Both the position numbers and the translations under genes were made by a program. Below the pieces are notes generated by a model. It was not told the DNA's origin and made no database searches. It saw only the letters and a program-made list of their open reading frames with translations. Shown piece after piece: positions 1 through 64,000 of a DNA stretch of 64,000 nucleotides. The DNA is from Spartobacteria bacterium. Its GTDB lineage: Bacteria > Verrucomicrobiota > Kiritimatiellia > RZYC01. Position 1 is the stretch's first letter. Every line of letters begins with the position of its first letter. Location: the NCBI GenBank assembly GCA_009930475.1, contig RZYC01000007.1, positions 6,188 to 70,187 of the forward strand. The letters run 5' to 3'.

Positions 1-723
1 GCCCGCGATGCGGCCGAAAAAGGCGGCCTCCAGATGCAGGACATGGTTTCTGCAATGAACGATATTAATGCATCCAGTACACAGATCTCCAAGATCATTA
101 AAGTGATCGATGACATTGCGTTCCAAACCAATCTGCTGGCACTGAATGCGGCGGTGGAAGCGGCCCGCGCCGGAGTGCATGGTAAAGGGTTTGCTGTCGT
201 GGCCGATGAAGTGCGCAACCTTGCAGGGCGCAGCGCAAAAGCGGCAAAAGAAACCGCTGACCTGATTGATCAATCCGGTGGTAAAGTGTCCAGGGGTTTG
301 CAGGTCGCAGTAAATACGTCCAGTGCGATTCAGGAAATTATTACGCAAATCATCAAAGCGGCAGATCTGGTCAATGAAATCGCTGCCGCATCAAATGAAC
401 AAGCGGCCGGAGTCGCACAAATTAACATCGGCCTTGTTCAGGTAGACCAAATTACCCAGCAGAATACGGCCAATGCAGAGGAAACGGCAGCCGCGTCGCA
501 GGAACTGCTGGGACAGGCCCGCGAGCTGAAAAAACAAATTGAACAATTTACTTTAACGGAGTCCAAGATCGCTGATGCATCGGAACGACCCGGAAAACAG
601 CGAAACAACGTTCATTCCTCATCGCCTAAATATGCTTCATCCAACGACGGATGGAAGTCATTCACGCCATCACAAGGTATTTCCGACGAAGACCATGTCA
701 TTGATCTCGATGAGCACGTTTAA
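1..723 (+). CDS. Methyl-accepting chemotaxis protein, C-terminal signalling domain (5' end lies outside the window)
   Basis: Hallmark MCP hairpin [37 protein letters not shown]; frame is open from base 1 ([12 protein letters not shown]...). Confidence 0.95.
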
Positions 724-744
724 CGCGCTCTGAATGCTTATTGC

Positions 745-831
745 ATCTTTTCCAGTCATTGGAACTTTTGAAAATAAAAGTTCCAATGACTGGAACGTTC
801 CCCAAAAATACTTCCAATGGCTGGAACGTTC
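745..831. repeat. Array of three 25-bp REP-like palindromes, 31-bp period (units start 745, 776, 807)
   Basis: Cores TTCCAGTCATTGGAA (750-764), TTCCAATGACTGGAA (781-795), TTCCAATGGCTGGAA (812-826); 750-769 and 776-795 are a perfect 20-bp inverted repeat; lies between convergent genes. Confidence 0.9.
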
Positions 832-841
832 CAGAACAGGG

Positions 842-2401
842 TTAATGGCGCGGGGCGGACGCATCAAATTCGATGCGTAGCATAGCACCGTCGGCATAGA
901 CTCCTACAACCAGCTGTTGCAGGACGGCCAGGGCATCAATCCAGGCTTTTATCTCGTTGATCTGCTGGCGCAACGCAAGAGTTCCACCCGCGTTATCCAT
1001 CAGCAATGCAAGACTGTATCCAGTAAGTGCAAGCCGCAGTGCTGTACCGCCATGCTCCAGATCAAACCACAGGGCGCCAAGACTTGCACCATTGATCTTT
1101 GTATGCATTTCTCGCGGCATGGACATAGCGAATTCCACTGGCTCAGATTGCTTTAAGATCTTTCTGAGTGATTCCAGATTCGTGCTTAAATACAGTGCGT
1201 TTTCTGACAGTGCAAAACCGACCTGTTCCGCTTTGGGACGTGAACCGTACTGATTTTCCGTGGTTCCGGCAATGGCATACAGATCCATTCCTGCTTCCTT
1301 TCCACTGGGGGCTACGATAATACCCCAGCGATACCTCGCATTGAGTGCATCAATATAGCTGCGAATCGCCTGCAGAACCGCGTCCCTGCTTTGTATGGCC
1401 GATCCGGCCACAAGTACGGGTAGTTTTAAACGAAAGTAGCGGCCGCTCTGTTCATCGCCATACAATGCTAACGCGGTCCAGCCCCGGAGCTGCTCACGCA
1501 ACGGATTGATGCCGTCAAGTGCATCTGGCGGAAGATAATAGTTTAGCAGGCCAAACAGGATCTCGTCAGTCATTTCTGTATAGGCGTGCGGGCCTCCGTC
1601 GAACAGACGCGTTTTCCAGTCGGTCTCTCCTGCATTCGCTGCCGGCGGCGGCAGCTGCATGGGCGTGAGTGCGACCCCGCACAATTGATCACCTGTCACG
1701 TCGGTCAAGCCAAATAAGGTGGACGTTGACGGAAAACACCAACCTTTCTGCAGCCATATCCTGTCCGGAGCATCCACTCTATCACGCCCCGCAATCTGCG
1801 TAATGAATGATGACTCGTCTGATCCTTGTCCGTTGAGTCCGAGATAATCGTTCAGGGCATAGCGCAGGGCATTGGCGTCAGGGGATATACAGGCGATCAC
1901 GCCGTTTTCTACAATGCAGAACTGTGCAATGCGCTGCTGCTCTGCGTTGCTGAGGCTGTACAGAATATACCCTTCGTAGACTCCATCAATGGTCATTCCC
2001 GGAATATCGACGTAGTTCAACAGGTGCCTGGCCCATATCGCTTTGGAGCCCAAACTGTCGATAATAATCCATGTCCCGACGCCATAGGTTCCGTAATCCG
2101 GTATATATCCACAGTACAACGTGTCCGAAAGGGCAAAACGAAGCAGACGCGCCGACAGCGGGTCGTTCAGAAGTGCCTCGACGTCATCAGATTGGATATC
2201 CATGCCTGACAATATACTTTCAACCAGTGGATTCGACAGTGCTTCCGGGATGCGGTCAACCAATGCGTCATGCGCTGAAACCATCTTGGCAAACGACGGG
2301 ATGGCTTTCAGCAGCTTTTCCGGCTGCTTCGGTTCCCAGCCTGTCCAGCAGATTAGTCCCGCAATAAAAAAGAGCGCCACACCCCATTTATACCGCCTCA
2401 T
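842..2401 (-). CDS. Hypothetical exported/membrane-anchored protein (519 aa)
   Basis: Long ORF with N-terminal basic + hydrophobic segment (MRRYKWGVALFFIAGLICWTG); ATGA overlap with pyrD stop; no recognisable family motif. Confidence 0.75.
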   Translation of the reverse strand: MRRYKWGVALFFIAGLICWTGWEPKQPEKLLKAIPSFAKMVSAHDALVDRIPEALSNPLVESILSGMDIQSDDVEALLNDPLSARLLRFALSDTLYCGYIPDYGTYGVGTWIIIDSLGSKAIWARHLLNYVDIPGMTIDGVYEGYILYSLSNAEQQRIAQFCIVENGVIACISPDANALRYALNDYLGLNGQGSDESSFITQIAGRDRVDAPDRIWLQKGWCFPSTSTLFGLTDVTGDQLCGVALTPMQLPPPAANAGETDWKTRLFDGGPHAYTEMTDEILFGLLNYYLPPDALDGINPLREQLRGWTALALYGDEQSGRYFRLKLPVLVAGSAIQSRDAVLQAIRSYIDALNARYRWGIIVAPSGKEAGMDLYAIAGTTENQYGSRPKAEQVGFALSENALYLSTNLESLRKILKQSEPVEFAMSMPREMHTKINGASLGALWFDLEHGGTALRLALTGYSLALLMDNAGGTLALRQQINEIKAWIDALAVLQQLVVGVYADGAMLRIEFDASAPRH

Positions 2402-3321
2402 CGATTCATATCCACTGTTCCGATCACTTCTGAAAGCGATGCGTATTCATGCCGCTGCATATAGGCCTCAATGCCGTCAATAATACGAAGCACCGTTCTC
2501 GGATCACGAAAAGTCGCCGTGCCGACGGCGACGGCCGACGCCCCGACAATCAAAAATTCCAGCGCATCATTCACTTCGTCGATACCCCCCATCCCCATCA
2601 CCGGAATCGACACCGACTTCGCTGCCTCCCAAACAAGCTTTACCGCCACCGGGTGAATAGCTGGCCCCGATAAACCGCCTGTTCCGTTGCCAAGAATCGG
2701 ACGACCTGTTTCCACATCAATGGCCAATGCCGGAAGTGTGTTTATCAGCGATAAACCATCAGCTCCACAAGATTCCGCCGCCTTTGCAAAAGCCGTGATA
2801 TCTGCCACATTCGGCGACAATTTGACAATCAGCGGAAGCTGGGTCTGCTTCCTTGCCGCATCTACCACTTCGCGAAATAAATCGAGATTGGTACCAAACA
2901 GATTCCCGCCCTGCTTGATATTGGGACAGGACACATTAAGCTCCAGACCAGCCACCCCGTCCAGCACATCAAAAGCACGAACCACCGCTTCATACTGCTC
3001 AATCGTGCGACCCCACACATTCACAATCAGGGGCACATCCAAGGTACGAAGAAACGGCATGTAGTCACTTACAAATTCCGCATAGCCGGGATTTTGCAAA
3101 CCAATGGCATTCATCATCCCGCTGCGCGTTTCATGAGTGCGTGGCAAAGGATTCCCCATCACAGGATCCATCGATATGCCTTTGACAACAATAGCACCGA
3201 GCCGATTTAAATCTAGATACGCAGCATATTCCGATCCATATCCAAAGGTTCCCGAAGCCACCGTCACCGGATTTTTCATCGCAATGCCGGCGAAGTTTAC
3301 AGTTAAATCTGGTTTTATCAT
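2398..3321 (-). CDS. pyrD: Dihydroorotate dehydrogenase (NAD+), catalytic subunit, family 1B
   Basis: KNPVTVASGTFGYG, GNPLPR, MMNAIGLQNPG, ELNVSCPN, VKLSPNV, GGLSGPAIHP, GMGGI; start reassigned to ATG 3321 (MIKPDLTV), 5 nt after the pyrK stop. Confidence 0.95.
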   Translation of the reverse strand: MIKPDLTVNFAGIAMKNPVTVASGTFGYGSEYAAYLDLNRLGAIVVKGISMDPVMGNPLPRTHETRSGMMNAIGLQNPGYAEFVSDYMPFLRTLDVPLIVNVWGRTIEQYEAVVRAFDVLDGVAGLELNVSCPNIKQGGNLFGTNLDLFREVVDAARKQTQLPLIVKLSPNVADITAFAKAAESCGADGLSLINTLPALAIDVETGRPILGNGTGGLSGPAIHPVAVKLVWEAAKSVSIPVMGMGGIDEVNDALEFLIVGASAVAVGTATFRDPRTVLRIIDGIEAYMQRHEYASLSEVIGTVDMNR

Positions 3322-3325
3322 ATTC

Positions 3326-4102
3326 TTACTCCCACACAATGGTCCGACATTCAAAGACCGGGCCATCCTTGCAAACCCTCGCCAGCTTTTCCTGCCCATC
3401 ATAGTTAATTTTCTGTACACAGGCCAGACAAGCCCCAACCCCACACGCCATATGATGATCCAGCGATATCCATGCCGTCGCGCCCCATTGCATTCCGCGT
3501 TCCGATACGGCCTTCAACATGCCCTCCGGTCCGCAGGCAAACAGCTCTGCCTTATCACCATATTCCTGCAAGACCCCATCCAATACCTGCGTGACAAATC
3601 CCTTTGTTCCCATCGACCCATCGTCCGTCGTCACACGCACATCCCATCCCAACGACGCAAATTCATCCAAGCACAACATATCGTCTGCCGTGCGGCCCCC
3701 CGCAATCAATATTCCCTTTTTTGGACTGCGCTTCGCTACCAGATACAATGCCGCCACACCATAACCGCCCGCCACCAGCACAGGTGTTTTGTGCACAGCA
3801 ACATCAGGGTATCCATTCCCCAGCGGCCCCATCACATCCATTGTCGTTCCCGCCTTCAGTGTCGCCATACCGCGCGTCCCCTCACCCACCTTTTTATATA
3901 AAACACTCAACACCCCGTTCTCGTCAGCCCGATAAATACTAAACGGACGACGCAACACCAAATCAGGCCGATTCGGAATACGTAAATGAACAAACTGCCC
4001 GGGCCGCACGACGCCCGTCATGTCCGGTACGTACAAAGCCATCAGTACATACCCACTCTGTACCGGATCGTTGTATTGAATTGTAACCTTTTCCAGCAGC
4101 AT
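3326..4102 (-). CDS. pyrK: Dihydroorotate dehydrogenase electron transfer subunit
   Basis: PGQFV, LRRPFSI, GPLGNG, VAGGYG, ACGPEGML, [2Fe-2S] motif MACGVGACLAC...RVCKDGPVF; directly upstream of pyrD. Confidence 0.95.
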   Translation of the reverse strand: MLLEKVTIQYNDPVQSGYVLMALYVPDMTGVVRPGQFVHLRIPNRPDLVLRRPFSIYRADENGVLSVLYKKVGEGTRGMATLKAGTTMDVMGPLGNGYPDVAVHKTPVLVAGGYGVAALYLVAKRSPKKGILIAGGRTADDMLCLDEFASLGWDVRVTTDDGSMGTKGFVTQVLDGVLQEYGDKAELFACGPEGMLKAVSERGMQWGATAWISLDHHMACGVGACLACVQKINYDGQEKLARVCKDGPVFECRTIVWE

Positions 4103-4180
4103 AAACCCAGCCTTCCATCGTTTTCATTCCCAAAATACGTGACATCAAATACCTAATTCGGTCGTAAATACAAATAAAAT

Positions 4181-4246
4181 ATTACTATTCTGCCTTTTTA
4201 TTATTTTTATCTTGATCTAATCACCCCCATCTGCCACCCTGGCACC
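4181..4246 (+). promoter_or_regulatory. Putative leaderless promoter of RAYT copy 1 with upstream 21-bp box
   Basis: ATTACTATTCTGCCTTTTTAT (4181-4201), N9, C, TTGATC (4212-17), N17, CACCCT (4235-40), N6, ATG 4247; same geometry at the other three copies; no Shine-Dalgarno. Confidence 0.6.
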
Positions 4247-5209
4247 ATGAAACATCGAATTAAACAATCCCCCCTCGCCTACTACCATTGCATGAGCCGA
4301 ATTGTCGGTCGTCAAATGCTGCTGGGCGAAATAGAAAAAGAACACATGCACTCTCTGATCCGACGCATTGAAGGCTTCACAGGGGTGCGTGTTCTGACCT
4401 ATGCAATCATGACAAATCATGTGCATCTACTCCTTGAAGAGCCTGATAGAGATACGGTTATTTCGGACGAAGAATTCAACCGACGGATGACATTCCTTTA
4501 TTCGGAGGCGGAGTTGGTTGACTTGAAAGAGCGCTGGGCGATGTGGGATGCGGCCAGTGTCGAAGCCGACAAGAGACGCTATCTGGTGCGAATGCACGAT
4601 ATCAGTGAATTCATGAAGCAATTAAAGCAGCGATTTTCTCGCTGGTACAATCAAAGGAATCAGCGATCAGGTGCATTGTGGGATACACGGTTTAAAAGCG
4701 TATTAGTCCAACCGGGATTACCATTACGAACGGTTGCGGCGTACATTGAAATGAATCCTGTTCGGGCAGGCATGGAAAAAAGTCCCCACTTCTACCGCTA
4801 TTGCGGCTTTGGGGAAGCCATTGGCGGAAATTCAAAAGCACGCGAGGGCATTCGCCTGATCACTAAATCGATGGATACCACATTGCATACCTGGCATGAA
4901 GTGTCAGCCCATTATTTGGAACGGATTCTAATGTATGATGACGTACGAAAACACCCGGAACAGGCATGCACTGATCACGATTATCTGCGCAGCAAGCTTG
5001 GTAATAAACTGAAACTGACCGATTTCGAACGACTTCTGTGTCGATGCCGTTACTTTACAGATGGACGGATTATTGGCAGCCGCGCCTTTGTTGACGCATA
5101 TTTTGAGGAACACAGACATGATTTTGGAACCAGGCGAATTTGCGGTGCGCGAAAAATCAAAGGTGGCTGGGATGCTCTTTTTGCGATAAGGGAACTTGTC
5201 GACTGGTAA
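4247..5209 (+). CDS. RAYT-like Y1 (HUH) tyrosine transposase, copy 1 (320 aa)
   Basis: YYHCMSRIVGR, HUH motif YAIMTNHVHLLL, GALWDTRFKSVLV, catalytic-Tyr motif AAYIEMNPVRAG. Confidence 0.9.
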   Translation: MKHRIKQSPLAYYHCMSRIVGRQMLLGEIEKEHMHSLIRRIEGFTGVRVLTYAIMTNHVHLLLEEPDRDTVISDEEFNRRMTFLYSEAELVDLKERWAMWDAASVEADKRRYLVRMHDISEFMKQLKQRFSRWYNQRNQRSGALWDTRFKSVLVQPGLPLRTVAAYIEMNPVRAGMEKSPHFYRYCGFGEAIGGNSKAREGIRLITKSMDTTLHTWHEVSAHYLERILMYDDVRKHPEQACTDHDYLRSKLGNKLKLTDFERLLCRCRYFTDGRIIGSRAFVDAYFEEHRHDFGTRRICGARKIKGGWDALFAIRELVDW

Positions 5210-5317
5210 CATCTATCATTTGACTTTTCCCTGTGATGCCTTAATAGTTCACTTTTACTTTGAGTTTATTTTTATGGAGCATCTTTTCTCAAACATACGA
5301 AATACGCAAGGATTCAC

Positions 5318-6067
5318 ATGACGTTCATACCCATTTTTCCAGCACCTGCCGCCTTGGTTTTCTCGCTGATGGAAAGTAGTGGACCAGGAAAGATCATCAT
5401 TTTAGTATTGGTCATTGCGTCCATTTTTGCATGGACTGTAATGATTTCGAAAGGACTAGATCTCTATAGTGTCAAACAGAAGAATCAACAGTTTAAAGAA
5501 GCATTTAAAGCCTACAACAATCCCACAACACTTCATGATCGCCGCACACAACTCAGCGTATGTCCACTTAGTGTCGTTTATTTTACGGGCTGCGAGAACC
5601 TGTATAAACTCATCGAAGAAATTGACGCGGCCAGAACGACGGACTCCGTACTAACGCAACCGCTTGGTTCATGGGATGACGACAAAACACATATCACGCC
5701 AAGCCAAATGGAGCTGGTTCGCAACCAAATTGATACGGAAACAGCGAATCAATATATAAAACTTGAGCAACACATGGGGATTCTCGCCAGTGCCGTAAGC
5801 ACCAGCCCCTTTTTAGGACTGCTCGGCACCGTATGGGGTGTTATGGAAGCATTTAGCGGCATGGCGGTTACGGGATCGGCGACATTGTCATCGGTCGCTC
5901 CGGGAATATCCAGTGCTCTGCTGACGACCATCGTTGGTCTGATTATCGCTATTCCATCTGCCATTGGATATAATTACCTATCCAACTGTATTCACAATCT
6001 TGGCATTGATATGGAAAATTTTGCAGATGAATTAACCACACGCATACACATTCAATTTGTCAAATAA
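5318..6067 (+). CDS. MotA/TolQ/ExbB proton channel protein
   Basis: LASAVSTSPFLGLLGTVWGVMEAF...VAPGISSALLTTIVGLIIAIPSAIGYN; AAGGA RBS before ATG. Confidence 0.92.
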   Translation: MTFIPIFPAPAALVFSLMESSGPGKIIILVLVIASIFAWTVMISKGLDLYSVKQKNQQFKEAFKAYNNPTTLHDRRTQLSVCPLSVVYFTGCENLYKLIEEIDAARTTDSVLTQPLGSWDDDKTHITPSQMELVRNQIDTETANQYIKLEQHMGILASAVSTSPFLGLLGTVWGVMEAFSGMAVTGSATLSSVAPGISSALLTTIVGLIIAIPSAIGYNYLSNCIHNLGIDMENFADELTTRIHIQFVK

Positions 6068-6091
6068 ACCATCCCGGCAGAGGCGCTACAC

Positions 6092-6502
6092 ATGAAACGG
6101 AAGCACAAACTGACCCGGGCAAGGCCAATCAGCGAGATTAATCTGACCCCGTTGATGGATTTGACGTTCATCCTCCTCATCACCTTCATTATCACTTTTC
6201 CTCTCATTGAACAGGGCATTCCCGTCAACCTGCCTCAAGGACAGGCCGAAGAACTCGACCCAGAAAAAACGCGCACCATTACATTGGATATCAGCGGGCA
6301 GGTGTATCTGGATGACCAGCCCATTGGAAAAGAGGCTTTAACCACGGAAATGAACACGCTGGCTCAGGCAAACCCCGAAATGATCATACTGGTACGAGCC
6401 GATGAAACCCTTAAATACGGCACAGTCGTAGACATCATGCGCATACTGAATCAAGCCGGCATGTCGAAGGTTGCACTGGTTACCCGTGCAGACAACGGTT
6501 AG
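6092..6502 (+). CDS. ExbD/TolR biopolymer transport protein
   Basis: EINLTPLMDLTFILLITFII, IPVNLP, VRADETLKYGTVVDIM. Confidence 0.92.
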   Translation: MKRKHKLTRARPISEINLTPLMDLTFILLITFIITFPLIEQGIPVNLPQGQAEELDPEKTRTITLDISGQVYLDDQPIGKEALTTEMNTLAQANPEMIILVRADETLKYGTVVDIMRILNQAGMSKVALVTRADNG

Positions 6503-6510
6503 TACGTAAA

Positions 6511-7374
6511 ATGGATAAGACGTTTAAAACATCTTTCAAAGTCAGTGCAATAGTGCATTCCTGCATTATTTTACTTTTGATTTTTATCCCCTTAATTCGC
6601 GGATGCATTGAAAAACTGCATCGTAAACCCCGTGAAATAGTCACTTTTGTAAGCTTGCAACAGGCACCTCCAGCGCCGGTCATCACAGAACCTGAACCCA
6701 AACCGGAATCACCCAATCCAAAAGAATCTATACCCGACAACATCAAAAAGATGCCTGAGCCCAAACCGTCTCCCACGCCCGTCCCCACAAAAAAAGCAAC
6801 GGCGACAGCGCAACCGACTATAACACCCACACCAACAGCGACGGCAGTAGCAACGGCGACAGCGACAGCAAAGCCATCCAGCACACCTAGACCACAACCA
6901 ACGGCCACACGAAAACCAAAGCCAAAGCCGACAAAAAAACCGATTCCTCGTCCAAAACCACGCATCATTTCGCGAAAGACACCCATGCCCCGCATTACGC
7001 AAAATGATATTCGGGATCTGCTTTCATCAGAACTATCATCCAGTCCGTCTCAAAACACGAGTAGCAGAAGCAGTGCAGGAAGCACCTCGACCACTCCACA
7101 GTGGTATTATCAGAACATCCAGCAAACCATGTACAACAACTGGAACCAGCCAACCAGTCTCACCGCCGGGATAGGACGCGTCGTGGACGTCAGACTGCGA
7201 ATAAACCGCGACGGATCAATCGCTTCTAAACGCATTACAGCCCCATCCGGCATCGGCGCACTAGATCGTTCTGTACAGGATGCACTTGATAAAACAGCGC
7301 GACTAAGCCCGCTTCCTTCTTCCATTAATGAACCCTACTTAGATATCACCGTTGAATTCATTTTAGAAAGATGA
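6511..7374 (+). CDS. TonB/TolA-like energy transducer
   Basis: N-terminal TM with SxxxH (SAIVHSC), long Pro/Thr/Lys-rich linker, C-terminal TonB_C-like domain (W..P...V.LRINRDGSI...SG..ALD.SV..A). Confidence 0.85.
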   Translation: MDKTFKTSFKVSAIVHSCIILLLIFIPLIRGCIEKLHRKPREIVTFVSLQQAPPAPVITEPEPKPESPNPKESIPDNIKKMPEPKPSPTPVPTKKATATAQPTITPTPTATAVATATATAKPSSTPRPQPTATRKPKPKPTKKPIPRPKPRIISRKTPMPRITQNDIRDLLSSELSSSPSQNTSSRSSAGSTSTTPQWYYQNIQQTMYNNWNQPTSLTAGIGRVVDVRLRINRDGSIASKRITAPSGIGALDRSVQDALDKTARLSPLPSSINEPYLDITVEFILER

Positions 7375-8393
7375 CCCAAATAACAAAAAAGCATTTCTCG
7401 CGAGGCATATTAGACCACATTAACCAGGTGCTAGGCCATGCATCCAGATCTCCCAGGGTAGGATTGGCTCTCGGGTCAGGAGCCGCACGTGGCTGTGCTC
7501 ATTTCGGAGTCATCGCCGCATTAAAAGAAGCGGGCATCCCCATTCACTGCATTGCCGGAACAAGCGCGGGCGCACTGGCAGGCGCATCGCTGGCATGCGG
7601 AACACTGGACGCCTTTGAAAAACGTGTACGATCACTTACGCTGAAAGACGTACTCTTTTTCTTCTCAGAACTACCGCTCAATCGTCAGGGATTAATCGAA
7701 GGGCGCCGCGTCATGGAATTCGTCCGTGAATTTATTCCGGTCGAACGCATCGAAGACCTGAGCATCCCGTTTCGATGCATTGCAACTGGGTTACAAACCG
7801 GCGAACCCATGGTATTTGATTCGGGCAACGTATTAGATGCTGTTCGCGCAAGTATCTCCATTCCCGGACTGTTTGTCCCTGTTCAGCGCAACGATAAATG
7901 GCTTATCGACGGTGCCATGTGTAATCCTGTACCCGTCGATCAGGTAAGGGAAATGGGTGCGGACTTCGTCATCGCAGTCGACGTAAACCAGCCCCACTCC
8001 AATCCTGATCCTCCCTCCCCCGCAGCATCGTTGGCGGAAAAATCCGACGAAGAGAAAACGACACCGGTTCCGTTCACCCCCATAAAAACAAAGCTCCAGG
8101 CATTGTTCTCACAAATTGAGTTCCCCCCGTGGAACCACAATACAGAGCAAAACAGTTCCAACCACCAGCCATTGAACATGATCGAAGTATCGCTGGTTGC
8201 TCTTCACCTTATGGAGGCTAGGCTGTCCCGTCTACAACTAACATTGCATCCACCAGATTTACTGATCGAACCTCACGCGTTTGACATCAACGTATTTGAA
8301 TTTTACCGAGCCAGCGAAATCATTGAACGCGGGCATGCCATCGCGCAACAGAGCTTGTCGTCTTTTCCTGCATTGCATCCCGATCACGACTAG
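7371..8393 (+). CDS. Patatin-like phospholipase (RssA/NTE family)
   Basis: GLALGSGAARG, GTSAG nucleophile motif, RASISIPGLF, LIDGA; ATGA overlap with the tonB-like gene. Confidence 0.92.
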   Translation: MTQITKKHFSRGILDHINQVLGHASRSPRVGLALGSGAARGCAHFGVIAALKEAGIPIHCIAGTSAGALAGASLACGTLDAFEKRVRSLTLKDVLFFFSELPLNRQGLIEGRRVMEFVREFIPVERIEDLSIPFRCIATGLQTGEPMVFDSGNVLDAVRASISIPGLFVPVQRNDKWLIDGAMCNPVPVDQVREMGADFVIAVDVNQPHSNPDPPSPAASLAEKSDEEKTTPVPFTPIKTKLQALFSQIEFPPWNHNTEQNSSNHQPLNMIEVSLVALHLMEARLSRLQLTLHPPDLLIEPHAFDINVFEFYRASEIIERGHAIAQQSLSSFPALHPDHD

Positions 8394-8451
8394 CTCCCAC
8401 CCCATGCACCATTAATCGACGGAATGAGATTTCCAATATTAATTTCGCTGA

Positions 8452-8488
8452 TGTCAATTTAAAATTTATAGTTAGTCTGATTTATTAG
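8452..8488 (-). repeat. Orphan copy of the RAYT-upstream unit (21-bp box, N9, ATTGACA) with no downstream gene
   Basis: Minus strand reads CTAATAAATCAGACTAACTAT-AAATTTTAA-ATTGACA; near-identical to the triplet at 50111-50229; lies between convergent genes. Confidence 0.7.
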
Positions 8489-8531
8489 GCGTGGGCGGGG
8501 CGGGCGAATCATTCTACCCGAAGCCTACGTT

Positions 8532-9086
8532 TTAGAATGAAACATTTGGAGCCTGTTCGGCACCTTCGACAGCTTCGAATGGCTTACGCGGGTTGAAGCC
8601 CATCATTCCGGCAAAAAAGACGGTGGGAATCTTGCGGATTCTGACGTTATAACCGCGAACGGCCTCATTATAACGACGACGTTCAACGGATATCCGATTT
8701 TCTGTCCCAGCAAGTTCGTCTTGGAGCGCCATGAAATTCTGGTTCGCTTTTAAGTCGGGATAATTTTCGGATACAACAATTAATCGGCCAAGAGCACTTT
8801 CAAGCATAGAACCGGCACGGGATTTATCTTCCTGCGTTTTGGCTGAGCCCCATTGACTGCGCAAACGGGTAATCTCTTCCAACAGTTCTTTTTCATGAGA
8901 GGCATAACCCTTTACCGTATTGACTAGATTGGGAATTAGGTCAAAGCGCCGTTGTAAAACGGTTTCTACATTGGCCCATGCGGTATTACAGGATTCGTCT
9001 TGTGCGACCAGTCCATTATACTGGCCAAAAAGCATCATGCCCATGACCACCGCCACTGCCAAAATAATCAATAATACTTTATTCAT
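8532..9086 (-). CDS. lemA: LemA family protein
   Basis: YNGLV...AWANVETVLQRRFDLIPNLVNTVKGYASHE...ENYPDLKANQNF..LQDELAGTENRISVERRRYN. Confidence 0.95.
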   Translation of the reverse strand: MNKVLLIILAVAVVMGMMLFGQYNGLVAQDESCNTAWANVETVLQRRFDLIPNLVNTVKGYASHEKELLEEITRLRSQWGSAKTQEDKSRAGSMLESALGRLIVVSENYPDLKANQNFMALQDELAGTENRISVERRRYNEAVRGYNVRIRKIPTVFFAGMMGFNPRKPFEAVEGAEQAPNVSF

Positions 9087-9822
9087 AACGTACTCCTATG
9101 CTGGTTTCCTTAAATTTGAGTGCGTCGACCGCGTTGATAACACACTCAATCGTCCGCATGAATGCGGAAAATACATTTTCGGCCTCTTTCGCTGTGATGG
9201 CACGGATTCCGTCCCGATGTTCCTGAATTTTGCGAATCGCTCCTAAATCAAAGGGGACATAGCGCGATAATTGCTCGATGGCTTCAAATTTTTTGGGCGG
9301 GACATCTTCGCGCTGATATAATCGCAAAACGGCTTTAAAAAGAGAAAAAAAGGACGATGATGACTCATCCAGTAACGCGATGATCTGTTTGGGTTTGGCT
9401 CCAGTAAGCAAAAACCGTTCTCTGAGCAGGATCAATTTCCCCCTCAGCTCTCGCTCCAGCTGCAAGCGCAAATGGGAATCCTCCAGAACCAGTTCCGCAA
9501 ACAGATCCTCTCCATAAAGGAGACGATGGCATTGCATAATATCAGAAAACTCTACGGGAAACGCGTCGGCCGAGGAAATCAGCTGGGCTTTTGTAAATAG
9601 TAAAGGGGAGGGATTCCCCTGTTTCGTCCAGCGCATCGCCATGGGGGAGAGCCTTTTCAGAATATCCAAATTCATCTCTGAAAGAATAATGAGTATATTG
9701 TAATCCGATTTTTTCTCATTGTAATCGCCGGCCGCCTGCGATCCGTACAGAATGACCGACACCAAATTACGTCCGAGCAATCGCTCCAGCTCGTGTGAAA
9801 AGTATCCACTGTCCATATTCAT
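9079..9822 (-). CDS. Nucleotidyltransferase-fold protein (LemA/TPM-associated)
   Basis: SVILYGSQAAGDY...SDYNILII pol-beta-type motif; sits between the TPM and lemA genes. Confidence 0.75.
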   Translation of the reverse strand: MNMDSGYFSHELERLLGRNLVSVILYGSQAAGDYNEKKSDYNILIILSEMNLDILKRLSPMAMRWTKQGNPSPLLFTKAQLISSADAFPVEFSDIMQCHRLLYGEDLFAELVLEDSHLRLQLERELRGKLILLRERFLLTGAKPKQIIALLDESSSSFFSLFKAVLRLYQREDVPPKKFEAIEQLSRYVPFDLGAIRKIQEHRDGIRAITAKEAENVFSAFMRTIECVINAVDALKFKETSIGVRYE

Positions 9823-9840
9823 ATAAGCATTATCCCTTCC

Positions 9841-10659
9841 TTACCAATCCCTGGAAGCACCGCCGCCACCCGACTGACCACCGCCAAAACCACCGAAACC
9901 GCTGCCGCCAAAACCGCCGCCAAAACCGCCATTCCCGCGTCCGCCGCCACCTTGCAGGGAAGACAGCAAAAATAAAGCCAGCCATGGATGACGAATCAGT
10001 TGGTAAATTATAAAAATGGAAAAAAGAAACATAAATATTTTTTTGTACCAGGGCAATGAGGCCCGCTGCTGCGTATCGATAAAACCCGGGGCAACGAGCC
10101 GACAGACATCTGACGCACCTTTATTGACCACCAAAGCGGGAGCCATACCGTCCCGCAATGCCTGCACCATCTTCTGTTCCAATGTGTCAAAGGCTGACAT
10201 ATCGGACAGCCCCAGAGCTGCGTTATAAATAATGCGCGCCTGCAGCTCACGTTTATTAACGTACAGAAGGATACCTGACCGTTTATTCAGCTGCCATTTC
10301 TCATACAGGAACTGCAGCTGCTCATCGGGATCATGAATAGAATCCCTTGAGGTGAAAATAACAACGCGTATGCGCGTTTTCAGCTCCAGCTGATGTAAAA
10401 GCTGTTCCCAGCGACGGGCGTCCTCTCGCTTGAGAAGGTGACCATCATCATTAACCAGACCGTGGTATCTCGCCTGTTCCAGCTGTGCCTGAGACTGGAC
10501 AGGAGCGAGCAAAAAAAAGACAAGCAGGAGAAAGCCGATGCGGCGGAAGAGTATACTCATCGTTTTAAATATATATGGCGTAATGCGAATCATAATGAAG
10601 GAATTTTGGCGTATGATTTCATTTATGCAAGATAATTCCCTATATCCCGGTGTGCCCAA
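9841..10659 (-). CDS. TPM domain protein with Gly-rich C-terminus (start uncertain, possibly ~10593)
   Basis: VNDDGHLL, GILLYV, C-terminal TM followed by GGGFGGSGFGGFGGGQSGGGGASRDW typical of TPM/YgcG family. Confidence 0.85.
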   Translation of the reverse strand: MGTPGYRELSCINEIIRQNSFIMIRITPYIFKTMSILFRRIGFLLLVFFLLAPVQSQAQLEQARYHGLVNDDGHLLKREDARRWEQLLHQLELKTRIRVVIFTSRDSIHDPDEQLQFLYEKWQLNKRSGILLYVNKRELQARIIYNAALGLSDMSAFDTLEQKMVQALRDGMAPALVVNKGASDVCRLVAPGFIDTQQRASLPWYKKIFMFLFSIFIIYQLIRHPWLALFLLSSLQGGGGRGNGGFGGGFGGSGFGGFGGGQSGGGGASRDW

Positions 10660-10668
10660 AAACGTGAT

Positions 10669-11940
10669 TCATCTCTTATGAAAGAAGATTTCGTATAGCA
10701 GAGACCAATGGGTAAAACGGTGTTCCTCGGCATCGCTTAAAATATCACCCTTGTGCGCCGTGATTTCCTGATTCACCATGCGCTCCAAGAGCTGTTTAAC
10801 AACATAAATGTTGCCATCCATGGCCTGCAATGCACACTCCGCCATTAGATACACTTCATCCGCCGAACACGAATCCTTCACCGGTTCCAGCATTTTTGCC
10901 GCAGCTTTGCGTTTGCCCTGCCGCATGAAGCTTAAGCTCATCAACCAGTGGGCCCGTACATGATCTATGATCTCATTTGGCATTTTCCGCTCATAATCAA
11001 TGGGGGTATGCAGAACCTCATCCAGCATTTTTGGTATAAGCACATCAAAAGTATAGTGCTCTCGAACTTTTTTCATGCCGGCAGCCGCTATTTGCTCCCG
11101 TTCCGCTTCATGTGTGAGGTAATAATTGATTTTATCCAGTAATTCCACCTCGTCGTGATACACCGCCAACTCGTGATCCGGCTCAAATATCTGATCCACA
11201 TCCTCCCGATAATCCGTCAGGATAAATCCCCCGCAGGCCATGGTATCAAAGAGCCGAACGGGTAGCGAGGTGACCAACTGTTCATTTGTGATGTTGATAT
11301 TTATCTTCGACTGACTGTAAATCCGCGGGCAATCCTTACGATTATCCGCATGTCCATGAAATAGCACATTCGGATGCGCGAGAGATCTCCACAGGTCATT
11401 GCCGAACAAATGAATACACTGTCCCTGATCAGCAAGGCGACGAAGCATGTCCTCGCGACGGGGCGTATGTGATGCGACAAAAGTAACATCATATTGATAG
11501 GATCCAGGCTGACGGGTATAGACCAGCGGATTCGTTCCAAAGTGCTGATATTTAACATTCAGAAAGCCCATTTCACAAAGCGGCTCAATATAATGCCGAT
11601 CCCACAAATATATGGAAGAGCAATGACGAATAAGCAGGTGGGATTCAGCCAGCAGTCTTAGCGGATCATCATAAAACCAATAGATAACCTTCACCGGGTT
11701 GGGGTAAACGGCCAAAATATGCGGCAGGATACCGCAGTGATCCACAGTAAAAATAATATCCGGTTCGGTCTTAACCATCGCATCGGCAAACACAACCAGT
11801 GCATGATACCATTCAGCGGGCAGATCGAGAACAGAAACCGTATGTCCAGCGCGTACCAACGTCTGCTGGACATCAACCAGTGTATGCGGCAGTACACGAC
11901 CTGCCCCCTTAAAGGATAGAATTTTCAGTGGCACAGTCAT
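10669..11940 (-). CDS. CgeB-like glycosyltransferase (GT-B, Glyco_trans_1_2)
   Basis: YSQSKININ, RLFDTMACGGFILTD, HEAEREQIAAAG..KV..HYTF. Confidence 0.8.
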   Translation of the reverse strand: MTVPLKILSFKGAGRVLPHTLVDVQQTLVRAGHTVSVLDLPAEWYHALVVFADAMVKTEPDIIFTVDHCGILPHILAVYPNPVKVIYWFYDDPLRLLAESHLLIRHCSSIYLWDRHYIEPLCEMGFLNVKYQHFGTNPLVYTRQPGSYQYDVTFVASHTPRREDMLRRLADQGQCIHLFGNDLWRSLAHPNVLFHGHADNRKDCPRIYSQSKININITNEQLVTSLPVRLFDTMACGGFILTDYREDVDQIFEPDHELAVYHDEVELLDKINYYLTHEAEREQIAAAGMKKVREHYTFDVLIPKMLDEVLHTPIDYERKMPNEIIDHVRAHWLMSLSFMRQGKRKAAAKMLEPVKDSCSADEVYLMAECALQAMDGNIYVVKQLLERMVNQEITAHKGDILSDAEEHRFTHWSLLYEIFFHKR

Positions 11941-12833
11941 GCGCTCTGCTCCCCCCTCAGGCGCGGATCAAAGACATCTCGCAAGGCATCGCCAATCACA
12001 TTAAACGCCAGCACAAGCAGGAAAATGGACAAGGTCACAAACGTCATTTCCCACCAGATGCCCTGCCATAAACGCAACCGGGCATTGTTAATCATGATGC
12101 CCCAGGAGGGTTCATTCTGCACACCGATACCCAGGAAACTGATAAAAATCTCCGTCGCCACCGCCGCAGGAAAGCGCAGCGAAAAAACAATAATGACAAT
12201 ATGCGATACGTTCGGAAGAATATGAAAAAACAGGATACGGACATGGGAATAACCCAGTGCCCGGGCCGCTCGTACATAGGCTCTGTTTTTGTGCTTAATA
12301 ACCTCTGCCCGAATCAGTCGACAGATCCCCACCCATGTCGTAAGGCCTATGCCGCAGTATATACCGGGTAAACCCTTTCCCACCGCAATAGATATAGCCA
12401 AAATAAACAACAGCCCCGGCATGGAAGCAACACTTGAATACAGCCAGACAATCAGCGCATCCGTACGTCCACCAAAGTAACCGCCGATGCACCCCAGGAC
12501 AACACCGATGGGGATAGCAATACAAGAAGTAATAATACCGACCTGAAAGGCAATACGGCTACCCTGCACCACACGTGAAAAGACATCGCGTCCCAGATTA
12601 TCCGTTCCGAAAATATGCGAGGGCGAGGGTGTTTCATAACGTTGCTCCATATTAATTTTCTGATAAGCCGGCGTCTGATCCTGCATCCGATAAAACCAGT
12701 AAACTCCTTCGCCATACAGCGCTGTCAACGTAAACAGCGCAATGAGCAGCAAACAGAAGCGATTCAACTTGCGCCGCCATAGCATTCCACCCGCCGACCG
12801 CCAAATAGACGAACTGTGACTCAATGCATTCAT
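11937..12833 (-). CDS. Oligopeptide/dipeptide ABC transporter permease (OppC/DppC-like)
   Basis: HIFGTDNLGRDVFSRVVQGSR, EAA-like YVRAARALG, HILPNV, SFLGIG, GDALRDVFDPR. Confidence 0.92.
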   Translation of the reverse strand: MNALSHSSSIWRSAGGMLWRRKLNRFCLLLIALFTLTALYGEGVYWFYRMQDQTPAYQKINMEQRYETPSPSHIFGTDNLGRDVFSRVVQGSRIAFQVGIITSCIAIPIGVVLGCIGGYFGGRTDALIVWLYSSVASMPGLLFILAISIAVGKGLPGIYCGIGLTTWVGICRLIRAEVIKHKNRAYVRAARALGYSHVRILFFHILPNVSHIVIIVFSLRFPAAVATEIFISFLGIGVQNEPSWGIMINNARLRLWQGIWWEMTFVTLSIFLLVLAFNVIGDALRDVFDPRLRGEQSA

Positions 12834-14140
12834 GACAACCGAACCCTCGGGTCAACCCACGCATAGCACAAGTCCGTCAGCAGGTTGACGCCCACATAAA
12901 AAAATGCCCCAAACACCACCACCGCCTGAATCACCGCAAAATCCGACGAATTTATTGCGTTGATACTAGCACTGCCCAACCCCGGAACACCGAAAAAACT
13001 CTCCAGCAGCAGGCTGCTCGTAAAAATAAAAGGCAAAGCCATACTGATCTGCGTCACTACCGGAATCATAGCATTACGAAGTACGTGACGTGTCAGAACC
13101 CTTGCGGTGCCTGCCCCTTTGGCATACGCCGTGCGTACATAATCATGATGCATTTCATCCAGCATCACCGTCCGATAAAACCGCACATCCCGTCCCAATC
13201 CAGTGACAATTCCAATAAGAACCGGCAGCACTAAATAAACCACCGATTCAAACCCCCAAATGGGAAACCAGCCCAGTTTAAAAGCAAACAGATATTGACC
13301 ACCAACAATCCATATAATGTAATTCACACTCATCAAGGCTGTTGCAAGAACAACACTCACTCGGTCAAACCATTTGCCCCGCTGCCAGGCACTGACCAAT
13401 GCCAACGCCAGTGCCATAATCGTTGTCCCGAATAATATAGGAATATTCAGCGCAAGCGACGGACCCGCACCCCGACGCAAAATCGCCAGCACATCCTCCC
13501 CCGTTTCCGACGAAACCCCAAAATCCCCCTGCAGCAGACGACGGACATAAAACCAGAGCTGACTGTCAAATGCATGCCCAACACCGCGTTCAAGATAAAT
13601 CATTCGTAAATGGATCGGCGCGGCACTGGTTAAGCTCGGTGCGGCCAATTCTTTGGCCGCTCCCGTCTTAAACACAATCGACATCTTACGCACCTTCACA
13701 CTCGCCGGCAGCGCCTCTTGACTTTCCGATTCAACCCCCGTCAACAACACCGGAGCCATGGATGAATATTCCATGGTCAACCGATACCGGTTGTCCTGAT
13801 ACAAAGGAAACACCAACGGCAATGGCGTCGTCATATCCGACGGAAGGACAACCATATCCCCTTTCTGCATCACATGAGGTAAACGATCCCAGTCACCAGC
13901 ACCAGTCAAAAAATCACCACCGCGAAAAGCCAATGTTTCCACCCACTTCCCGCAAATTAGCGGCAGATTATAGCCATGTGTCTCATTATACTCCTCAATC
14001 GCCTGTGGTTTGGCATTCTGTCCCAGGACCAGAGAGGCAGGGCTGCCCGCAACCACATGAAACAGCAGAAACGTCAACAGCAACACTCCGAACAAAATAG
14101 GAATCATGCGCAGCACACGCAGCAGAACATAACGAATCAT
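12830..14140 (-). CDS. Oligopeptide/dipeptide ABC transporter permease (OppB/DppB-like) with a large extracytoplasmic insertion
   Basis: GDFGVS, DYVRTAYAKG, HVLRNAMIPV, LESFFGVPGLG, DLCYAWVDPRVRL. Confidence 0.92.
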   Translation of the reverse strand: MIRYVLLRVLRMIPILFGVLLLTFLLFHVVAGSPASLVLGQNAKPQAIEEYNETHGYNLPLICGKWVETLAFRGGDFLTGAGDWDRLPHVMQKGDMVVLPSDMTTPLPLVFPLYQDNRYRLTMEYSSMAPVLLTGVESESQEALPASVKVRKMSIVFKTGAAKELAAPSLTSAAPIHLRMIYLERGVGHAFDSQLWFYVRRLLQGDFGVSSETGEDVLAILRRGAGPSLALNIPILFGTTIMALALALVSAWQRGKWFDRVSVVLATALMSVNYIIWIVGGQYLFAFKLGWFPIWGFESVVYLVLPVLIGIVTGLGRDVRFYRTVMLDEMHHDYVRTAYAKGAGTARVLTRHVLRNAMIPVVTQISMALPFIFTSSLLLESFFGVPGLGSASINAINSSDFAVIQAVVVFGAFFYVGVNLLTDLCYAWVDPRVRLS

Positions 14141-14200
14141 TCGCAGTTCCTCTCATCACTCAAATTGGCCGGCCACTTTTTCACGATTACACCCAGTTAA

Positions 14201-14287
14201 AAAAGTTCCAATCATTGGAACTTTTATTTTAAAAACGTCCAATCATTGGAACTTTTGTTTCAGAAAGTTCCAATCATCGGAACTTTT
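14201..14287. repeat. Tandem array of three 25-bp REP-like palindromes, 31-bp period (14201, 14232, 14263)
   Basis: AAAAGTTCCAATCATTGGAACTTTT / AAAACGTCCAATCATTGGAACTTTT / GAAAGTTCCAATCATCGGAACTTTT with 6-nt linkers ATTTTA and GTTTCA; 60 bp downstream of the RAYT copy 2 stop. Confidence 0.92.
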
Positions 14288-14347
14288 ATAAATAGCCCTT
14301 TTTCCACCAATTGGCAATATCCGTCGACAACGAATGAATCAAGCGGA

Positions 14348-15361
14348 TCAACACCAGTGCCCCAGATCACGAATCGTGTATAGATTCAGCCATCCCCCTC
14401 GCATTTTCCGTGCTCCCGTTTTTCGCGACGCGCTGAAATAATCCTGATTCTCGACAAAAAACGCCTCAACAAAGGCCTGCGACCCAAAAACCTGCCCATC
14501 TGAAAAATATCGATTTTTACATTGCAGCCGCTCAAAGTCCGAGATCTTCGTCCGGTGCCTAAGCTTATCCGGAATCATATCCCTATCCAACATCGCAAAA
14601 TGCGGATTTTTACGAACCTCATCATACATCAGAACACGTTCCCAATAAATGGATGACGCAGCACTCCACTCATGAATCTGCTCTTTCACCCGAACCGCAT
14701 CGTCCAGTGGTTCCACCCCTGACACCAACGTCATAATTCCTTTCCGCGCAGCATCTACGCCCCCCATGGCTTCACCCAAACCGCAAAACCGATACGTTTT
14801 TGGATCAGCCACGATACCCGCACGTACCGGATTCATTTCAATATACGAAGCCATCGTGCGCAAGGCCGCACCATCTTCCACCAGCACACTTTTAAAACGA
14901 TGTTCCCACAAGGTTCCGCACCGCCCCGTACGCCGATTATACCAGCAGGAAAACCGTTGCTTCACCTGCTTCATAAACTCGCTAATATCATGCATGCGTA
15001 TCAGATACCGATGCTTATCCTCTTCAACCAGCTCCGTCAACCCCGTCCATTCCCATTCCGCCCAGTGCTCCCGAATTTCATCTACCTCCGCTTCTGTATA
15101 TAAACAACGCAGCCGACGTAGCAGCTCGTCATCATCTATCGCATGCACCGCATCGCGATCCGGCTCCTCCAACAATAAGTGAACATGATTTGTCATCACC
15201 GCATAAGTTAGCACACGTACACCGGTAAAACCCTCCACTTTCCGGATTAATCGCCGCATGTGCTCTTTTTCGACATGGCCCATCAACATCGCTCGGCCCA
15301 CAATACGCGACATACAATGATAATAAGCCAGATGATCTCTTTTAATTCGTTTACGTCTCAT
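14348..15361 (-). CDS. RAYT-like Y1 (HUH) tyrosine transposase, copy 2 (337 aa, most divergent)
   Basis: YYHCMSRIVGR, YAVMTNHVHLLL, GTLWEHRFKSVLV, ASYIEMNPVRAG; start reassigned to ATG 15361 by homology and promoter geometry. Confidence 0.9.
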   Translation of the reverse strand: MRRKRIKRDHLAYYHCMSRIVGRAMLMGHVEKEHMRRLIRKVEGFTGVRVLTYAVMTNHVHLLLEEPDRDAVHAIDDDELLRRLRCLYTEAEVDEIREHWAEWEWTGLTELVEEDKHRYLIRMHDISEFMKQVKQRFSCWYNRRTGRCGTLWEHRFKSVLVEDGAALRTMASYIEMNPVRAGIVADPKTYRFCGLGEAMGGVDAARKGIMTLVSGVEPLDDAVRVKEQIHEWSAASSIYWERVLMYDEVRKNPHFAMLDRDMIPDKLRHRTKISDFERLQCKNRYFSDGQVFGSQAFVEAFFVENQDYFSASRKTGARKMRGGWLNLYTIRDLGHWC

Positions 15362-15428
15362 ACCGTCAAGATAAACACATGATTCGAGGTGTTGCAAGCA
15401 ATATAATATAGTAATAGTCTGGAGATAT
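15362..15428 (-). promoter_or_regulatory. Putative leaderless promoter of RAYT copy 2 with upstream 21-bp box
   Basis: Minus strand: ATATCTCCAGACTATTACTAT (15428-15408), N9, C, TTGCAA (15397-92), N18, TATCTT (15373-68), N6, ATG. Confidence 0.6.
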
Positions 15429-15446
15429 TATTATTTATTTTTGACA

Positions 15447-16508
15447 TCAGTCGTGATAATGACAGGCTACACTCCGGTCGGAAGAGACAGTAACCAGTTC
15501 GGGGGAAAGTAAATCGCACGCATCTTTTCGGTGTTTACAACGTGAGGCGAAAGCGCATCCATCAATCTTTTTTGTGGGATCAGGGACAGAACCGGGGATG
15601 CTTTCAATCCACTGTTGGTGTCCATGCAGTCGGGGTACGGCATGGAGCAATGCCTGCGTGTAGGGATGCATAGGGCTGTTCAGGACTGAAAGGACGGATC
15701 CGCTTTCAACAATTTTACCTGCATACATGACGTAGATATAATCGGCCACATCGGCGATCAGTCCCAGATTGTGGGAAATGAAGAGAATCGTGGTTCCGCG
15801 CTCGCGATTGATCGTGCGAAGCAACTGCATAATTTCTGCCTGAATCGTCACATCCAGTGCCGTGGTGGGCTCGTCGGCAATCAGCACTTCCGGGTCACAG
15901 GCCAATGCCATGGCTATCATCACCCGCTGCTGCTGGCCGCCGCTCAATTCACAGGGATAGCGGCGCCCTATTTTTTGCGGGTCGGGCAACTGAACTAATT
16001 CAAACAGATGCGCCAGCTCACTCTGATCGGCTCTGGTTTTCCGGTGCAAATAAATCGCTTCAGCGACCTGTGCACCAATACGAATCACTGGATTCAGCGA
16101 TCGACCCGGCTCCTGAAATACATACGCGACACGATGACCACGCAATCGCTGAAGTTCGCGTGACGACATATCCATCAGATTTTGGCCGGCGATTTCAATG
16201 CCGCCATGAACCTGACACGCCGGTCTGTCCGGCAATAATCGGGTCAGCGCAAATGCCGTAACACTTTTCCCGCAGCCACTCTCCCCGGCCATGGCACAAA
16301 AAGACCCTTTTTTAATCGAAAAGCTGACATCTCTAACGGCCGCAACGACTCCCTGCCCACTGTTAAATGTCACCGATAAATGATTCACATCGACAACGAA
16401 CTGTTCATTTTTTCCCATAGAGACATCCTGATTTTTCATGCGATGATATTCATGGTTATCTTGCTGACCCGCAAGCACTATATTTATTTGATTTCCATTA
16501 TTGGACAA
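15447..16508 (-). CDS. Oligopeptide ABC transporter ATP-binding protein (OppD/DppD-like; true start probably downstream)
   Basis: Walker [17 protein letters not shown], Walker [21 protein letters not shown]-terminal Cys cluster GCAFASRC...VACH. Confidence 0.93.
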
Positions 16509-16562
16509 CTCGGAATTTCTATATGATTGACAGCTACAGCGAGCCTATGAAAAGATTTCCGC

Positions 16563-17303
16563 ATGAATGAGATACAAACGCCATCCGGTTTATACATTGT
16601 CGCCACGCCCATCGGGAATCTGGCCGACATCACTTTGCGTGCGTTACAAATCCTGAGGGATGTCGACTTTATTGTGGCAGAAGATACGCGTCACAGCCTG
16701 AAACTGCTCAATCATTATGAAATAAAAAAGAAATGTTACAGTTGCCATCAGTTCAATGAAGCCTCGCGCATTGACCGTATCAAAGACGAATTAGGGCAGA
16801 ACAGACGCATCGCTCTGCTAACCGACGCAGGGACGCCATGCATTTCCGATCCCGGCAGTCGACTGGTACACGCTGTACGCGAAGCCGAGCTGCCTGTTTT
16901 CGCCATTCCTGGTGCCTGTGCCGCCGTAGCGGCCTATTCTGTCAGCGGAATCCTATCGGGACAGTTTCATTTTGAAGGCTTTCTCCCCCACAAAAAAGGG
17001 CGAAAAACACGACTGGAACAGATTGCCTCCCTGCCGCTCCCCGTTGTTTTATATGAATCACCCCACCGACTGGCCCGTCTATTAAAAGAACTGGTTCAAT
17101 ATATGGGGTCAGACAGACCCATTCACGTCCTGAAAGAACTGACAAAAATGCACGAACAGTATTTTTACGGGAAGACAGAGGTATTACTCAACCAGCTTGC
17201 CACGGAAAAACATAAGGGAGAATTTGTTATTATAACGGAACCGGGGCATACCATTGACAAAGCAGACAAATCCGTGCTAGTTTCTCCAGACAGTATGAGT
17301 TAG
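16563..17303 (+). CDS. rsmI: 16S rRNA (cytidine1402-2'-O)-methyltransferase
   Basis: LYIVATPIGNLADITLRA, AEDTR, TDAGTPCISDPG, YESPHR, KELTKMHE, KGEFV. Confidence 0.95.
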   Translation: MNEIQTPSGLYIVATPIGNLADITLRALQILRDVDFIVAEDTRHSLKLLNHYEIKKKCYSCHQFNEASRIDRIKDELGQNRRIALLTDAGTPCISDPGSRLVHAVREAELPVFAIPGACAAVAAYSVSGILSGQFHFEGFLPHKKGRKTRLEQIASLPLPVVLYESPHRLARLLKELVQYMGSDRPIHVLKELTKMHEQYFYGKTEVLLNQLATEKHKGEFVIITEPGHTIDKADKSVLVSPDSMS

Positions 17304-17340
17304 AGTACTAAAATGATCCGTGTTAACAGGCAAAAATAAT

Positions 17341-17883
17341 ATGACGAGTTCACAGGCAAAGCAGGAACAACTTTTCGCATCCATTTGCGGAAGTGCTGCT
17401 TATATCACAGTTAAGCAAAGGGGATCCTTCCGTGTCGGCCATATCCTCAAACAGTTCGCTGTTGCAGCCATTGATGCCAACGTAACGACGTTAATATTTG
17501 ACATGCAGGAATGTAAAGGACTGGACAGTACATTCATGGGAGTTTTAGCGGGTCTGTCAGGTCGGGCGGGAAAAAGCGGCGGGCGGGTGATCCTTATTCA
17601 TGTATCCCCGCATATTAATGCTCTGCTCAGCACACTGGGTCTGGACACATTGGTGCAGATACATTTACAGAATGAAGTTCCAAATGAAATTCGGCGAATT
17701 ATTCCTGCCTGTGACCAGCAGCTGAATGAAATCAAGGGAGAAACCAGTCAGCTGGATTCCTCTCGCACCATGCTGGATGCACATCAGACACTGGTGGAAA
17801 TGATCCCTGAAAACCTCGCGAAATTCAAAGATGTTCTCGAACTGATGAAGGCCGACATGGCGCGGCACAGTTCAGGGAAATGA
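17341..17883 (+). CDS. STAS-domain anti-sigma factor antagonist with C-terminal extension (alternative GTG start 17320)
   Basis: IFDMQECKGLDSTFMGVLAG STAS phospho-Ser motif; LLSTLGLD. Confidence 0.8.
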   Translation: MTSSQAKQEQLFASICGSAAYITVKQRGSFRVGHILKQFAVAAIDANVTTLIFDMQECKGLDSTFMGVLAGLSGRAGKSGGRVILIHVSPHINALLSTLGLDTLVQIHLQNEVPNEIRRIIPACDQQLNEIKGETSQLDSSRTMLDAHQTLVEMIPENLAKFKDVLELMKADMARHSSGK

Positions 17884-17899
17884 AAGGACGTTCATTCTC

Positions 17900-19342
17900 A
17901 TGAATGCCTTCTCACTGGCCATGCCGCTCGCTATGCTTATCGGGATGATCATTATCATCATGCGGTCTCACGTACTGCTGCAGCGTATGCGTGATAAGTC
18001 CGACGGCATTCAGCACGAAAAAGAAATGGTCTTCGGGTTTGTTCACGATATATCGGATATTTTTGCCGACATGGATACCATTGAGACGCCGGCCCTGCTC
18101 AAGCGCATCCTTTTTTACACCACGCGAACCTCACAGGCCAGTGCCGGAGCGGTATATATGTTAAACCATGAAACGCGTGAGCTAACCGCCAAAGCCATTG
18201 CCGGATTATTTCCTCCAGTTGTACCGCTGGTAGGCATAGACCTAGACAACTTGATATGCAAAGCGGATCACATTAATGACTTAGTAAAAAACACACCCAT
18301 CCTTCTCGGCCAGGGTTTAATTGGGCAGGTGGCAGACATCGGCACGACCATTCTCATTGAAGATGCGGAACTGGATGCCCGCATTCCAAAATACAGGCAT
18401 GATTTTCTCAAAATAAAATCAATCATCCTGGTTCCCCTCCGTTTCCATCAGCAGGTACTTGGACTGGTCGTCCTTGTAAACCGCATTGACGAACAGCCAT
18501 TCACAGAATCAGATGCCGGCCTGCTTCAGGCACTGGCGGATCAAGCCTCGGTCACCATCCATTTTTCATCCATCCGCGAGCAGCTGCTGGAAAAGAAGCG
18601 CATTGACCACGATCTTGATGTCGCACGGAGCATTCAGTTTTCCCTGCTACCCAAACAGATCCCGGAATTCCCCGGCATAGAAATCGCGGCATATAACTAT
18701 CCGGCACTTGAGGTGGGCGGTGACTATTACGATTTCATCCAGGTCGACGAAGATCATCTCGGCATCGCCATTGCCGATGTATCGGGCAAAGGAATCAGCG
18801 GAGCAATAATTATGGCCATGTGCCGCAGCGTGTTACGAGCACAGGCACGCGGAAACCGGAGCCCTGCGGACGTCCTTCGCACAGTGAATCAGGTCATGCT
18901 GTCGGATATTTCGGAAGACATGTTTGTCTGCATGCTCTACATGGTGCTAAATATTCACACCCATGAAATTACTGTCGCACGAGCGGGTCTTGAACGACCA
19001 ATATTATATACGAACGATGCCGAACAGAGTGTAACCCCCATCAACACACGCGGTTGTGCACTGGGACTTACCGACGAAGACACCTTTGATATGATATTGG
19101 AAGAAGTGACCATGACCATGCAGCCGGGCTCGGTCATTGTCGCCTATTCCGACGGGATAACAGAAGCGCGTGATGTGAATCAGGAAGAATGGGGGTTTGC
19201 AAACCTGACCGAAACGGTGCGGCAGACCGCTCCGGAAGATGCCTATTGCGTCATCGGATCGGTAAGGGAACGCATCATGCGTTTTGTAGGAAAAATGAAA
19301 CAATATGATGATATGACCTTGCTCGCGTTGCGGATCATATGA
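17900..19342 (+). CDS. GAF + PP2C (SpoIIE/RsbU-type) phosphoserine phosphatase
   Basis: GAF (LGQGLIGQVA...SIILVPL...VLGLVVLVN), VGGDYYDF, IADVSGKG, YSDGITEA, YDDMTLLA. Confidence 0.92.
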   Translation: MNAFSLAMPLAMLIGMIIIIMRSHVLLQRMRDKSDGIQHEKEMVFGFVHDISDIFADMDTIETPALLKRILFYTTRTSQASAGAVYMLNHETRELTAKAIAGLFPPVVPLVGIDLDNLICKADHINDLVKNTPILLGQGLIGQVADIGTTILIEDAELDARIPKYRHDFLKIKSIILVPLRFHQQVLGLVVLVNRIDEQPFTESDAGLLQALADQASVTIHFSSIREQLLEKKRIDHDLDVARSIQFSLLPKQIPEFPGIEIAAYNYPALEVGGDYYDFIQVDEDHLGIAIADVSGKGISGAIIMAMCRSVLRAQARGNRSPADVLRTVNQVMLSDISEDMFVCMLYMVLNIHTHEITVARAGLERPILYTNDAEQSVTPINTRGCALGLTDEDTFDMILEEVTMTMQPGSVIVAYSDGITEARDVNQEEWGFANLTETVRQTAPEDAYCVIGSVRERIMRFVGKMKQYDDMTLLALRII

Positions 19343-19377
19343 TAATTTTGCCGTTTATTGGGAGGTAAAAAACAATT

Positions 19378-19719
19378 ATGAAAGAATGTGCAATCGATAA
19401 AGAAGTTAAAGGTGACATAGTCATTTTGACATTGAACGGCTCACTTGATGCCTATTCCTTTCCCAATCTGGAAAGAGAACTGAAACAGCTGCGAGAGAAC
19501 AATGACACAAAGGTCGTGCTCGACTGCACCCATCTGGATTACGTCCACAGTGCGGCATTGGGCGCATTTATCGGATTTGCACGTACGTCGCGATCCCATG
19601 GCGGTGACCTCAAACTGGTCAATCTTTCTCCCAAAATTTACAACATCGTAGAACTGCTGGGATTTCACAAAATACTTGATATTCACAAAGATTTAGCTAA
19701 AGCAGTGAGCGGTTTCTAA
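19378..19719 (+). CDS. STAS-domain anti-sigma factor antagonist (RsbV/SpoIIAA-like)
   Basis: LNGSLDA, VVLDCTHLDYVHSAALG, GGDLKLVNL, LLGF. Confidence 0.9.
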   Translation: MKECAIDKEVKGDIVILTLNGSLDAYSFPNLERELKQLRENNDTKVVLDCTHLDYVHSAALGAFIGFARTSRSHGGDLKLVNLSPKIYNIVELLGFHKILDIHKDLAKAVSGF

Positions 19720-19765
19720 AACACCGGCAGCCGTTGGGCTGTATATCGCAATAGACCGATCAACG

Positions 19766-19795
19766 AACGACAGTCATTTTTGACTGTTGTTTTTT
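19766..19795 (+). terminator. Probable intrinsic terminator
   Basis: AACGACAGTCA-TTTT-TGACTGTTGTT stem followed by a T-run, 47 nt after the STAS stop. Confidence 0.5.
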
Positions 19796-19834
19796 GTGAT
19801 TGATAACGGGACATTTAAAAGGATATCTGAATAA

Positions 19835-20419
19835 ATGAGCACAGCAAAAAAGAACAAAAACAGCAGCCACAAACAAGATGTGACAGACGAAACCATGGAT
19901 ATACCAAAGGGTGAAGACGCAGCAGGCGCGACCTCGGAACAGCCGAGTGAAGGAACCCCTGAAACACATGCTCAGGAGCAGCTGGAAACAAGACTGCTTC
20001 GACTACAGGCTGATTTTGATAACTACCGCAAGCGGATCGTCAAAGAAAAGGCAGAATGGAATCTGCGGGCCGTGGAAGATGTACTCGTAGAATTGCTCCC
20101 TGTCATTGATCATTTCGAAATGGGGTTAAATGCTGCATCGGCCGATGAAAACACAGAGGCACTGCTCACAGGATTCCGCCTGGTATATGACCAGCTATGC
20201 ACTGCAACCAAACGGTTTGGACTGACTCCAATGGATGCAGTGGGTAAAGAATTTGATCCCCACAGTATGGATGCGGTCACATATATCCCATCGGATTCTG
20301 TTCCAGCCGAGCAGGTGATAGAGCAATTACGACGCGGCTATTTACTGGGTGAGCGGCTCATTCGTCCGGCACAGGTGGTGGTGTCCAGCGGAATGACTGC
20401 TACGGATATAGAGGCTTAA
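19835..20419 (+). CDS. grpE: Nucleotide exchange factor GrpE
   Basis: [50 protein letters not shown]. Confidence 0.95.
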
Positions 20420-20421
20420 TC

Positions 20422-21621
20422 ATGGCAAATACACAGGACTACTATGAAGTACTGGGCGCAAGCCGCACAGCCACTGCCGAAGAACTGAAAAAGGCTTATC
20501 GCAAACTGGCTGTGAAGTATCACCCGGATAAAAATCCCGGCGATAAAGCTTCGGAAGAAAAATTTAAGGAAATCACAGAGGCCTATGAGATCCTGAGTGA
20601 TCCAGCAAAACGCCAGCAGTACGATCAGTACGGACATGCCGCCTTCAGTGGCGGGCGCGGCGGTTTTTCGTCTTCATCCATGCACAACATTGATCTGGAA
20701 GAAGCCTTGCGCACCTTCATGGGTGCCTTTGGAGGCGGCGGAGGCGGCGGCAGTATTTTTGACGACTTCTTTGGCGGCCGGGGTCAGCGGGGCGGCGGAC
20801 AGGGAGGCGCAACTCGCGGGGCGGATATGCGGCTTGATCTGGAACTGGATTTTGAAGAAGCCGTACTCGGAACGCAGAAAGAAGTGACGTATACCGCTAT
20901 GCGCGACTGCACGGACTGCCATGGTGAAGGAACAGCACCAGGAACAAAAAAGGAGTCATGCCGTCATTGTGGTGGTTCCGGCATGGTTACCTCGTCCAAC
21001 GGTTTTCTCCGTTTTCAGCAGTCCTGTCCGGTGTGTCATGGCAAAGGCGAAATGATTACCCAGCCCTGTCAAACATGCAGAGGAACGGGACGAATCAAAG
21101 AACGGCGTAAATTATCTCTGGCCATTCCGGCCGGAGTAGAAACGGGTTCACGGCTGCGTGTCGCAGGCAAAGGCGAGGGCGGAACACAAGGCGGTTCGGC
21201 GGGTGATTTGTATGTAGCCATCCATGTACACGCGCATCCTTTCTTTAAACGGCTTGATGACGATGTTTTCTGTGAGCTGCCCATTCCTTTTGATGTAGCT
21301 ATACAGGGCGGCAGTGTTCGCGTTCCTACGATTCATGGCTATGCCAGCCTGAAGATTAGTTCCGGAACAGAGAACGGCGCGGTCATGCGATTGAAAGGAA
21401 AAGGCATTAACAATGTGAGTACACGGCATAAAGGCGATCATCATGTGCGCCTGATTATTGCGGTTCCCTCGCATTTAGGCATGGGTCAACGGAAAAAACT
21501 GCGCGAGTTTGTCGATGCGATTGATGAATCCAACTATAGTGGAATCACAAAATTCTATAAGGATGCCGATGAATTTTACGCACGCAAAGAAGTACTCGAA
21601 TCAACACCCGCGGAGGGATAG
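20422..21621 (+). CDS. dnaJ: Chaperone DnaJ
   Basis: J domain with HPD, G/F region, four CxxCxGxG repeats ([32 protein letters not shown]). Confidence 0.97.
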
Positions 21622-21636
21622 CTCTCGGAGCATCGC

Positions 21637-22398
21637 ATGAGTCAGTGCTGTTATGCGCCGCCCGAACTATGGGTAGATGACACGGTAACCCTGCCCGCAG
21701 ATGAGGCGCATCACATCAGCAGAGTCCTGCGGGCGGCGGCAGGCGATTCGCTGCTTATAACAGATGGGTGCGGAATTCAGGCCGTGGGACACATCACGCA
21801 ATGCCGAAAAGGCCATGTTGTGCTGTCGGTTTCCGAGTGCCGTTCCGTCCCTGCATTCATGCCGGAGCTTCATTTGATTCAACCGCTGATTCGCACACAG
21901 CGAATGGATTGGATTATTCAAAAGGCAGTGGAACTGGGTATCCAGCATATCCATCCGGTACGATCTGATCATGCCGTTGTACACCTTAACAACGTTCAGG
22001 CAGAAAAAAAAGCGGAGCATTGGGCCGGCATCGCCATTGCGGCCATGAAACAGAGCAATCAGGTCTGGTTACCCCAGATTCATGCGGTTGATTCGGTCTG
22101 CAATACAATTGACGCCTTTGATGGCACGCTATTATATGGTGACCTGTCTTCTTCTGCGCAACCGCTATCAACGGTTCTTCCATCATTGCACAACAACATC
22201 TCGCAGCGGGCAGGATTGCTACTGGGACCGGAAGGCGACTTTTCCCCCCGCGAACGAGCCTGTTTTGCATCAAAAAACACAATGATTCCGGTATCGCTGG
22301 GAGAGCAGGTCTTCAGAGCGGAAACCGCCTCGATTTACCTCATGTGTCTCACACATTATGCGTTGCGGGCACATTCAGAACGGGACAACGTATTATGA
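21637..22398 (+). CDS. rsmE: 16S rRNA (uracil1498-N3)-methyltransferase
   Basis: EAHHISRVLR, IIQKAVELG, AMKQS, LLGPEGDFS, SLGEQVFRAETA. Confidence 0.92.
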   Translation: MSQCCYAPPELWVDDTVTLPADEAHHISRVLRAAAGDSLLITDGCGIQAVGHITQCRKGHVVLSVSECRSVPAFMPELHLIQPLIRTQRMDWIIQKAVELGIQHIHPVRSDHAVVHLNNVQAEKKAEHWAGIAIAAMKQSNQVWLPQIHAVDSVCNTIDAFDGTLLYGDLSSSAQPLSTVLPSLHNNISQRAGLLLGPEGDFSPRERACFASKNTMIPVSLGEQVFRAETASIYLMCLTHYALRAHSERDNVL

Positions 22399-23429
22399 CG
22401 CTTCAAACGGCCGACTTTGATTATCATCTGCCCGAAGAACTTATCGCTCAACATCCCTGCGCTGAACGCGATGCCTCACGGCTTCTGGTATTGCACGGAA
22501 AACAAAAACAGATGGAGCACACCCATTTTCATCACATCGCGGATTATTTGCAGCCAGGTGACTGTCTTGTACTCAACGACACCCGAGTCATTCCTGCGCG
22601 TCTGTACGGACACAAACAAACGGGCGGTCATGTAGAATTTCTTCTTACCGAACAAATAGCGCCCAACGAGTGGCACGGAATAATGAAAACGTCGCGACGC
22701 CCCCCACCGGGCACGTTGATCGACCTGGAGCAGGATGCCAAAGCAGAAATTATTCAGTACCTAGACTCCGGCAATGTTCATATTTGTATTCATTCGCACA
22801 TGGACATGGAAACCCTGCTAAACCGCATTGGTATTATGCCGCTGCCCCCCTATATCCGCCGTCCGCAACAGGAAGAAGCGGATAAAGAACGTTATCAGAC
22901 CGTCTACAGCAAAACACCGGGTGCCGTGGCGGCACCCACTGCCGGACTGCACTTCACCCCGGCCATTTTCGATGCACTGGAAGCCAAAGGCGTGAAGAAA
23001 ACCTTTGTGACGCTGCATGTAGGCATCGGAACCTTTCGTCCCGTCAAAGCCGCATCACTGCAAGATCACACCATGCACGAAGAACGCTTTGAAATCAACG
23101 AAGAGGCGGCGCAGGCCATTCGGGAAACACAACAGAACGGCGGTCGCATTGTCGCCGTCGGCAGTACCTCGGTCAGAACTCTTGAAACCGTCATGCAGCA
23201 GCATGGCCGCATCACAGCCTGTCGCGGCCGATCATCCATTTTTATTTATCCCCCTCATACCTTTCAATGCGTCGACGCGCTAATTACAAACTTTCATTTA
23301 CCCTGCTCCACCCTGTTAATGATGATCGCCGCCTTTGCCGGCCATGATTTCGTCATGCAGGCCTATGCGGAAGCCGTCAGGGAGCGCTATCGTTTCTTCA
23401 GTTACGGGGACTGCATGTTCATCGACTGA
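22395..23429 (+). CDS. queA: S-adenosylmethionine:tRNA ribosyltransferase-isomerase
   Basis: DFDYHLPEELIAQHP, VLNDTRVIPARL, PLPPYI, YQTVY, GAVAAPTAGLHF, LHVGIGTF, TNFHLP, FFSYGDCM; start ATG 22395 overlaps the rsmE stop. Confidence 0.96.
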   Translation: MTLQTADFDYHLPEELIAQHPCAERDASRLLVLHGKQKQMEHTHFHHIADYLQPGDCLVLNDTRVIPARLYGHKQTGGHVEFLLTEQIAPNEWHGIMKTSRRPPPGTLIDLEQDAKAEIIQYLDSGNVHICIHSHMDMETLLNRIGIMPLPPYIRRPQQEEADKERYQTVYSKTPGAVAAPTAGLHFTPAIFDALEAKGVKKTFVTLHVGIGTFRPVKAASLQDHTMHEERFEINEEAAQAIRETQQNGGRIVAVGSTSVRTLETVMQQHGRITACRGRSSIFIYPPHTFQCVDALITNFHLPCSTLLMMIAAFAGHDFVMQAYAEAVRERYRFFSYGDCMFID

Positions 23430-23481
23430 GCGCGCTCCGACCGGGTGAAATGATTACACGAACGGCATTACAATCTTTTCA

Positions 23482-25359
23482 ATGGCATGCATCCTGTTTA
23501 ATATGCATCCTATGAATGACGAGTGCAGAAATAAAAATATTATCATTGCAGGAGCAACCAGTGCCATTGCCATGGCGCTCGCCAATGAACTGTTTAAGCG
23601 GGGAGCCTGCCTATTCCTCGCCGGGCGCAATCCTGAAAAAATGGAGCAGCTGCGACAAATGCTCGTTCAGGCGGACGAAAAGGAGTCATCAACGACAGTT
23701 CCTTCCTTTGTAGAAATCGACCTGACCGACGACGACAGCGGATGCGGCACCTTTTTTTCGTCTCTAGAACCGTCCCACGCCCCCATCGATGCCCTCTTTT
23801 ATATGGCGGCCGCACCGGTCTCGGGAGACAATGCCGCAACCATCTCGCATGCAGAGAGCTCTGAAAACTTCTCCGTCGATGCCGTCGCCTTGCAGGACTG
23901 GATTCGCGAAACGATCCCTCATATGAAACGGGGTAGCCGAATCATCGTCGCATCATCCGGGGCTGGACATAACGGCTTTGCCGGCATGCCGGCCTATTGC
24001 GGAGCTAAATTTGCTGTTGAAGGCATCATTCAGGCAGCAGCAGCTGATATGTGGCGGGAAAATATATGGATCAGCAGCATCGCCCTTCCCTCTGTGAAAA
24101 CCGAGTTTAGCCGCCCCCATTTTCCCGCTGAGGTATATGAACAGTTTCCCGAGCCCGACGAAGTCATCAGTCCCTTTATTGCGTTGCTGAAAGAGGAGCA
24201 TAATGCATTCAGCGGAAGATCTGTATTCACCCATGAACACTGGTTGAAAAACGATTTTGCGACCCTTCCGCCACTGAGCAAATATCGAACGATGCAGCCG
24301 GCATTGTATCCCCCTGTTCGTCGCGATCTGCTCGCACAGGGATACACAGATAATGTATCCAAAGTGGATCTAGGTGAAGCACCATTCCCGCCCTCTCCAA
24401 AAGTCACCGATGCGGTAACCCGATGGATGCAGTCACCACATGCACAGGAATATCCCGACCCGCAGTGCCGTGATCTAAAAGAGGAACTGGCTAAACGCCA
24501 CAATCTGACACCCGAACATGTACTGGTCGGGCCGAGCTCATCGGCGGTGCTTGACTGGTTGCTGGATCAATGCGTCGGTTCCGGTGGCGAAGCCATTGCC
24601 GGATCTTTCTGTTTCCGAGTCTGGAGCTGGATGGCTCAAACACGCGGTATTAAACTGGTTCGGTATGAGAATGCTGCCGCTCAACATGATTTAATGCAGA
24701 TTGCTGCAAGATTATCCCCTCAAACGCGAATGATCTATATCGATTCGCCAAGCAATCCCATGGGCGATGTCATCATCGAAGCGCAATGGCGCTGGTTCCT
24801 GCAGCGGGTGCCGAAACACATATGGATCGTCATAGATCATGCCTATCAGGATTTTGTGGTCGACACACAAGGAGTGAACACCACGACTCCCGAATGGCTT
24901 CAGGATCCACGCATCCTCAGTGTGCGCACCCTGTCAAAAAGCCACGGACTGGCCGCATGGCGCATGGGTTACCTGGCGGCGCATCCCAAAACAATCCAAT
25001 TAATATCTGGCGGAATCATCCCGTTTTCATTACCCACACCCGTACAGATTGCCGCGCTGGCCGCATTGCAGGATACCGATTACAGCAGCCACATGCTTCA
25101 GCACTATATCTCTGAACGTCAAAGAATGCGTGAGCAGATGGATCGGCTGGGTATTCGCTACTGGACCGGCGAAACCAGTTTCAATGCCATCTACTGGCCT
25201 GGTATTTCAGCTTTTTACGACAAAGCAAAACAGGCCGATATTGCCATACCGCACCCTGATAACGACGCGTTCTTTATCACGGCTATCCGTGATACGAATA
25301 CCAATGATTGTATCATGGATTTTCTTACCCAACATTATCCGAAGGAACTGCGAGTATAA
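23482..25359 (+). CDS. Fusion of a short-chain dehydrogenase/reductase and a HisC-like PLP aminotransferase (class I/II)
   Basis: N-half: IIIAGATSAIAMALA, SSGAG, YCGAK (YxxxK); C-half: YPDP, YIDSPSNPMG, IDHAY, RTLSKSHGLAAWRMGY (PLP Lys). Confidence 0.85.
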   Translation: MACILFNMHPMNDECRNKNIIIAGATSAIAMALANELFKRGACLFLAGRNPEKMEQLRQMLVQADEKESSTTVPSFVEIDLTDDDSGCGTFFSSLEPSHAPIDALFYMAAAPVSGDNAATISHAESSENFSVDAVALQDWIRETIPHMKRGSRIIVASSGAGHNGFAGMPAYCGAKFAVEGIIQAAAADMWRENIWISSIALPSVKTEFSRPHFPAEVYEQFPEPDEVISPFIALLKEEHNAFSGRSVFTHEHWLKNDFATLPPLSKYRTMQPALYPPVRRDLLAQGYTDNVSKVDLGEAPFPPSPKVTDAVTRWMQSPHAQEYPDPQCRDLKEELAKRHNLTPEHVLVGPSSSAVLDWLLDQCVGSGGEAIAGSFCFRVWSWMAQTRGIKLVRYENAAAQHDLMQIAARLSPQTRMIYIDSPSNPMGDVIIEAQWRWFLQRVPKHIWIVIDHAYQDFVVDTQGVNTTTPEWLQDPRILSVRTLSKSHGLAAWRMGYLAAHPKTIQLISGGIIPFSLPTPVQIAALAALQDTDYSSHMLQHYISERQRMREQMDRLGIRYWTGETSFNAIYWPGISAFYDKAKQADIAIPHPDNDAFFITAIRDTNTNDCIMDFLTQHYPKELRV

Positions 25360-25397
25360 AAATCGGGGTTACGGCAACCGCAACCCCGAACAAAAAA
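25357..25397 (-). terminator. Intrinsic terminator (probably bidirectional) between convergent operons
   Basis: TCGGGGTT-A-CGG-CAA-CCG-C-AACCCCGA hairpin (25363-25389) flanked by A-runs; gives a U-tract on the minus strand. Confidence 0.65.
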
Positions 25398-25411
25398 GAC
25401 GGTCCGCTCTT

Positions 25412-26842
25412 TCAGAGCTGTTTCATATTTTCTTTGCCCCAGGCATAGCCAGCATCAAAAACCGCGCGGTTCATGGGAATAAGCTTTGGCTTTTTGGCGA
25501 ACCCTTCATCCAACGCCGACTGGAAAACCTCTTTAGCGATACCCGTTTTTTCACTGGCTGCAATCACACCCAGTAAATACGTATTGGCGGCTTTGACCGT
25601 ACCCATTTCCTGTGCCTTTTTACTGGCAGGAACGAAATAACAGTTAATCCCTTCGGGTGTATCAAATGCGCCGACAACGTCGTCTGCAATCACCAGTCCA
25701 CCTTTGGGCACTTCACCGAGGAAACGCTCTAAAGAAGGCCGGTTCATCGCCACCAAAATGTCAGGATGATATACCACTGGCGATCCCACTTCCGTGCCGG
25801 ACATCACCACGCCGCAGTTCGCTGTTCCGCCACGCTGCTCCGGTCCGTAAGAAGGATACCACGAAACAAAACGACGATCTTTACATGCGGCCTGCGCCAC
25901 AGTCGTCCCGAGACTCAAGACACCCTGTCCCCCAAAACCGGCAACTTTAATCTGAACGGATTTGAATTCGGTATCGATCATCGGCGCTTTCGTCGTATTT
26001 GTTTTCAACGAAAAGAGTTCTTCGATTTTTTCCAGATCAAAGATGCTGTCTTCACGTGTGATGGATACGGCCTCGGCCGTGGAATCACGGAAATTCCCCA
26101 GCGGAAATTCTTTTTCCATCTGCTCATTGATGAAAACAGTACTGGCCGCCGTATCCTGACGGAGATTGGTCGGACAGTTGGACAGCACTTCCACAAACGC
26201 ATACCCTTTACCGTCACGCTGAATTTCCAGTGCCTTTCGTATCGCCTTGCGAGCCTGCCGAATATGCTTGATGTCAGAAACGGATACCCGCTCAATAAAT
26301 ACAGGCGATTTCAGCTGATTCAGCATTTCGCACATATGCATCGGATATCCGGCAGTCGACGGATCTCGCCCTGACGGACACGTCGCGGTCACTTCGCCAA
26401 CAAGCGTTGTCGGTGCCATCTGGCCGCCCGTCATGCCGTACACGGTGTTGTTAACGAAAAATACCGCCAGTTTTTCTCCGCGATTCGCCGCTTGAATCGT
26501 TTCATTCAATCCGATCGACGCCAAGTCCCCGTCGCCCTGATAAAGACAGACCACAGCGTCCTTTCGGGCCCGTGACACGCCGGTACCCACCGCAGGCGCA
26601 CGTCCATGCGCTACCTGAATGTTCCCGCAATCAAAGTAGTAGTAGGAAAATACCGCACATCCCACGGGACTGATCATCACCGCTCGCTCCTGAATACCCA
26701 GATCAGATAACGCCTCGCCTATCAGTTTATGCAATACACCGTGTCCACATCCCGGACAGTAATGCGTTGCGGTCACGGCGGCACCGCCTTTGCGGGGAAA
26801 TGATTCGTACAGGCCTTTTGTTTCGATAATTTTTTCGCTCAT
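25412..26842 (-). CDS. vorA: 2-oxoacid:ferredoxin oxidoreductase, fused beta (TPP) + gamma subunit (VorA-like)
   Basis: [17 protein letters not shown]...NN (TPP), CPT; gamma part [20 protein letters not shown]. Confidence 0.85.
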
Positions 26843-26844
26843 GT

Positions 26845-27888
26845 TCAACCTCTGATTCCTTCCATTATCTGATCCAGCGTTATGAGGTTGCCCCCGATTC
26901 GGCTGACCAGATCCACCGGTTTACGACATTCGATGGCTAATTTCACGTCATCACGCATCTGCCCGTTGCTCATCTCAACGCTGATAAAGCGCTGGGCATG
27001 GCAGTCGCATAACGCAGCCAGTTCCTTTTTCGGGAAAGGAAACAATGTCCTGGGGCGGAATAATCCAACTTTCAAGCCTTCGGCACGTGCTTCATCCACG
27101 GCAGATCGCGCAATACGACTGCTGATACCATAGGCGACCAGTACCGTTTCAGCGTCGTCGGTATAATACGTCTCATACGCGACTTCATTGGCTTCAATCA
27201 GCGCATATTTCTCCTGCAAACGATTATTGAAGGCTTCCTGCATATCAAAATCAAGAAAGATGGACGTCACCAGATTTTTCTGTGTTTCGGCTTCGCCGCT
27301 CACAGCCCAGGATTTATCCAGTTCCGGCGTAACGGCTTTTTCAGGAAAGCTCAGCGGCTCAATCATCTGCCCCAGCACTCCATCGGCCAATACAAACACC
27401 GGATTCCGGTATTTGAAGGCTAAATCAAACGCCTGCATCGTCATATCACACATTTCCTGAATGGAATTCGGTGCCAGTACAATCAGCTTATAGTTGCCAT
27501 GACCACCGCCTTTGACCACTTGATTGTAGTCGCCCTGCTCCGGACCAATATTACCAAGCCCTGGACCAGCACGCATAATATCAGCGATCACACAAGGCAG
27601 CTCGGCCCCTGCCAAATAGGAAATACCTTCCTGCTTGAGACTGATCCCCGGACCCGATGACGCCGTCATGACACGATGACCAGCCGATGCAGCTCCAAAG
27701 ACCATATTAATGGCGGCTTCCTCTGATTCCGCCTGAACAAATTTACGACCTAGCGGCGGAAATAATTTGGATGCCTCCTGTAAAATTTCACTGGCCGGTG
27801 TGATAGGATAGCCAAAGTAGCAATCACATCCCGCAAAAATCGCTCCCACGACCACCGCAGAATTCCCCTTGATAAGTTGCGTTGCCAT
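26845..27888 (-). CDS. vorB: 2-oxoacid:ferredoxin oxidoreductase alpha subunit (VorB-like)
   Basis: [45 protein letters not shown]. Confidence 0.88.
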
Positions 27889-27890
27889 AC

Positions 27891-28139
27891 TCAGTTCTCT
27901 CCCGTTTTTTCTTTTCTAACAATATGCACACGAATCGCATGAGGTTCCGGGCAGGAATAGAAACAATTGGCGCAGCCGGTGCAGCCTTCGCCCTTATAAA
28001 TTACATAGGGGTAACCACGCTCGTTCAGCGTCGTTCCCATTTCCAATACATTGACCGGACATGCCGCCACGCAACGCCCGCAGGCCTTGCATTCTAAGGC
28101 GATGATTTCCGGCCTTGTTTTCTTATCTGATTCAGACAT
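27891..28139 (-). CDS. 2x[4Fe-4S] ferredoxin subunit (VorC/delta-like)
   Basis: [12 protein letters not shown] and [12 protein letters not shown]. Confidence 0.9.
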
Positions 28140-28154
28140 ATGTGTCTCCCTTGT

Positions 28155-29828
28155 TTAATCTTCTGCCTTATCCTTATCCCGGATTTCGACGCGGCGAATT
28201 TTCCCGCTGATCGTCTTGGGCAGTTCCTCTACAAATTCAATAATTCGGGGATATTTATAGGGCGCTGTAACCGATTTGACATGCTGTTGCAACGTTACTT
28301 TTAACTCTTCACCCGCTTCATACCCCGCACTGAGGACAATCGTCGCCTTCACCGCCGTACCGCGTACAGGGTCAGGCACACCGGTTATAGCACATTCCGT
28401 GACAGCCGGATGCTCCATCAGGGCACTTTCTACTTCAAAAGGTCCGATTTTATATCCAGCACTTTTGATAATGTCGTCATCGCGACCGACAAACCATAAA
28501 TAGCCGTCTTCATCGCCCCAGGCCATATCGCCTGTATGGTAATAGCCATCCGTCCAGACCTGGCTGGTTTTTTCCTCATCCAGATAATAACCAACAAACA
28601 TGCCCGGCTGGGTACCCAGATCCGTGTGCAGAACAAGCTCACCCTCTTCCCCTGCTTCACATGCGCCACCATCCATATTCATCAGTTCCAAAAACAGACC
28701 CGGTGTCGGTTTGCCCATGGAACCTGGCTTGGGCTCCAGCCATGGCCATGTGGCCGCCGTTACCATCAGCTCTGTCTGCCCATACCCTTCCATCAACCGT
28801 AACCCCGTCTGATCATAGAACCGATTATACACCTCAGGATTCAACGGTTCGCCGGCAGTCACCGCATATTTCAATGACGACAAATCGTATTCATTCAAAT
28901 CCTTTTTGATCAGCAGACGGTAAACCGTAGGTGGCGCACAAAAAGTCGTAATACGAAACTCTTCACACTTCCGCAACGTGACGCCCGCATCAAACTTTTC
29001 ATAGTCATGCACAAAAACAGCACTGCCACAAATCCACTGACCATAAATCTTGCCCCAGACAGCTTTGGCCCAGCCCGAATCAGCGACCGTATAATGCAAC
29101 CCGTTATCCTGCACGCACTGCCAATACCCTGCCGTCAAGATGTGTCCCAGAGGATAAGTATAGGTATGCACCACCATTTTGGGAAACCCCGTCGTTCCAG
29201 AAGAAAAATACAACAGCAGCATATCATCATTGCTAATCGCTTCGTTTCCGAACGGACGTTCATATACATCGTGGGCATCGTCCGCCAGCTGATCGATATC
29301 AGCCCATCCATCGGGCGCATTCCCGTCCACTACCGCCTTGATCTGCAAACAATCGCCTGTCTCCCGCTGTGCTTCATCGATATACTGCAACAAATGTGGC
29401 TCATTGACAGAAATGACCGCTCGGATATTAGCTTTTTCAAAGCGATACGTCATATCCGGAACCGTCAGCATATGCGTGGCAGGCACCGCCACAGCGCCAA
29501 TACGATGCAGTGCCAGTAAAATTGGCCAAAACTGAAAACGTCCCTTCAATGTCAACATCACAAAATCGCCCTTGCGAATACCCAGCGACCGCAATGCATT
29601 CGCCATTTTCATGCTGCTTCGTGACAATTCCGCAAACGTAGCATTTTTGACATCGCCGTAATCATTACACCAAACCAGGGCACGTTTATCCGGATCATGC
29701 CTAGCATACACGTCCACGACGTCGTAAGAAAAGTTAAAATGATCAGGTACCTTAATATGAAAGCGTTCTACAAATTCTTCATAGGAAGAAAACTGACTCT
29801 GCGTTACAAATCGGTCTAATAAATTCAT
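28155..29828 (-). CDS. AMP-forming short/branched-chain acyl-CoA synthetase
   Basis: YFSSGTTGFPKMV, AGEPLNPE, EGYGQTE, YHTGD, GRDDDIIKSAGYKIGPFEVES, LPKTISGKI. Confidence 0.92.
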   Translation of the reverse strand: MNLLDRFVTQSQFSSYEEFVERFHIKVPDHFNFSYDVVDVYARHDPDKRALVWCNDYGDVKNATFAELSRSSMKMANALRSLGIRKGDFVMLTLKGRFQFWPILLALHRIGAVAVPATHMLTVPDMTYRFEKANIRAVISVNEPHLLQYIDEAQRETGDCLQIKAVVDGNAPDGWADIDQLADDAHDVYERPFGNEAISNDDMLLLYFSSGTTGFPKMVVHTYTYPLGHILTAGYWQCVQDNGLHYTVADSGWAKAVWGKIYGQWICGSAVFVHDYEKFDAGVTLRKCEEFRITTFCAPPTVYRLLIKKDLNEYDLSSLKYAVTAGEPLNPEVYNRFYDQTGLRLMEGYGQTELMVTAATWPWLEPKPGSMGKPTPGLFLELMNMDGGACEAGEEGELVLHTDLGTQPGMFVGYYLDEEKTSQVWTDGYYHTGDMAWGDEDGYLWFVGRDDDIIKSAGYKIGPFEVESALMEHPAVTECAITGVPDPVRGTAVKATIVLSAGYEAGEELKVTLQQHVKSVTAPYKYPRIIEFVEELPKTISGKIRRVEIRDKDKAED

Positions 29829-29859
29829 CGTACTGGAGTTCCTTTCACGCGCGCGTTAA

Positions 29860-30408
29860 CTATAAAATGATTGCCAAAAAGGTAGCCGAACAACCATCCA
29901 TAGCGGCCATGGAATGGTCATTGCCTGAATCAAAATAGATCGAATCACCGGCTTCAAGAATGATTTCATGCCCGCCGATTACCACCTGCACCCGACCGCT
30001 CAAGACGTAATTAAATTCCTGCCCCTGATGCGTATTCGTTTTCGGCCGTTCATCCTTGGGTTCAACCGTAACGATAAATGGCTCCATCCGAGCATGTGCA
30101 AAATTCGCAGCCAGACTTTCATATTTATAGGCAGCCCGCCGTTGAACACTGGTTCCCTTGCCCTTGCGCGTCACGGAGTACATCTTCATGCGAGGTTCTT
30201 CCCCCGTTAAAAAAATACTCATATCCACCTTCAAGACAGAGGCAATGGCATACAATACACTGGCAGGAATATCCTTTACGCCATCTTCATACGCCTGATA
30301 TTCATCCACTGAAACGCCAATGCTCCCAGCCAAATAATCAATAGATATGTCAGATACATCACGCATTTCACGCACGCGCGACGCAATCTCCCGTATAACC
30401 TGCTGCAT
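29860..30408 (-). CDS. XRE-family HTH + cupin transcriptional regulator
   Basis: N-terminal HTH (VREMR...YEDGVKDIP), C-terminal cupin HQGQEFNYVLSG...GDSIYFDS..H. Confidence 0.92.
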   Translation of the reverse strand: MQQVIREIASRVREMRDVSDISIDYLAGSIGVSVDEYQAYEDGVKDIPASVLYAIASVLKVDMSIFLTGEEPRMKMYSVTRKGKGTSVQRRAAYKYESLAANFAHARMEPFIVTVEPKDERPKTNTHQGQEFNYVLSGRVQVVIGGHEIILEAGDSIYFDSGNDHSMAAMDGCSATFLAIIL

Positions 30409-30506
30409 AATTCACCATCCTGTTCATGTGTGCCCATACTCAACTTACATAAGGATATATAGTGCCGAAACACGGCAACCAAAGCAACCCATTTCTCGCT
30501 CAATAC

Positions 30507-30572
30507 ATAATAGAACAGTCTTACTATATGTTTTTTCTTGACCTTTATCACTGGATTGCGCATCGTGCAGAC
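30507..30572 (+). promoter_or_regulatory. Putative leaderless promoter of RAYT copy 3 with upstream 21-bp box
   Basis: ATAATAGAACAGTCTTACTAT (30507-27), N9, C, TTGACC (30538-43), N17, CATCGT (30561-66), N6, ATG 30573. Confidence 0.65.
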
Positions 30573-31535
30573 ATGAAAAACCGCATTAAACGTACGTCTT
30601 TAGCTTATTATCACTGCATGAGCCGAATTGTTGGCCGCCAGATGTTGCTGGGCACAAGTGAAAAAGAATATATGACGGCTCTGCTTCGCCGCATCGAAGG
30701 GTTTACCGGCGTGCGCATTCTGACCTATGCCCTTATGACCAACCACTTTCATCTGTTGCTGGAAGAACCTGATCGCGGTACGGTTATTTCCGATAGGGAA
30801 TTTCAGCGTCGAATGGCCTGCATTTATTCAATGGACGAACTAAATGAGCTGTATGAGCGATGGGCCTCGCTGGACGACGAAAGCACTGCCTTGGAAAAAC
30901 AGCGTTATCTGTCACGGATGCATGACATCAGCGAGTTTATGAAGCAAGTGAAACAACGGTTTTCCAGATGGTACAATCGGATGAATCATCGTTCGGGCAC
31001 GCTGTGGGATGCACGATTCAAGAGTGTACTGGTGGAGCCGGGCACACCGTTGCGAGTTGTTGCGGCCTATATTGAGATGAATCCCGTGCGGGCGGGAATG
31101 GAAACGGAGCCACACTTCTATCGCTACTGCGGTTTTGCCGAGGCGATGGGAGGCGGGTCAAAGGCGAGGGACGGCATCCGGACGATTGCCTCGTTCATGG
31201 ACACGGCCGCACCTGACTGGACGACCGTATCCGCGCACTACCTAGAACGCATTCTCATGTACGACGACGTGCGGAATCATCCGGAATGTGCCTGCACTGA
31301 TCATGATTATTTGCGAGAGAAACTGGGTCAAAAGTTGAAACTGACTGATTTCGAACGATTACTATGCCGCAGTCGCTATTTTATTGATGGACGTATCATC
31401 GGCAGCAAACAATTTGTTGAGCAGTTTTTTGTCGAACACAGGGATTATTTCGGGCAAAAACGAATTTCTGGAGCGCGAAAGATCAAGGGTGGCTGGACTG
31501 GGTTGTTTGCCATCAGAGACCTGGTGGACTGGTGA
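30573..31535 (+). CDS. RAYT-like Y1 (HUH) tyrosine transposase, copy 3 (320 aa)
   Basis: YYHCMSRIVGR, YALMTNHFHLLL, GTLWDARFKSVLV, AAYIEMNPVRAG; start ATG 30573 aligns with the other copies. Confidence 0.9.
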   Translation: MKNRIKRTSLAYYHCMSRIVGRQMLLGTSEKEYMTALLRRIEGFTGVRILTYALMTNHFHLLLEEPDRGTVISDREFQRRMACIYSMDELNELYERWASLDDESTALEKQRYLSRMHDISEFMKQVKQRFSRWYNRMNHRSGTLWDARFKSVLVEPGTPLRVVAAYIEMNPVRAGMETEPHFYRYCGFAEAMGGGSKARDGIRTIASFMDTAAPDWTTVSAHYLERILMYDDVRNHPECACTDHDYLREKLGQKLKLTDFERLLCRSRYFIDGRIIGSKQFVEQFFVEHRDYFGQKRISGARKIKGGWTGLFAIRDLVDW

Positions 31536-31591
31536 TATTCACTTGCATACCCGTTTGACATATCCTGCGGAACAGTGCTAATGATGGCCGC

Positions 31592-32527
31592 ATGTTAACT
31601 ATATTTTCTCGATTTATCCCTGTTTTTTTTCTACTTGGCATCGGCGCATTACTTCGAACCAGAGGCGTTTTGAATGAGACGGTGGTGGACGGGCTCAAGC
31701 GAATCATCATCAACACGGCCTTACCCGCGATCCTCTTTCTGTCCTTTTTAACCATGCATCTTGAATGGTCTATGCTGGGACTTTTTGCGGCCGTTTTCAT
31801 TTTTTGCATACTACTTTACGGTGCCGGATTTCTGATTGAGAAATCACGATGGAATCCCTATCCGCTATCCGCTTTCTTTTTTACCGGATTTGAATTCGGC
31901 ATGGTGGGAGTGGCCTTATACACCAGTATTTTTGGAGCAGAAAATCTTCATTACATGCTACTTTTAGGACTGGGTCACGAGTTTTTTATTTGGTTCGTCT
32001 ATGCGCCGCTATTGGAAGCACGAAACCACGCATCCATCCAATACAGCCGAGTTCTCCGCTCCTTTTTTTCTTCTCCCATTATTTTAGCCATTATTGCGGC
32101 GTTGCTGCTCAATCTCAGCGGCATCGGGGAGTGGCTAACGTGTTTTCAGCTGATCGGCGGGGTACTGCATGGTGTGGAAATGCTTTCCATGCTCACCACA
32201 CCGCTGATTCTTCTGGCGATTGGTTATCAACTGGAGTTTCGCGACATGAACTGGACGGCGGCTATGCGACTCATCGGCTTACGCCTGTTATTGGTTGGAG
32301 TGCTGGGCACCGTATTATTTATGGTTACACTTCACTGGATTATGCCGGTATCTCGACTGCTTGGTTATGCTTTTCTTACTTTCCTGTTACTGCCTCCTCC
32401 CTTTATCATCCCCGTATTTCTGGGTGGGAAACTGGAAAAAGAGGCCTATTTCTACAACAATGTACTGGTTCTTTTCACGCCCGTCACCCTACTGCTTTAT
32501 ATCATTGCGATGCTGATACTAGCATAA
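31592..32527 (+). CDS. AEC (auxin efflux carrier/Mem_trans) family transporter
   Basis: Multi-TM hydrophobic protein; IINTALPAILF, F...GMVG, SPIILAII, TPLILLAIG, PPPFIIP. Confidence 0.8.
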   Translation: MLTIFSRFIPVFFLLGIGALLRTRGVLNETVVDGLKRIIINTALPAILFLSFLTMHLEWSMLGLFAAVFIFCILLYGAGFLIEKSRWNPYPLSAFFFTGFEFGMVGVALYTSIFGAENLHYMLLLGLGHEFFIWFVYAPLLEARNHASIQYSRVLRSFFSSPIILAIIAALLLNLSGIGEWLTCFQLIGGVLHGVEMLSMLTTPLILLAIGYQLEFRDMNWTAAMRLIGLRLLLVGVLGTVLFMVTLHWIMPVSRLLGYAFLTFLLLPPPFIIPVFLGGKLEKEAYFYNNVLVLFTPVTLLLYIIAMLILA

Positions 32528-32662
32528 CACCTGAAAACAGACGTTTTCTCTCTGTAAAAGCAATCTTGCTTTCCTTTTCGCGTTTCTCTACATTACCTCC
32601 CATCTGGAGTGCTTATTCTTATCCGGCATGAAAAGAAACAATCAGGAAGAAAGTGGTCTTTT

Positions 32663-34093
32663 ATGAAAAAAACGAAAATTGTCTGCACCATCGGTCCGGC
32701 ATCGGAATCCGACGAAGTACTGGAACAACTCATTCTCGCCGGCATGAATGTGGCACGGCTCAATTTTTCTCATGGCGATCATGAGGAACACGGCATCCGC
32801 ATCACACGCATCCGTGCCATTGCCGACCGCCTAGGAAAACCCGTAGCCATCCTGCAAGACATTGCCGGCCCGAAAATACGCATTGGAACCATATCTAACG
32901 GACCGGTGATTCTCGAAAACGGAAAAGCATTTATTATTACATCGGATGACATCGACGGCAGTGCCGAGCGTGTCAGTGTAAACTACAAGAAGCTCCCCCA
33001 GCTCGTTCGTCCCGGGGATGTCCTGCTACTCAGTGACGGGATGCTGGAAATGGAAGTATCCCACACAACCGACACCGAAATTCACTGTCGCGTAACCAAC
33101 GGCGGACCACTCAGCTCACACAAAGGAGTCAATCTCCCTTCGCGCTCGACAGGTATCCCCATTTTGACTGCCAAAGACAAAAAAGACGTCATGTTCGGCA
33201 TCGAACAGGGTGTCGATTTTATGGCACTGTCCTTTGTACGAAATGCCAACGATATCCGGCAGGTACGCGCTCTTATCGAGATTCATGACAGCAGTATTCC
33301 ATTGATTGCAAAAATCGAGAAACCCGAAGCCTATGCGCACATAGACGAAATTGTGGAAGCGGCCGACGGCATCATGGTGGCTCGTGGTGATCTGGGCGTA
33401 GAACTCCCCTTTGAACAAGTCCCGCTGATTCAAAAAACAATCATCCGCAAAGCCAACAAAGCGTGCAAACCAGTTATTACGGCAACGCAGATGCTGGAAT
33501 CCATGGTATCCAGTCCCCGCCCCACCCGTGCAGAAGTTACGGATGTGGCCAACGCCATTCTGGACGGAACGGATGCTGTAATGTTGTCGGAAGAAAGTGC
33601 CATGGGGCAGTTCCCTGTACGCGCAGTACAAGCCATGGCCCGCATTGCTCAGGATGTGGAAAAACAATTTCCGGCGGATCACTGGCTCAACCGTTTTGAT
33701 AACGAAAATCGATACACCATCGAGCAGTCGGTCTCTCATGCCGCATGCGATATCGCCGAGCATATGGATGTCGCGGCCATCATCGCGGGCACAGAAACCG
33801 GATTCACCGCCCGTCAGGTATCCCGTCATCGCCCACATGCTCCCATTTTTGCAGTAACAACTGATAAACGAACCTACAACCAGCTGTCACTGGCATGGGG
33901 CGTCACACCGCTTATACTGCCTGATTACGAACAGACCGATGTCATGATCAGGTTATCCTTCGAGGCAGGCATCAAAAATAATATTTTGAAACATGGCGAT
34001 CAAGTCGTCGTGGTTGGCGGTATCCCGGCGAAAATGGCTGGCTGCACCAACTTCCTCGCTGTTGTAGAGGTGGGAAAAACCATTAAATATTAA
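32663..34093 (+). CDS. pyk: Pyruvate kinase
   Basis: KTKIVCTIGPAS, ARLNFSHG, DIAGPKIR, IAKIEK, DGIMVARGDLG, ATQMLESM, PTRAEVTDVANA, MLSEESA; start ATG 32663. Confidence 0.97.
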   Translation: MKKTKIVCTIGPASESDEVLEQLILAGMNVARLNFSHGDHEEHGIRITRIRAIADRLGKPVAILQDIAGPKIRIGTISNGPVILENGKAFIITSDDIDGSAERVSVNYKKLPQLVRPGDVLLLSDGMLEMEVSHTTDTEIHCRVTNGGPLSSHKGVNLPSRSTGIPILTAKDKKDVMFGIEQGVDFMALSFVRNANDIRQVRALIEIHDSSIPLIAKIEKPEAYAHIDEIVEAADGIMVARGDLGVELPFEQVPLIQKTIIRKANKACKPVITATQMLESMVSSPRPTRAEVTDVANAILDGTDAVMLSEESAMGQFPVRAVQAMARIAQDVEKQFPADHWLNRFDNENRYTIEQSVSHAACDIAEHMDVAAIIAGTETGFTARQVSRHRPHAPIFAVTTDKRTYNQLSLAWGVTPLILPDYEQTDVMIRLSFEAGIKNNILKHGDQVVVVGGIPAKMAGCTNFLAVVEVGKTIKY

Positions 34094-34107
34094 GCGCAGC
34101 GACAAAA

Positions 34108-34165
34108 CGGAAAGTTCCAGACATTGGAACTTTCCGCCTGAAAAGTTCCAATGTCTGGAACTTTT
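34108..34165. repeat. Inverted doublet of 25-bp REP-like palindromes, 31-bp spacing (34110, 34141)
   Basis: CGGAAAGTTCCAGACATTGGAACTTTCCG then AAAAGTTCCAATGTCTGGAACTTTT; the two cores are exact reverse complements; between convergent genes. Confidence 0.9.
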
Positions 34166-34187
34166 TTATTTTGGACAAAAAGGCGGT

Positions 34188-35021
34188 TTACCAGCCTTCA
34201 TTTTTACGGCGGTCGTTCTGGTACTTCGTCATAGCTTCACGCACGTACTGCCGGAAGCGAATAGGATTAATCGGCTTGGTAATGACTCGAGCGGCACCGG
34301 CGTTCAGCATGTCCTGCGACATGTCATCATCGTGAAAGGCGGTGGTCACAAGAATCTGTACGGATGCATGCTGCTGCGCGTATTTTCTGATAAATTCACA
34401 GGGATCGTCAGTATTCAATCCCATGACTTCTACAATCAGGACACTGACATTTTCCACGGAATTTAAATCAATTTCATCGTTACAGGTAACGATTTCGACT
34501 TCTTCGGACGTCAGCAGTTTGGCAAAATAATCTAACGCGCGTTTTTCCGGATCCATAATAGCAATGGTCATATCCGTTTCTTCTTCAATGCTTAGCTTTC
34601 CAGTCAGCACGTCATGAACGCAACTACCCAGCATATTGAGATTTACCGGCTTATCCATACGGGCCAAAATGCCGTATTTTTTGTATTTCCGTTCATCCAG
34701 TCCGACTTCACTGCCGCTGGAAAGAAGAATCACCGGAACATTAGTCACCTGCATCACGTCCTTCATCAAATTTCGTGACCCCAGCAACTCGATCAGCAAC
34801 TGTTCCAGCGGCATATCCGCTAGCGGCGTGTCAATGATCAGCAGCTGACTCAAAAAATCCCGATCGGTTTCGATGGCCTCTTCGCCCTCCTCCGCAGTGT
34901 GCACATAGTACCCGCTGGATGAGAGAAACCGTTGAACTGTTAAACGAATCGAAGTTCGGCGGCTGACGATAAGAATGGGAAATAAATGTTTATCCTCGGC
35001 ACTTAAAGTATCACGGTCCAT
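34188..35021 (-). CDS. Tandem atypical receiver-domain protein (REC-REC, no output domain)
   Basis: Two CheY-like folds: ILIVSRR...LLIIDTPLAD...LLSS...MDKPV and IAIMDPE...VLIVEV...VTTA...ITKPI. Confidence 0.75.
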   Translation of the reverse strand: MDRDTLSAEDKHLFPILIVSRRTSIRLTVQRFLSSSGYYVHTAEEGEEAIETDRDFLSQLLIIDTPLADMPLEQLLIELLGSRNLMKDVMQVTNVPVILLSSGSEVGLDERKYKKYGILARMDKPVNLNMLGSCVHDVLTGKLSIEEETDMTIAIMDPEKRALDYFAKLLTSEEVEIVTCNDEIDLNSVENVSVLIVEVMGLNTDDPCEFIRKYAQQHASVQILVTTAFHDDDMSQDMLNAGAARVITKPINPIRFRQYVREAMTKYQNDRRKNEGW

Positions 35022-35193
35022 ATTGTTCCTTAGTCGTATCCCTGATTATTTACTTCTCTTAAAAGAACACAGACGAGGTGCTCTTTGCACGAATAAAATA
35101 CAATTAATATTTAAGTTTTGCCGTTTATCATTATATTTCCAATCCATTGATTTTATTAGATTATTCAACACTTAGGAAAAGAAGTATACGACC

Positions 35194-35889
35194 GTGAAAA
35201 CGACTTACACCATTCACTGCCCGTCCTGCCATGTCGACCAGTCGGCCGAGCTGGTGGACACCATCAATGCCGCCGATGACCTCGAGGAGCGCAACGCACT
35301 TTTCACCAACCACCTGAACCTTTTCAGCTGTCCGAACTGTCACTATTCCTTTCTCGTCACGAAACCTGTTCTTTACTGCGACATTCTAAAGAACATTTTC
35401 GTCTATAATCTTCCTGTAAAAGAACAAGAAAGTGTAGAATCCGCGACGCGTTATTTCCAAAGCATTTTATCGACTATTCTATCGGGATTTCCAGCGGCAG
35501 CAACCACACCTGATGTACAGCTGACTTTTGAGCGCATAGAAATGATCGAGCGGATTCTGCTCTGCGAAGCCGAATACATCCCTCGCATCATTGAATACAT
35601 CAAAATGGAAATCATGGCTAAAAACAAGAAAGCCGTTCCGGCAGAGGATAAACGGCTGCTTCTAAATACCCAGCTATGCACTGACGATGCATTGCTGTTT
35701 GTCATTCAGGATATTGATTCCGGCGATCTGGAACGCGAAATCCTCTATCCCCGGAAAAATTATACGAAACTTAAACAGCGATTTGACAAAGACACAGAAA
35801 CGCCAGGACTGTTAGAATTATTCCCCGGCCCCTACATCAGTGCCCGCTATACTCTGCTGAACAACGCGGAAGACCAGCCGGGGAGCTAG
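35194..35889 (+). CDS. CpXC domain-containing protein
   Basis: N-terminal IHCPSC ... LNLFSCPNC Cys pairs followed by a LYCD motif. Confidence 0.75.
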   Translation: MKTTYTIHCPSCHVDQSAELVDTINAADDLEERNALFTNHLNLFSCPNCHYSFLVTKPVLYCDILKNIFVYNLPVKEQESVESATRYFQSILSTILSGFPAAATTPDVQLTFERIEMIERILLCEAEYIPRIIEYIKMEIMAKNKKAVPAEDKRLLLNTQLCTDDALLFVIQDIDSGDLEREILYPRKNYTKLKQRFDKDTETPGLLELFPGPYISARYTLLNNAEDQPGS

Positions 35890-35929
35890 AGGGGAACATC
35901 GCGATCCAAAGGCGCGATGTCCCGAATCG

Positions 35930-36979
35930 CTAGGCCTGTTTGCTGAGCTTTTTGCCTGATCCCATGAGAATGCCAATGGGATATAGAGGTTCGATATTTT
36001 CGCAAGTGATGCGCACCGCCGAAGCGATGATCACCGACAGAAGAGCCCCGGTCGGCCCCCATAACCAGCCGAAAAACAGTAGCGACATTAAAATCACCAC
36101 GGGGCTCAAGTTCAGTTTATCACCCATGATCTTCGGCGTGATCACATTGCCGATGATCATCTGAATGGTTAACAGCACCAGTGCGCACCCTGCCGCCATC
36201 CAATAATTGGGATAATATTGAATCAAGGCCAGCAAGATGGGCGGCACAGACGCAGCAATAGAACCGACCGTGGGAACAAAATTGAGCACAAAGGCCAATG
36301 TTCCCCAGGTAATCGCAAAATCGATAGACAGAAAACGCAGTGCCAGCCAGACACAAATACCCGTCACCGCGCTGATCACAAACTGTATCACCAAGTACCG
36401 TCCAATCTGCACAGAAATCGAGCTGCCGATCGTTAGAATTTTATCCGCCTGCTCGCCGTTGAACGCCGCACGGATTTTGTATTGGGAAAAAGGCCGGCCG
36501 AGCAGAATAAAGACAAGAAAAACAAAGACCAGCACCAGTTTGGATGAAAACCGGACAAAATAGCCCGAACTGGCCAGCAGAAACGAACGAACCTGATCAC
36601 CCCAGTTGATGGAGCTCAGCGGGTTATAAGTCAAATCATAGTGCTGGGTAATGCTATTAAATATGTATTCGAACTGCGCCTGATATTTGGGATATACCGC
36701 TGCAAAAGCCATCAGCCGCGCATTAATAAATGTGATGCCTAGAATACACAATCCCATCAAAAGGATGAGAACCACCAGAATGGAAAATCCAAGCGGAATC
36801 TTCAGGCGTGTCAAAAAAGTCATCACCGGTGCCAGAATATGCGACAACAACCACGCGATCAGTAAAGGAAGAAAAACGCCCTGTGCAACCTGCAATACCA
36901 TTCCCACTGCAACCAGTGAAATAATACTTAGTAATCCGACAATCCATTTTGTTGAAAGCTGCATAATCACCTGTGACAA
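35930..36979 (-). CDS. AI-2E family transporter (UPF0118/PerM)
   Basis: PLLIAWLLSHILAP, F..NFVPTVGSI, GNVITPKIMGDKLNLSPV, WLWGPTGALL. Confidence 0.92.
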   Translation of the reverse strand: MSQVIMQLSTKWIVGLLSIISLVAVGMVLQVAQGVFLPLLIAWLLSHILAPVMTFLTRLKIPLGFSILVVLILLMGLCILGITFINARLMAFAAVYPKYQAQFEYIFNSITQHYDLTYNPLSSINWGDQVRSFLLASSGYFVRFSSKLVLVFVFLVFILLGRPFSQYKIRAAFNGEQADKILTIGSSISVQIGRYLVIQFVISAVTGICVWLALRFLSIDFAITWGTLAFVLNFVPTVGSIAASVPPILLALIQYYPNYWMAAGCALVLLTIQMIIGNVITPKIMGDKLNLSPVVILMSLLFFGWLWGPTGALLSVIIASAVRITCENIEPLYPIGILMGSGKKLSKQA

Positions 36980-37046
36980 AATTGTAGAAGTATGTCGGTC
37001 AGCATACGAACAGAACCGTCACGGAGCAATGCAAAAGCATGAATTG

Positions 37047-37250
37047 TTACGCCCAGATATTTATGTGCTGTCCCAGACGCCGAGCAATAGGCTGGGGCTG
37101 ATGAACGGATACTGAATCGACTTGATCCTGCGAGGAATCAACGGAGGACTGCACCCCGGGCCGGGAGGGGATCCCTGATGCCTGCCGATATTCCGACATC
37201 ATTTTCATCATAGATGCGACGGACACCTGTTCTGCGGAGATTGTATTCAT
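37047..37250 (-). CDS. Small protein resembling the YjfB putative motility family
   Basis: 67 aa; EQVSVASMMK near the N-terminus and C-terminal LGQHINIWA resemble YjfB-type QVSVAVLKK ... LG.NID..A; AAGGG upstream. Confidence 0.45.
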   Translation of the reverse strand: MNTISAEQVSVASMMKMMSEYRQASGIPSRPGVQSSVDSSQDQVDSVSVHQPQPIARRLGQHINIWA

Positions 37251-37292
37251 ACGTGTTCATCCCTTAATTGACGCGTGGTTGATCTGCTGCGA

Positions 37293-39215
37293 TCAACTGA
37301 AGCAACCCTCATGCCACATGCAGAGATTTACGAGCGGCCAGAGCTTGAGGGGATGAACCGGCATATCGCCTGAAAGCCATGCCTGAACGGCCATCGGATT
37401 GAACAGGTCCCTGCTAAGTGATGACGATGCAATCTGTTCCTGAACAAAGGATTTCATCCATCCGTCCATCCAGTCAAAGACGGGAACAGGGAAACTCATT
37501 TTGGGGCGTTGTACGATGGATGATGGAATGCGGGATGCAAACGTCTGCCGCAGCAGCACTTTAGAATCGATCAGATTTTTTTGCACAATATCCTGCACAT
37601 TCAAAGCGGCGGAAACCGTTTTGGCATCGGCACTCCGCCAATCCAGCCGCAGCCGGTCGGGCAATGAAAAAGCCAGCTCAACCAGTCGATGATCCGTAAA
37701 AGGAACACGCACCTCTACCGATGCGGCCATGGAACTGGAATCCACCCGCATAAGCAACCCTTCCAGATTAACCCGCAGATGAACCTGCATGATGCGGTCC
37801 AGCGTGGAGGCATCGGGATATTGCGCATAAAGCGCATCATAATAGCTTCTCACAGCCCGGTCTTCACCCAAAGCGGCATAGATATCGTTATGCAGCCACA
37901 GCCGTTTTTCACCCGGCAGCAGCCATGAATTCAGCAAAAGGTGCTGTGTGGTGAGATCCGGAAGATATTCCTGACCGTAACATCGGCTGATGGCCTGATC
38001 CAGCATACTCCATTTTATCCGGGGCTTGGAACGGCGTGACGCACGGTCGTAATCATAGGCTGCAAAATAGGGCAGTGTATATCCACCAAAAATTTCGTCG
38101 GCACCCTCGCCACTCAGAGCGACGGTGTAATCCTGACGCAATGCTTTAGACAACATATAGATGGGCACTTCATTCGGCGTTGAAAGGGGCTGTCCGCCGT
38201 TTTGTATCAAATAGGACCATACGTCGGGATACTCTTGCGGATCCAAATCGATCTCCCGACAATTCATGCCGAACCGTTGTGCCGCGCTGCGCACATAAGG
38301 CCATTCATTAAATCCGTCCTGTGCATATCCCACACTGTAGGCATCGTAGTGATGATCCGAATGGTCTGCCGCCAAACCGGATACAATCGACGAATCCAGT
38401 CCGCCGCTTAAAAAGCCACCCAACGGAACATCACTGATGAGCCGACACTTAACCGCATCGCACATGATCTCCATCAGGGATTCCTGTGCACGCCGATCGG
38501 TTAAAGGCGGCTTACTGCGGCTCGCATAACAGGGCGGTTTCCAATACTGTTTTTCCATGCGCTCGCCCTTCGCCGTCAAACGCATCCAATATCCCGGCTC
38601 CAACAGAAAAATGCCATCCAGCAGGGTCTGCCGCCCCATATTAATCCGAATCGTAGAGAGATAATGGGATACCGCCGCCAGATTCAGCGAAGGACGGCCG
38701 GGCATCCATTGCAGCATGGCCCGCATGGTGGAGGCAAAGCAAAAGACACCATCGACGTCTCCATAAAAAAGCGGCTTGACACCTAGTCGGTCTCTGGCCA
38801 CGAACAATGATTCGTCCGATGGCGTATATATGGCCATCGCAAACATGCCGTTGAAACGTTCCAGACAATCCGCTCCCCAGAACAGGTACGAACGCAGCAC
38901 CACCTCGGAATCACTGGACGTATGGCAAGTGATTCCGGCGGCATGCAGCTCTGATCTCAATTCCCGAAAATTATATAGCTCCCCATTATAAACAAGCACC
39001 GTCCCCGTAACCGCATCAATCAGTGGCTGGTGGCCCCCTTGAACATCGATGATCGACAAACGACGATGCCCCAGCCCGACATGCGGTGCGTGATAAAACC
39101 CTTCATCATCCGGCCCCCGCAATGCCATCGTGCGTACGGATCGCTGTAGTCGTCCATTCCATTCCTGACCGTCCTGACTGCTGCTTAAATGATAGTATCC
39201 GCTCAATCCGCACAT
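37293..39215 (-). CDS. asnB: Asparagine synthase (glutamine-hydrolysing) family amidotransferase
   Basis: MCG N-terminal nucleophile, HRRLSIID, YNGELYN, ARDRLGVKPL, FLSGGLDSS, LSGEGADEIFGGY, EVRVPFTD. Confidence 0.93.
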   Translation of the reverse strand: MCGLSGYYHLSSSQDGQEWNGRLQRSVRTMALRGPDDEGFYHAPHVGLGHRRLSIIDVQGGHQPLIDAVTGTVLVYNGELYNFRELRSELHAAGITCHTSSDSEVVLRSYLFWGADCLERFNGMFAMAIYTPSDESLFVARDRLGVKPLFYGDVDGVFCFASTMRAMLQWMPGRPSLNLAAVSHYLSTIRINMGRQTLLDGIFLLEPGYWMRLTAKGERMEKQYWKPPCYASRSKPPLTDRRAQESLMEIMCDAVKCRLISDVPLGGFLSGGLDSSIVSGLAADHSDHHYDAYSVGYAQDGFNEWPYVRSAAQRFGMNCREIDLDPQEYPDVWSYLIQNGGQPLSTPNEVPIYMLSKALRQDYTVALSGEGADEIFGGYTLPYFAAYDYDRASRRSKPRIKWSMLDQAISRCYGQEYLPDLTTQHLLLNSWLLPGEKRLWLHNDIYAALGEDRAVRSYYDALYAQYPDASTLDRIMQVHLRVNLEGLLMRVDSSSMAASVEVRVPFTDHRLVELAFSLPDRLRLDWRSADAKTVSAALNVQDIVQKNLIDSKVLLRQTFASRIPSSIVQRPKMSFPVPVFDWMDGWMKSFVQEQIASSSLSRDLFNPMAVQAWLSGDMPVHPLKLWPLVNLCMWHEGCFS

Positions 39216-39239
39216 AAAATATCCATCTGTTTACCGGTC

Positions 39240-39899
39240 TTAACGACCATCCTCCACCCAACGGACGGCTGCCTGAACAAACTGCGTCGCATTATCAATG
39301 GCCAGTTTTTTCTTTATGCGGGCACGATGGGCTTCTACGGTCTTGACGCTCAACCCCAGCTTCTCGGCCACCTGCTGGGATGAAAATCCGTTGCCGATCC
39401 ACTCAAAGACTTCCAGTTCCCGATCACTGAGACTCTCAACCCCTTTTACGTTGCGGCCGCCGTCGATAAACTGGCGCAACATCTTGTCCTTCACGGCTTC
39501 GCTAGCGTACAGATCTCCGGCTAAAACGGTTTCAATCGCATCAATGACCGATTCATCGGCATCTTCTTTCATAAGATAACCATTCGCTCCGGCACGCATA
39601 GACCGCTCGGCATACATGGATTCGTCGTGCATCGACAACACCAGCATGGGAAAGTTCAATCCCTGACTTCGGATTTTCTTGATCAGTTCCAGCCCGTTTT
39701 TGTCTTTCAACGACAAATCGACCAGCATCACATCCGGCACCGTTCCTGCCTCTACCAGTGCCAAGGCTTCTTCCACACTGCCTGCTTCGGCAACGACTTC
39801 CAAATGATCCACCTGATTAATAACAGCACTCAGGCCGTGCCTTACAATCGGATGGTCATCAACAAGAAACACACCCTTAACCGCGTGCGGATCTACCAT
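39240..39899 (-). CDS. NarL/FixJ-family response regulator (REC + LuxR HTH)
   Basis: VDDHPIVRHG, LVDLSL, VLSMH, GYLMK, LSDRELEV...LSVKTVEAHR. Confidence 0.95.
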   Translation of the reverse strand: MVDPHAVKGVFLVDDHPIVRHGLSAVINQVDHLEVVAEAGSVEEALALVEAGTVPDVMLVDLSLKDKNGLELIKKIRSQGLNFPMLVLSMHDESMYAERSMRAGANGYLMKEDADESVIDAIETVLAGDLYASEAVKDKMLRQFIDGGRNVKGVESLSDRELEVFEWIGNGFSSQQVAEKLGLSVKTVEAHRARIKKKLAIDNATQFVQAAVRWVEDGR

Positions 39900-39901
39900 G
39901 T

Positions 39902-40735
39902 TTATCTCCCCTTGTTTCGACTGGCCAGGTCAAGCTGCTGCCTTTCGCGTGGCGTTAAGCTGCCTATGCCAAATTTTGCGATTTTGTCCAAAATCCTGTT
40001 TAAATCCTGCTCTGTGGGAACAATCACTTCTTTGGTTGCGTGATAATCGTCATCGTAAACCATTTTCATACGCGCGCGGCGATACCATTTCCACGGCCAA
40101 GGAAACGGCTTTTTTAAAATACAGCACCAAGTAAACAAACCGCCAAAAAAAGCGCCTGCCAAGTGCACCACATGTGCTACGCCACCTGAAAAACTGGATA
40201 TGGATGTTAACAGTTCAATACCAGCAAATCCCACAACCATCATCCATGCCTTCAGCTGGATCGGAATGACAAAGAAAAGCAGCAGGGTCAGTTCTCTCTG
40301 CGGCCATAAAACACCGAATGATGCCAGCAGCCCGTAAATAGCTCCGGATGCACCAATACACATGGCCCTGTACCCTAAAGCAATCCATAACACGCCGCCA
40401 AATAACCCGCTGAGCAAATACATTATGATGAAGTTTTTGGTTCCGGTGGTTCGTTCGGTTTCCGGCCCCATAAAAAACAGCATCAGCATATTAAATATCA
40501 GGTGAAACGGATTGGATGGTGAATGCAGGAACATGTAAGTGAAAAACTGCCAGACCTGTCCATGCGTAATGCCGTAATAGGACAAACCAAACACATTGGT
40601 AAACCAGTCACCAAAAACAATCTGTAGAATATAAACAGCAATATTGGCCACTAACAGGTACTTCACACCCGGCGAAATGCCGCCGCCCCGAAGCACAAAC
40701 CGGTTCATGGATGAATTATAATCGTACAAGCTCAT
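39902..40735 (-). CDS. Rhomboid family intramembrane serine protease
   Basis: WQFFTYMFLH, HLIFNM, GASG catalytic Ser, HLAG catalytic His; C-terminal LNRILDKIAKFGIGSLT. Confidence 0.92.
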   Translation of the reverse strand: MSLYDYNSSMNRFVLRGGGISPGVKYLLVANIAVYILQIVFGDWFTNVFGLSYYGITHGQVWQFFTYMFLHSPSNPFHLIFNMLMLFFMGPETERTTGTKNFIIMYLLSGLFGGVLWIALGYRAMCIGASGAIYGLLASFGVLWPQRELTLLLFFVIPIQLKAWMMVVGFAGIELLTSISSFSGGVAHVVHLAGAFFGGLFTWCCILKKPFPWPWKWYRRARMKMVYDDDYHATKEVIVPTEQDLNRILDKIAKFGIGSLTPRERQQLDLASRNKGR

Positions 40736-40770
40736 ACCAGCAAAAATCCTTTCATTGTCGCCGAAAAGTA

Positions 40771-43131
40771 CTAGGGGCTTTTGCTATGAACATCAAGTAC
40801 ATCCCGCAATTTTGCAATCAGCACAGCGTGCTTAAATGGTTTATGTATGACGTGCAGTTCGGTTTGATCCATTTCGTGGGCCGCAAGTAAATCATCTCCG
40901 AATCCCGTGCAAAATATCACCGGAATCCCGGGATGGATGAGTTGCATGGCCTTATATACATCGGGCCCCGTCATATCTGTCATTCGCACATCGATAATCA
41001 TGGCTGAAATTACTTCCTGATGCTGCTCAAAAAGGGCGAGGGCATCACGACCTGATTGTGCTGATAAGACCCGGTAGCCGGAATGAGTCAATGAACTGGA
41101 AATCATATTAAGGACATACACATCATCATCCACTGCAAGAATAAGTTCATTACTTGATATTGTTTGAATTTTTGGCAATGGAGATATGACCGGCTCAAGG
41201 GAGCACAACGAAACGGGAGCGGTCAGCTCGGGAGAGTCCGTGTTTAACGGAGCCTTCTCAAGTTCTGTTTTTGTAGACGACTTATCACTCGTACAACCAT
41301 GCGGCTCCTCGCAGGCTTCTTCCGAAGGATCTTTTTGATCTCCGAACGAATCAAGCAGTGACCCGACAACACAGGCAAATGTAGGTAGCAATTTCTTGCC
41401 GTTTTCGGCATCAAATCGATGTCGAATTACTGTATAGATGAGAAATCCCCGCATCAGCTTATGTTCATCAAACCAGGCTGCAGCAACAACGGATAATCCA
41501 TTAACTCCAGTGGGCGCAACCGCCCCATCCGGTATTTCTTGATATGTAAAAGCGCCGCGCTCCAAATCGACCATGACATCGCGCTTCTGCTCCGGCGATA
41601 AAAGATCCATGGGGGAGTCATCCCCGAATAAACAGGTTTCCAAATCCGGTTCATGACCTCCGACGCGCACATACAGTGCTGCGGAATCCGTGCCCAGCGC
41701 ATGGGATACTTCATGCAGAACAGCGTGCGGCTCCCGTGTGCATGATTCAACCAGGTTGTGTATACACTGGAACAGATGCCGGCCCCTACATAACAATGAT
41801 TCCTGCCGACGCATATCGGTGACGTTTCGCAGCACGAGAAGGCCTCGTCCGGGGTGCGCCTCCTTCACCAGGGCACCAGAATAAAATGACCAGCGCCACA
41901 CCTGTTCTGACCCGTCAGCACAAAGCAGCCGGCCTTCATAACTGGCCGTACCATCAATGAGTGCCTTTGATAATACGTGTTCTACCGCATGCTTTGTAGT
42001 CTGCGGCAGATCGGCATAGACCGACCGGCCAGCCTCCAGCTCCACAGGGAAATCCATACAGCCCATAATCGAAACAATATACCCGTCCAGCGAAACCTCT
42101 ATGCAGCACAGTCCGGCGTCCTCTGCAACGGTCTGTAAGAGGGGTAAAAAAAAGTGACTGGGCATTACACCGTTTTCTTCCGTTTTTTTTGTATCCCGCC
42201 ATCGGCAGCTCAGTAAAATCCAGCTACCCGCCCACAACATTCCCGCCAGACTCCAGATCATCATAGGACGATCAGGTGCATACACCTCCCAAAAGGGCAT
42301 GACCAAAGCGATATACGCAACACGTTCGCCACGAACATAAATGGGCATACCAAACTTACAACTGTAATCCCCTCGTGCCGAAGGACTACCGTACGATGCA
42401 ATCTGCGACCCCGTGGAGAATGCATGCAGGACATCATTTAATTGCTCGCGATCTTTTTCAAATATCAGCCCCCTGTACTGAGGGTCGGGATGCGAAAGAA
42501 TGAAAAGATTGCGGTCAAGCAAAACTCCATATCCTTCTCTGACAGGGATCTCTGCCGACAACATGTCCACCATACGCTGTTGCGATACCACGCCGGCCAA
42601 TGCCGCAATGCGCCAATCGTACACGATAGGCAATGCGAAAATTATTTTACTCCCCTCATCAGCACCGATGCGAACACCTCCCACATAAAACGATTGCCTT
42701 TCTTTGGCGAAAGCATAATCAAGACAGGATAAAACAGCCGGTGGCACCTGACCGCATAGAATCGGTTTATCCCCCGTTATATCAGCATAAACCCCATCAT
42801 CATAACGCCCTGACATATTTCCCGCTAACGAAACAGCATCAAAGAAATGACTAAAATACCCCTGCCGCACACTGCTACAAAAGGCGTCTACCGGCAGTGC
42901 ATTCGTCTTCTGCAAGTCCGCTTGCATCACGACAGACAAATCCTTCATCTGCGTATACATGCTATCTATCTGATGTTCAACATATCCCGCGTATTCGATC
43001 ATCTTGTCTTCTGCCAAACGATGCATTCGCTGTACACCCCCACACACAAACACCACCAGTAAAGCAAATATAAATAAAAGCCGAAACCCCGCCCTTTTTG
43101 TCATACAGCGTTTTAAACGACAGATTCGCAT
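40771..43131 (-). CDS. Membrane sensor with Cache-like, PAS-like and GAF-like regions and a C-terminal receiver, apparently without a kinase core
   Basis: Two TMs flanking a Cache-like region (LDRNLFILSHPDP), C-terminal REC (LAVDDD...IIDVRM...FCTG...HKP); no H-box, N-box or G-boxes visible; start chosen by AGGAG RBS. Confidence 0.75.
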   Translation of the reverse strand: MRICRLKRCMTKRAGFRLLFIFALLVVFVCGGVQRMHRLAEDKMIEYAGYVEHQIDSMYTQMKDLSVVMQADLQKTNALPVDAFCSSVRQGYFSHFFDAVSLAGNMSGRYDDGVYADITGDKPILCGQVPPAVLSCLDYAFAKERQSFYVGGVRIGADEGSKIIFALPIVYDWRIAALAGVVSQQRMVDMLSAEIPVREGYGVLLDRNLFILSHPDPQYRGLIFEKDREQLNDVLHAFSTGSQIASYGSPSARGDYSCKFGMPIYVRGERVAYIALVMPFWEVYAPDRPMMIWSLAGMLWAGSWILLSCRWRDTKKTEENGVMPSHFFLPLLQTVAEDAGLCCIEVSLDGYIVSIMGCMDFPVELEAGRSVYADLPQTTKHAVEHVLSKALIDGTASYEGRLLCADGSEQVWRWSFYSGALVKEAHPGRGLLVLRNVTDMRRQESLLCRGRHLFQCIHNLVESCTREPHAVLHEVSHALGTDSAALYVRVGGHEPDLETCLFGDDSPMDLLSPEQKRDVMVDLERGAFTYQEIPDGAVAPTGVNGLSVVAAAWFDEHKLMRGFLIYTVIRHRFDAENGKKLLPTFACVVGSLLDSFGDQKDPSEEACEEPHGCTSDKSSTKTELEKAPLNTDSPELTAPVSLCSLEPVISPLPKIQTISSNELILAVDDDVYVLNMISSSLTHSGYRVLSAQSGRDALALFEQHQEVISAMIIDVRMTDMTGPDVYKAMQLIHPGIPVIFCTGFGDDLLAAHEMDQTELHVIHKPFKHAVLIAKLRDVLDVHSKSP

Positions 43132-43238
43132 TGCATTCCCTACTCCTTCTAAAACAAACAGACAATCAGGCCGAAGAAGCCGGCCAATCAACAAGCATGT
43201 CCCCGCCACCTTCTTCGACCCGATTCACACCAAGCAAA

Positions 43239-43736
43239 TTACAAAGATGCTAATGCCGACGCATAATCAGGTTCCTGCGTGATTTCCGGAACCAGTTCCG
43301 TGTATTTGACGACACCCTTTTCATCAATAATAATGACCGCCCTTGCCAACAGTCCCTTGACAGGCGAATCAACAATACCCAGTCCATAGGACTCTGCAAA
43401 TGCCGGATTTCTGAAAGCAGAAAGCGACTCAACATTCTCAAGCCCTTCGGCTCCGCAAAAACGAGCATGCGCAAACGGCAAATCCATGGAGACACAGAGC
43501 ACAACCACATCAGATCGCCCGGCCGCCTCCGCATTGAAACGACGCACCGAAGCGGCGCAGACAGGAGTATCTACACTAGGAAAAACATTTAATACGATGA
43601 TTTTCCCCTTCCAGTCGGCCAATGCCACATCACTCAGATCCGTTTTTGTCAATGCAAACGCAGGAGCAATACTTCCCGTCGCCGGTAATTCCCCGCAGGT
43701 CTGAACACTGTTTCCTTCTAACGCAGTCGTTGCCAT
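43239..43736 (-). CDS. tpx: Thiol peroxidase (atypical 2-Cys peroxiredoxin)
   Basis: [32 protein letters not shown]. Confidence 0.96.
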
Positions 43737-43812
43737 ATTTCATCCTCCTTATGTGATTAATTAGAACGGAGCACAGTTTATAATAAAAAACTCGAATTAT
43801 ACAACCAGCAAA

Positions 43813-43878
43813 TATATTATTCTGACTTACTATCATTTTCCTCTTGACCCGCCCCTGCAAATACCCCATCGTACCTGC
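43813..43878 (+). promoter_or_regulatory. Putative leaderless promoter of RAYT copy 4 with upstream 21-bp box
   Basis: TATATTATTCTGACTTACTAT (43813-33), N9, C, TTGACC (43844-49), N17, CATCGT (43867-72), N6, ATG 43879. Confidence 0.65.
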
Positions 43879-44841
43879 ATGAACCAACGAATAAAACACA
43901 GTCACTTAGCCTACTACCACTGCATGAGCCGCATCGTCGGCCGCGAAATGTTGCTTGGTAAAGCAGAAAAACAACACATGCATGCATTGATACGCCGTAT
44001 TGAAGGATTTACCGGCGTACGCGTATTAACCTATGCAATCATGACAAACCATGTACATCTGCTACTTGAGGAGCCTGATCGCAACACGGTGATCTCCGAT
44101 GAAGAATTTCGGCGGCGCATGAAGTACCTGTATACAGAAACTGAACTTTCGGAACTGTATGAAAGATGGGACATGTGGACACCGGAAAGCGTAGCCATGG
44201 ACATGCATCGCTACCTCATTCGCATGCACGATATCAGTGAATTCATGAAGCAATTAAAACAGCGGTTTTCTCGCTGGTACAACAAGCGTAATCAGCGGTC
44301 GGGAGCATTGTGGGATACGCGGTTTAAGAGCGTGCTGGTAGAGCCGGGGACTCCGCTTCGAACGGTGGCCGCATACATCGAGATGAATCCTGTACGGGCC
44401 GGCATGGAAAAAGAACCTCATTTCTATCCATTTTGCGGCTTTGCAGAAGCTATGGCGGGAGGTAGAAATGCGCAAACAGGGATACGCATTATTGCAGCAT
44501 CTATGGAGTCTGAATCACAGCATTGGGATGTTGTTTCTTCCCATTATTTCGAACGCATTCTGATGTACGACGAGGTACGTAATCACCCAAAACGAGCCCG
44601 CACAGACCACGATTATCTGCGGGAACAACTAGGCAAACGACTGGAACTAACCGATCATGAACGATTGCGATGCCGTAGTCGTTATTTCACGGACGGACGC
44701 ATCATCGGCAGCAAAGAATTTGTGGAGGAATACTTTCAAGAACACAAGCAGCACTTTGGATCAAAACGAACGTCCGGCGCACGAAAAGTCAAAGGCGGCT
44801 GGAATAATTTGTTTGCTCTGCGCGAGCTGATGGACTGGTAA
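43879..44841 (+). CDS. RAYT-like Y1 (HUH) tyrosine transposase, copy 4 (320 aa)
   Basis: YYHCMSRIVGR, YAIMTNHVHLLL, GALWDTRFKSVLV, AAYIEMNPVRAG. Confidence 0.9.
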   Translation: MNQRIKHSHLAYYHCMSRIVGREMLLGKAEKQHMHALIRRIEGFTGVRVLTYAIMTNHVHLLLEEPDRNTVISDEEFRRRMKYLYTETELSELYERWDMWTPESVAMDMHRYLIRMHDISEFMKQLKQRFSRWYNKRNQRSGALWDTRFKSVLVEPGTPLRTVAAYIEMNPVRAGMEKEPHFYPFCGFAEAMAGGRNAQTGIRIIAASMESESQHWDVVSSHYFERILMYDEVRNHPKRARTDHDYLREQLGKRLELTDHERLRCRSRYFTDGRIIGSKEFVEEYFQEHKQHFGSKRTSGARKVKGGWNNLFALRELMDW

Positions 44842-45012
44842 GCCGGGCGCATGATTTGTCCGTTGGCAGGACGTGAAATACTTTTGTTTGACTAATACGC
44901 TATAAGTATTCGCATAATCTGTGTTATTTATATAGTTCAAGTCAATGATTGATCCTTCGTGAATGAATGGTATGCAGGATTCAAGATATTTAACTCGAAC
45001 CACTGTGGTTTC

Positions 45013-48000
45013 ATGAAAACAAAAATTCTATACACTTTGTACATCTGCGTTTCGCTTTCGTTTCTTCCATTTTACGGCTTGGCTCAGACACCCCGAGTGA
45101 ATGAACTTTGCGCTCAGGCATCCGATCGCCTGCTTCGTTGGGATACCAACGGAATTCCAAAATTAGGGACAGGAGCATCCTGGTATGACGTAAACTTTTC
45201 CGATAGTGACTGGTCGCGTGGAGACGGTGATTTCGGCTATGGCGGCACAAATACAGTTGGAACAGATCTCGGCGAAGAAATGTACGGGCAATCCTTCTCG
45301 CTATATATTCGAACATCTTTCACTCCTGACAGCGCATTACTGACCGCGACATCTGCTTTACAACTGGTTATGAGTTACGATGACGGGTTCATTGCCTATC
45401 TCAACGGAAAAGAAATTGCCCGACGCAATATGGGCGCAACCAACAGCTTTGCCTATCACGATCAGCCCACTTTTAATGAGTGTATCAGCAACGAAACCAT
45501 CACCATCGGCATCGCCTCCAATCTGCTAATCTCCGGCACCAATGTACTGGCGATTCAAGGGCACAACCTCCTCATTGATCAATCTACTTTTCAGCTGTCA
45601 GCAGGTCTTAACGTGGAATCTCCTTCATCGGTACTTGTGCGATACAGCGACGAATGGGCTTACAAAGTAGGCACAACGGAACCTTCGGGAGGAGCCGTTG
45701 ATCCTGCATTTGACCCTGACTATTCCTCCATAAACACTGACTGGACTCAAACGGACTACGACGCATCCAACTGGTCCATCGGAGCTGGGCCCATTGGGTA
45801 CGGGGACGACGATGATGCGACCGACGTAAAGGATGAAGTGTACGGCATTGCCTATTCCGTATATATGCGGCAGACCTTTCAAGCAACGACAACGGACATC
45901 GAATCCACCAATTCATTGATTTTCACCGTCGACTTTGATGATGGGTACGTGGCCTATGTCAATGGAAAGGAAATCAGTCGCAGCAACTTGGGGACACTGG
46001 GAGAAATCATTCCGCATAATCAGGCAGCCGATCCTTCTCATGAGGCGGGAATTCCTGTGACAACGAATATTGGCACCGCCTCAAACTGGCTGACCGTTGG
46101 TGAAAACGTTTTTAGTGTGCAGGTGCATAATCAGGATAAATGGAGTTCAGACATGACGATGTCAGCCGATCTGGACATCGTAGGAACGACGACACAAGCC
46201 CTCGTACGTCACGAAAACAACTGGCAGTTTTTCATTGGCACCACCGAACCCCGAGACGCGGAACAAGCCCTGCGCGAACCAGATTTCTACGACTGGGTTG
46301 AACTCATCAACACCAATACCTCTCCCATCAATCTGAAAAACTGGGCGTTGAGCGATGACGCGACAAAACCCACCAAGTGGGTATTCCCTGATGTATCCAT
46401 CGGGGCCGGAAAAACCCTGCTTGTATTTTGTTCCGGATACGATATTCGCGAGACCAATGCCCCCTATCTGCACACCAGTTTCAAACTTTCCGCCTCGGGG
46501 GAATATCTGGGTCTATTCAATGCACAGAGCGTCCCCGTTTCGCAAATTACGCCCGAATTTCCTAAGCAACCCATGTTTCATTCTTATGGCTGGGACACTG
46601 TATCCCAAAGCTACCGCTACTTCGACACCCCCACGCCCGAAGAACCCAACAGCGGTTTAACCTACTCGGGCGTCGTAGCAAATCCTATATTCAACACACC
46701 GCAGGGATTTCATACAGGCTCCGTCAACGTAGAAATCAGACAGACAGACAATGCAGACATTCGTTATACGCTGGACGGAAGTGAACCTACACTAAACCAT
46801 GGAAGCGAATATAGTACGGCACTAACACTTACGTCCAACACGATAATAAGAGCCAAAGCCTTTCACACAAATGAGCTACCCTCGGAATGCATCACGGCAA
46901 CCTACCTCATTGACCAACCCGCTGTCATCCAGCAGTTGCCGGTCCTGTCCATGGTCGGAGATGCCGGTCGCACATTCTATGATCCAACGGGCATTACGTC
47001 CATCAACGGAGGCAAATACACAGGGGACGATCCCGACGAATCAAAATGGTCATCCACCAATGCCGTCAACGACTACAATATCCCCATGGAACACGGCCGC
47101 CCCTTTGAACGTTTTTCAGACATGGCCTACATTCCGTCCGGCACCAATACCGCACTGCAAACGGGATGCGGCATTCGTTTCGGCGGCGGTGACTACGTAC
47201 GTTCAATTACCAAGTCGGGCATATGGACCAACGGCCCCGCCTACAAGCCCTCTTTCAACCTCTATTTCCGCGACGAATACGGCGACAGCCGACTGGAAAA
47301 TCTAATTATCACCAATTCTCCTATAAAAGATTACGACAACCTTCGCCTGCGAGCCGGCAACAATGACTGGTATAACCCTTTCATACGCGACGAACTCAGT
47401 CGACGTTTAGCCATGGACTGCGGCTATGCGAGCAGCATCGGATCATTCCTAAACCTATATATCAACGGGGAATACAAGGGCTATTACAATATTGTTGAAA
47501 AATACGAGACGTCCTTCTTTCAGTCGTCCTACGACAGCACCAATCTTTGGGATGTGATAAAATCATACGAGGAAATCGCCGACGGTGACGCCATTGCATG
47601 GAGATACATGCTGAACTTCTTTACCAATCAAAACCTATCCGTCAGCAGCAATTATACCACAGCCTGCTCCCTTCTGGACGTGACAAACTTCGTCGACTAC
47701 CTGCTCATTGAAACCTACAGCGTCAATCCCGACTGGCCCGACAACAACTGGGCTGCGGCCAAAGAGCGCACCACCAACGGAATCTTCCGATTCTACGTAT
47801 GGGACTCTGAACAATGCTTCGTCGATCATTATATATCAGGCAACTGTTTCACCCAATATCCCGCATGGTGGGATGGCGGCGGAAAAGGGTTAAACGGGCA
47901 GGATACGCCCATTGCCAACATCTATCGCGCCCTGACCAACAACTCAGACTTCAAAATGCTCTTTGCCGACCGCATCCAAAAACAATTTTTCGATAGCGGC

Positions 48001-50001
48001 GCACTGACCGATAAAGAGATCGCAAAGCGTTTTGTCGAACTAGAAACAACCATGCGCGATACCGTCGAAGCCACCTTCGGGACATTCCGAACGACGATAA
48101 CCAATAACTGGATACCCAATCGACGCGCCATTGCCTTCCAGCAGTATACCGATGAAGGACTTTGGCCAGCACTAAGCGCACCGTCGTTTAGCACTACAAG
48201 CGGTACAGTGATGGCCGGTACATCCTTTTCCATGACCAACAACAACGGCTCCGGCACCATCTATTACACCCTCGACGGCAGCGATCCGCGTCTGTCCGGC
48301 GGCGGCATTGGCGGAACATCCTATACCACTGCGTTATCCATCGACTACAATACCATCATTCGCGCCCGCTGTTACGACAGCGGACAATGGAGCGCAGAAC
48401 GCACCGTACAGCTCATTACCGACGCACAGCCAACGCTGAAAATCACTGAGATCATGTACAATCCACCAGAACCGTCTGGGGCCGAAACCAACAGCGCCTT
48501 TACCGCGCAGGATTTTGAATATGTCGAATTCAAAAATACCGGCACGAACACCATAAGCCTCATCGACATGAAGCTCACCAATGCCATAAACTTCACTTTC
48601 CCCGCCTTCACTCTGGCTCCGGGTGCATTGGTGGTCATCGCGCACAACACCAACGCTTTTACCCTGCGCTACACGAATACCAGTTTTGTTGCGGGAGCCT
48701 ACGAAGGCAACCTTAACAACGCCGGGGAAACCATTAACCTGCTGGGCATCACAGGCACACAGGTTCTCACCTGCACATTCAACAACAGCTGGTATCCCCC
48801 CACCGATGGACTGGGTTATTCGCTCGTCCCCACCAACCCCGTACCCGAGGGCTCCCCCTCCGACATGGCCTACTGGCGCGTCTCCAGCGAAGTCAATGGC
48901 TCGCCTGGACACGACGATCCGACCTCAACATATATCCCGCCCCTGCTTGTCAACGAGGCACTGACCCATACCGATCTTCCTCAATCCGATGCCATTGAAC
49001 TCTATAACCCCACAGCTACCAATGTATCGCTGGACGGCTGGTATCTCACCGACAACCGCGATCTGCCCACCAAATATCAGATCACTGCCGGACAAAGCGT
49101 CGATGCCCACGGCTATTGGACCATCTATGAAAACACCGGGGATACCAACAACATCCCCATCACCTGTTTCGGCAATGCCTTTGCCTTGAACTCCCACGGT
49201 GACAGCGTGTTCCTGTTCTCGCCAAACCTGCAATACAGCCACGGATTCACCTTCGAAGGGGCCGAAAACGGCATCAGCCTCGGGCGATACGAAAACAGTA
49301 TTGGCACCGAGGATTTCCCCGCACAATGGAGCACAACCCTTGGAACAACCAACGACGGTCCGCGCGTGGGTCCCGTTGCCATCACCGAATTCATGTACAA
49401 TCCACCCGACGGACAGCATGAATTCATCGAACTGGTCAACATCACCACCACCGATGTCATGCTCTATAACACCACCAACTCGTGGCAGCTCACCGGCATC
49501 GGATATACCTTCCCCACCAACATCATCATGCACACCAACGGCGTGGTACTGCTTGTACGAGACACCATCACCCCGGAACAATTCCGTACATCCAACAACG
49601 TCCCCGCCAATGTCCCCATCTTCACCTATAGCGGAAAACTGGATAACGGAGGCGAAACTCTTCGCCTGAAAATGCCCGACACACCCGACGAAAAAGGCGT
49701 CCCCTATATTGTCACCGATAAAATCACCTATGATGATCAGTCGCCCTGGCCCACTAATGCCGACGGATACGGCTCATCATTGGCCCGTCGCACCGTGATA
49801 TCCTACGGGAATGAACCAACCAACTGGTTCGCCCAGTATCCGCCCACCATCGGCATTGCCCCACCCTTTACCCCCATCGTGATGCCAACACCCGTTCCTC
49901 CCGTTCCAACACCGACACCCTCGCCGACACCGACACCGTTCCCCACACCCGTCACAACCAACAGCACGCTGTCATGGCTCATGATTTTGTTGCTGGATTG
50001 A
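45013..50001 (+). CDS. Large secreted lamin-tail-domain / CotH kinase family protein (~1660 aa)
   Basis: Signal peptide MKTKILY...GLAQ; CotH motifs LRLRAGNND, DWPDNNW, YVWDSE; two YTLDGSxP (CHB_HEX_C-like) modules; four lamin-tail motifs (NE/TE...Y...E.IEL.N); PT-rich tail. Confidence 0.88.
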   Translation: MKTKILYTLYICVSLSFLPFYGLAQTPRVNELCAQASDRLLRWDTNGIPKLGTGASWYDVNFSDSDWSRGDGDFGYGGTNTVGTDLGEEMYGQSFSLYIRTSFTPDSALLTATSALQLVMSYDDGFIAYLNGKEIARRNMGATNSFAYHDQPTFNECISNETITIGIASNLLISGTNVLAIQGHNLLIDQSTFQLSAGLNVESPSSVLVRYSDEWAYKVGTTEPSGGAVDPAFDPDYSSINTDWTQTDYDASNWSIGAGPIGYGDDDDATDVKDEVYGIAYSVYMRQTFQATTTDIESTNSLIFTVDFDDGYVAYVNGKEISRSNLGTLGEIIPHNQAADPSHEAGIPVTTNIGTASNWLTVGENVFSVQVHNQDKWSSDMTMSADLDIVGTTTQALVRHENNWQFFIGTTEPRDAEQALREPDFYDWVELINTNTSPINLKNWALSDDATKPTKWVFPDVSIGAGKTLLVFCSGYDIRETNAPYLHTSFKLSASGEYLGLFNAQSVPVSQITPEFPKQPMFHSYGWDTVSQSYRYFDTPTPEEPNSGLTYSGVVANPIFNTPQGFHTGSVNVEIRQTDNADIRYTLDGSEPTLNHGSEYSTALTLTSNTIIRAKAFHTNELPSECITATYLIDQPAVIQQLPVLSMVGDAGRTFYDPTGITSINGGKYTGDDPDESKWSSTNAVNDYNIPMEHGRPFERFSDMAYIPSGTNTALQTGCGIRFGGGDYVRSITKSGIWTNGPAYKPSFNLYFRDEYGDSRLENLIITNSPIKDYDNLRLRAGNNDWYNPFIRDELSRRLAMDCGYASSIGSFLNLYINGEYKGYYNIVEKYETSFFQSSYDSTNLWDVIKSYEEIADGDAIAWRYMLNFFTNQNLSVSSNYTTACSLLDVTNFVDYLLIETYSVNPDWPDNNWAAAKERTTNGIFRFYVWDSEQCFVDHYISGNCFTQYPAWWDGGGKGLNGQDTPIANIYRALTNNSDFKMLFADRIQKQFFDSGALTDKEIAKRFVELETTMRDTVEATFGTFRTTITNNWIPNRRAIAFQQYTDEGLWPALSAPSFSTTSGTVMAGTSFSMTNNNGSGTIYYTLDGSDPRLSGGGIGGTSYTTALSIDYNTIIRARCYDSGQWSAERTVQLITDAQPTLKITEIMYNPPEPSGAETNSAFTAQDFEYVEFKNTGTNTISLIDMKLTNAINFTFPAFTLAPGALVVIAHNTNAFTLRYTNTSFVAGAYEGNLNNAGETINLLGITGTQVLTCTFNNSWYPPTDGLGYSLVPTNPVPEGSPSDMAYWRVSSEVNGSPGHDDPTSTYIPPLLVNEALTHTDLPQSDAIELYNPTATNVSLDGWYLTDNRDLPTKYQITAGQSVDAHGYWTIYENTGDTNNIPITCFGNAFALNSHGDSVFLFSPNLQYSHGFTFEGAENGISLGRYENSIGTEDFPAQWSTTLGTTNDGPRVGPVAITEFMYNPPDGQHEFIELVNITTTDVMLYNTTNSWQLTGIGYTFPTNIIMHTNGVVLLVRDTITPEQFRTSNNVPANVPIFTYSGKLDNGGETLRLKMPDTPDEKGVPYIVTDKITYDDQSPWPTNADGYGSSLARRTVISYGNEPTNWFAQYPPTIGIAPPFTPIVMPTPVPPVPTPTPSPTPTPFPTPVTTNSTLSWLMILLLD

Positions 50002-50110
50002 CCTGGAAGTCATTAGGCAGGGCCAATGCTGTAAGCATAAAGAGCAATCCTGTCGGCTGTATTCCTGTATAACAAAACAATGCAAAAACAAGGCCATGTC
50101 GTGCTCTTTA

Positions 50111-50229
50111 TGCAAGACAAAAATAATGGTTAGTCTGCTTTATTATCTTCCTATATGCAAGACGGAAATTATAGTTAGTCTGCTTTATTATCATCAAGAC
50201 AAAAATTATAGTTAGCCTGCTTTTCTATC
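50111..50229 (-). repeat. Three tandem ~36-bp orphan copies of the RAYT-upstream unit
   Basis: Minus strand: ATAGAAAAGCAGGCTAACTAT-N9-CTTGAT, ATAATAAAGCAGACTAACTAT-N9-CTTGCA, ATAATAAAGCAGACTAACCAT-N9-CTTGCA; 21-mers at 50208-28, 50171-91, 50126-46; between convergent genes. Confidence 0.88.
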
Positions 50230-50261
50230 AACATGACGTGGCGAACACGGGACGGGGAGCT

Positions 50262-51365
50262 CTACAGTAATTGGTGGAAATAGCGGGCGTATTGATCGGT
50301 GATGACGGACCAGTCGTAGCGGGTGGCAACATAATCGTAAAGTCGCTGGCGATCGGATTCCGAAGGGGTAACGGTCAAGGCTTGTTGCAGGGCATCGATA
50401 AGTAGATCCGCATCTGCGGTATTCACCAAAAACCCTTCATTGCCTAGAATCCAGCGGGTCGTTCCATAATCGTGAACGACTGCAGGCAGACCTGAAGCCA
50501 GTGCTTCGATATAAACATTACCAAATGCTTCTTCCTGGCTCAGGTGTAAGAAAACATCGGCTGAACGATACAGCTGCGGCATGCGATCCTGTGTGACAGT
50601 AAACTGATGATAGCGACCCGGCATCAGCTGATCGGAACAGGCCTTGCATTCCGCATGCAGCGGACCGGCACCGGCGACAGCCAGATGAACATCAGGAAGG
50701 CGGGCCGTGCTGCGAATACCTTCCAGTACGTGCTTACTGGGAATGAGGGCACTTACCATGAGTATTAGCGGGACGTTCTCAGGCAGTCCAAAAGATGTGC
50801 GGTCGGGTTTAATGGATTCCGGAAAGAATCGAGAGGCCTCAATCCCATTGGGAATGACTTCACAGCACCATTGGTCTTTATTGCGCTCCTCATATTCAGG
50901 GTTGGTGCAAACCAGTGCATCGCAGTTAAACCAACGAAATTCGCTATTGGCAGCGACAGCTGGATAATCACTGTTTTCCGTTATGAACACGTGTTTTGGA
51001 CAACCATTTTTGCGACCACTGCGCAACATCCAGCTGGTGAAGGGGTAACTGCACGTACAGGTGATATCGTAGTCGGCGGGTTTGTATATTTTCCGCACTC
51101 CATACATCCATGTAAACTCTTCATAGCGCACATCTGAACGAAGCACCGGTATTTTAGGCCAGCGTTCAAAGCGTTCGCGCGGAATACATTTCGCCGACAG
51201 ATAGCGATACGGTCGTCCGGCCATTTCTGGACCGGAACCCATGACCGTCACATCAAAATCATCACGCTGTGCCAGTCCGGCAGCGATGGCTTCAAATGCC
51301 ACTTCTGCACCGCGATGAACACGATGCAATCCGGGCAAGGCAAAGAGGACACGTATTTTGCTCAT
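50262..51365 (-). CDS. Glycosyltransferase family 4 (GT-B)
   Basis: RGAE, VIPNGIE, VSALIPSKH, EAFGNVYIEALASGLP; start ATG 51365 overlaps the upstream stop. Confidence 0.92.
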   Translation of the reverse strand: MSKIRVLFALPGLHRVHRGAEVAFEAIAAGLAQRDDFDVTVMGSGPEMAGRPYRYLSAKCIPRERFERWPKIPVLRSDVRYEEFTWMYGVRKIYKPADYDITCTCSYPFTSWMLRSGRKNGCPKHVFITENSDYPAVAANSEFRWFNCDALVCTNPEYEERNKDQWCCEVIPNGIEASRFFPESIKPDRTSFGLPENVPLILMVSALIPSKHVLEGIRSTARLPDVHLAVAGAGPLHAECKACSDQLMPGRYHQFTVTQDRMPQLYRSADVFLHLSQEEAFGNVYIEALASGLPAVVHDYGTTRWILGNEGFLVNTADADLLIDALQQALTVTPSESDRQRLYDYVATRYDWSVITDQYARYFHQLL

Positions 51366-52333
51366 GATTTTCTCCCAAGCAACACAGAAAGTCCTCCGGC
51401 AATCTTGCCGTATTCCACCGAATCCCTGCGTCCAGTCAAACGCATCCACAATAAACGCAGAGCAAAAGCAAACAGATAGACCCCATGCACCCACCATTCT
51501 GCCAGCACACCATAGCATTTTCGCTGGACGAGAAAGCGCCCTTTCCATCGCAGCTCATCACGGCGGCGGTCATGCAGGCGCGAGGTATCCGAAGATCCTC
51601 CGCCAAAATGTGTGATGGCTACAGCTGGATCAAAATAAACCCGCCAACCCGCTTTATGGACACGATAACAAAATTCAATATCCTCGCCATAAAAGAAAAA
51701 AGTGGGATCCAGGCAACCCATTGCATCCAGCACCTCCCGACGAATCATCATAAAAGCCCCGCCAATCCACTCCACATCGCGGGGGCCCGCCTTACGATCC
51801 CATTTCCCATCTTCGATATCTGCCCAGTCAAACAGCTTTGGCCAAGCGTAGGCCCACCCCAGTGCCCTCACTGTTTCACGATCAGGACGCGGAAAGAGCC
51901 GAGCAATATTCTGTACCGAACCATCACGGTTATGCAGCATACAGCTCATAAGGCCCACGCCCGGCTGATCCTTCATGACCTTCACGCAGTATTTAAAACA
52001 ACCATCATCCACCAGCGTATCACTGTTCAACAGAAGTACAAACTCAGGCAGACGGTTCTGTTCACGCAACCAGTCCACACCATAGGCATTGCCTCCGGCA
52101 AATCCCAAATTAGTTTCCATGACTAAAAAGCTCAGCCACGCATTCCATTCAGAATGTTTCTCCATAGCCTCACGAATGCGCGGCACCGAATCGTCGCCCG
52201 ACGCATTGTCTATGAGCACGACATCAAAATGCGGATACTCCTCATACTGTCGAGCCAGCGAGACCAGACAGTCGATCGTCATATCCGGCGTGCGATAATT
52301 TAAAACAATTGTCGATACGTGATTTATAGTCAT
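51362..52333 (-). CDS. Glycosyltransferase family 2 (WbbL/rhamnosyltransferase-like)
   Basis: IVLNY, IDNASGD, NLGFAGGN, LLNSDT, WIGGAFMMIR, FFFYGEDIEFC. Confidence 0.92.
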   Translation of the reverse strand: MTINHVSTIVLNYRTPDMTIDCLVSLARQYEEYPHFDVVLIDNASGDDSVPRIREAMEKHSEWNAWLSFLVMETNLGFAGGNAYGVDWLREQNRLPEFVLLLNSDTLVDDGCFKYCVKVMKDQPGVGLMSCMLHNRDGSVQNIARLFPRPDRETVRALGWAYAWPKLFDWADIEDGKWDRKAGPRDVEWIGGAFMMIRREVLDAMGCLDPTFFFYGEDIEFCYRVHKAGWRVYFDPAVAITHFGGGSSDTSRLHDRRRDELRWKGRFLVQRKCYGVLAEWWVHGVYLFAFALRLLWMRLTGRRDSVEYGKIAGGLSVLLGRKS

Positions 52334-52343
52334 TGCGTCTCCA

Positions 52344-53726
52344 TCATTTAAGGAACAGCGCACCGAAAAATATTTTCAGCATTTCAAGGACACTGCGATA
52401 GCGTGTGAAATAGAGATTACTGACACGACGCGACGCCACATCCACAAAGGGCTTTCGGTCATCATAACTAATGGCGGCGGGGAAATAAGGCTTGAGCAGC
52501 AGGAATTCGCTATTTTCTTCCGGGTTGCGACAGGGACGATGTCCACACAACCACAGGGAACCACGAAGCACCAGCCAGAGGCGCGGAACAAGATTGAGCG
52601 AAAGAGCTAGAAACAGACTGTTCATCCAGCATTTCTGCACCGAGCACCAAACCGAAACCATCAGCGGACGCCCCCCTCTGCCATAGCAAGTATGCTGCGA
52701 CATATAACCGCGATCAGACCGCGTCAGCAGGGGATACAACACCGCAAAGGGAATGATCATCACCGTCAGTGTGATCAGAGCCATGATCCAGCCGAGCAGC
52801 ATGCGAACCACATCGCCGAAACGCAATCCGCCCTCCATTTCAGAAATGACCCACGGATCATGAATATCCAGTGCGGCCCCTGTTTCAGGCACAATAATGC
52901 GTCGACTGGTTACAATTTTCCCCGAAACCTCCAGATTGCGACCCACATACGTTCCATCCATGACCATACAGTCGCGCAACTCCGTTTGTGTATCGACCAC
53001 GACATGACTGCCAATAATAGCATGCGGCCCGATGCGCGTCAGAGGAGTCATTCGGCAGTCATCCCCAATAATCAGCGGGGCATTCAGTTCGGTCGAAGGC
53101 GGAATCACGACATTGGTGCCGATATATGCCTCATCCCGGTTCAGATAGCCGGGCTCCACATAATGGCGAATAGCCCCCCGAACCAGCTGCATATTAATCT
53201 GGAAATAATCATTAATACAGTCGATATGCACAGGCTGGAAACCCAACGCATCGGCAGCCGTTCCGCCGATCGGCCGGCCATGCATAAACGCGTCGATATC
53301 AGAGGCGTTACGACTGATAAACAAAACATGTTCATGATCCGTAGGCAGCCGAAATGTTTGATTCTCCGGCCAGGAACCAGGTTTCACGGCGGCATCGCGC
53401 ATAGGGAAAAAGCTGCCACCGACAAAAAGCAGACCATCCTGCCAGCGGGCTGGATTTCTCCGCAGTATCGCTAGCGGATTCGCATCGGGCTTCATGAAAA
53501 CATAATGAATATCCACTCCCCAGCGAGTTCCCGTGCCCATACGCTGTTCCACGCGATAGGCCCCTTCGCCCAGCACCAGCGTGACATCCGATATTCCAAG
53601 CTGCACACAATATTCCAGCCAGTATTCCAGCAGCGGACGATTTCCCGCCGGATGCAGCATGGACGGCGGATCACCCAGCAGATCGGCCCATGGTTCCACC
53701 AGGCCTGTATGAATCAATGCCTTCAT
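52344..53726 (-). CDS. Degenerate NDP-sugar pyrophosphorylase-like + left-handed beta-helix + partial sugar-transferase fusion
   Basis: P.GNRPLLEY...LGISDV (NTP_transferase-like, lacking GxGTR), hexapeptide repeats (IGTNVVI, IIGDDC, IGPHAIIGSHVVV), C-terminal PRLWLVLRGSLWLCGHRP (Bac_transf-like). Confidence 0.7.
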   Translation of the reverse strand: MKALIHTGLVEPWADLLGDPPSMLHPAGNRPLLEYWLEYCVQLGISDVTLVLGEGAYRVEQRMGTGTRWGVDIHYVFMKPDANPLAILRRNPARWQDGLLFVGGSFFPMRDAAVKPGSWPENQTFRLPTDHEHVLFISRNASDIDAFMHGRPIGGTAADALGFQPVHIDCINDYFQINMQLVRGAIRHYVEPGYLNRDEAYIGTNVVIPPSTELNAPLIIGDDCRMTPLTRIGPHAIIGSHVVVDTQTELRDCMVMDGTYVGRNLEVSGKIVTSRRIIVPETGAALDIHDPWVISEMEGGLRFGDVVRMLLGWIMALITLTVMIIPFAVLYPLLTRSDRGYMSQHTCYGRGGRPLMVSVWCSVQKCWMNSLFLALSLNLVPRLWLVLRGSLWLCGHRPCRNPEENSEFLLLKPYFPAAISYDDRKPFVDVASRRVSNLYFTRYRSVLEMLKIFFGALFLK

Positions 53727-54067
53727 GATTCAGCACTCATGGCCTCATCGACGGTATCAAATATTTCGAACATTTTGTATGCCTGAGTCACTTCAAAGAG
53801 GATACGCAAATTACTGGATAATCCAGCGATACGCACGTCACCATCACGCTCGGTAAACTGCTTCAGCATACCAATCAGTGCACCCAGACCGGAGCTGTCC
53901 ATAAAGTCCGTTTTCGCCACGTCCACCACCATGCGTGTTACCTGTTTATTCTGGTTGAACCAGCGAATAAACGCATCGCGAAAAGCATCTACATTCAGCG
54001 CGGTCAGCGATCCTTCAATCGTCGTCACACCGGCTCCGCCGTCCGCAGAAAAATCATATGTACTCAT
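53723..54067 (-). CDS. STAS-domain anti-sigma factor antagonist (SypA-like)
   Basis: VVDVAKTDFMDSSGLGALI, GDVRIA, FEIFDTVDEA. Confidence 0.92.
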   Translation of the reverse strand: MSTYDFSADGGAGVTTIEGSLTALNVDAFRDAFIRWFNQNKQVTRMVVDVAKTDFMDSSGLGALIGMLKQFTERDGDVRIAGLSSNLRILFEVTQAYKMFEIFDTVDEAMSAES

Positions 54068-54093
54068 CGTTTTATCTCCTTGATTATCATGAA

Positions 54094-54828
54094 TTAGTAT
54101 GCCCCTTTACCCAGCAGAACAGCCGGAACCGTCTGCAAAATAATCTTTATATCCGTCCAGACACTCTGACTATGAATGTATTTTAAATCCAGACGTACCT
54201 GATCTTTAAAAGGAATATCAGAACGCCCCTGCACCTGCCATAAACAGGTCAGGCCCGGTTTGACATGCAGTCGTTTGCGTTCATCCAGTGTATAAAGCGC
54301 CACTTCTTTAGGCAGCGGCGGACGCGGCCCCACCAATGCCAGATCCCCACTGAGCACATTGAGAAACTGCGGCATCTCATCAATGCTGTATCGCCTGATA
54401 AAGCGGCCCATTCTGGTCACACGCGGGTCTTTTTTCATCTTAAAAATGACCCCGTCACCGGATTCATTCTGCTCGCTCAGTTCCGCCTTCATTTTATCGG
54501 CATTTCGATACATGGATCGAAATTTATAAAAGCGAAACAAAACGCCGTTCAATCCGACGCGGTCCTGTGTATAAAATACCGGTCGGCCGTCCTCCAGCAT
54601 AATCAGCAATCCTACAACCAGAAATACCGGCGACAGCAACAATAATCCCACCAGGCTAGCCGCCACATCCATCATCCGCTTGATCGCGTACAAACTTTTC
54701 AGATTCACTTCCCACAACAGCAAGCGCCGGCGCTGACGACGCGCAAGCAGCCGGGCATCGGCTTTAGAAACCGGCATGTCCAATTCTTTAAACAGTTCCA
54801 TACGAACTTTATAAATCATTTCATTCAT
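54094..54828 (-). CDS. Priming polyprenyl-phosphate sugar transferase (Bac_transf)
   Basis: KRMMDV, FYKFRSM, DPRVTRMGRFIRRYSIDEMPQFLNVL.G..ALVGPRP, KPGLTCLWQV.GR, DLKYI. Confidence 0.95.
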   Translation of the reverse strand: MNEMIYKVRMELFKELDMPVSKADARLLARRQRRRLLLWEVNLKSLYAIKRMMDVAASLVGLLLLSPVFLVVGLLIMLEDGRPVFYTQDRVGLNGVLFRFYKFRSMYRNADKMKAELSEQNESGDGVIFKMKKDPRVTRMGRFIRRYSIDEMPQFLNVLSGDLALVGPRPPLPKEVALYTLDERKRLHVKPGLTCLWQVQGRSDIPFKDQVRLDLKYIHSQSVWTDIKIILQTVPAVLLGKGAY

Positions 54829-56452
54829 GCGACACGCACCCTTTCTCCAACCAGTCCAGATCCATCAGAAATACTGCGATATTCGTACGAGAACGGCGGA
54901 AAACAGACCGGGCACAGGTCAAATTGTGAATAATCGGCAATCCCCTGCCCGTTTCCGAGGATGCGGGAATTTGTGCAGCGTACTCCATTTTACTCAGGAA
55001 ATTCCATTCTCTTCCGCCATCAAAAAAACGTATCTTTAAGACAGACTGCCCCATCGTTGCTTCAAAGTCAAAAAAATCGGATGCCGTAAGCCCTGAATAT
55101 TTCACAATATTGACTGCATATTCCATCACAACCAACCGTACCATTGGCGCAGCCATCTGTACTCCATGCCATTGCATAACGGTATCAGCCATACGTGTAG
55201 CCAAGTTGTCCGCGCCCTCCAGCGTCACCGGAACATGCAGTTTCAGCTGATGGTTCGACTCTGGTTTATAACAGATCACCAGCGCACTGCTGTCGTCGTC
55301 CTTCAAATCATAACCAGCATCCTCCATGCGACGCAGTCCATCTTGCGCTTTCTGCAGCACCCGTTCATCCGCCAGAGCGGCGCCAAAAAACGGTGCCAGA
55401 AATTCCGGCGGACGCAACCGCTCGGGATCCGGTCCACGGCATTCAATCAATCCATCGGTATAAAACACCACACGATCCCCATCCCGCAGCATAACCCGTT
55501 CCACCGACGACTCCGTCAGAGCCATTTTATTGGCCGGAGCCCAGCCAACGGGGATACATCCGCGCGACAAATTCATCGTGCGAGGCACACCCTGAGCATC
55601 CATAATGAGCGGTTTCGGGTGGCCGCAATTCATCATATCCAGCGCACCGGTTTCAGGATCGAGAACAGCCATCAGCATGGTGGCATAGATCTCACTGTGC
55701 TTAATCAGGTGTAAAAATCGGTGTACGATCTCTTTACATACCACATGCAACCCTTGATCAGAGAAATTCCCGCCAACATCCTCCATGGCCACCTTCAGCA
55801 GCGAAGCGACCAGTGCCGGTCCCAAACCATGCCCCGCCACATCGCCAATATACAGAAACAAACGACCGTCCGGCAGCGAAAAGGCATCAAATACATCGCC
55901 ACCTACATGCTGATAGGAATGGTAATCAAAATAAATCTCAACATCATCCACAAAAAAGGGATCAGTGCACAGGATACTCTTCTGTACGGTTTCTGCCAGC
56001 AGCAGCTCCTTGGACAAACGCTGCTTCCAGCGCTCCAGCTGCTGTGTCAGTTCATCGCGTTCGGCACGAATACAATAAAACTCAATGGACTGCCGCAACG
56101 CGGCCTTTAATTCATCCGGCTTGTCCAGCGGCTTGGAAATATAACGAAAGACTTCATTGCGGTTAATCAGTTCCACCACCGCCGACATATCTGCATTACC
56201 GCTGAGCACCAGCCGGACGATATCCGGATAAATCTCACGCACCTGCGCCAGAAATTCCAGTCCGCTCATCCCGGGCATTTTCAAGTCCGATACCACCACA
56301 TGCACCGGCCTTTCCTTCAGCAGTTCCAGTGCCGCCGCACCGGAAGACGCAAAACATTTTGTAAATGGCTCGCGAATCAGACAGCGCTCGATGGATTTCA
56401 GCAGATGCGCTTCGTCATCGACAAACAGGACTGTAATATCTTCCCTTTTCAT
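54821..56452 (-). CDS. REC + PP2C phosphatase + RsbW-like serine kinase (SypE-like, permuted domain order)
   Basis: REC (FVDDE, SDLKMP, KP); PP2C (VGGDVFD, GDVAGHG, YTDGLIE, DDSS); HATPase_c_2 (EYAVNIVKY, DGG, ETGRGLPII). Confidence 0.9.
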   Translation of the reverse strand: MKREDITVLFVDDEAHLLKSIERCLIREPFTKCFASSGAAALELLKERPVHVVVSDLKMPGMSGLEFLAQVREIYPDIVRLVLSGNADMSAVVELINRNEVFRYISKPLDKPDELKAALRQSIEFYCIRAERDELTQQLERWKQRLSKELLLAETVQKSILCTDPFFVDDVEIYFDYHSYQHVGGDVFDAFSLPDGRLFLYIGDVAGHGLGPALVASLLKVAMEDVGGNFSDQGLHVVCKEIVHRFLHLIKHSEIYATMLMAVLDPETGALDMMNCGHPKPLIMDAQGVPRTMNLSRGCIPVGWAPANKMALTESSVERVMLRDGDRVVFYTDGLIECRGPDPERLRPPEFLAPFFGAALADERVLQKAQDGLRRMEDAGYDLKDDDSSALVICYKPESNHQLKLHVPVTLEGADNLATRMADTVMQWHGVQMAAPMVRLVVMEYAVNIVKYSGLTASDFFDFEATMGQSVLKIRFFDGGREWNFLSKMEYAAQIPASSETGRGLPIIHNLTCARSVFRRSRTNIAVFLMDLDWLEKGCVSHE

Positions 56453-58710
56453 GACATTCCATTCTCATCTAAAGCACGGGGCAGCGCGATGGTAAAGACG
56501 GCGCCTCCTCCCTCTGCATTTTTACATGTTAATTCCCCATGATGTTTATTCACAATAATATCATAGGAAATACTCAATCCCAGCCCCGTCCCTTTCCCTG
56601 GCTCCTTGGTGGTATAAAAAGGTTCAAACAGGCGTGATATATGCGCTGCATCAACACCACCGCCATTATCGGCTACCTGACAATAAACCCGCTCGGCATC
56701 ACACCACGTCCGAATCATAATGCGGCCTTCATCGGCGGTCATGCCCTTTCCTTCGATGGACTGGGCGGCATTGACAATGATATTCAGCAGCACCTGATTA
56801 ATCTGGCTGGGCATGCAGTACAGTTCAGGAAGCGTCCCTAGATTCTGTTCAATCTGTGCGAAATATTTATACGCGTTACGAGAAATCACCAACGTATCGA
56901 CAATGCCTTTATTGAGGTCATAAATCATCGTTTTCTGCGACGATTTATCACTGCGGGAAAAGTCACGCATGCTGTTGATAATATTAATGATGCGATCAAA
57001 TCCATCGCGGGTTTCAGTAAACAGCGTATCCAAATCATCAAGAATATATTCCAGAGCAATCCGTTTTTCTTCATCCCTGACAGCGATAATCAGCGGCGCA
57101 ATATCATCGCGGTTTTCCGCAGCGGTCACCAGTTCCCGGTATTTACTGATGAGATCACGAAATAAGGCCACGTCCTCTTTGAGCATGGCAAAATTGGTGG
57201 ATACAAAACTGACCGGATTGTTAATTTCATGGGCGAGACCTGCCGCCAGCTGCCCGATGGATGCCAATTTTTCCTGCAAATACAACTGAGCCTGCGTGCG
57301 CTTCAAGGCTTCCGTCCGTTCTTCCACGCGTTTTTCCAGCGTCGCATTCATCTCAATCAGTGCCTGCGCCCCTTCCTGATGTTTGACGGCATTGGTAATG
57401 ATGCTTGCCAGCAACTCCAAAGAGTTAATGTCATCTTCCTGCCAGTCTTTTTTATGGCGGACCGAATCGAAACCCATAAATCCGTCGAGACGCCCCGCCC
57501 ACATCATGGGCACCACCAGCAGCGACTGAATATCCTGTGACTGCAACAGCTCCCGCTCGGCTGCGGCTTCAGGCGGCAGCGCATTGATATCAGGCAGAAT
57601 AATGCGGCGGAAATCCTGCATCTGCCCGGCCCACCATGGCAACACCGACGAAGGCACGTTCTGAAGTTTTTCGATTTGGGGGACCACGCCCTCTGCACAC
57701 CATTCATAGGTGTTGGAACAGGCCGACAGGTCATCTGTATAATGAAAAATATACACACGATCGACATCCAGCAGTTCCCCCACATCGGCCAGCGAATAAT
57801 TGATGATCTGCTGGGCCGTATCGGCTTTTAAGTTAATGAACGCGGTGGCAATCATGGCAATGGTGGAGTCAATCTGCGCGTGATAATGCAGTTCGGCTTC
57901 GTAGCGTTTGCGATCGGTGACATCGCGCCCCACACCAACAAGACCGATCATACTGTCTTTGGTAGAGAAAAGCGGTGCTTTTATGGTATCAAGCAGAACG
58001 CTGCGGCCGTCGGGATAATTCACCCATTCTTCGCTATGCTTGAGCGTCAGCGAATCGAGCAGACGAAACGTGCGCGGCCCATTCCCGTTAAAAACCTCCC
58101 GATCACTGTGTCCGACGACCTCGTCTTCGGTCTTTCCGGCCAGCTCCTCAAAGGGGGCATTGCATCCCAGATAATTTCCCTGCATATCTTTAAAGAAGAC
58201 AATATCTGGAATCGAACGCAGCAATCCCTGTAAGAGCGACGATTTTCCAGCGAAAGCCTCTTCCTCGTCTTTCAGCGAAGTAATATCCATATGCGTGCCC
58301 ACCATGCGTAACGGATTTCCGTCGGCATCCCGCTGCACCACCTTGCCGCGATCTAAAATCCAGCACCATGTTCCTGACTGCGTACGACAGCGATGGGTGG
58401 ACTCATACACCTCGATTTCTCCGGCAAGATGCGCATGCACCTGTTCACGAGCCTGCTGCAAATCATCGGGATGAACCAGCTGCTCCCAGGAAGACAGGAC
58501 GGACGGTAACGACCCCGGCTCATAGCCCAGCATGGTAAACCATAAATCACTGAAGGCAACCCGGCCTGTGGGAATATCCCAGTCCCATACCCCGCATCCC
58601 GTGGCATCCATCGCCATGGTGAGCAATTCCATTTCCGCCATTTTTTTGAAAGGCAGATGCTTACAGGTCAGGCATGGATTGGCACCTTCCGGCAGGGATT
58701 TCTCAGCCAT
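56449..58710 (-). CDS. Cytoplasmic PAS-PAS-GAF sensor histidine kinase
   Basis: GVWDWD..., VHPDD, PAC; GAF GFMGFD; H-box LAHEINNP; N-box NIIVNAAQ; DNGGG; PFYTTK..GKGTGLGL. Confidence 0.95.
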   Translation of the reverse strand: MAEKSLPEGANPCLTCKHLPFKKMAEMELLTMAMDATGCGVWDWDIPTGRVAFSDLWFTMLGYEPGSLPSVLSSWEQLVHPDDLQQAREQVHAHLAGEIEVYESTHRCRTQSGTWCWILDRGKVVQRDADGNPLRMVGTHMDITSLKDEEEAFAGKSSLLQGLLRSIPDIVFFKDMQGNYLGCNAPFEELAGKTEDEVVGHSDREVFNGNGPRTFRLLDSLTLKHSEEWVNYPDGRSVLLDTIKAPLFSTKDSMIGLVGVGRDVTDRKRYEAELHYHAQIDSTIAMIATAFINLKADTAQQIINYSLADVGELLDVDRVYIFHYTDDLSACSNTYEWCAEGVVPQIEKLQNVPSSVLPWWAGQMQDFRRIILPDINALPPEAAAERELLQSQDIQSLLVVPMMWAGRLDGFMGFDSVRHKKDWQEDDINSLELLASIITNAVKHQEGAQALIEMNATLEKRVEERTEALKRTQAQLYLQEKLASIGQLAAGLAHEINNPVSFVSTNFAMLKEDVALFRDLISKYRELVTAAENRDDIAPLIIAVRDEEKRIALEYILDDLDTLFTETRDGFDRIINIINSMRDFSRSDKSSQKTMIYDLNKGIVDTLVISRNAYKYFAQIEQNLGTLPELYCMPSQINQVLLNIIVNAAQSIEGKGMTADEGRIMIRTWCDAERVYCQVADNGGGVDAAHISRLFEPFYTTKEPGKGTGLGLSISYDIIVNKHHGELTCKNAEGGGAVFTIALPRALDENGMS

Positions 58711-60880
58711 CGCGGGCCTCTTTCTTTGCGGGCGGCATGCGCCAGCCTGACCATATTCTTTTTAAACGATGGGTAATGCCCATATGAACACGGGAGAAGA
58801 TCGATAACATGCGGTGGAATCGCTGGAAATACCAGTCGCTGGAATGGTTTTGAGACATGTTTAAAATGGCGGTTAATGCGGATATTTTATTCGAAACCAG
58901 CTGATTGCAGGCGTCAACCAAATCGCGATACAGTGCCACATCTTCCCTCGCCACCAATAGCGCGGCATCGGCATGCTGCGCCAGAAAGCGTGTAAGATCG
59001 CTTTCCAGCAGCGGTGGCGCATCAAGAATGATGATGTCGTACTGTTCATCCAGCTGATTGAGTGCATCCGACAGTTTTTGGCGATGCGCCTTTTCCAGCG
59101 GCACCGCAAAATGAATCACATCAATCCGGCGTTCGGTATCCATCACGGCCGAGGTTAACAGGTTGTTCGGGGTCAGTGCCGCGTTCTCCTCCGAATGATC
59201 TGCCTTTAACAGAGCAATGCGATGAACATAGCGTGATAACAGCTGAGAAAGATTCAGTGCCACCGCAGAGGTGCCGCTCTTCGGATTCAATCCGGTCAGC
59301 AGAAAACGATGCGAATGGAATTGCTCGTAATCATAATTCAATCGCACGGCGATATCTTTGAACACGTTGTAAATCAAGGGATCGGATTCAGCTGTAATCT
59401 GTTCCAGCGGACCGTTGCTGATCGTAACGGGCAAGGGAATCCCGCCTCCCAGCGCCATCCGCATATCCCGTATGGAACGGAGCCGGTTGTCCATGAAATC
59501 GAAAAAGACAAACAAGCTCATCATTGCTCCGAAACTGAATACCAGCGCCATCAGTACAAATTGGGGACGTTTGGAGGAGGAGGGCATGGAAGGTGTATCT
59601 GCCAGATGCTGAATGCTCACCCGAACCGGAGCTTTGGATGCCATTTCACAATCATCGATCCGTACATTGAGTGCGGTCAATCGCTCACGCAGCTGATTGA
59701 TATCATACGTACTGTCAGCAGCACGAAAGATGGTGTATGACACTTCCGAAGCATCCTTCACCGCATTTTCAAGCTGTTCCCGCAGCTCATCCGTACCACT
59801 GACGGCCGCCTCATAGGCATGTTGCGCGAGAACCACCTTTTCATCCAGTTCATAGCGTCGTTTCTGAATCAGATTGGCAATGGTGGAGTCATTGACTTTC
59901 TGTTTGTATCCGATCAGATATTCCGTCATCGCTTTCATGCGCTGTTCGACATATACACGATCCGCATTATTGGTGGTTAAACCATCAATGGTCGTACGCA
60001 GCTGCTGAAGCTGTTCATAGGTCCACTGCTCGATGCGATTGATACCAAAGTTATCGGCAACCCTTTCGTCGGCAAATGGCTGAAGACTCATTTCTTCAAT
60101 AGCTTTGCGATCTTTCTTCATCTGGCTCAATTCAGATTCCTTGCGCACTTCATCTCTGTAAGCCTCCAGATAGAGCCGCTGAATCTGTTCCAGACGGGAA
60201 AGATGCGCCGTGTATCCTTCGTGCAGAAACGCCTTATTATCTACTTGTTCAGCCAGCTCCAGCAGCTGCTGCTGGGCGCGGTCGATGCGGGCGGCGATTT
60301 TGGTCCGCTCCGCTTTCAGATAGGTCATGCGGCGCTCATTCTGCCGCCCCTGTTCATTGTGCAGCTCGTCCAGTAATGACTGCATAATATTGTTGAGCAG
60401 TTCGGCAATGCCTTTGGGCGACGTGGATTTCAAAAAGACATCAATAAGATAGGTTCGCTGAATTTCAACCGTTCTTAAATGTTTCTGGATACGTATGACG
60501 TTGCCGAGTTCGTCGCTGTTCTTACGAAGGAAGTCCGGCCAGTTATCTTTATCCATGCGGCGCAGTGCATCTGTAATAACGGTTCGTCCACCGACACGCT
60601 GAACCAGCGTTCGTGTAAAATCTCCCAGATTCCCTGGTATGGTTTCCTTTTCCCGCCCTGTGAGAGTGGTTTCTTTTCCCGGATCAATCAGCAACTGGCC
60701 CGAAGCCATGTAGGACGGAATACTCTTCGGAATCACCACCGGCAGGATGGGAAGAATCAACGCAAATACCAGCATGCTCAATACAAAGATCAGCGGGCTC
60801 CGACGAAATACAAAACCCAGCAGATCAAAGGGTTTCTTTGCTTTCAATGGACCGGTAAAATGCGGGCGTTCCGAGGTCAT
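58703..60880 (-). CDS. Wzc/GumC-like polysaccharide co-polymerase with a degenerate tyrosine-kinase domain
   Basis: Two TMs flanking coiled-coil periplasmic domain; cytoplasmic P-loop remnant TGLNPKSGTSAVALNL, Walker B IILDAPP; no Tyr cluster. Confidence 0.85.
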   Translation of the reverse strand: MTSERPHFTGPLKAKKPFDLLGFVFRRSPLIFVLSMLVFALILPILPVVIPKSIPSYMASGQLLIDPGKETTLTGREKETIPGNLGDFTRTLVQRVGGRTVITDALRRMDKDNWPDFLRKNSDELGNVIRIQKHLRTVEIQRTYLIDVFLKSTSPKGIAELLNNIMQSLLDELHNEQGRQNERRMTYLKAERTKIAARIDRAQQQLLELAEQVDNKAFLHEGYTAHLSRLEQIQRLYLEAYRDEVRKESELSQMKKDRKAIEEMSLQPFADERVADNFGINRIEQWTYEQLQQLRTTIDGLTTNNADRVYVEQRMKAMTEYLIGYKQKVNDSTIANLIQKRRYELDEKVVLAQHAYEAAVSGTDELREQLENAVKDASEVSYTIFRAADSTYDINQLRERLTALNVRIDDCEMASKAPVRVSIQHLADTPSMPSSSKRPQFVLMALVFSFGAMMSLFVFFDFMDNRLRSIRDMRMALGGGIPLPVTISNGPLEQITAESDPLIYNVFKDIAVRLNYDYEQFHSHRFLLTGLNPKSGTSAVALNLSQLLSRYVHRIALLKADHSEENAALTPNNLLTSAVMDTERRIDVIHFAVPLEKAHRQKLSDALNQLDEQYDIIILDAPPLLESDLTRFLAQHADAALLVAREDVALYRDLVDACNQLVSNKISALTAILNMSQNHSSDWYFQRFHRMLSIFSRVHMGITHRLKRIWSGWRMPPAKKEARDG

Positions 60881-60921
60881 GCCGCCCTCTTCCTGATTCG
60901 TTTATCTCTGACACACGCAAC

Positions 60922-60946
60922 AAAAGTTCCAATGATTGGAACTTTT
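60922..60946. repeat. Single 25-bp REP-like palindrome
   Basis: AAAAGTTCCAATGATTGGAACTTTT (12-bp perfect arms) between the wza-like and wzc-like genes. Confidence 0.88.
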
Positions 60947-60982
60947 TTTTCGACGTATTTTGGCGATAAATCAGACATCATG

Positions 60983-62116
60983 TTAATCGTTCACGTAGCC
61001 TTCCTGGTTCCAGAGCAGCCCGCGTAATTCTGCCATGATGCCGAAGCTCTCTGCGGAGGAGATGGAAAAGTCGATGACATCCATACTGGGAATCAGCTGT
61101 TTGACATAATAGTTGTACTTGCTGATGCCCCGCTCGCTGACGTACACAATATCGCCGTCCTTCAAACGGTAATTCTTTCGCATGTCACCCTGAGAAACCA
61201 TGACCGAAAGATCGATTTCTTCCACGTGACCTTCCTTGGCCCCCGCCCGAATAAGGTATACTTTACTCAATTCTGCGCTGTCTTTCGGGCCGCCGGAGGT
61301 CATCACCGCATCGAGAATGGTCATACGGGAACGCAGCGCAATAACGCCCGGCGACATAACCTGACCCATCACGTAAGCCAGCTGATCATCACTCTGGGGA
61401 ATGAACACGATGTCATTGTTTTGCAGGCGGGCGTTCAACGCCATGTTGCCGTTTTCCAGCAGTTCTTTCAGATCAATCCAGATGACCACATCCTGACCGC
61501 GTACGATCATGCAGCGGGTAAGGAAAGATTTCGATGTGTCCGTGGGCAATCCGCCGGCCAATGCCAACGCCTCCAGCAACGTACCACGATCCGCAAAATG
61601 AACCACGCCGGGATTGGCGACGCGTCCGAGCACATAGACCTTGTTGTTGTTGAATACCGACATAACCAAGGTGACATCAGGATCGTCATAATATTGTTTC
61701 AGGCGCGTGGTTATCATTTCTGTCACCTGCACCAACGTTTTATCTTTGACGTTGATGATTCCTACGCGGGGCAGCGCCACATCGCCGTCAGGTGCGACCA
61801 GCAGATCTTCTCGGGATATTTCCGGCCTCCCTCTTACTAAAAAGGAAAAACGGTCACCGGGACCTAGCCGGTAAGACGCATCATAGGCAGTCGAAGAAAA
61901 ACTTTTGACCTGGCCCGCCGGAGCCGGCTCCGGCGGCACGGTCTGCTCCGACAAGGCAAAAGGCGTGGTCGCTGCCGACGCGTTGGTCTGGAGTTGAAAT
62001 GTTCCGTCAGAACCCGCCTTGTAGGTGCCGGGAGTGATAGTTTCGCATCCCGTCAGCAGGAACATTCCCAGCACTATGACCCAGAGGCCAACATGTTGGA
62101 TGATACGCTGTTTCAT
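60983..62116 (-). CDS. Wza-like polysaccharide export lipoprotein with SLBB domains
   Basis: Lipobox LLTGC; YRLGPGD, VAPDGDVALPRVG, VYVLGRVANPG, VMGQVMSPG, LKDGDIVYV; start ATG 62116. Confidence 0.92.
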   Translation of the reverse strand: MKQRIIQHVGLWVIVLGMFLLTGCETITPGTYKAGSDGTFQLQTNASAATTPFALSEQTVPPEPAPAGQVKSFSSTAYDASYRLGPGDRFSFLVRGRPEISREDLLVAPDGDVALPRVGIINVKDKTLVQVTEMITTRLKQYYDDPDVTLVMSVFNNNKVYVLGRVANPGVVHFADRGTLLEALALAGGLPTDTSKSFLTRCMIVRGQDVVIWIDLKELLENGNMALNARLQNNDIVFIPQSDDQLAYVMGQVMSPGVIALRSRMTILDAVMTSGGPKDSAELSKVYLIRAGAKEGHVEEIDLSVMVSQGDMRKNYRLKDGDIVYVSERGISKYNYYVKQLIPSMDVIDFSISSAESFGIMAELRGLLWNQEGYVND

Positions 62117-63009
62117 ACCTGCTGCGCCAGTTCCTCTGTGGCGCGGTGCTTGCCTTTCAGCAAACAATTTCGCTGATATTGACGCAGAAACCGCCGGAAC
62201 TCCAAATCGTTATACCGCGGCTTGCGTGCCAGCATGCTTTCTACATAACCCCACCACATGGCTAATCCACCGATAATCAACGGGGGGCGTGACATGCGGA
62301 ATAGTGCACTTGCAGTCATGTACAGGAGACCGGTTCCCATAAAATACTGACCGTAACCATGCCGCTTGCGGCCCGTCCAGATGCTGACCTGACTGGATCC
62401 CATAGGGCGCAGATGCTCAAAACGAATTTCCGGTTCGTCCCAACTGCACGCCATCCATCCGAGCATGCGGCAGCGATGACAGTCAATGCCGTCCCACATC
62501 ACTTCGCGCACAAATCCACCGATTTCCTGAAAGCAGGTGGTACGATAAAACTTGGTCATGCCCACAGACATTTCGTCTCCACATTTTTCGCTCACCATTT
62601 TCCCCGTATCCGGATCAGGGTAATAGGGTTTTCCGCTGCACGTGCCCAGCCGTGGATTGCGTTCCATACGCTCTATCAAAATCTCAAAATAGGATGCAGG
62701 AATATCCAAATCTAAATCGAATTTACACACATAATCGAAGTCCGCCAACCTGACCCTGTCTAATCCGGCATAAAAAGCGTCAATCACCCCGGGACCCACC
62801 GCCCGATGACCACGGTCTTCACGACGCAGGATTTTTATCCAGTCATATCGCGATGCAAATTCTTCCAATATTCGCGGTGTGTCATCCTGCGAACCATCGT
62901 CAACGATCACCCATAAATCGGGAATAACCGTCTGCCGGACAACGCTGTTTAATGTGCGACGTGCATACTTCGCTTCATCACGGCAGGGTGTAATTAGTAC
63001 ATAACTCAT
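62113..63009 (-). CDS. Glycosyltransferase family 2
   Basis: LITPCRDE, VDDGSQD, KFDLD, FQEIGGF, GWDG-like MWDGID; start ATG 63009. Confidence 0.92.
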   Translation of the reverse strand: MSYVLITPCRDEAKYARRTLNSVVRQTVIPDLWVIVDDGSQDDTPRILEEFASRYDWIKILRREDRGHRAVGPGVIDAFYAGLDRVRLADFDYVCKFDLDLDIPASYFEILIERMERNPRLGTCSGKPYYPDPDTGKMVSEKCGDEMSVGMTKFYRTTCFQEIGGFVREVMWDGIDCHRCRMLGWMACSWDEPEIRFEHLRPMGSSQVSIWTGRKRHGYGQYFMGTGLLYMTASALFRMSRPPLIIGGLAMWWGYVESMLARKPRYNDLEFRRFLRQYQRNCLLKGKHRATEELAQQV

Positions 63010-63034
63010 ACGCTCAACCTCATGGATCAGAAAA

Positions 63035-64000
63035 TTATCCCATGGCGGCTGAAAACGCAAGGTTGAGTTTACGCGCATTCCCTTCGCTTGAATACTGCTC
63101 CACCACCATCGCCCGCCCCCGTCTGGCCAAGGCCTGCCGCCGAATCGTATCCTGAATCAGCCATGTCAGCTTATCGCAGAGCTCTTCCACTTGTTCCGGC
63201 TCCACCATTATTCCTGTTTCCTCGTTGATCACCAGCTCGCGAATGGTCGGTAAATCACCGCTGACCACACACAGCTCCGCCGCCATCGCCTCCATCAATA
63301 CCACCGGAATCCCGTCACGATCTCCCGATGAGGCAATGCGGCAGGGCAGTACAAATAAATCCGACCGCTTCATGGCGGCGCAAATCACCGCATTGGATTG
63401 CGATCCCATAAATTCCACCTGATCCTCCAGATGGAGCGAACCGCATAAGGACTGAAGAGCCGCCCGTTCTTCGCCGTCCCCAATCAATGTACAGTGGAAT
63501 GGTACCGCTCGCTCTTTTAATTGCGCCAGCGACTGCAACAGAATATCAAAGCCCTTCTTTCGTACAAGTCGCCCCGCCGCCAGTATTTTTGTTACAGAAT
63601 AAGATGCGTGCGCTTCAGGCACAAATATCGCCGGATCAATCCCGCAACGAATCACCGGCAAAACCTCGTCACTTCTGCGGTAAACCGACTTATAATATTC
63701 ACGATGCCAATAGCTGATACACGAAATAAATCGCGCACGCTCAAGCTTTTCTCGCAGCAGTTGTCCATCACGAAATAAATCCGCCGCATGACCCGTAAAA
63801 CTGAATCCAATGCCCAGCTGCCGCGCCGTATACATCGCTATCGTCGTCGGGGCATGTGCCATATGTCCGTGAATATGCGCAATCCGCATCCCTCGCAGTC
63901 GACCGGCTAATGCCAGCGACACCACCGCCTGACCCAGAATCTTTAGTCGCGAAAACAAGGAAAAACCCGACACACCCCGCACCGCATCGTTCCATGCCAT
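63035..64000 (-). CDS. Glycosyltransferase family 4 (WcaL-like); 5' end lies outside the window
   Basis: HIHGHMAH, FSFTGHAAD, AGRLVRKKGF, RDGIPVVLMEAMA. Confidence 0.92.
   Translation of the reverse strand: MAWNDAVRGVSGFSLFSRLKILGQAVVSLALAGRLRGMRIAHIHGHMAHAPTTIAMYTARQLGIGFSFTGHAADLFRDGQLLREKLERARFISCISYWHREYYKSVYRRSDEVLPVIRCGIDPAIFVPEAHASYSVTKILAAGRLVRKKGFDILLQSLAQLKERAVPFHCTLIGDGEERAALQSLCGSLHLEDQVEFMGSQSNAVICAAMKRSDLFVLPCRIASSGDRDGIPVVLMEAMAAELCVVSGDLPTIRELVINEETGIMVEPEQVEELCDKLTWLIQDTIRRQALARRGRAMVVEQYSSEGNARKLNLAFSAAMG

Follow-up and report, generated by a model that had tools for sequence, protein, structure and literature searches.

In the REP/REPIN-RAYT system (REPtron) of E. coli and Pseudomonas, one or a few class 2 Y1/HUH genes are accompanied by a short palindromic sequence that carries a hairpin and a GTAG or CGTC tag and flanks the gene on both sides in inverted orientation. 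This gene-adjoining sequence is also found without a gene as singlets, tandem clusters and inverted pairs, often at the 3' ends of genes, and reaches tens to hundreds of dispersed copies per genome. The TIRYT genes and the TnpA_REP subclasses 2.1 and 2.3 encode long proteins in which extra sequence is inserted between beta3 and alphaC and the C terminus is extended; they occur in multiple diverged copies and have no REPs (PMC3733652, PMC6006769). Genomes with subclass 2.3 have more than five diverged copies (PMC6006769), while TIRYT genes are bracketed by terminal inverted repeats, many of which contain GGGGWSAS and some of which form small repeat families of singles, dimers and groups (TIRtron; PMC3733652). 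The left ends of IS200/IS605 elements such as IS608 and ISDra2 combine a Y1 enzyme with a conserved sequence 5' of the gene, and these elements have subterminal hairpins, a conserved right end and near-identical copies.

We analyzed a 64,000-nt stretch of a contig from a Spartobacteria bacterium (the window), which encodes four RAYT-like genes with a characteristic upstream module and, apart from them, a tandem triplet of this module (Table 1). In its logic, the closest system is the REPtron: the genes are of the class 2 Y1/HUH type, with the motifs NHVH and YIEMNP and a fold nearest to PDB entry 4er8, and the short sequence beside them also exists alone in intergenic regions, be it singly, in tandem clusters or as inverted pairs, commonly at the 3' ends of genes. 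However, the unit described here is non-palindromic, forms no hairpin and lacks a GTAG or CGTC tag, and the module is present only upstream of the gene, where it is fused to the promoter, with none detected in the gene's 3' flank by a box scan. The copy number of the module appears low, with four gene-less loci in ~138 kb and one additional near-identical copy ('X') in the run assemblies, and the protein family comprises dozens of diverged paralogs where a REPtron has one or a few genes. The TIRYTs and TnpA_REP subclasses 2.1 and 2.3 appear closest in protein type, but no terminal inverted repeats bracket the genes in our window and the sequence GGGGWSAS is absent. No box in inverted orientation directly follows any of the four genes; the closest inverted solo modules are found 4.3 kb (copy 1) and 6.3 kb (copy 4) downstream, beyond intervening genes. 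A one-sided promoter box with gene-less copies is described in neither PMC3733652 nor PMC6006769. Compared with the left ends of IS200/IS605 elements, the locus shares the Y1 enzyme and the conserved sequence 5' of the gene, but has no subterminal hairpins and no conserved right end, and its protein copies are 50-77% identical instead of near-identical, with no indication that they moved recently. The hexamer TTGAT/TTGAC resembles TTGAT, the target of ISDra2; we regard this as a lead only.

Table 1. Positions of the RAYT-like genes, their upstream modules, the gene-less modules and neighboring features. Positions refer to the window unless a contig is named.
Feature	Position	Strand	Evidence
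RAYT-like gene copy 1	4247-5209	+	Pfam Y1_Tnp
RAYT-like gene copy 2	14348-15361	-	Pfam Y1_Tnp
RAYT-like gene copy 3	30573-31535	+	Pfam Y1_Tnp
RAYT-like gene copy 4, 320 aa	43879-44841	+	Pfam Y1_Tnp; AF2 model, pLDDT 89
Gene-linked module of copy 1: CTGCCT-N16-TTGATC, 30 nt to ATG at 4247	4180-4217	+	
Gene-linked module of copy 2: CAGACT-N18-TTGCAA, ~31 nt to ATG at 15361	15392-15431	-	
Gene-linked module of copy 3: CAGTCT-N16-TTGACC, 30 nt to ATG at 30573	30506-30543	+	
Gene-linked module of copy 4: CTGACT-N16-TTGACC, 30 nt to ATG at 43879	43812-43849	+	
Tandem array of three gene-less RAYT-type 5' modules (a, b, c)	50106-50232	-	Direct repeats; PWM; second lineage
Unit a: CAGACT 50137-50132, 16-nt spacer, TTGCAT 50115-50110	50110-50147	-	PWM 23.2 bits (at 50147); pattern scan
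Unit b: CAGACT 50182-50177, 16-nt spacer, TTGCAT 50160-50155	50155-50192	-	PWM 22.8 bits (at 50192)
Unit c: CAGGCT 50219-50214, 16-nt spacer, TTGATG 50197-50192	50192-50229	-	PWM 25.1 bits (at 50229)
Fourth gene-less module, between convergent patatin-like (+) and LemA (-) genes	8452-8489	-	PWM 31.8 bits (at 8489)
Gene-less module on contig L141	L141:11262	+	
Gene-less module on contig L143	L143:9831	-	
1680-aa ORF with domains CotH, LTD, Fn3_assoc and CHB_HEX_C; the array points at its 3' end	44959-50001	+	
GT4 glycosyltransferase gene, with 29 nt between its end and unit c; 367 aa in the database gene call	50262-51548	-	
12-bp perfect inverted repeat GCATAAAGAGCA / TGCTCTTTATGC, 55-nt loop; right arm overlaps the end of unit a	50035-50113	.	

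All four RAYT-like genes of the window scored above the Pfam cut-off for Y1_Tnp, and NHVH (the HUH motif) and YIEMNP (the tyrosine motif of class 2) were both invariant in the alignment. The AlphaFold model of copy 4 had its best PDB match in 4er8, which is the E. coli RAYT with a bound REP hairpin, followed by the transposases of ISDra2 and IS608. A recognisable HTH in the C-terminal domain gave no Pfam or PDB sequence signal. About 26 paralogs cross-aligned in the conserved part of the coding sequence, while their upstream regions did not at 80%. When we searched a collection of genome contigs that does not include the window's species with the RAYT alignment, we obtained distant relatives only, with at most 50% identity over the best segment and 44% for the top full-length match.

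The module upstream of these genes has a common layout in the four genes of the window and in the paralogs L017, L019, L141, L144 and L146, which are encoded on Logan contigs of the same species. Its parts are, in order, a stretch rich in A and T, the CWGNCT box, an AT-rich spacer of 16 nt and the TTGNNN hexamer, from which 29-31 nt lead to the ATG; the spacer is 18 nt long in a subfamily of 337-aa RAYT-like proteins. The CWGNCT-N16-TTG spacing was present in the gene-linked modules R1, R3, R4 and L019, and was assigned by eye in L017 (CAGGTT-N16-TTGACA). In the gene-linked copies, the TTGNNN hexamer is followed by 17 nt, a poor hexamer, 6 nt and the ATG. This spacing fits the -35 element of a leaderless sigma-70-type promoter with a weak -10, and the box, at about -52 to -57, is best read as a putative protein-binding site beside the -35. 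As regards a sigma-70 promoter with an upstream operator, the hexamer lies at a promoter-like distance, but the -10 hexamers of the gene-linked copies are not conserved, so that the promoter is a putative one, read from the spacing. The array units have no gene behind them.

A repeat search of the window identified the array as a family of three direct repeats (50106-50150, 50151-50195 and 50188-50232), with start-to-start spacings of 45 and 37 bp and with 87% and 73% identity of the second and third copy to the first. The units are arranged head-to-tail on the minus strand. Hence, the preliminary description of this locus as a minus-strand tandem triplet with offsets of 45 and 37 bp was correct, as was its placement between convergent genes, which are the CotH/LTD ORF on the plus strand and the GT4 gene on the minus strand. 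Read on the minus strand, the unit is GATAATAAAG-CAGACT-AACTATAATTTCCGTC-TTGCAT, corresponding to AT-rich stretch, box, 16-nt spacer and hexamer. Unit c differs by a CAGGCT box and a TTGATG hexamer, and unit a has CCATTAT in its spacer. The hexamer variants CTTGAT and CTTGCA were said to be the same as those upstream of RAYT copies 1 and 2, and we found them there. By contrast, the repeat junctions do not fall just after the TTG hexamer, as had been proposed: the homology between the units continues for 7-8 nt beyond the TTG (CTTGCATAA), and the ancestral period is 41 bp. The TTGATG hexamer of unit c arises where CTT from unit c is joined to GATGAT from unit b. The units end 7-8 nt past the hexamer and have no -10 region, start codon or gene.

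We derived a position weight matrix (PWM) of 38 columns from five gene-linked modules only (R1, R3, R4, L017 and L019), with no gene-less unit in the training set, and scanned both strands of the window, using 50 first-order Markov shuffles as control. The three training sites within the window were followed directly by the four gene-less units, with scores between 22.8 and 31.8 bits (Table 1). The best other site in the window reached 11.5 bits, and the maxima of the shuffles had a mean of 10.7 bits and a largest value of 16.5 bits. The gene-less units therefore outscore both the background and the shuffles, which confirms the original observation: the triplet consists of copies of the RAYT-upstream module, and the match is far beyond chance.

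We next considered the age and stability of the array. Parts of the region are present in ten public runs, none of them an RNA run, which are metagenomes from wastewater or activated sludge or of unspecified origin. Runs X1 and X2 contain the window's own sequence, and X3 and X4, which come from another study, contain a second lineage that differs at ~3-4% of positions in the flanking genes; the array comparison excludes the low-coverage runs X5, X6, X8 and X9, which have no contig over the intergenic region. The array sequence of the window is identical in an independent 16.7-kb Logan contig of run X1 and is, therefore, not an artefact of one assembly. The second lineage carries the array as well, and its units a, b and c have the same unit-specific differences as those of the window. 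Its 71-nt contig running from unit a into unit b has 4 bases fewer than the window and its 60-nt contig running from unit b into unit c has an added TATG, and both junctions read TTATCATTATGCAAGAC, giving a spacing of 41+41 bp versus 45+37 bp in the window. The depth was ~20 for the shared 41-mer versus 10.5-11.5 for the flanks, which fits three units, although a fourth is also possible; copy number in this lineage was read from short Logan contigs and depth and not from spanning reads. Because unit-specific differences are common to both lineages, the triplication is older than the lineage split. The preliminary description had suggested comparing strains for variation in copy number; on the evidence of the contigs none is seen, with three units in both lineages. 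As far as can be read from these sequences, the array is old, stably inherited and not recently amplifying, and only its junctions appear to have drifted since the lineages separated, to 41+41 bp in one and 45+37 bp in the window.

The array units are 13-27% diverged from one another. Between the strains we counted at most ~2 substitutions in ~100 nt of box cores versus 6 in 104 nt of adjacent spacer, which are small numbers, and the tendency of positions that vary between units a, b and c to spare the bases invariant in the family reaches only p ~0.13; constraint on the units is thus not statistically demonstrable. The arms of the 12-bp inverted repeat downstream of the array have no changes in the second lineage and its loop has five. 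The 41-bp unit begins and ends in ATAAT (…TTGCATAAT|GATAATAAAG…), so that slipped-strand duplication at this microhomology suffices to make the array. The head-to-tail units, the ATAAT microhomology and the indel drift at the junctions are indeed features of a slippage minisatellite. The array differs from such a sequence in that its unit is a recognisable module of a gene family that is duplicated likewise at other loci and in other lineages, and it differs from a VNTR in its equal copy number in both lineages, as judged from contigs and not from spanning reads. RAYT-like copies 1, 2 and 4, the three that were compared, are present in the second lineage, and no insertion polymorphism was seen among them. 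The GT4 protein has its next homologue at only ~57% identity, and hence there is no syntenic relative for a comparison of the locus; an exact look-up of the 428-aa ORF gave no match.

The triplet had been described as lacking a RAYT gene, and this was borne out. Translation of the three minus-strand frames downstream of the array revealed no RAYT N-terminus, and tblastn of the four proteins against the window (E ≤ 50) yielded only noise outside the four genes, which rules out a RAYT pseudogene beside the array. We also rejected a 41-aa ORF (start at 50097, minus strand) as a conserved small protein, all four of its strain differences being non-synonymous. No intrinsic terminator was predicted. 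The array contains no hairpins, and its two strands, folded as ssDNA, had z-scores of +1.33 and +1.38, that is, less structure than the shuffles.

Could the units be exapted promoters for an antisense or small RNA that reads into the convergent gene from its 3' end? The c/b junction of the window contains TTGATG-18-TATAAT, which agrees with the sigma-70 consensus in 10 of 12 positions, each of the four solo loci is directed at the 3' end of a gene that converges on it, and the conserved 12-bp stem lies downstream. However, this near-consensus site arises because the c/b junction is 4 bp shorter in the window strain, and it is absent from the second lineage, which has four more bases at this junction. 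Moreover, there is no conserved -10 behind units a or b, no Rfam family matched at E ≤ 1 and the fold downstream of the array was not significant (z = -1.43). We consider a dedicated antisense promoter array very improbable.

Gene-less modules are not confined to the triplet. The species sequence that we surveyed amounts to ~138 kb (the window and contigs L017, L019, L141, L143, L144 and L146) and contains 10 gene-linked modules and four gene-less loci (Table 1). The orphan units anticipated in the preliminary description thus exist at four loci, within ~138 kb only. The single module at 8452-8489 is base-for-base identical in the second lineage, where the sequence just beyond it shows an 18-nt indel and ~6 substitutions. 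The solo module of L143 and the gene-linked module of L144, which belongs to a different paralog, have all 16 spacer bases and TTGCA in common. In all four cases the gene-less module is oriented toward the 3' end of a convergently transcribed neighbor (by symmetry p ~0.06), and none is located upstream of a gene that it could serve. Similarity among the solo boxes is greater than that between a solo box and the box of the bracketing RAYT gene. We had considered a composite arrangement in which an upstream box and an inverted solo box kilobases downstream form a pair of terminal inverted repeats, which fits copy 1 with the module at 8469 and copy 4 with the triplet, and rejected it on this similarity among solo boxes and on the direct orientation of the L141 solo module.

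Outside these loci, the sole other contig match at 80-85% likeness was copy 'X', which agrees with unit b in 31 of 34 bases. It sits on a 6.1-kb contig (X1) and a 5.9-kb contig (X3), with a C-rich stretch before it and CTTGACA… after it (flanks GCCCGCCCATACCACCCACAGGCATATCAT ... CTTGACACCCTTTGGATATTTTCGTGCAGATCGG). This is in contrast to the paralogs, whose upstream regions fail to align with one another at 80%; the common ancestry of the triplet and copy 'X' is therefore unusually recent. A search of JGI metagenome contigs with the pattern ATAAAKCAGRCTAACYAT gave 119 matches, all of them due to chance; the best agreed in 26 of 39 positions, and none had similarity beyond the forced bases.

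The gene-less loci bear on a neutral explanation of the array, according to which a RAYT-like gene convergent with the CotH/LTD gene was deleted and the remaining promoter stub was duplicated by slippage and is now decaying. The divergence of the units by 13-27%, the junction indels between the strains and the lack of statistically significant constraint are what such decay would leave, and AT-rich direct repeats are prone to slippage. The explanation would, however, need four clean deletions, as the four gene-less loci keep a complete CWGNCT-N16-TTG core and nothing of the gene. It also has to accommodate a single orientation rule at four of four loci (p ~0.06) and a box at 8452-8489 that is identical between strains although its immediate flank is scrambled. 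On balance, we regard a neutral relic as unlikely.

We asked whether tandem duplication is a property of the module in other genomes. We compared 450-nt upstream regions of 21 RAYT-like genes, of which four lie in the window, six on the species contigs L017, L019, L141, L143, L144 and L146, and 11 in distant Verrucomicrobiota, with 925 half-overlapping control windows from the same loci, with tandem repeats of ≥35 nt as the threshold. Such repeats were present in 4 of the 21 RAYT-upstream regions versus 8 of the 925 controls (odds ratio 27, Fisher p = 8e-5), and the eight positive controls represent no more than four loci, the triplet being one of these. Within a Puniceicoccales MAG, three paralogs each have a tandem duplication of 134-145 nt that comprises the module, the ATG and approximately the first 25 codons. 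Identity within these loci is 84%, 83% and 94% versus 62-75% between loci (three loci compared); the copies group by locus, and the duplications are therefore local or locally homogenised. In this MAG there are also two modules inverted head-to-head (L012) and one module on its own (L009:6998). A ladder of AAGCGACTAGGGACA with five steps precedes the RAYT-like gene of an unrelated MAG, and in the species of our window L143 has two inverted boxes 34 nt apart ahead of the gene. Local duplication at the module is a habit of this family and recurs in other lineages.

This habit raises the possibility that the module is a recombinogenic or mobile end, whose box is nicked or rejoined by the Y1/HUH enzyme, with repeated cleavage or one-ended copying generating ladders and solo copies. 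The module would then be the functional analogue of REP for RAYT-like genes without palindromic repeats. Several observations are consistent with such an activity. The duplications start 8-12 nt upstream of the box at independent loci of independent lineages, namely L007, L008, L009, L001, L143 and the triplet of the window, and they are 27-fold enriched over the control windows. The solo copies have clean ends and no gene remnant, that of L143 being almost identical to the gene-linked module of L144; the head-to-head inverted pairs (L012 and L143) recall REPIN doublets; and the protein folds like the RAYT of E. coli that cleaves REP. On the other hand, the units have no hairpin, whereas hairpins are, to our knowledge, recognised by all characterised Y1 enzymes (IS608, ISDra2 and TnpA_REP of E. 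coli). The array is old and has the same copy number in two lineages, the comparison of copies 1, 2 and 4 showed no insertion polymorphism, and hardly any near-identical copies exist, the whole metagenome assembly containing a single one. In addition, the ATAAT microhomology accounts for the duplication without an enzyme. A recombinogenic end therefore seems doubtful to us, and the array appears not to be an actively transposing end at present. A more far-reaching version would make box-N16-TTG a site embedded in a promoter and free of hairpins that is recognised or nicked by RAYT-like Y1/HUH enzymes of a multi-copy branch for which no associated repeats are reported, in which the action of the enzyme seeds ladders, inverted doublets and solo copies and the triplet is the REP-equivalent of a one-ended type of Y1 element. 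We give this version little credence.

The preliminary description had argued for a discrete mobile or recombinogenic end and against a mere promoter. One part of this stands: the module is discrete and separable, and it is more than the private promoter of one gene, because it occurs in gene-less copies and is the site of recurrent duplication. The part concerning mobility finds no support in these data. Our preferred reading, to which we assign a probability of roughly 45%, is that the triplet, three tandem repeats of the 5' control module without a gene, probably acts as a binding array or as a weak outward promoter. According to this reading, which is drawn from sequence comparison, a solo module would have been duplicated twice in place as a 41-bp unit at the ATAAT microhomology, before the lineages split. 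The array would probably offer three double-stranded candidate sites for a protein that reads the box at RAYT promoters, and the candidate readers are the RAYT-like proteins themselves or their regulator. It could serve as a titration or boundary site, and weak outward promoter activity, antisense to the 3' end of the CotH/LTD gene, is possible.

Overall, our analysis suggests that the module may be a concrete DNA partner for the long, multi-copy RAYT-like enzymes (TnpA_REP subclasses 2.1 and 2.3, the TIRYTs), to which the literature ascribes no associated repeats. If the protein binds or cuts the module, substrate recognition by Y1/HUH enzymes would extend beyond hairpins, and this would help to explain how one genome keeps 75 or more diverged RAYT-like copies. 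If it neither binds nor cuts, the triplet would simply be an orphan promoter array. In either case, the triplet provides small but clean evidence that the control box of an expanded RAYT-like family has a separate existence.

The RAYT-type 5' module (CWGNCT box, 16-nt spacer and TTGNNN hexamer) occurs without a gene at two loci in the window, as a solo module at 8452-8489 and as a minus-strand tandem triplet (units a, b and c) at 50106-50232. Each gene-less locus follows a plus-strand RAYT-like gene at a distance of a few kilobases (copy 1 for the solo module, copy 4 for the triplet) and is inverted relative to the box of that gene. A reading of gene-linked box and gene-less locus as a terminal inverted repeat is nevertheless unsupported, because the solo module on L141, another contig of the same species, is in direct orientation. 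The gene directly following copy 4 (44959-50001) encodes a 1680-aa protein in which a CotH kinase domain is accompanied by four lamin-tail domains and Fn3_assoc/CHB_HEX_C modules; its C-terminal stalk is rich in Pro/Thr.

When comparing the window with L139, we observed a strain-variable patch immediately past the solo module's box (window 8489-8512; L139:14180-14225). This G-rich tract, which reads GGCGTGGGCGGGGCGGGC in the window, has an 18-nt indel and about six substitutions; despite this variation next to it, the box itself is identical in both sequences. A perfect inverted repeat of 12 bp lies next to the triplet, its right arm overlapping the end of unit a. Between the window and the second strain lineage, the loop of this repeat has 5 substitutions and both arms are unchanged. 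The overall fold was not significant (z = -1.43). At the c/b junction (50168-50197, minus strand), the window strain is 4 bp shorter and reads TTGATG-18-TATAAT, matching the sigma-70 consensus at 10 of 12 positions; the related strain, with its longer junction, lacks this site.

Coordinates of repeats, bracketed spans and duplications
Feature	Coordinates	Details
Perfect 12-bp inverted repeat	window 50035-50046 and 50102-50113	arms GCATAAAGAGCA / TGCTCTTTATGC; 55-nt loop
Copy 1 box to solo module	window 4180-8489	brackets 4 genes
Copy 4 box to triplet	window 43812-50232	brackets 1 gene
Tandem duplication, Puniceicoccales MAG	L007:4799/4944
Tandem duplication, Puniceicoccales MAG	L008:6207/6341
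Tandem duplication, Puniceicoccales MAG	L009:239/380

Modules are also duplicated or inverted elsewhere. In a Puniceicoccales MAG, each of three RAYT-like paralogs has a tandem duplication of 134-145 nt that spans box and promoter as well as the ATG and about 25 codons, and the copies share 83-94% identity within a locus versus 62-75% between the three loci. Directly upstream of other RAYT-like genes we found two facing AGACAGTCTAA boxes 24 nt apart (L012:6025-6075) and two inverted AGCCTG boxes 34 nt apart (L143:9800-9900), head-to-head or inverted modules that both recall REPIN doublets. A five-step AAGCGACTAGGGACA ladder and a 62-nt duplication precede a distant RAYT-like gene in an uncultured Verrucomicrobiota MAG (L001:9760-9900).

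RAYT-like paralogs have coding sequence in common at 80% or more, but not their upstream regions. In run X1, which carries the window's own sequence, contig depths added up to about 26x single-copy across the conserved HUH-coding part of copy 2 (15180-15361) and fell to the single-copy level upstream of the ATG. About 90 diverged RAYT-like paralogs (locus tags EOL87_) come from a single 'Spartobacteria bacterium' MAG. Even against the best-matching of these, the window copies reach only 73-79% identity, which indicates that the RAYT-like expansion is common to at least two related genomes.
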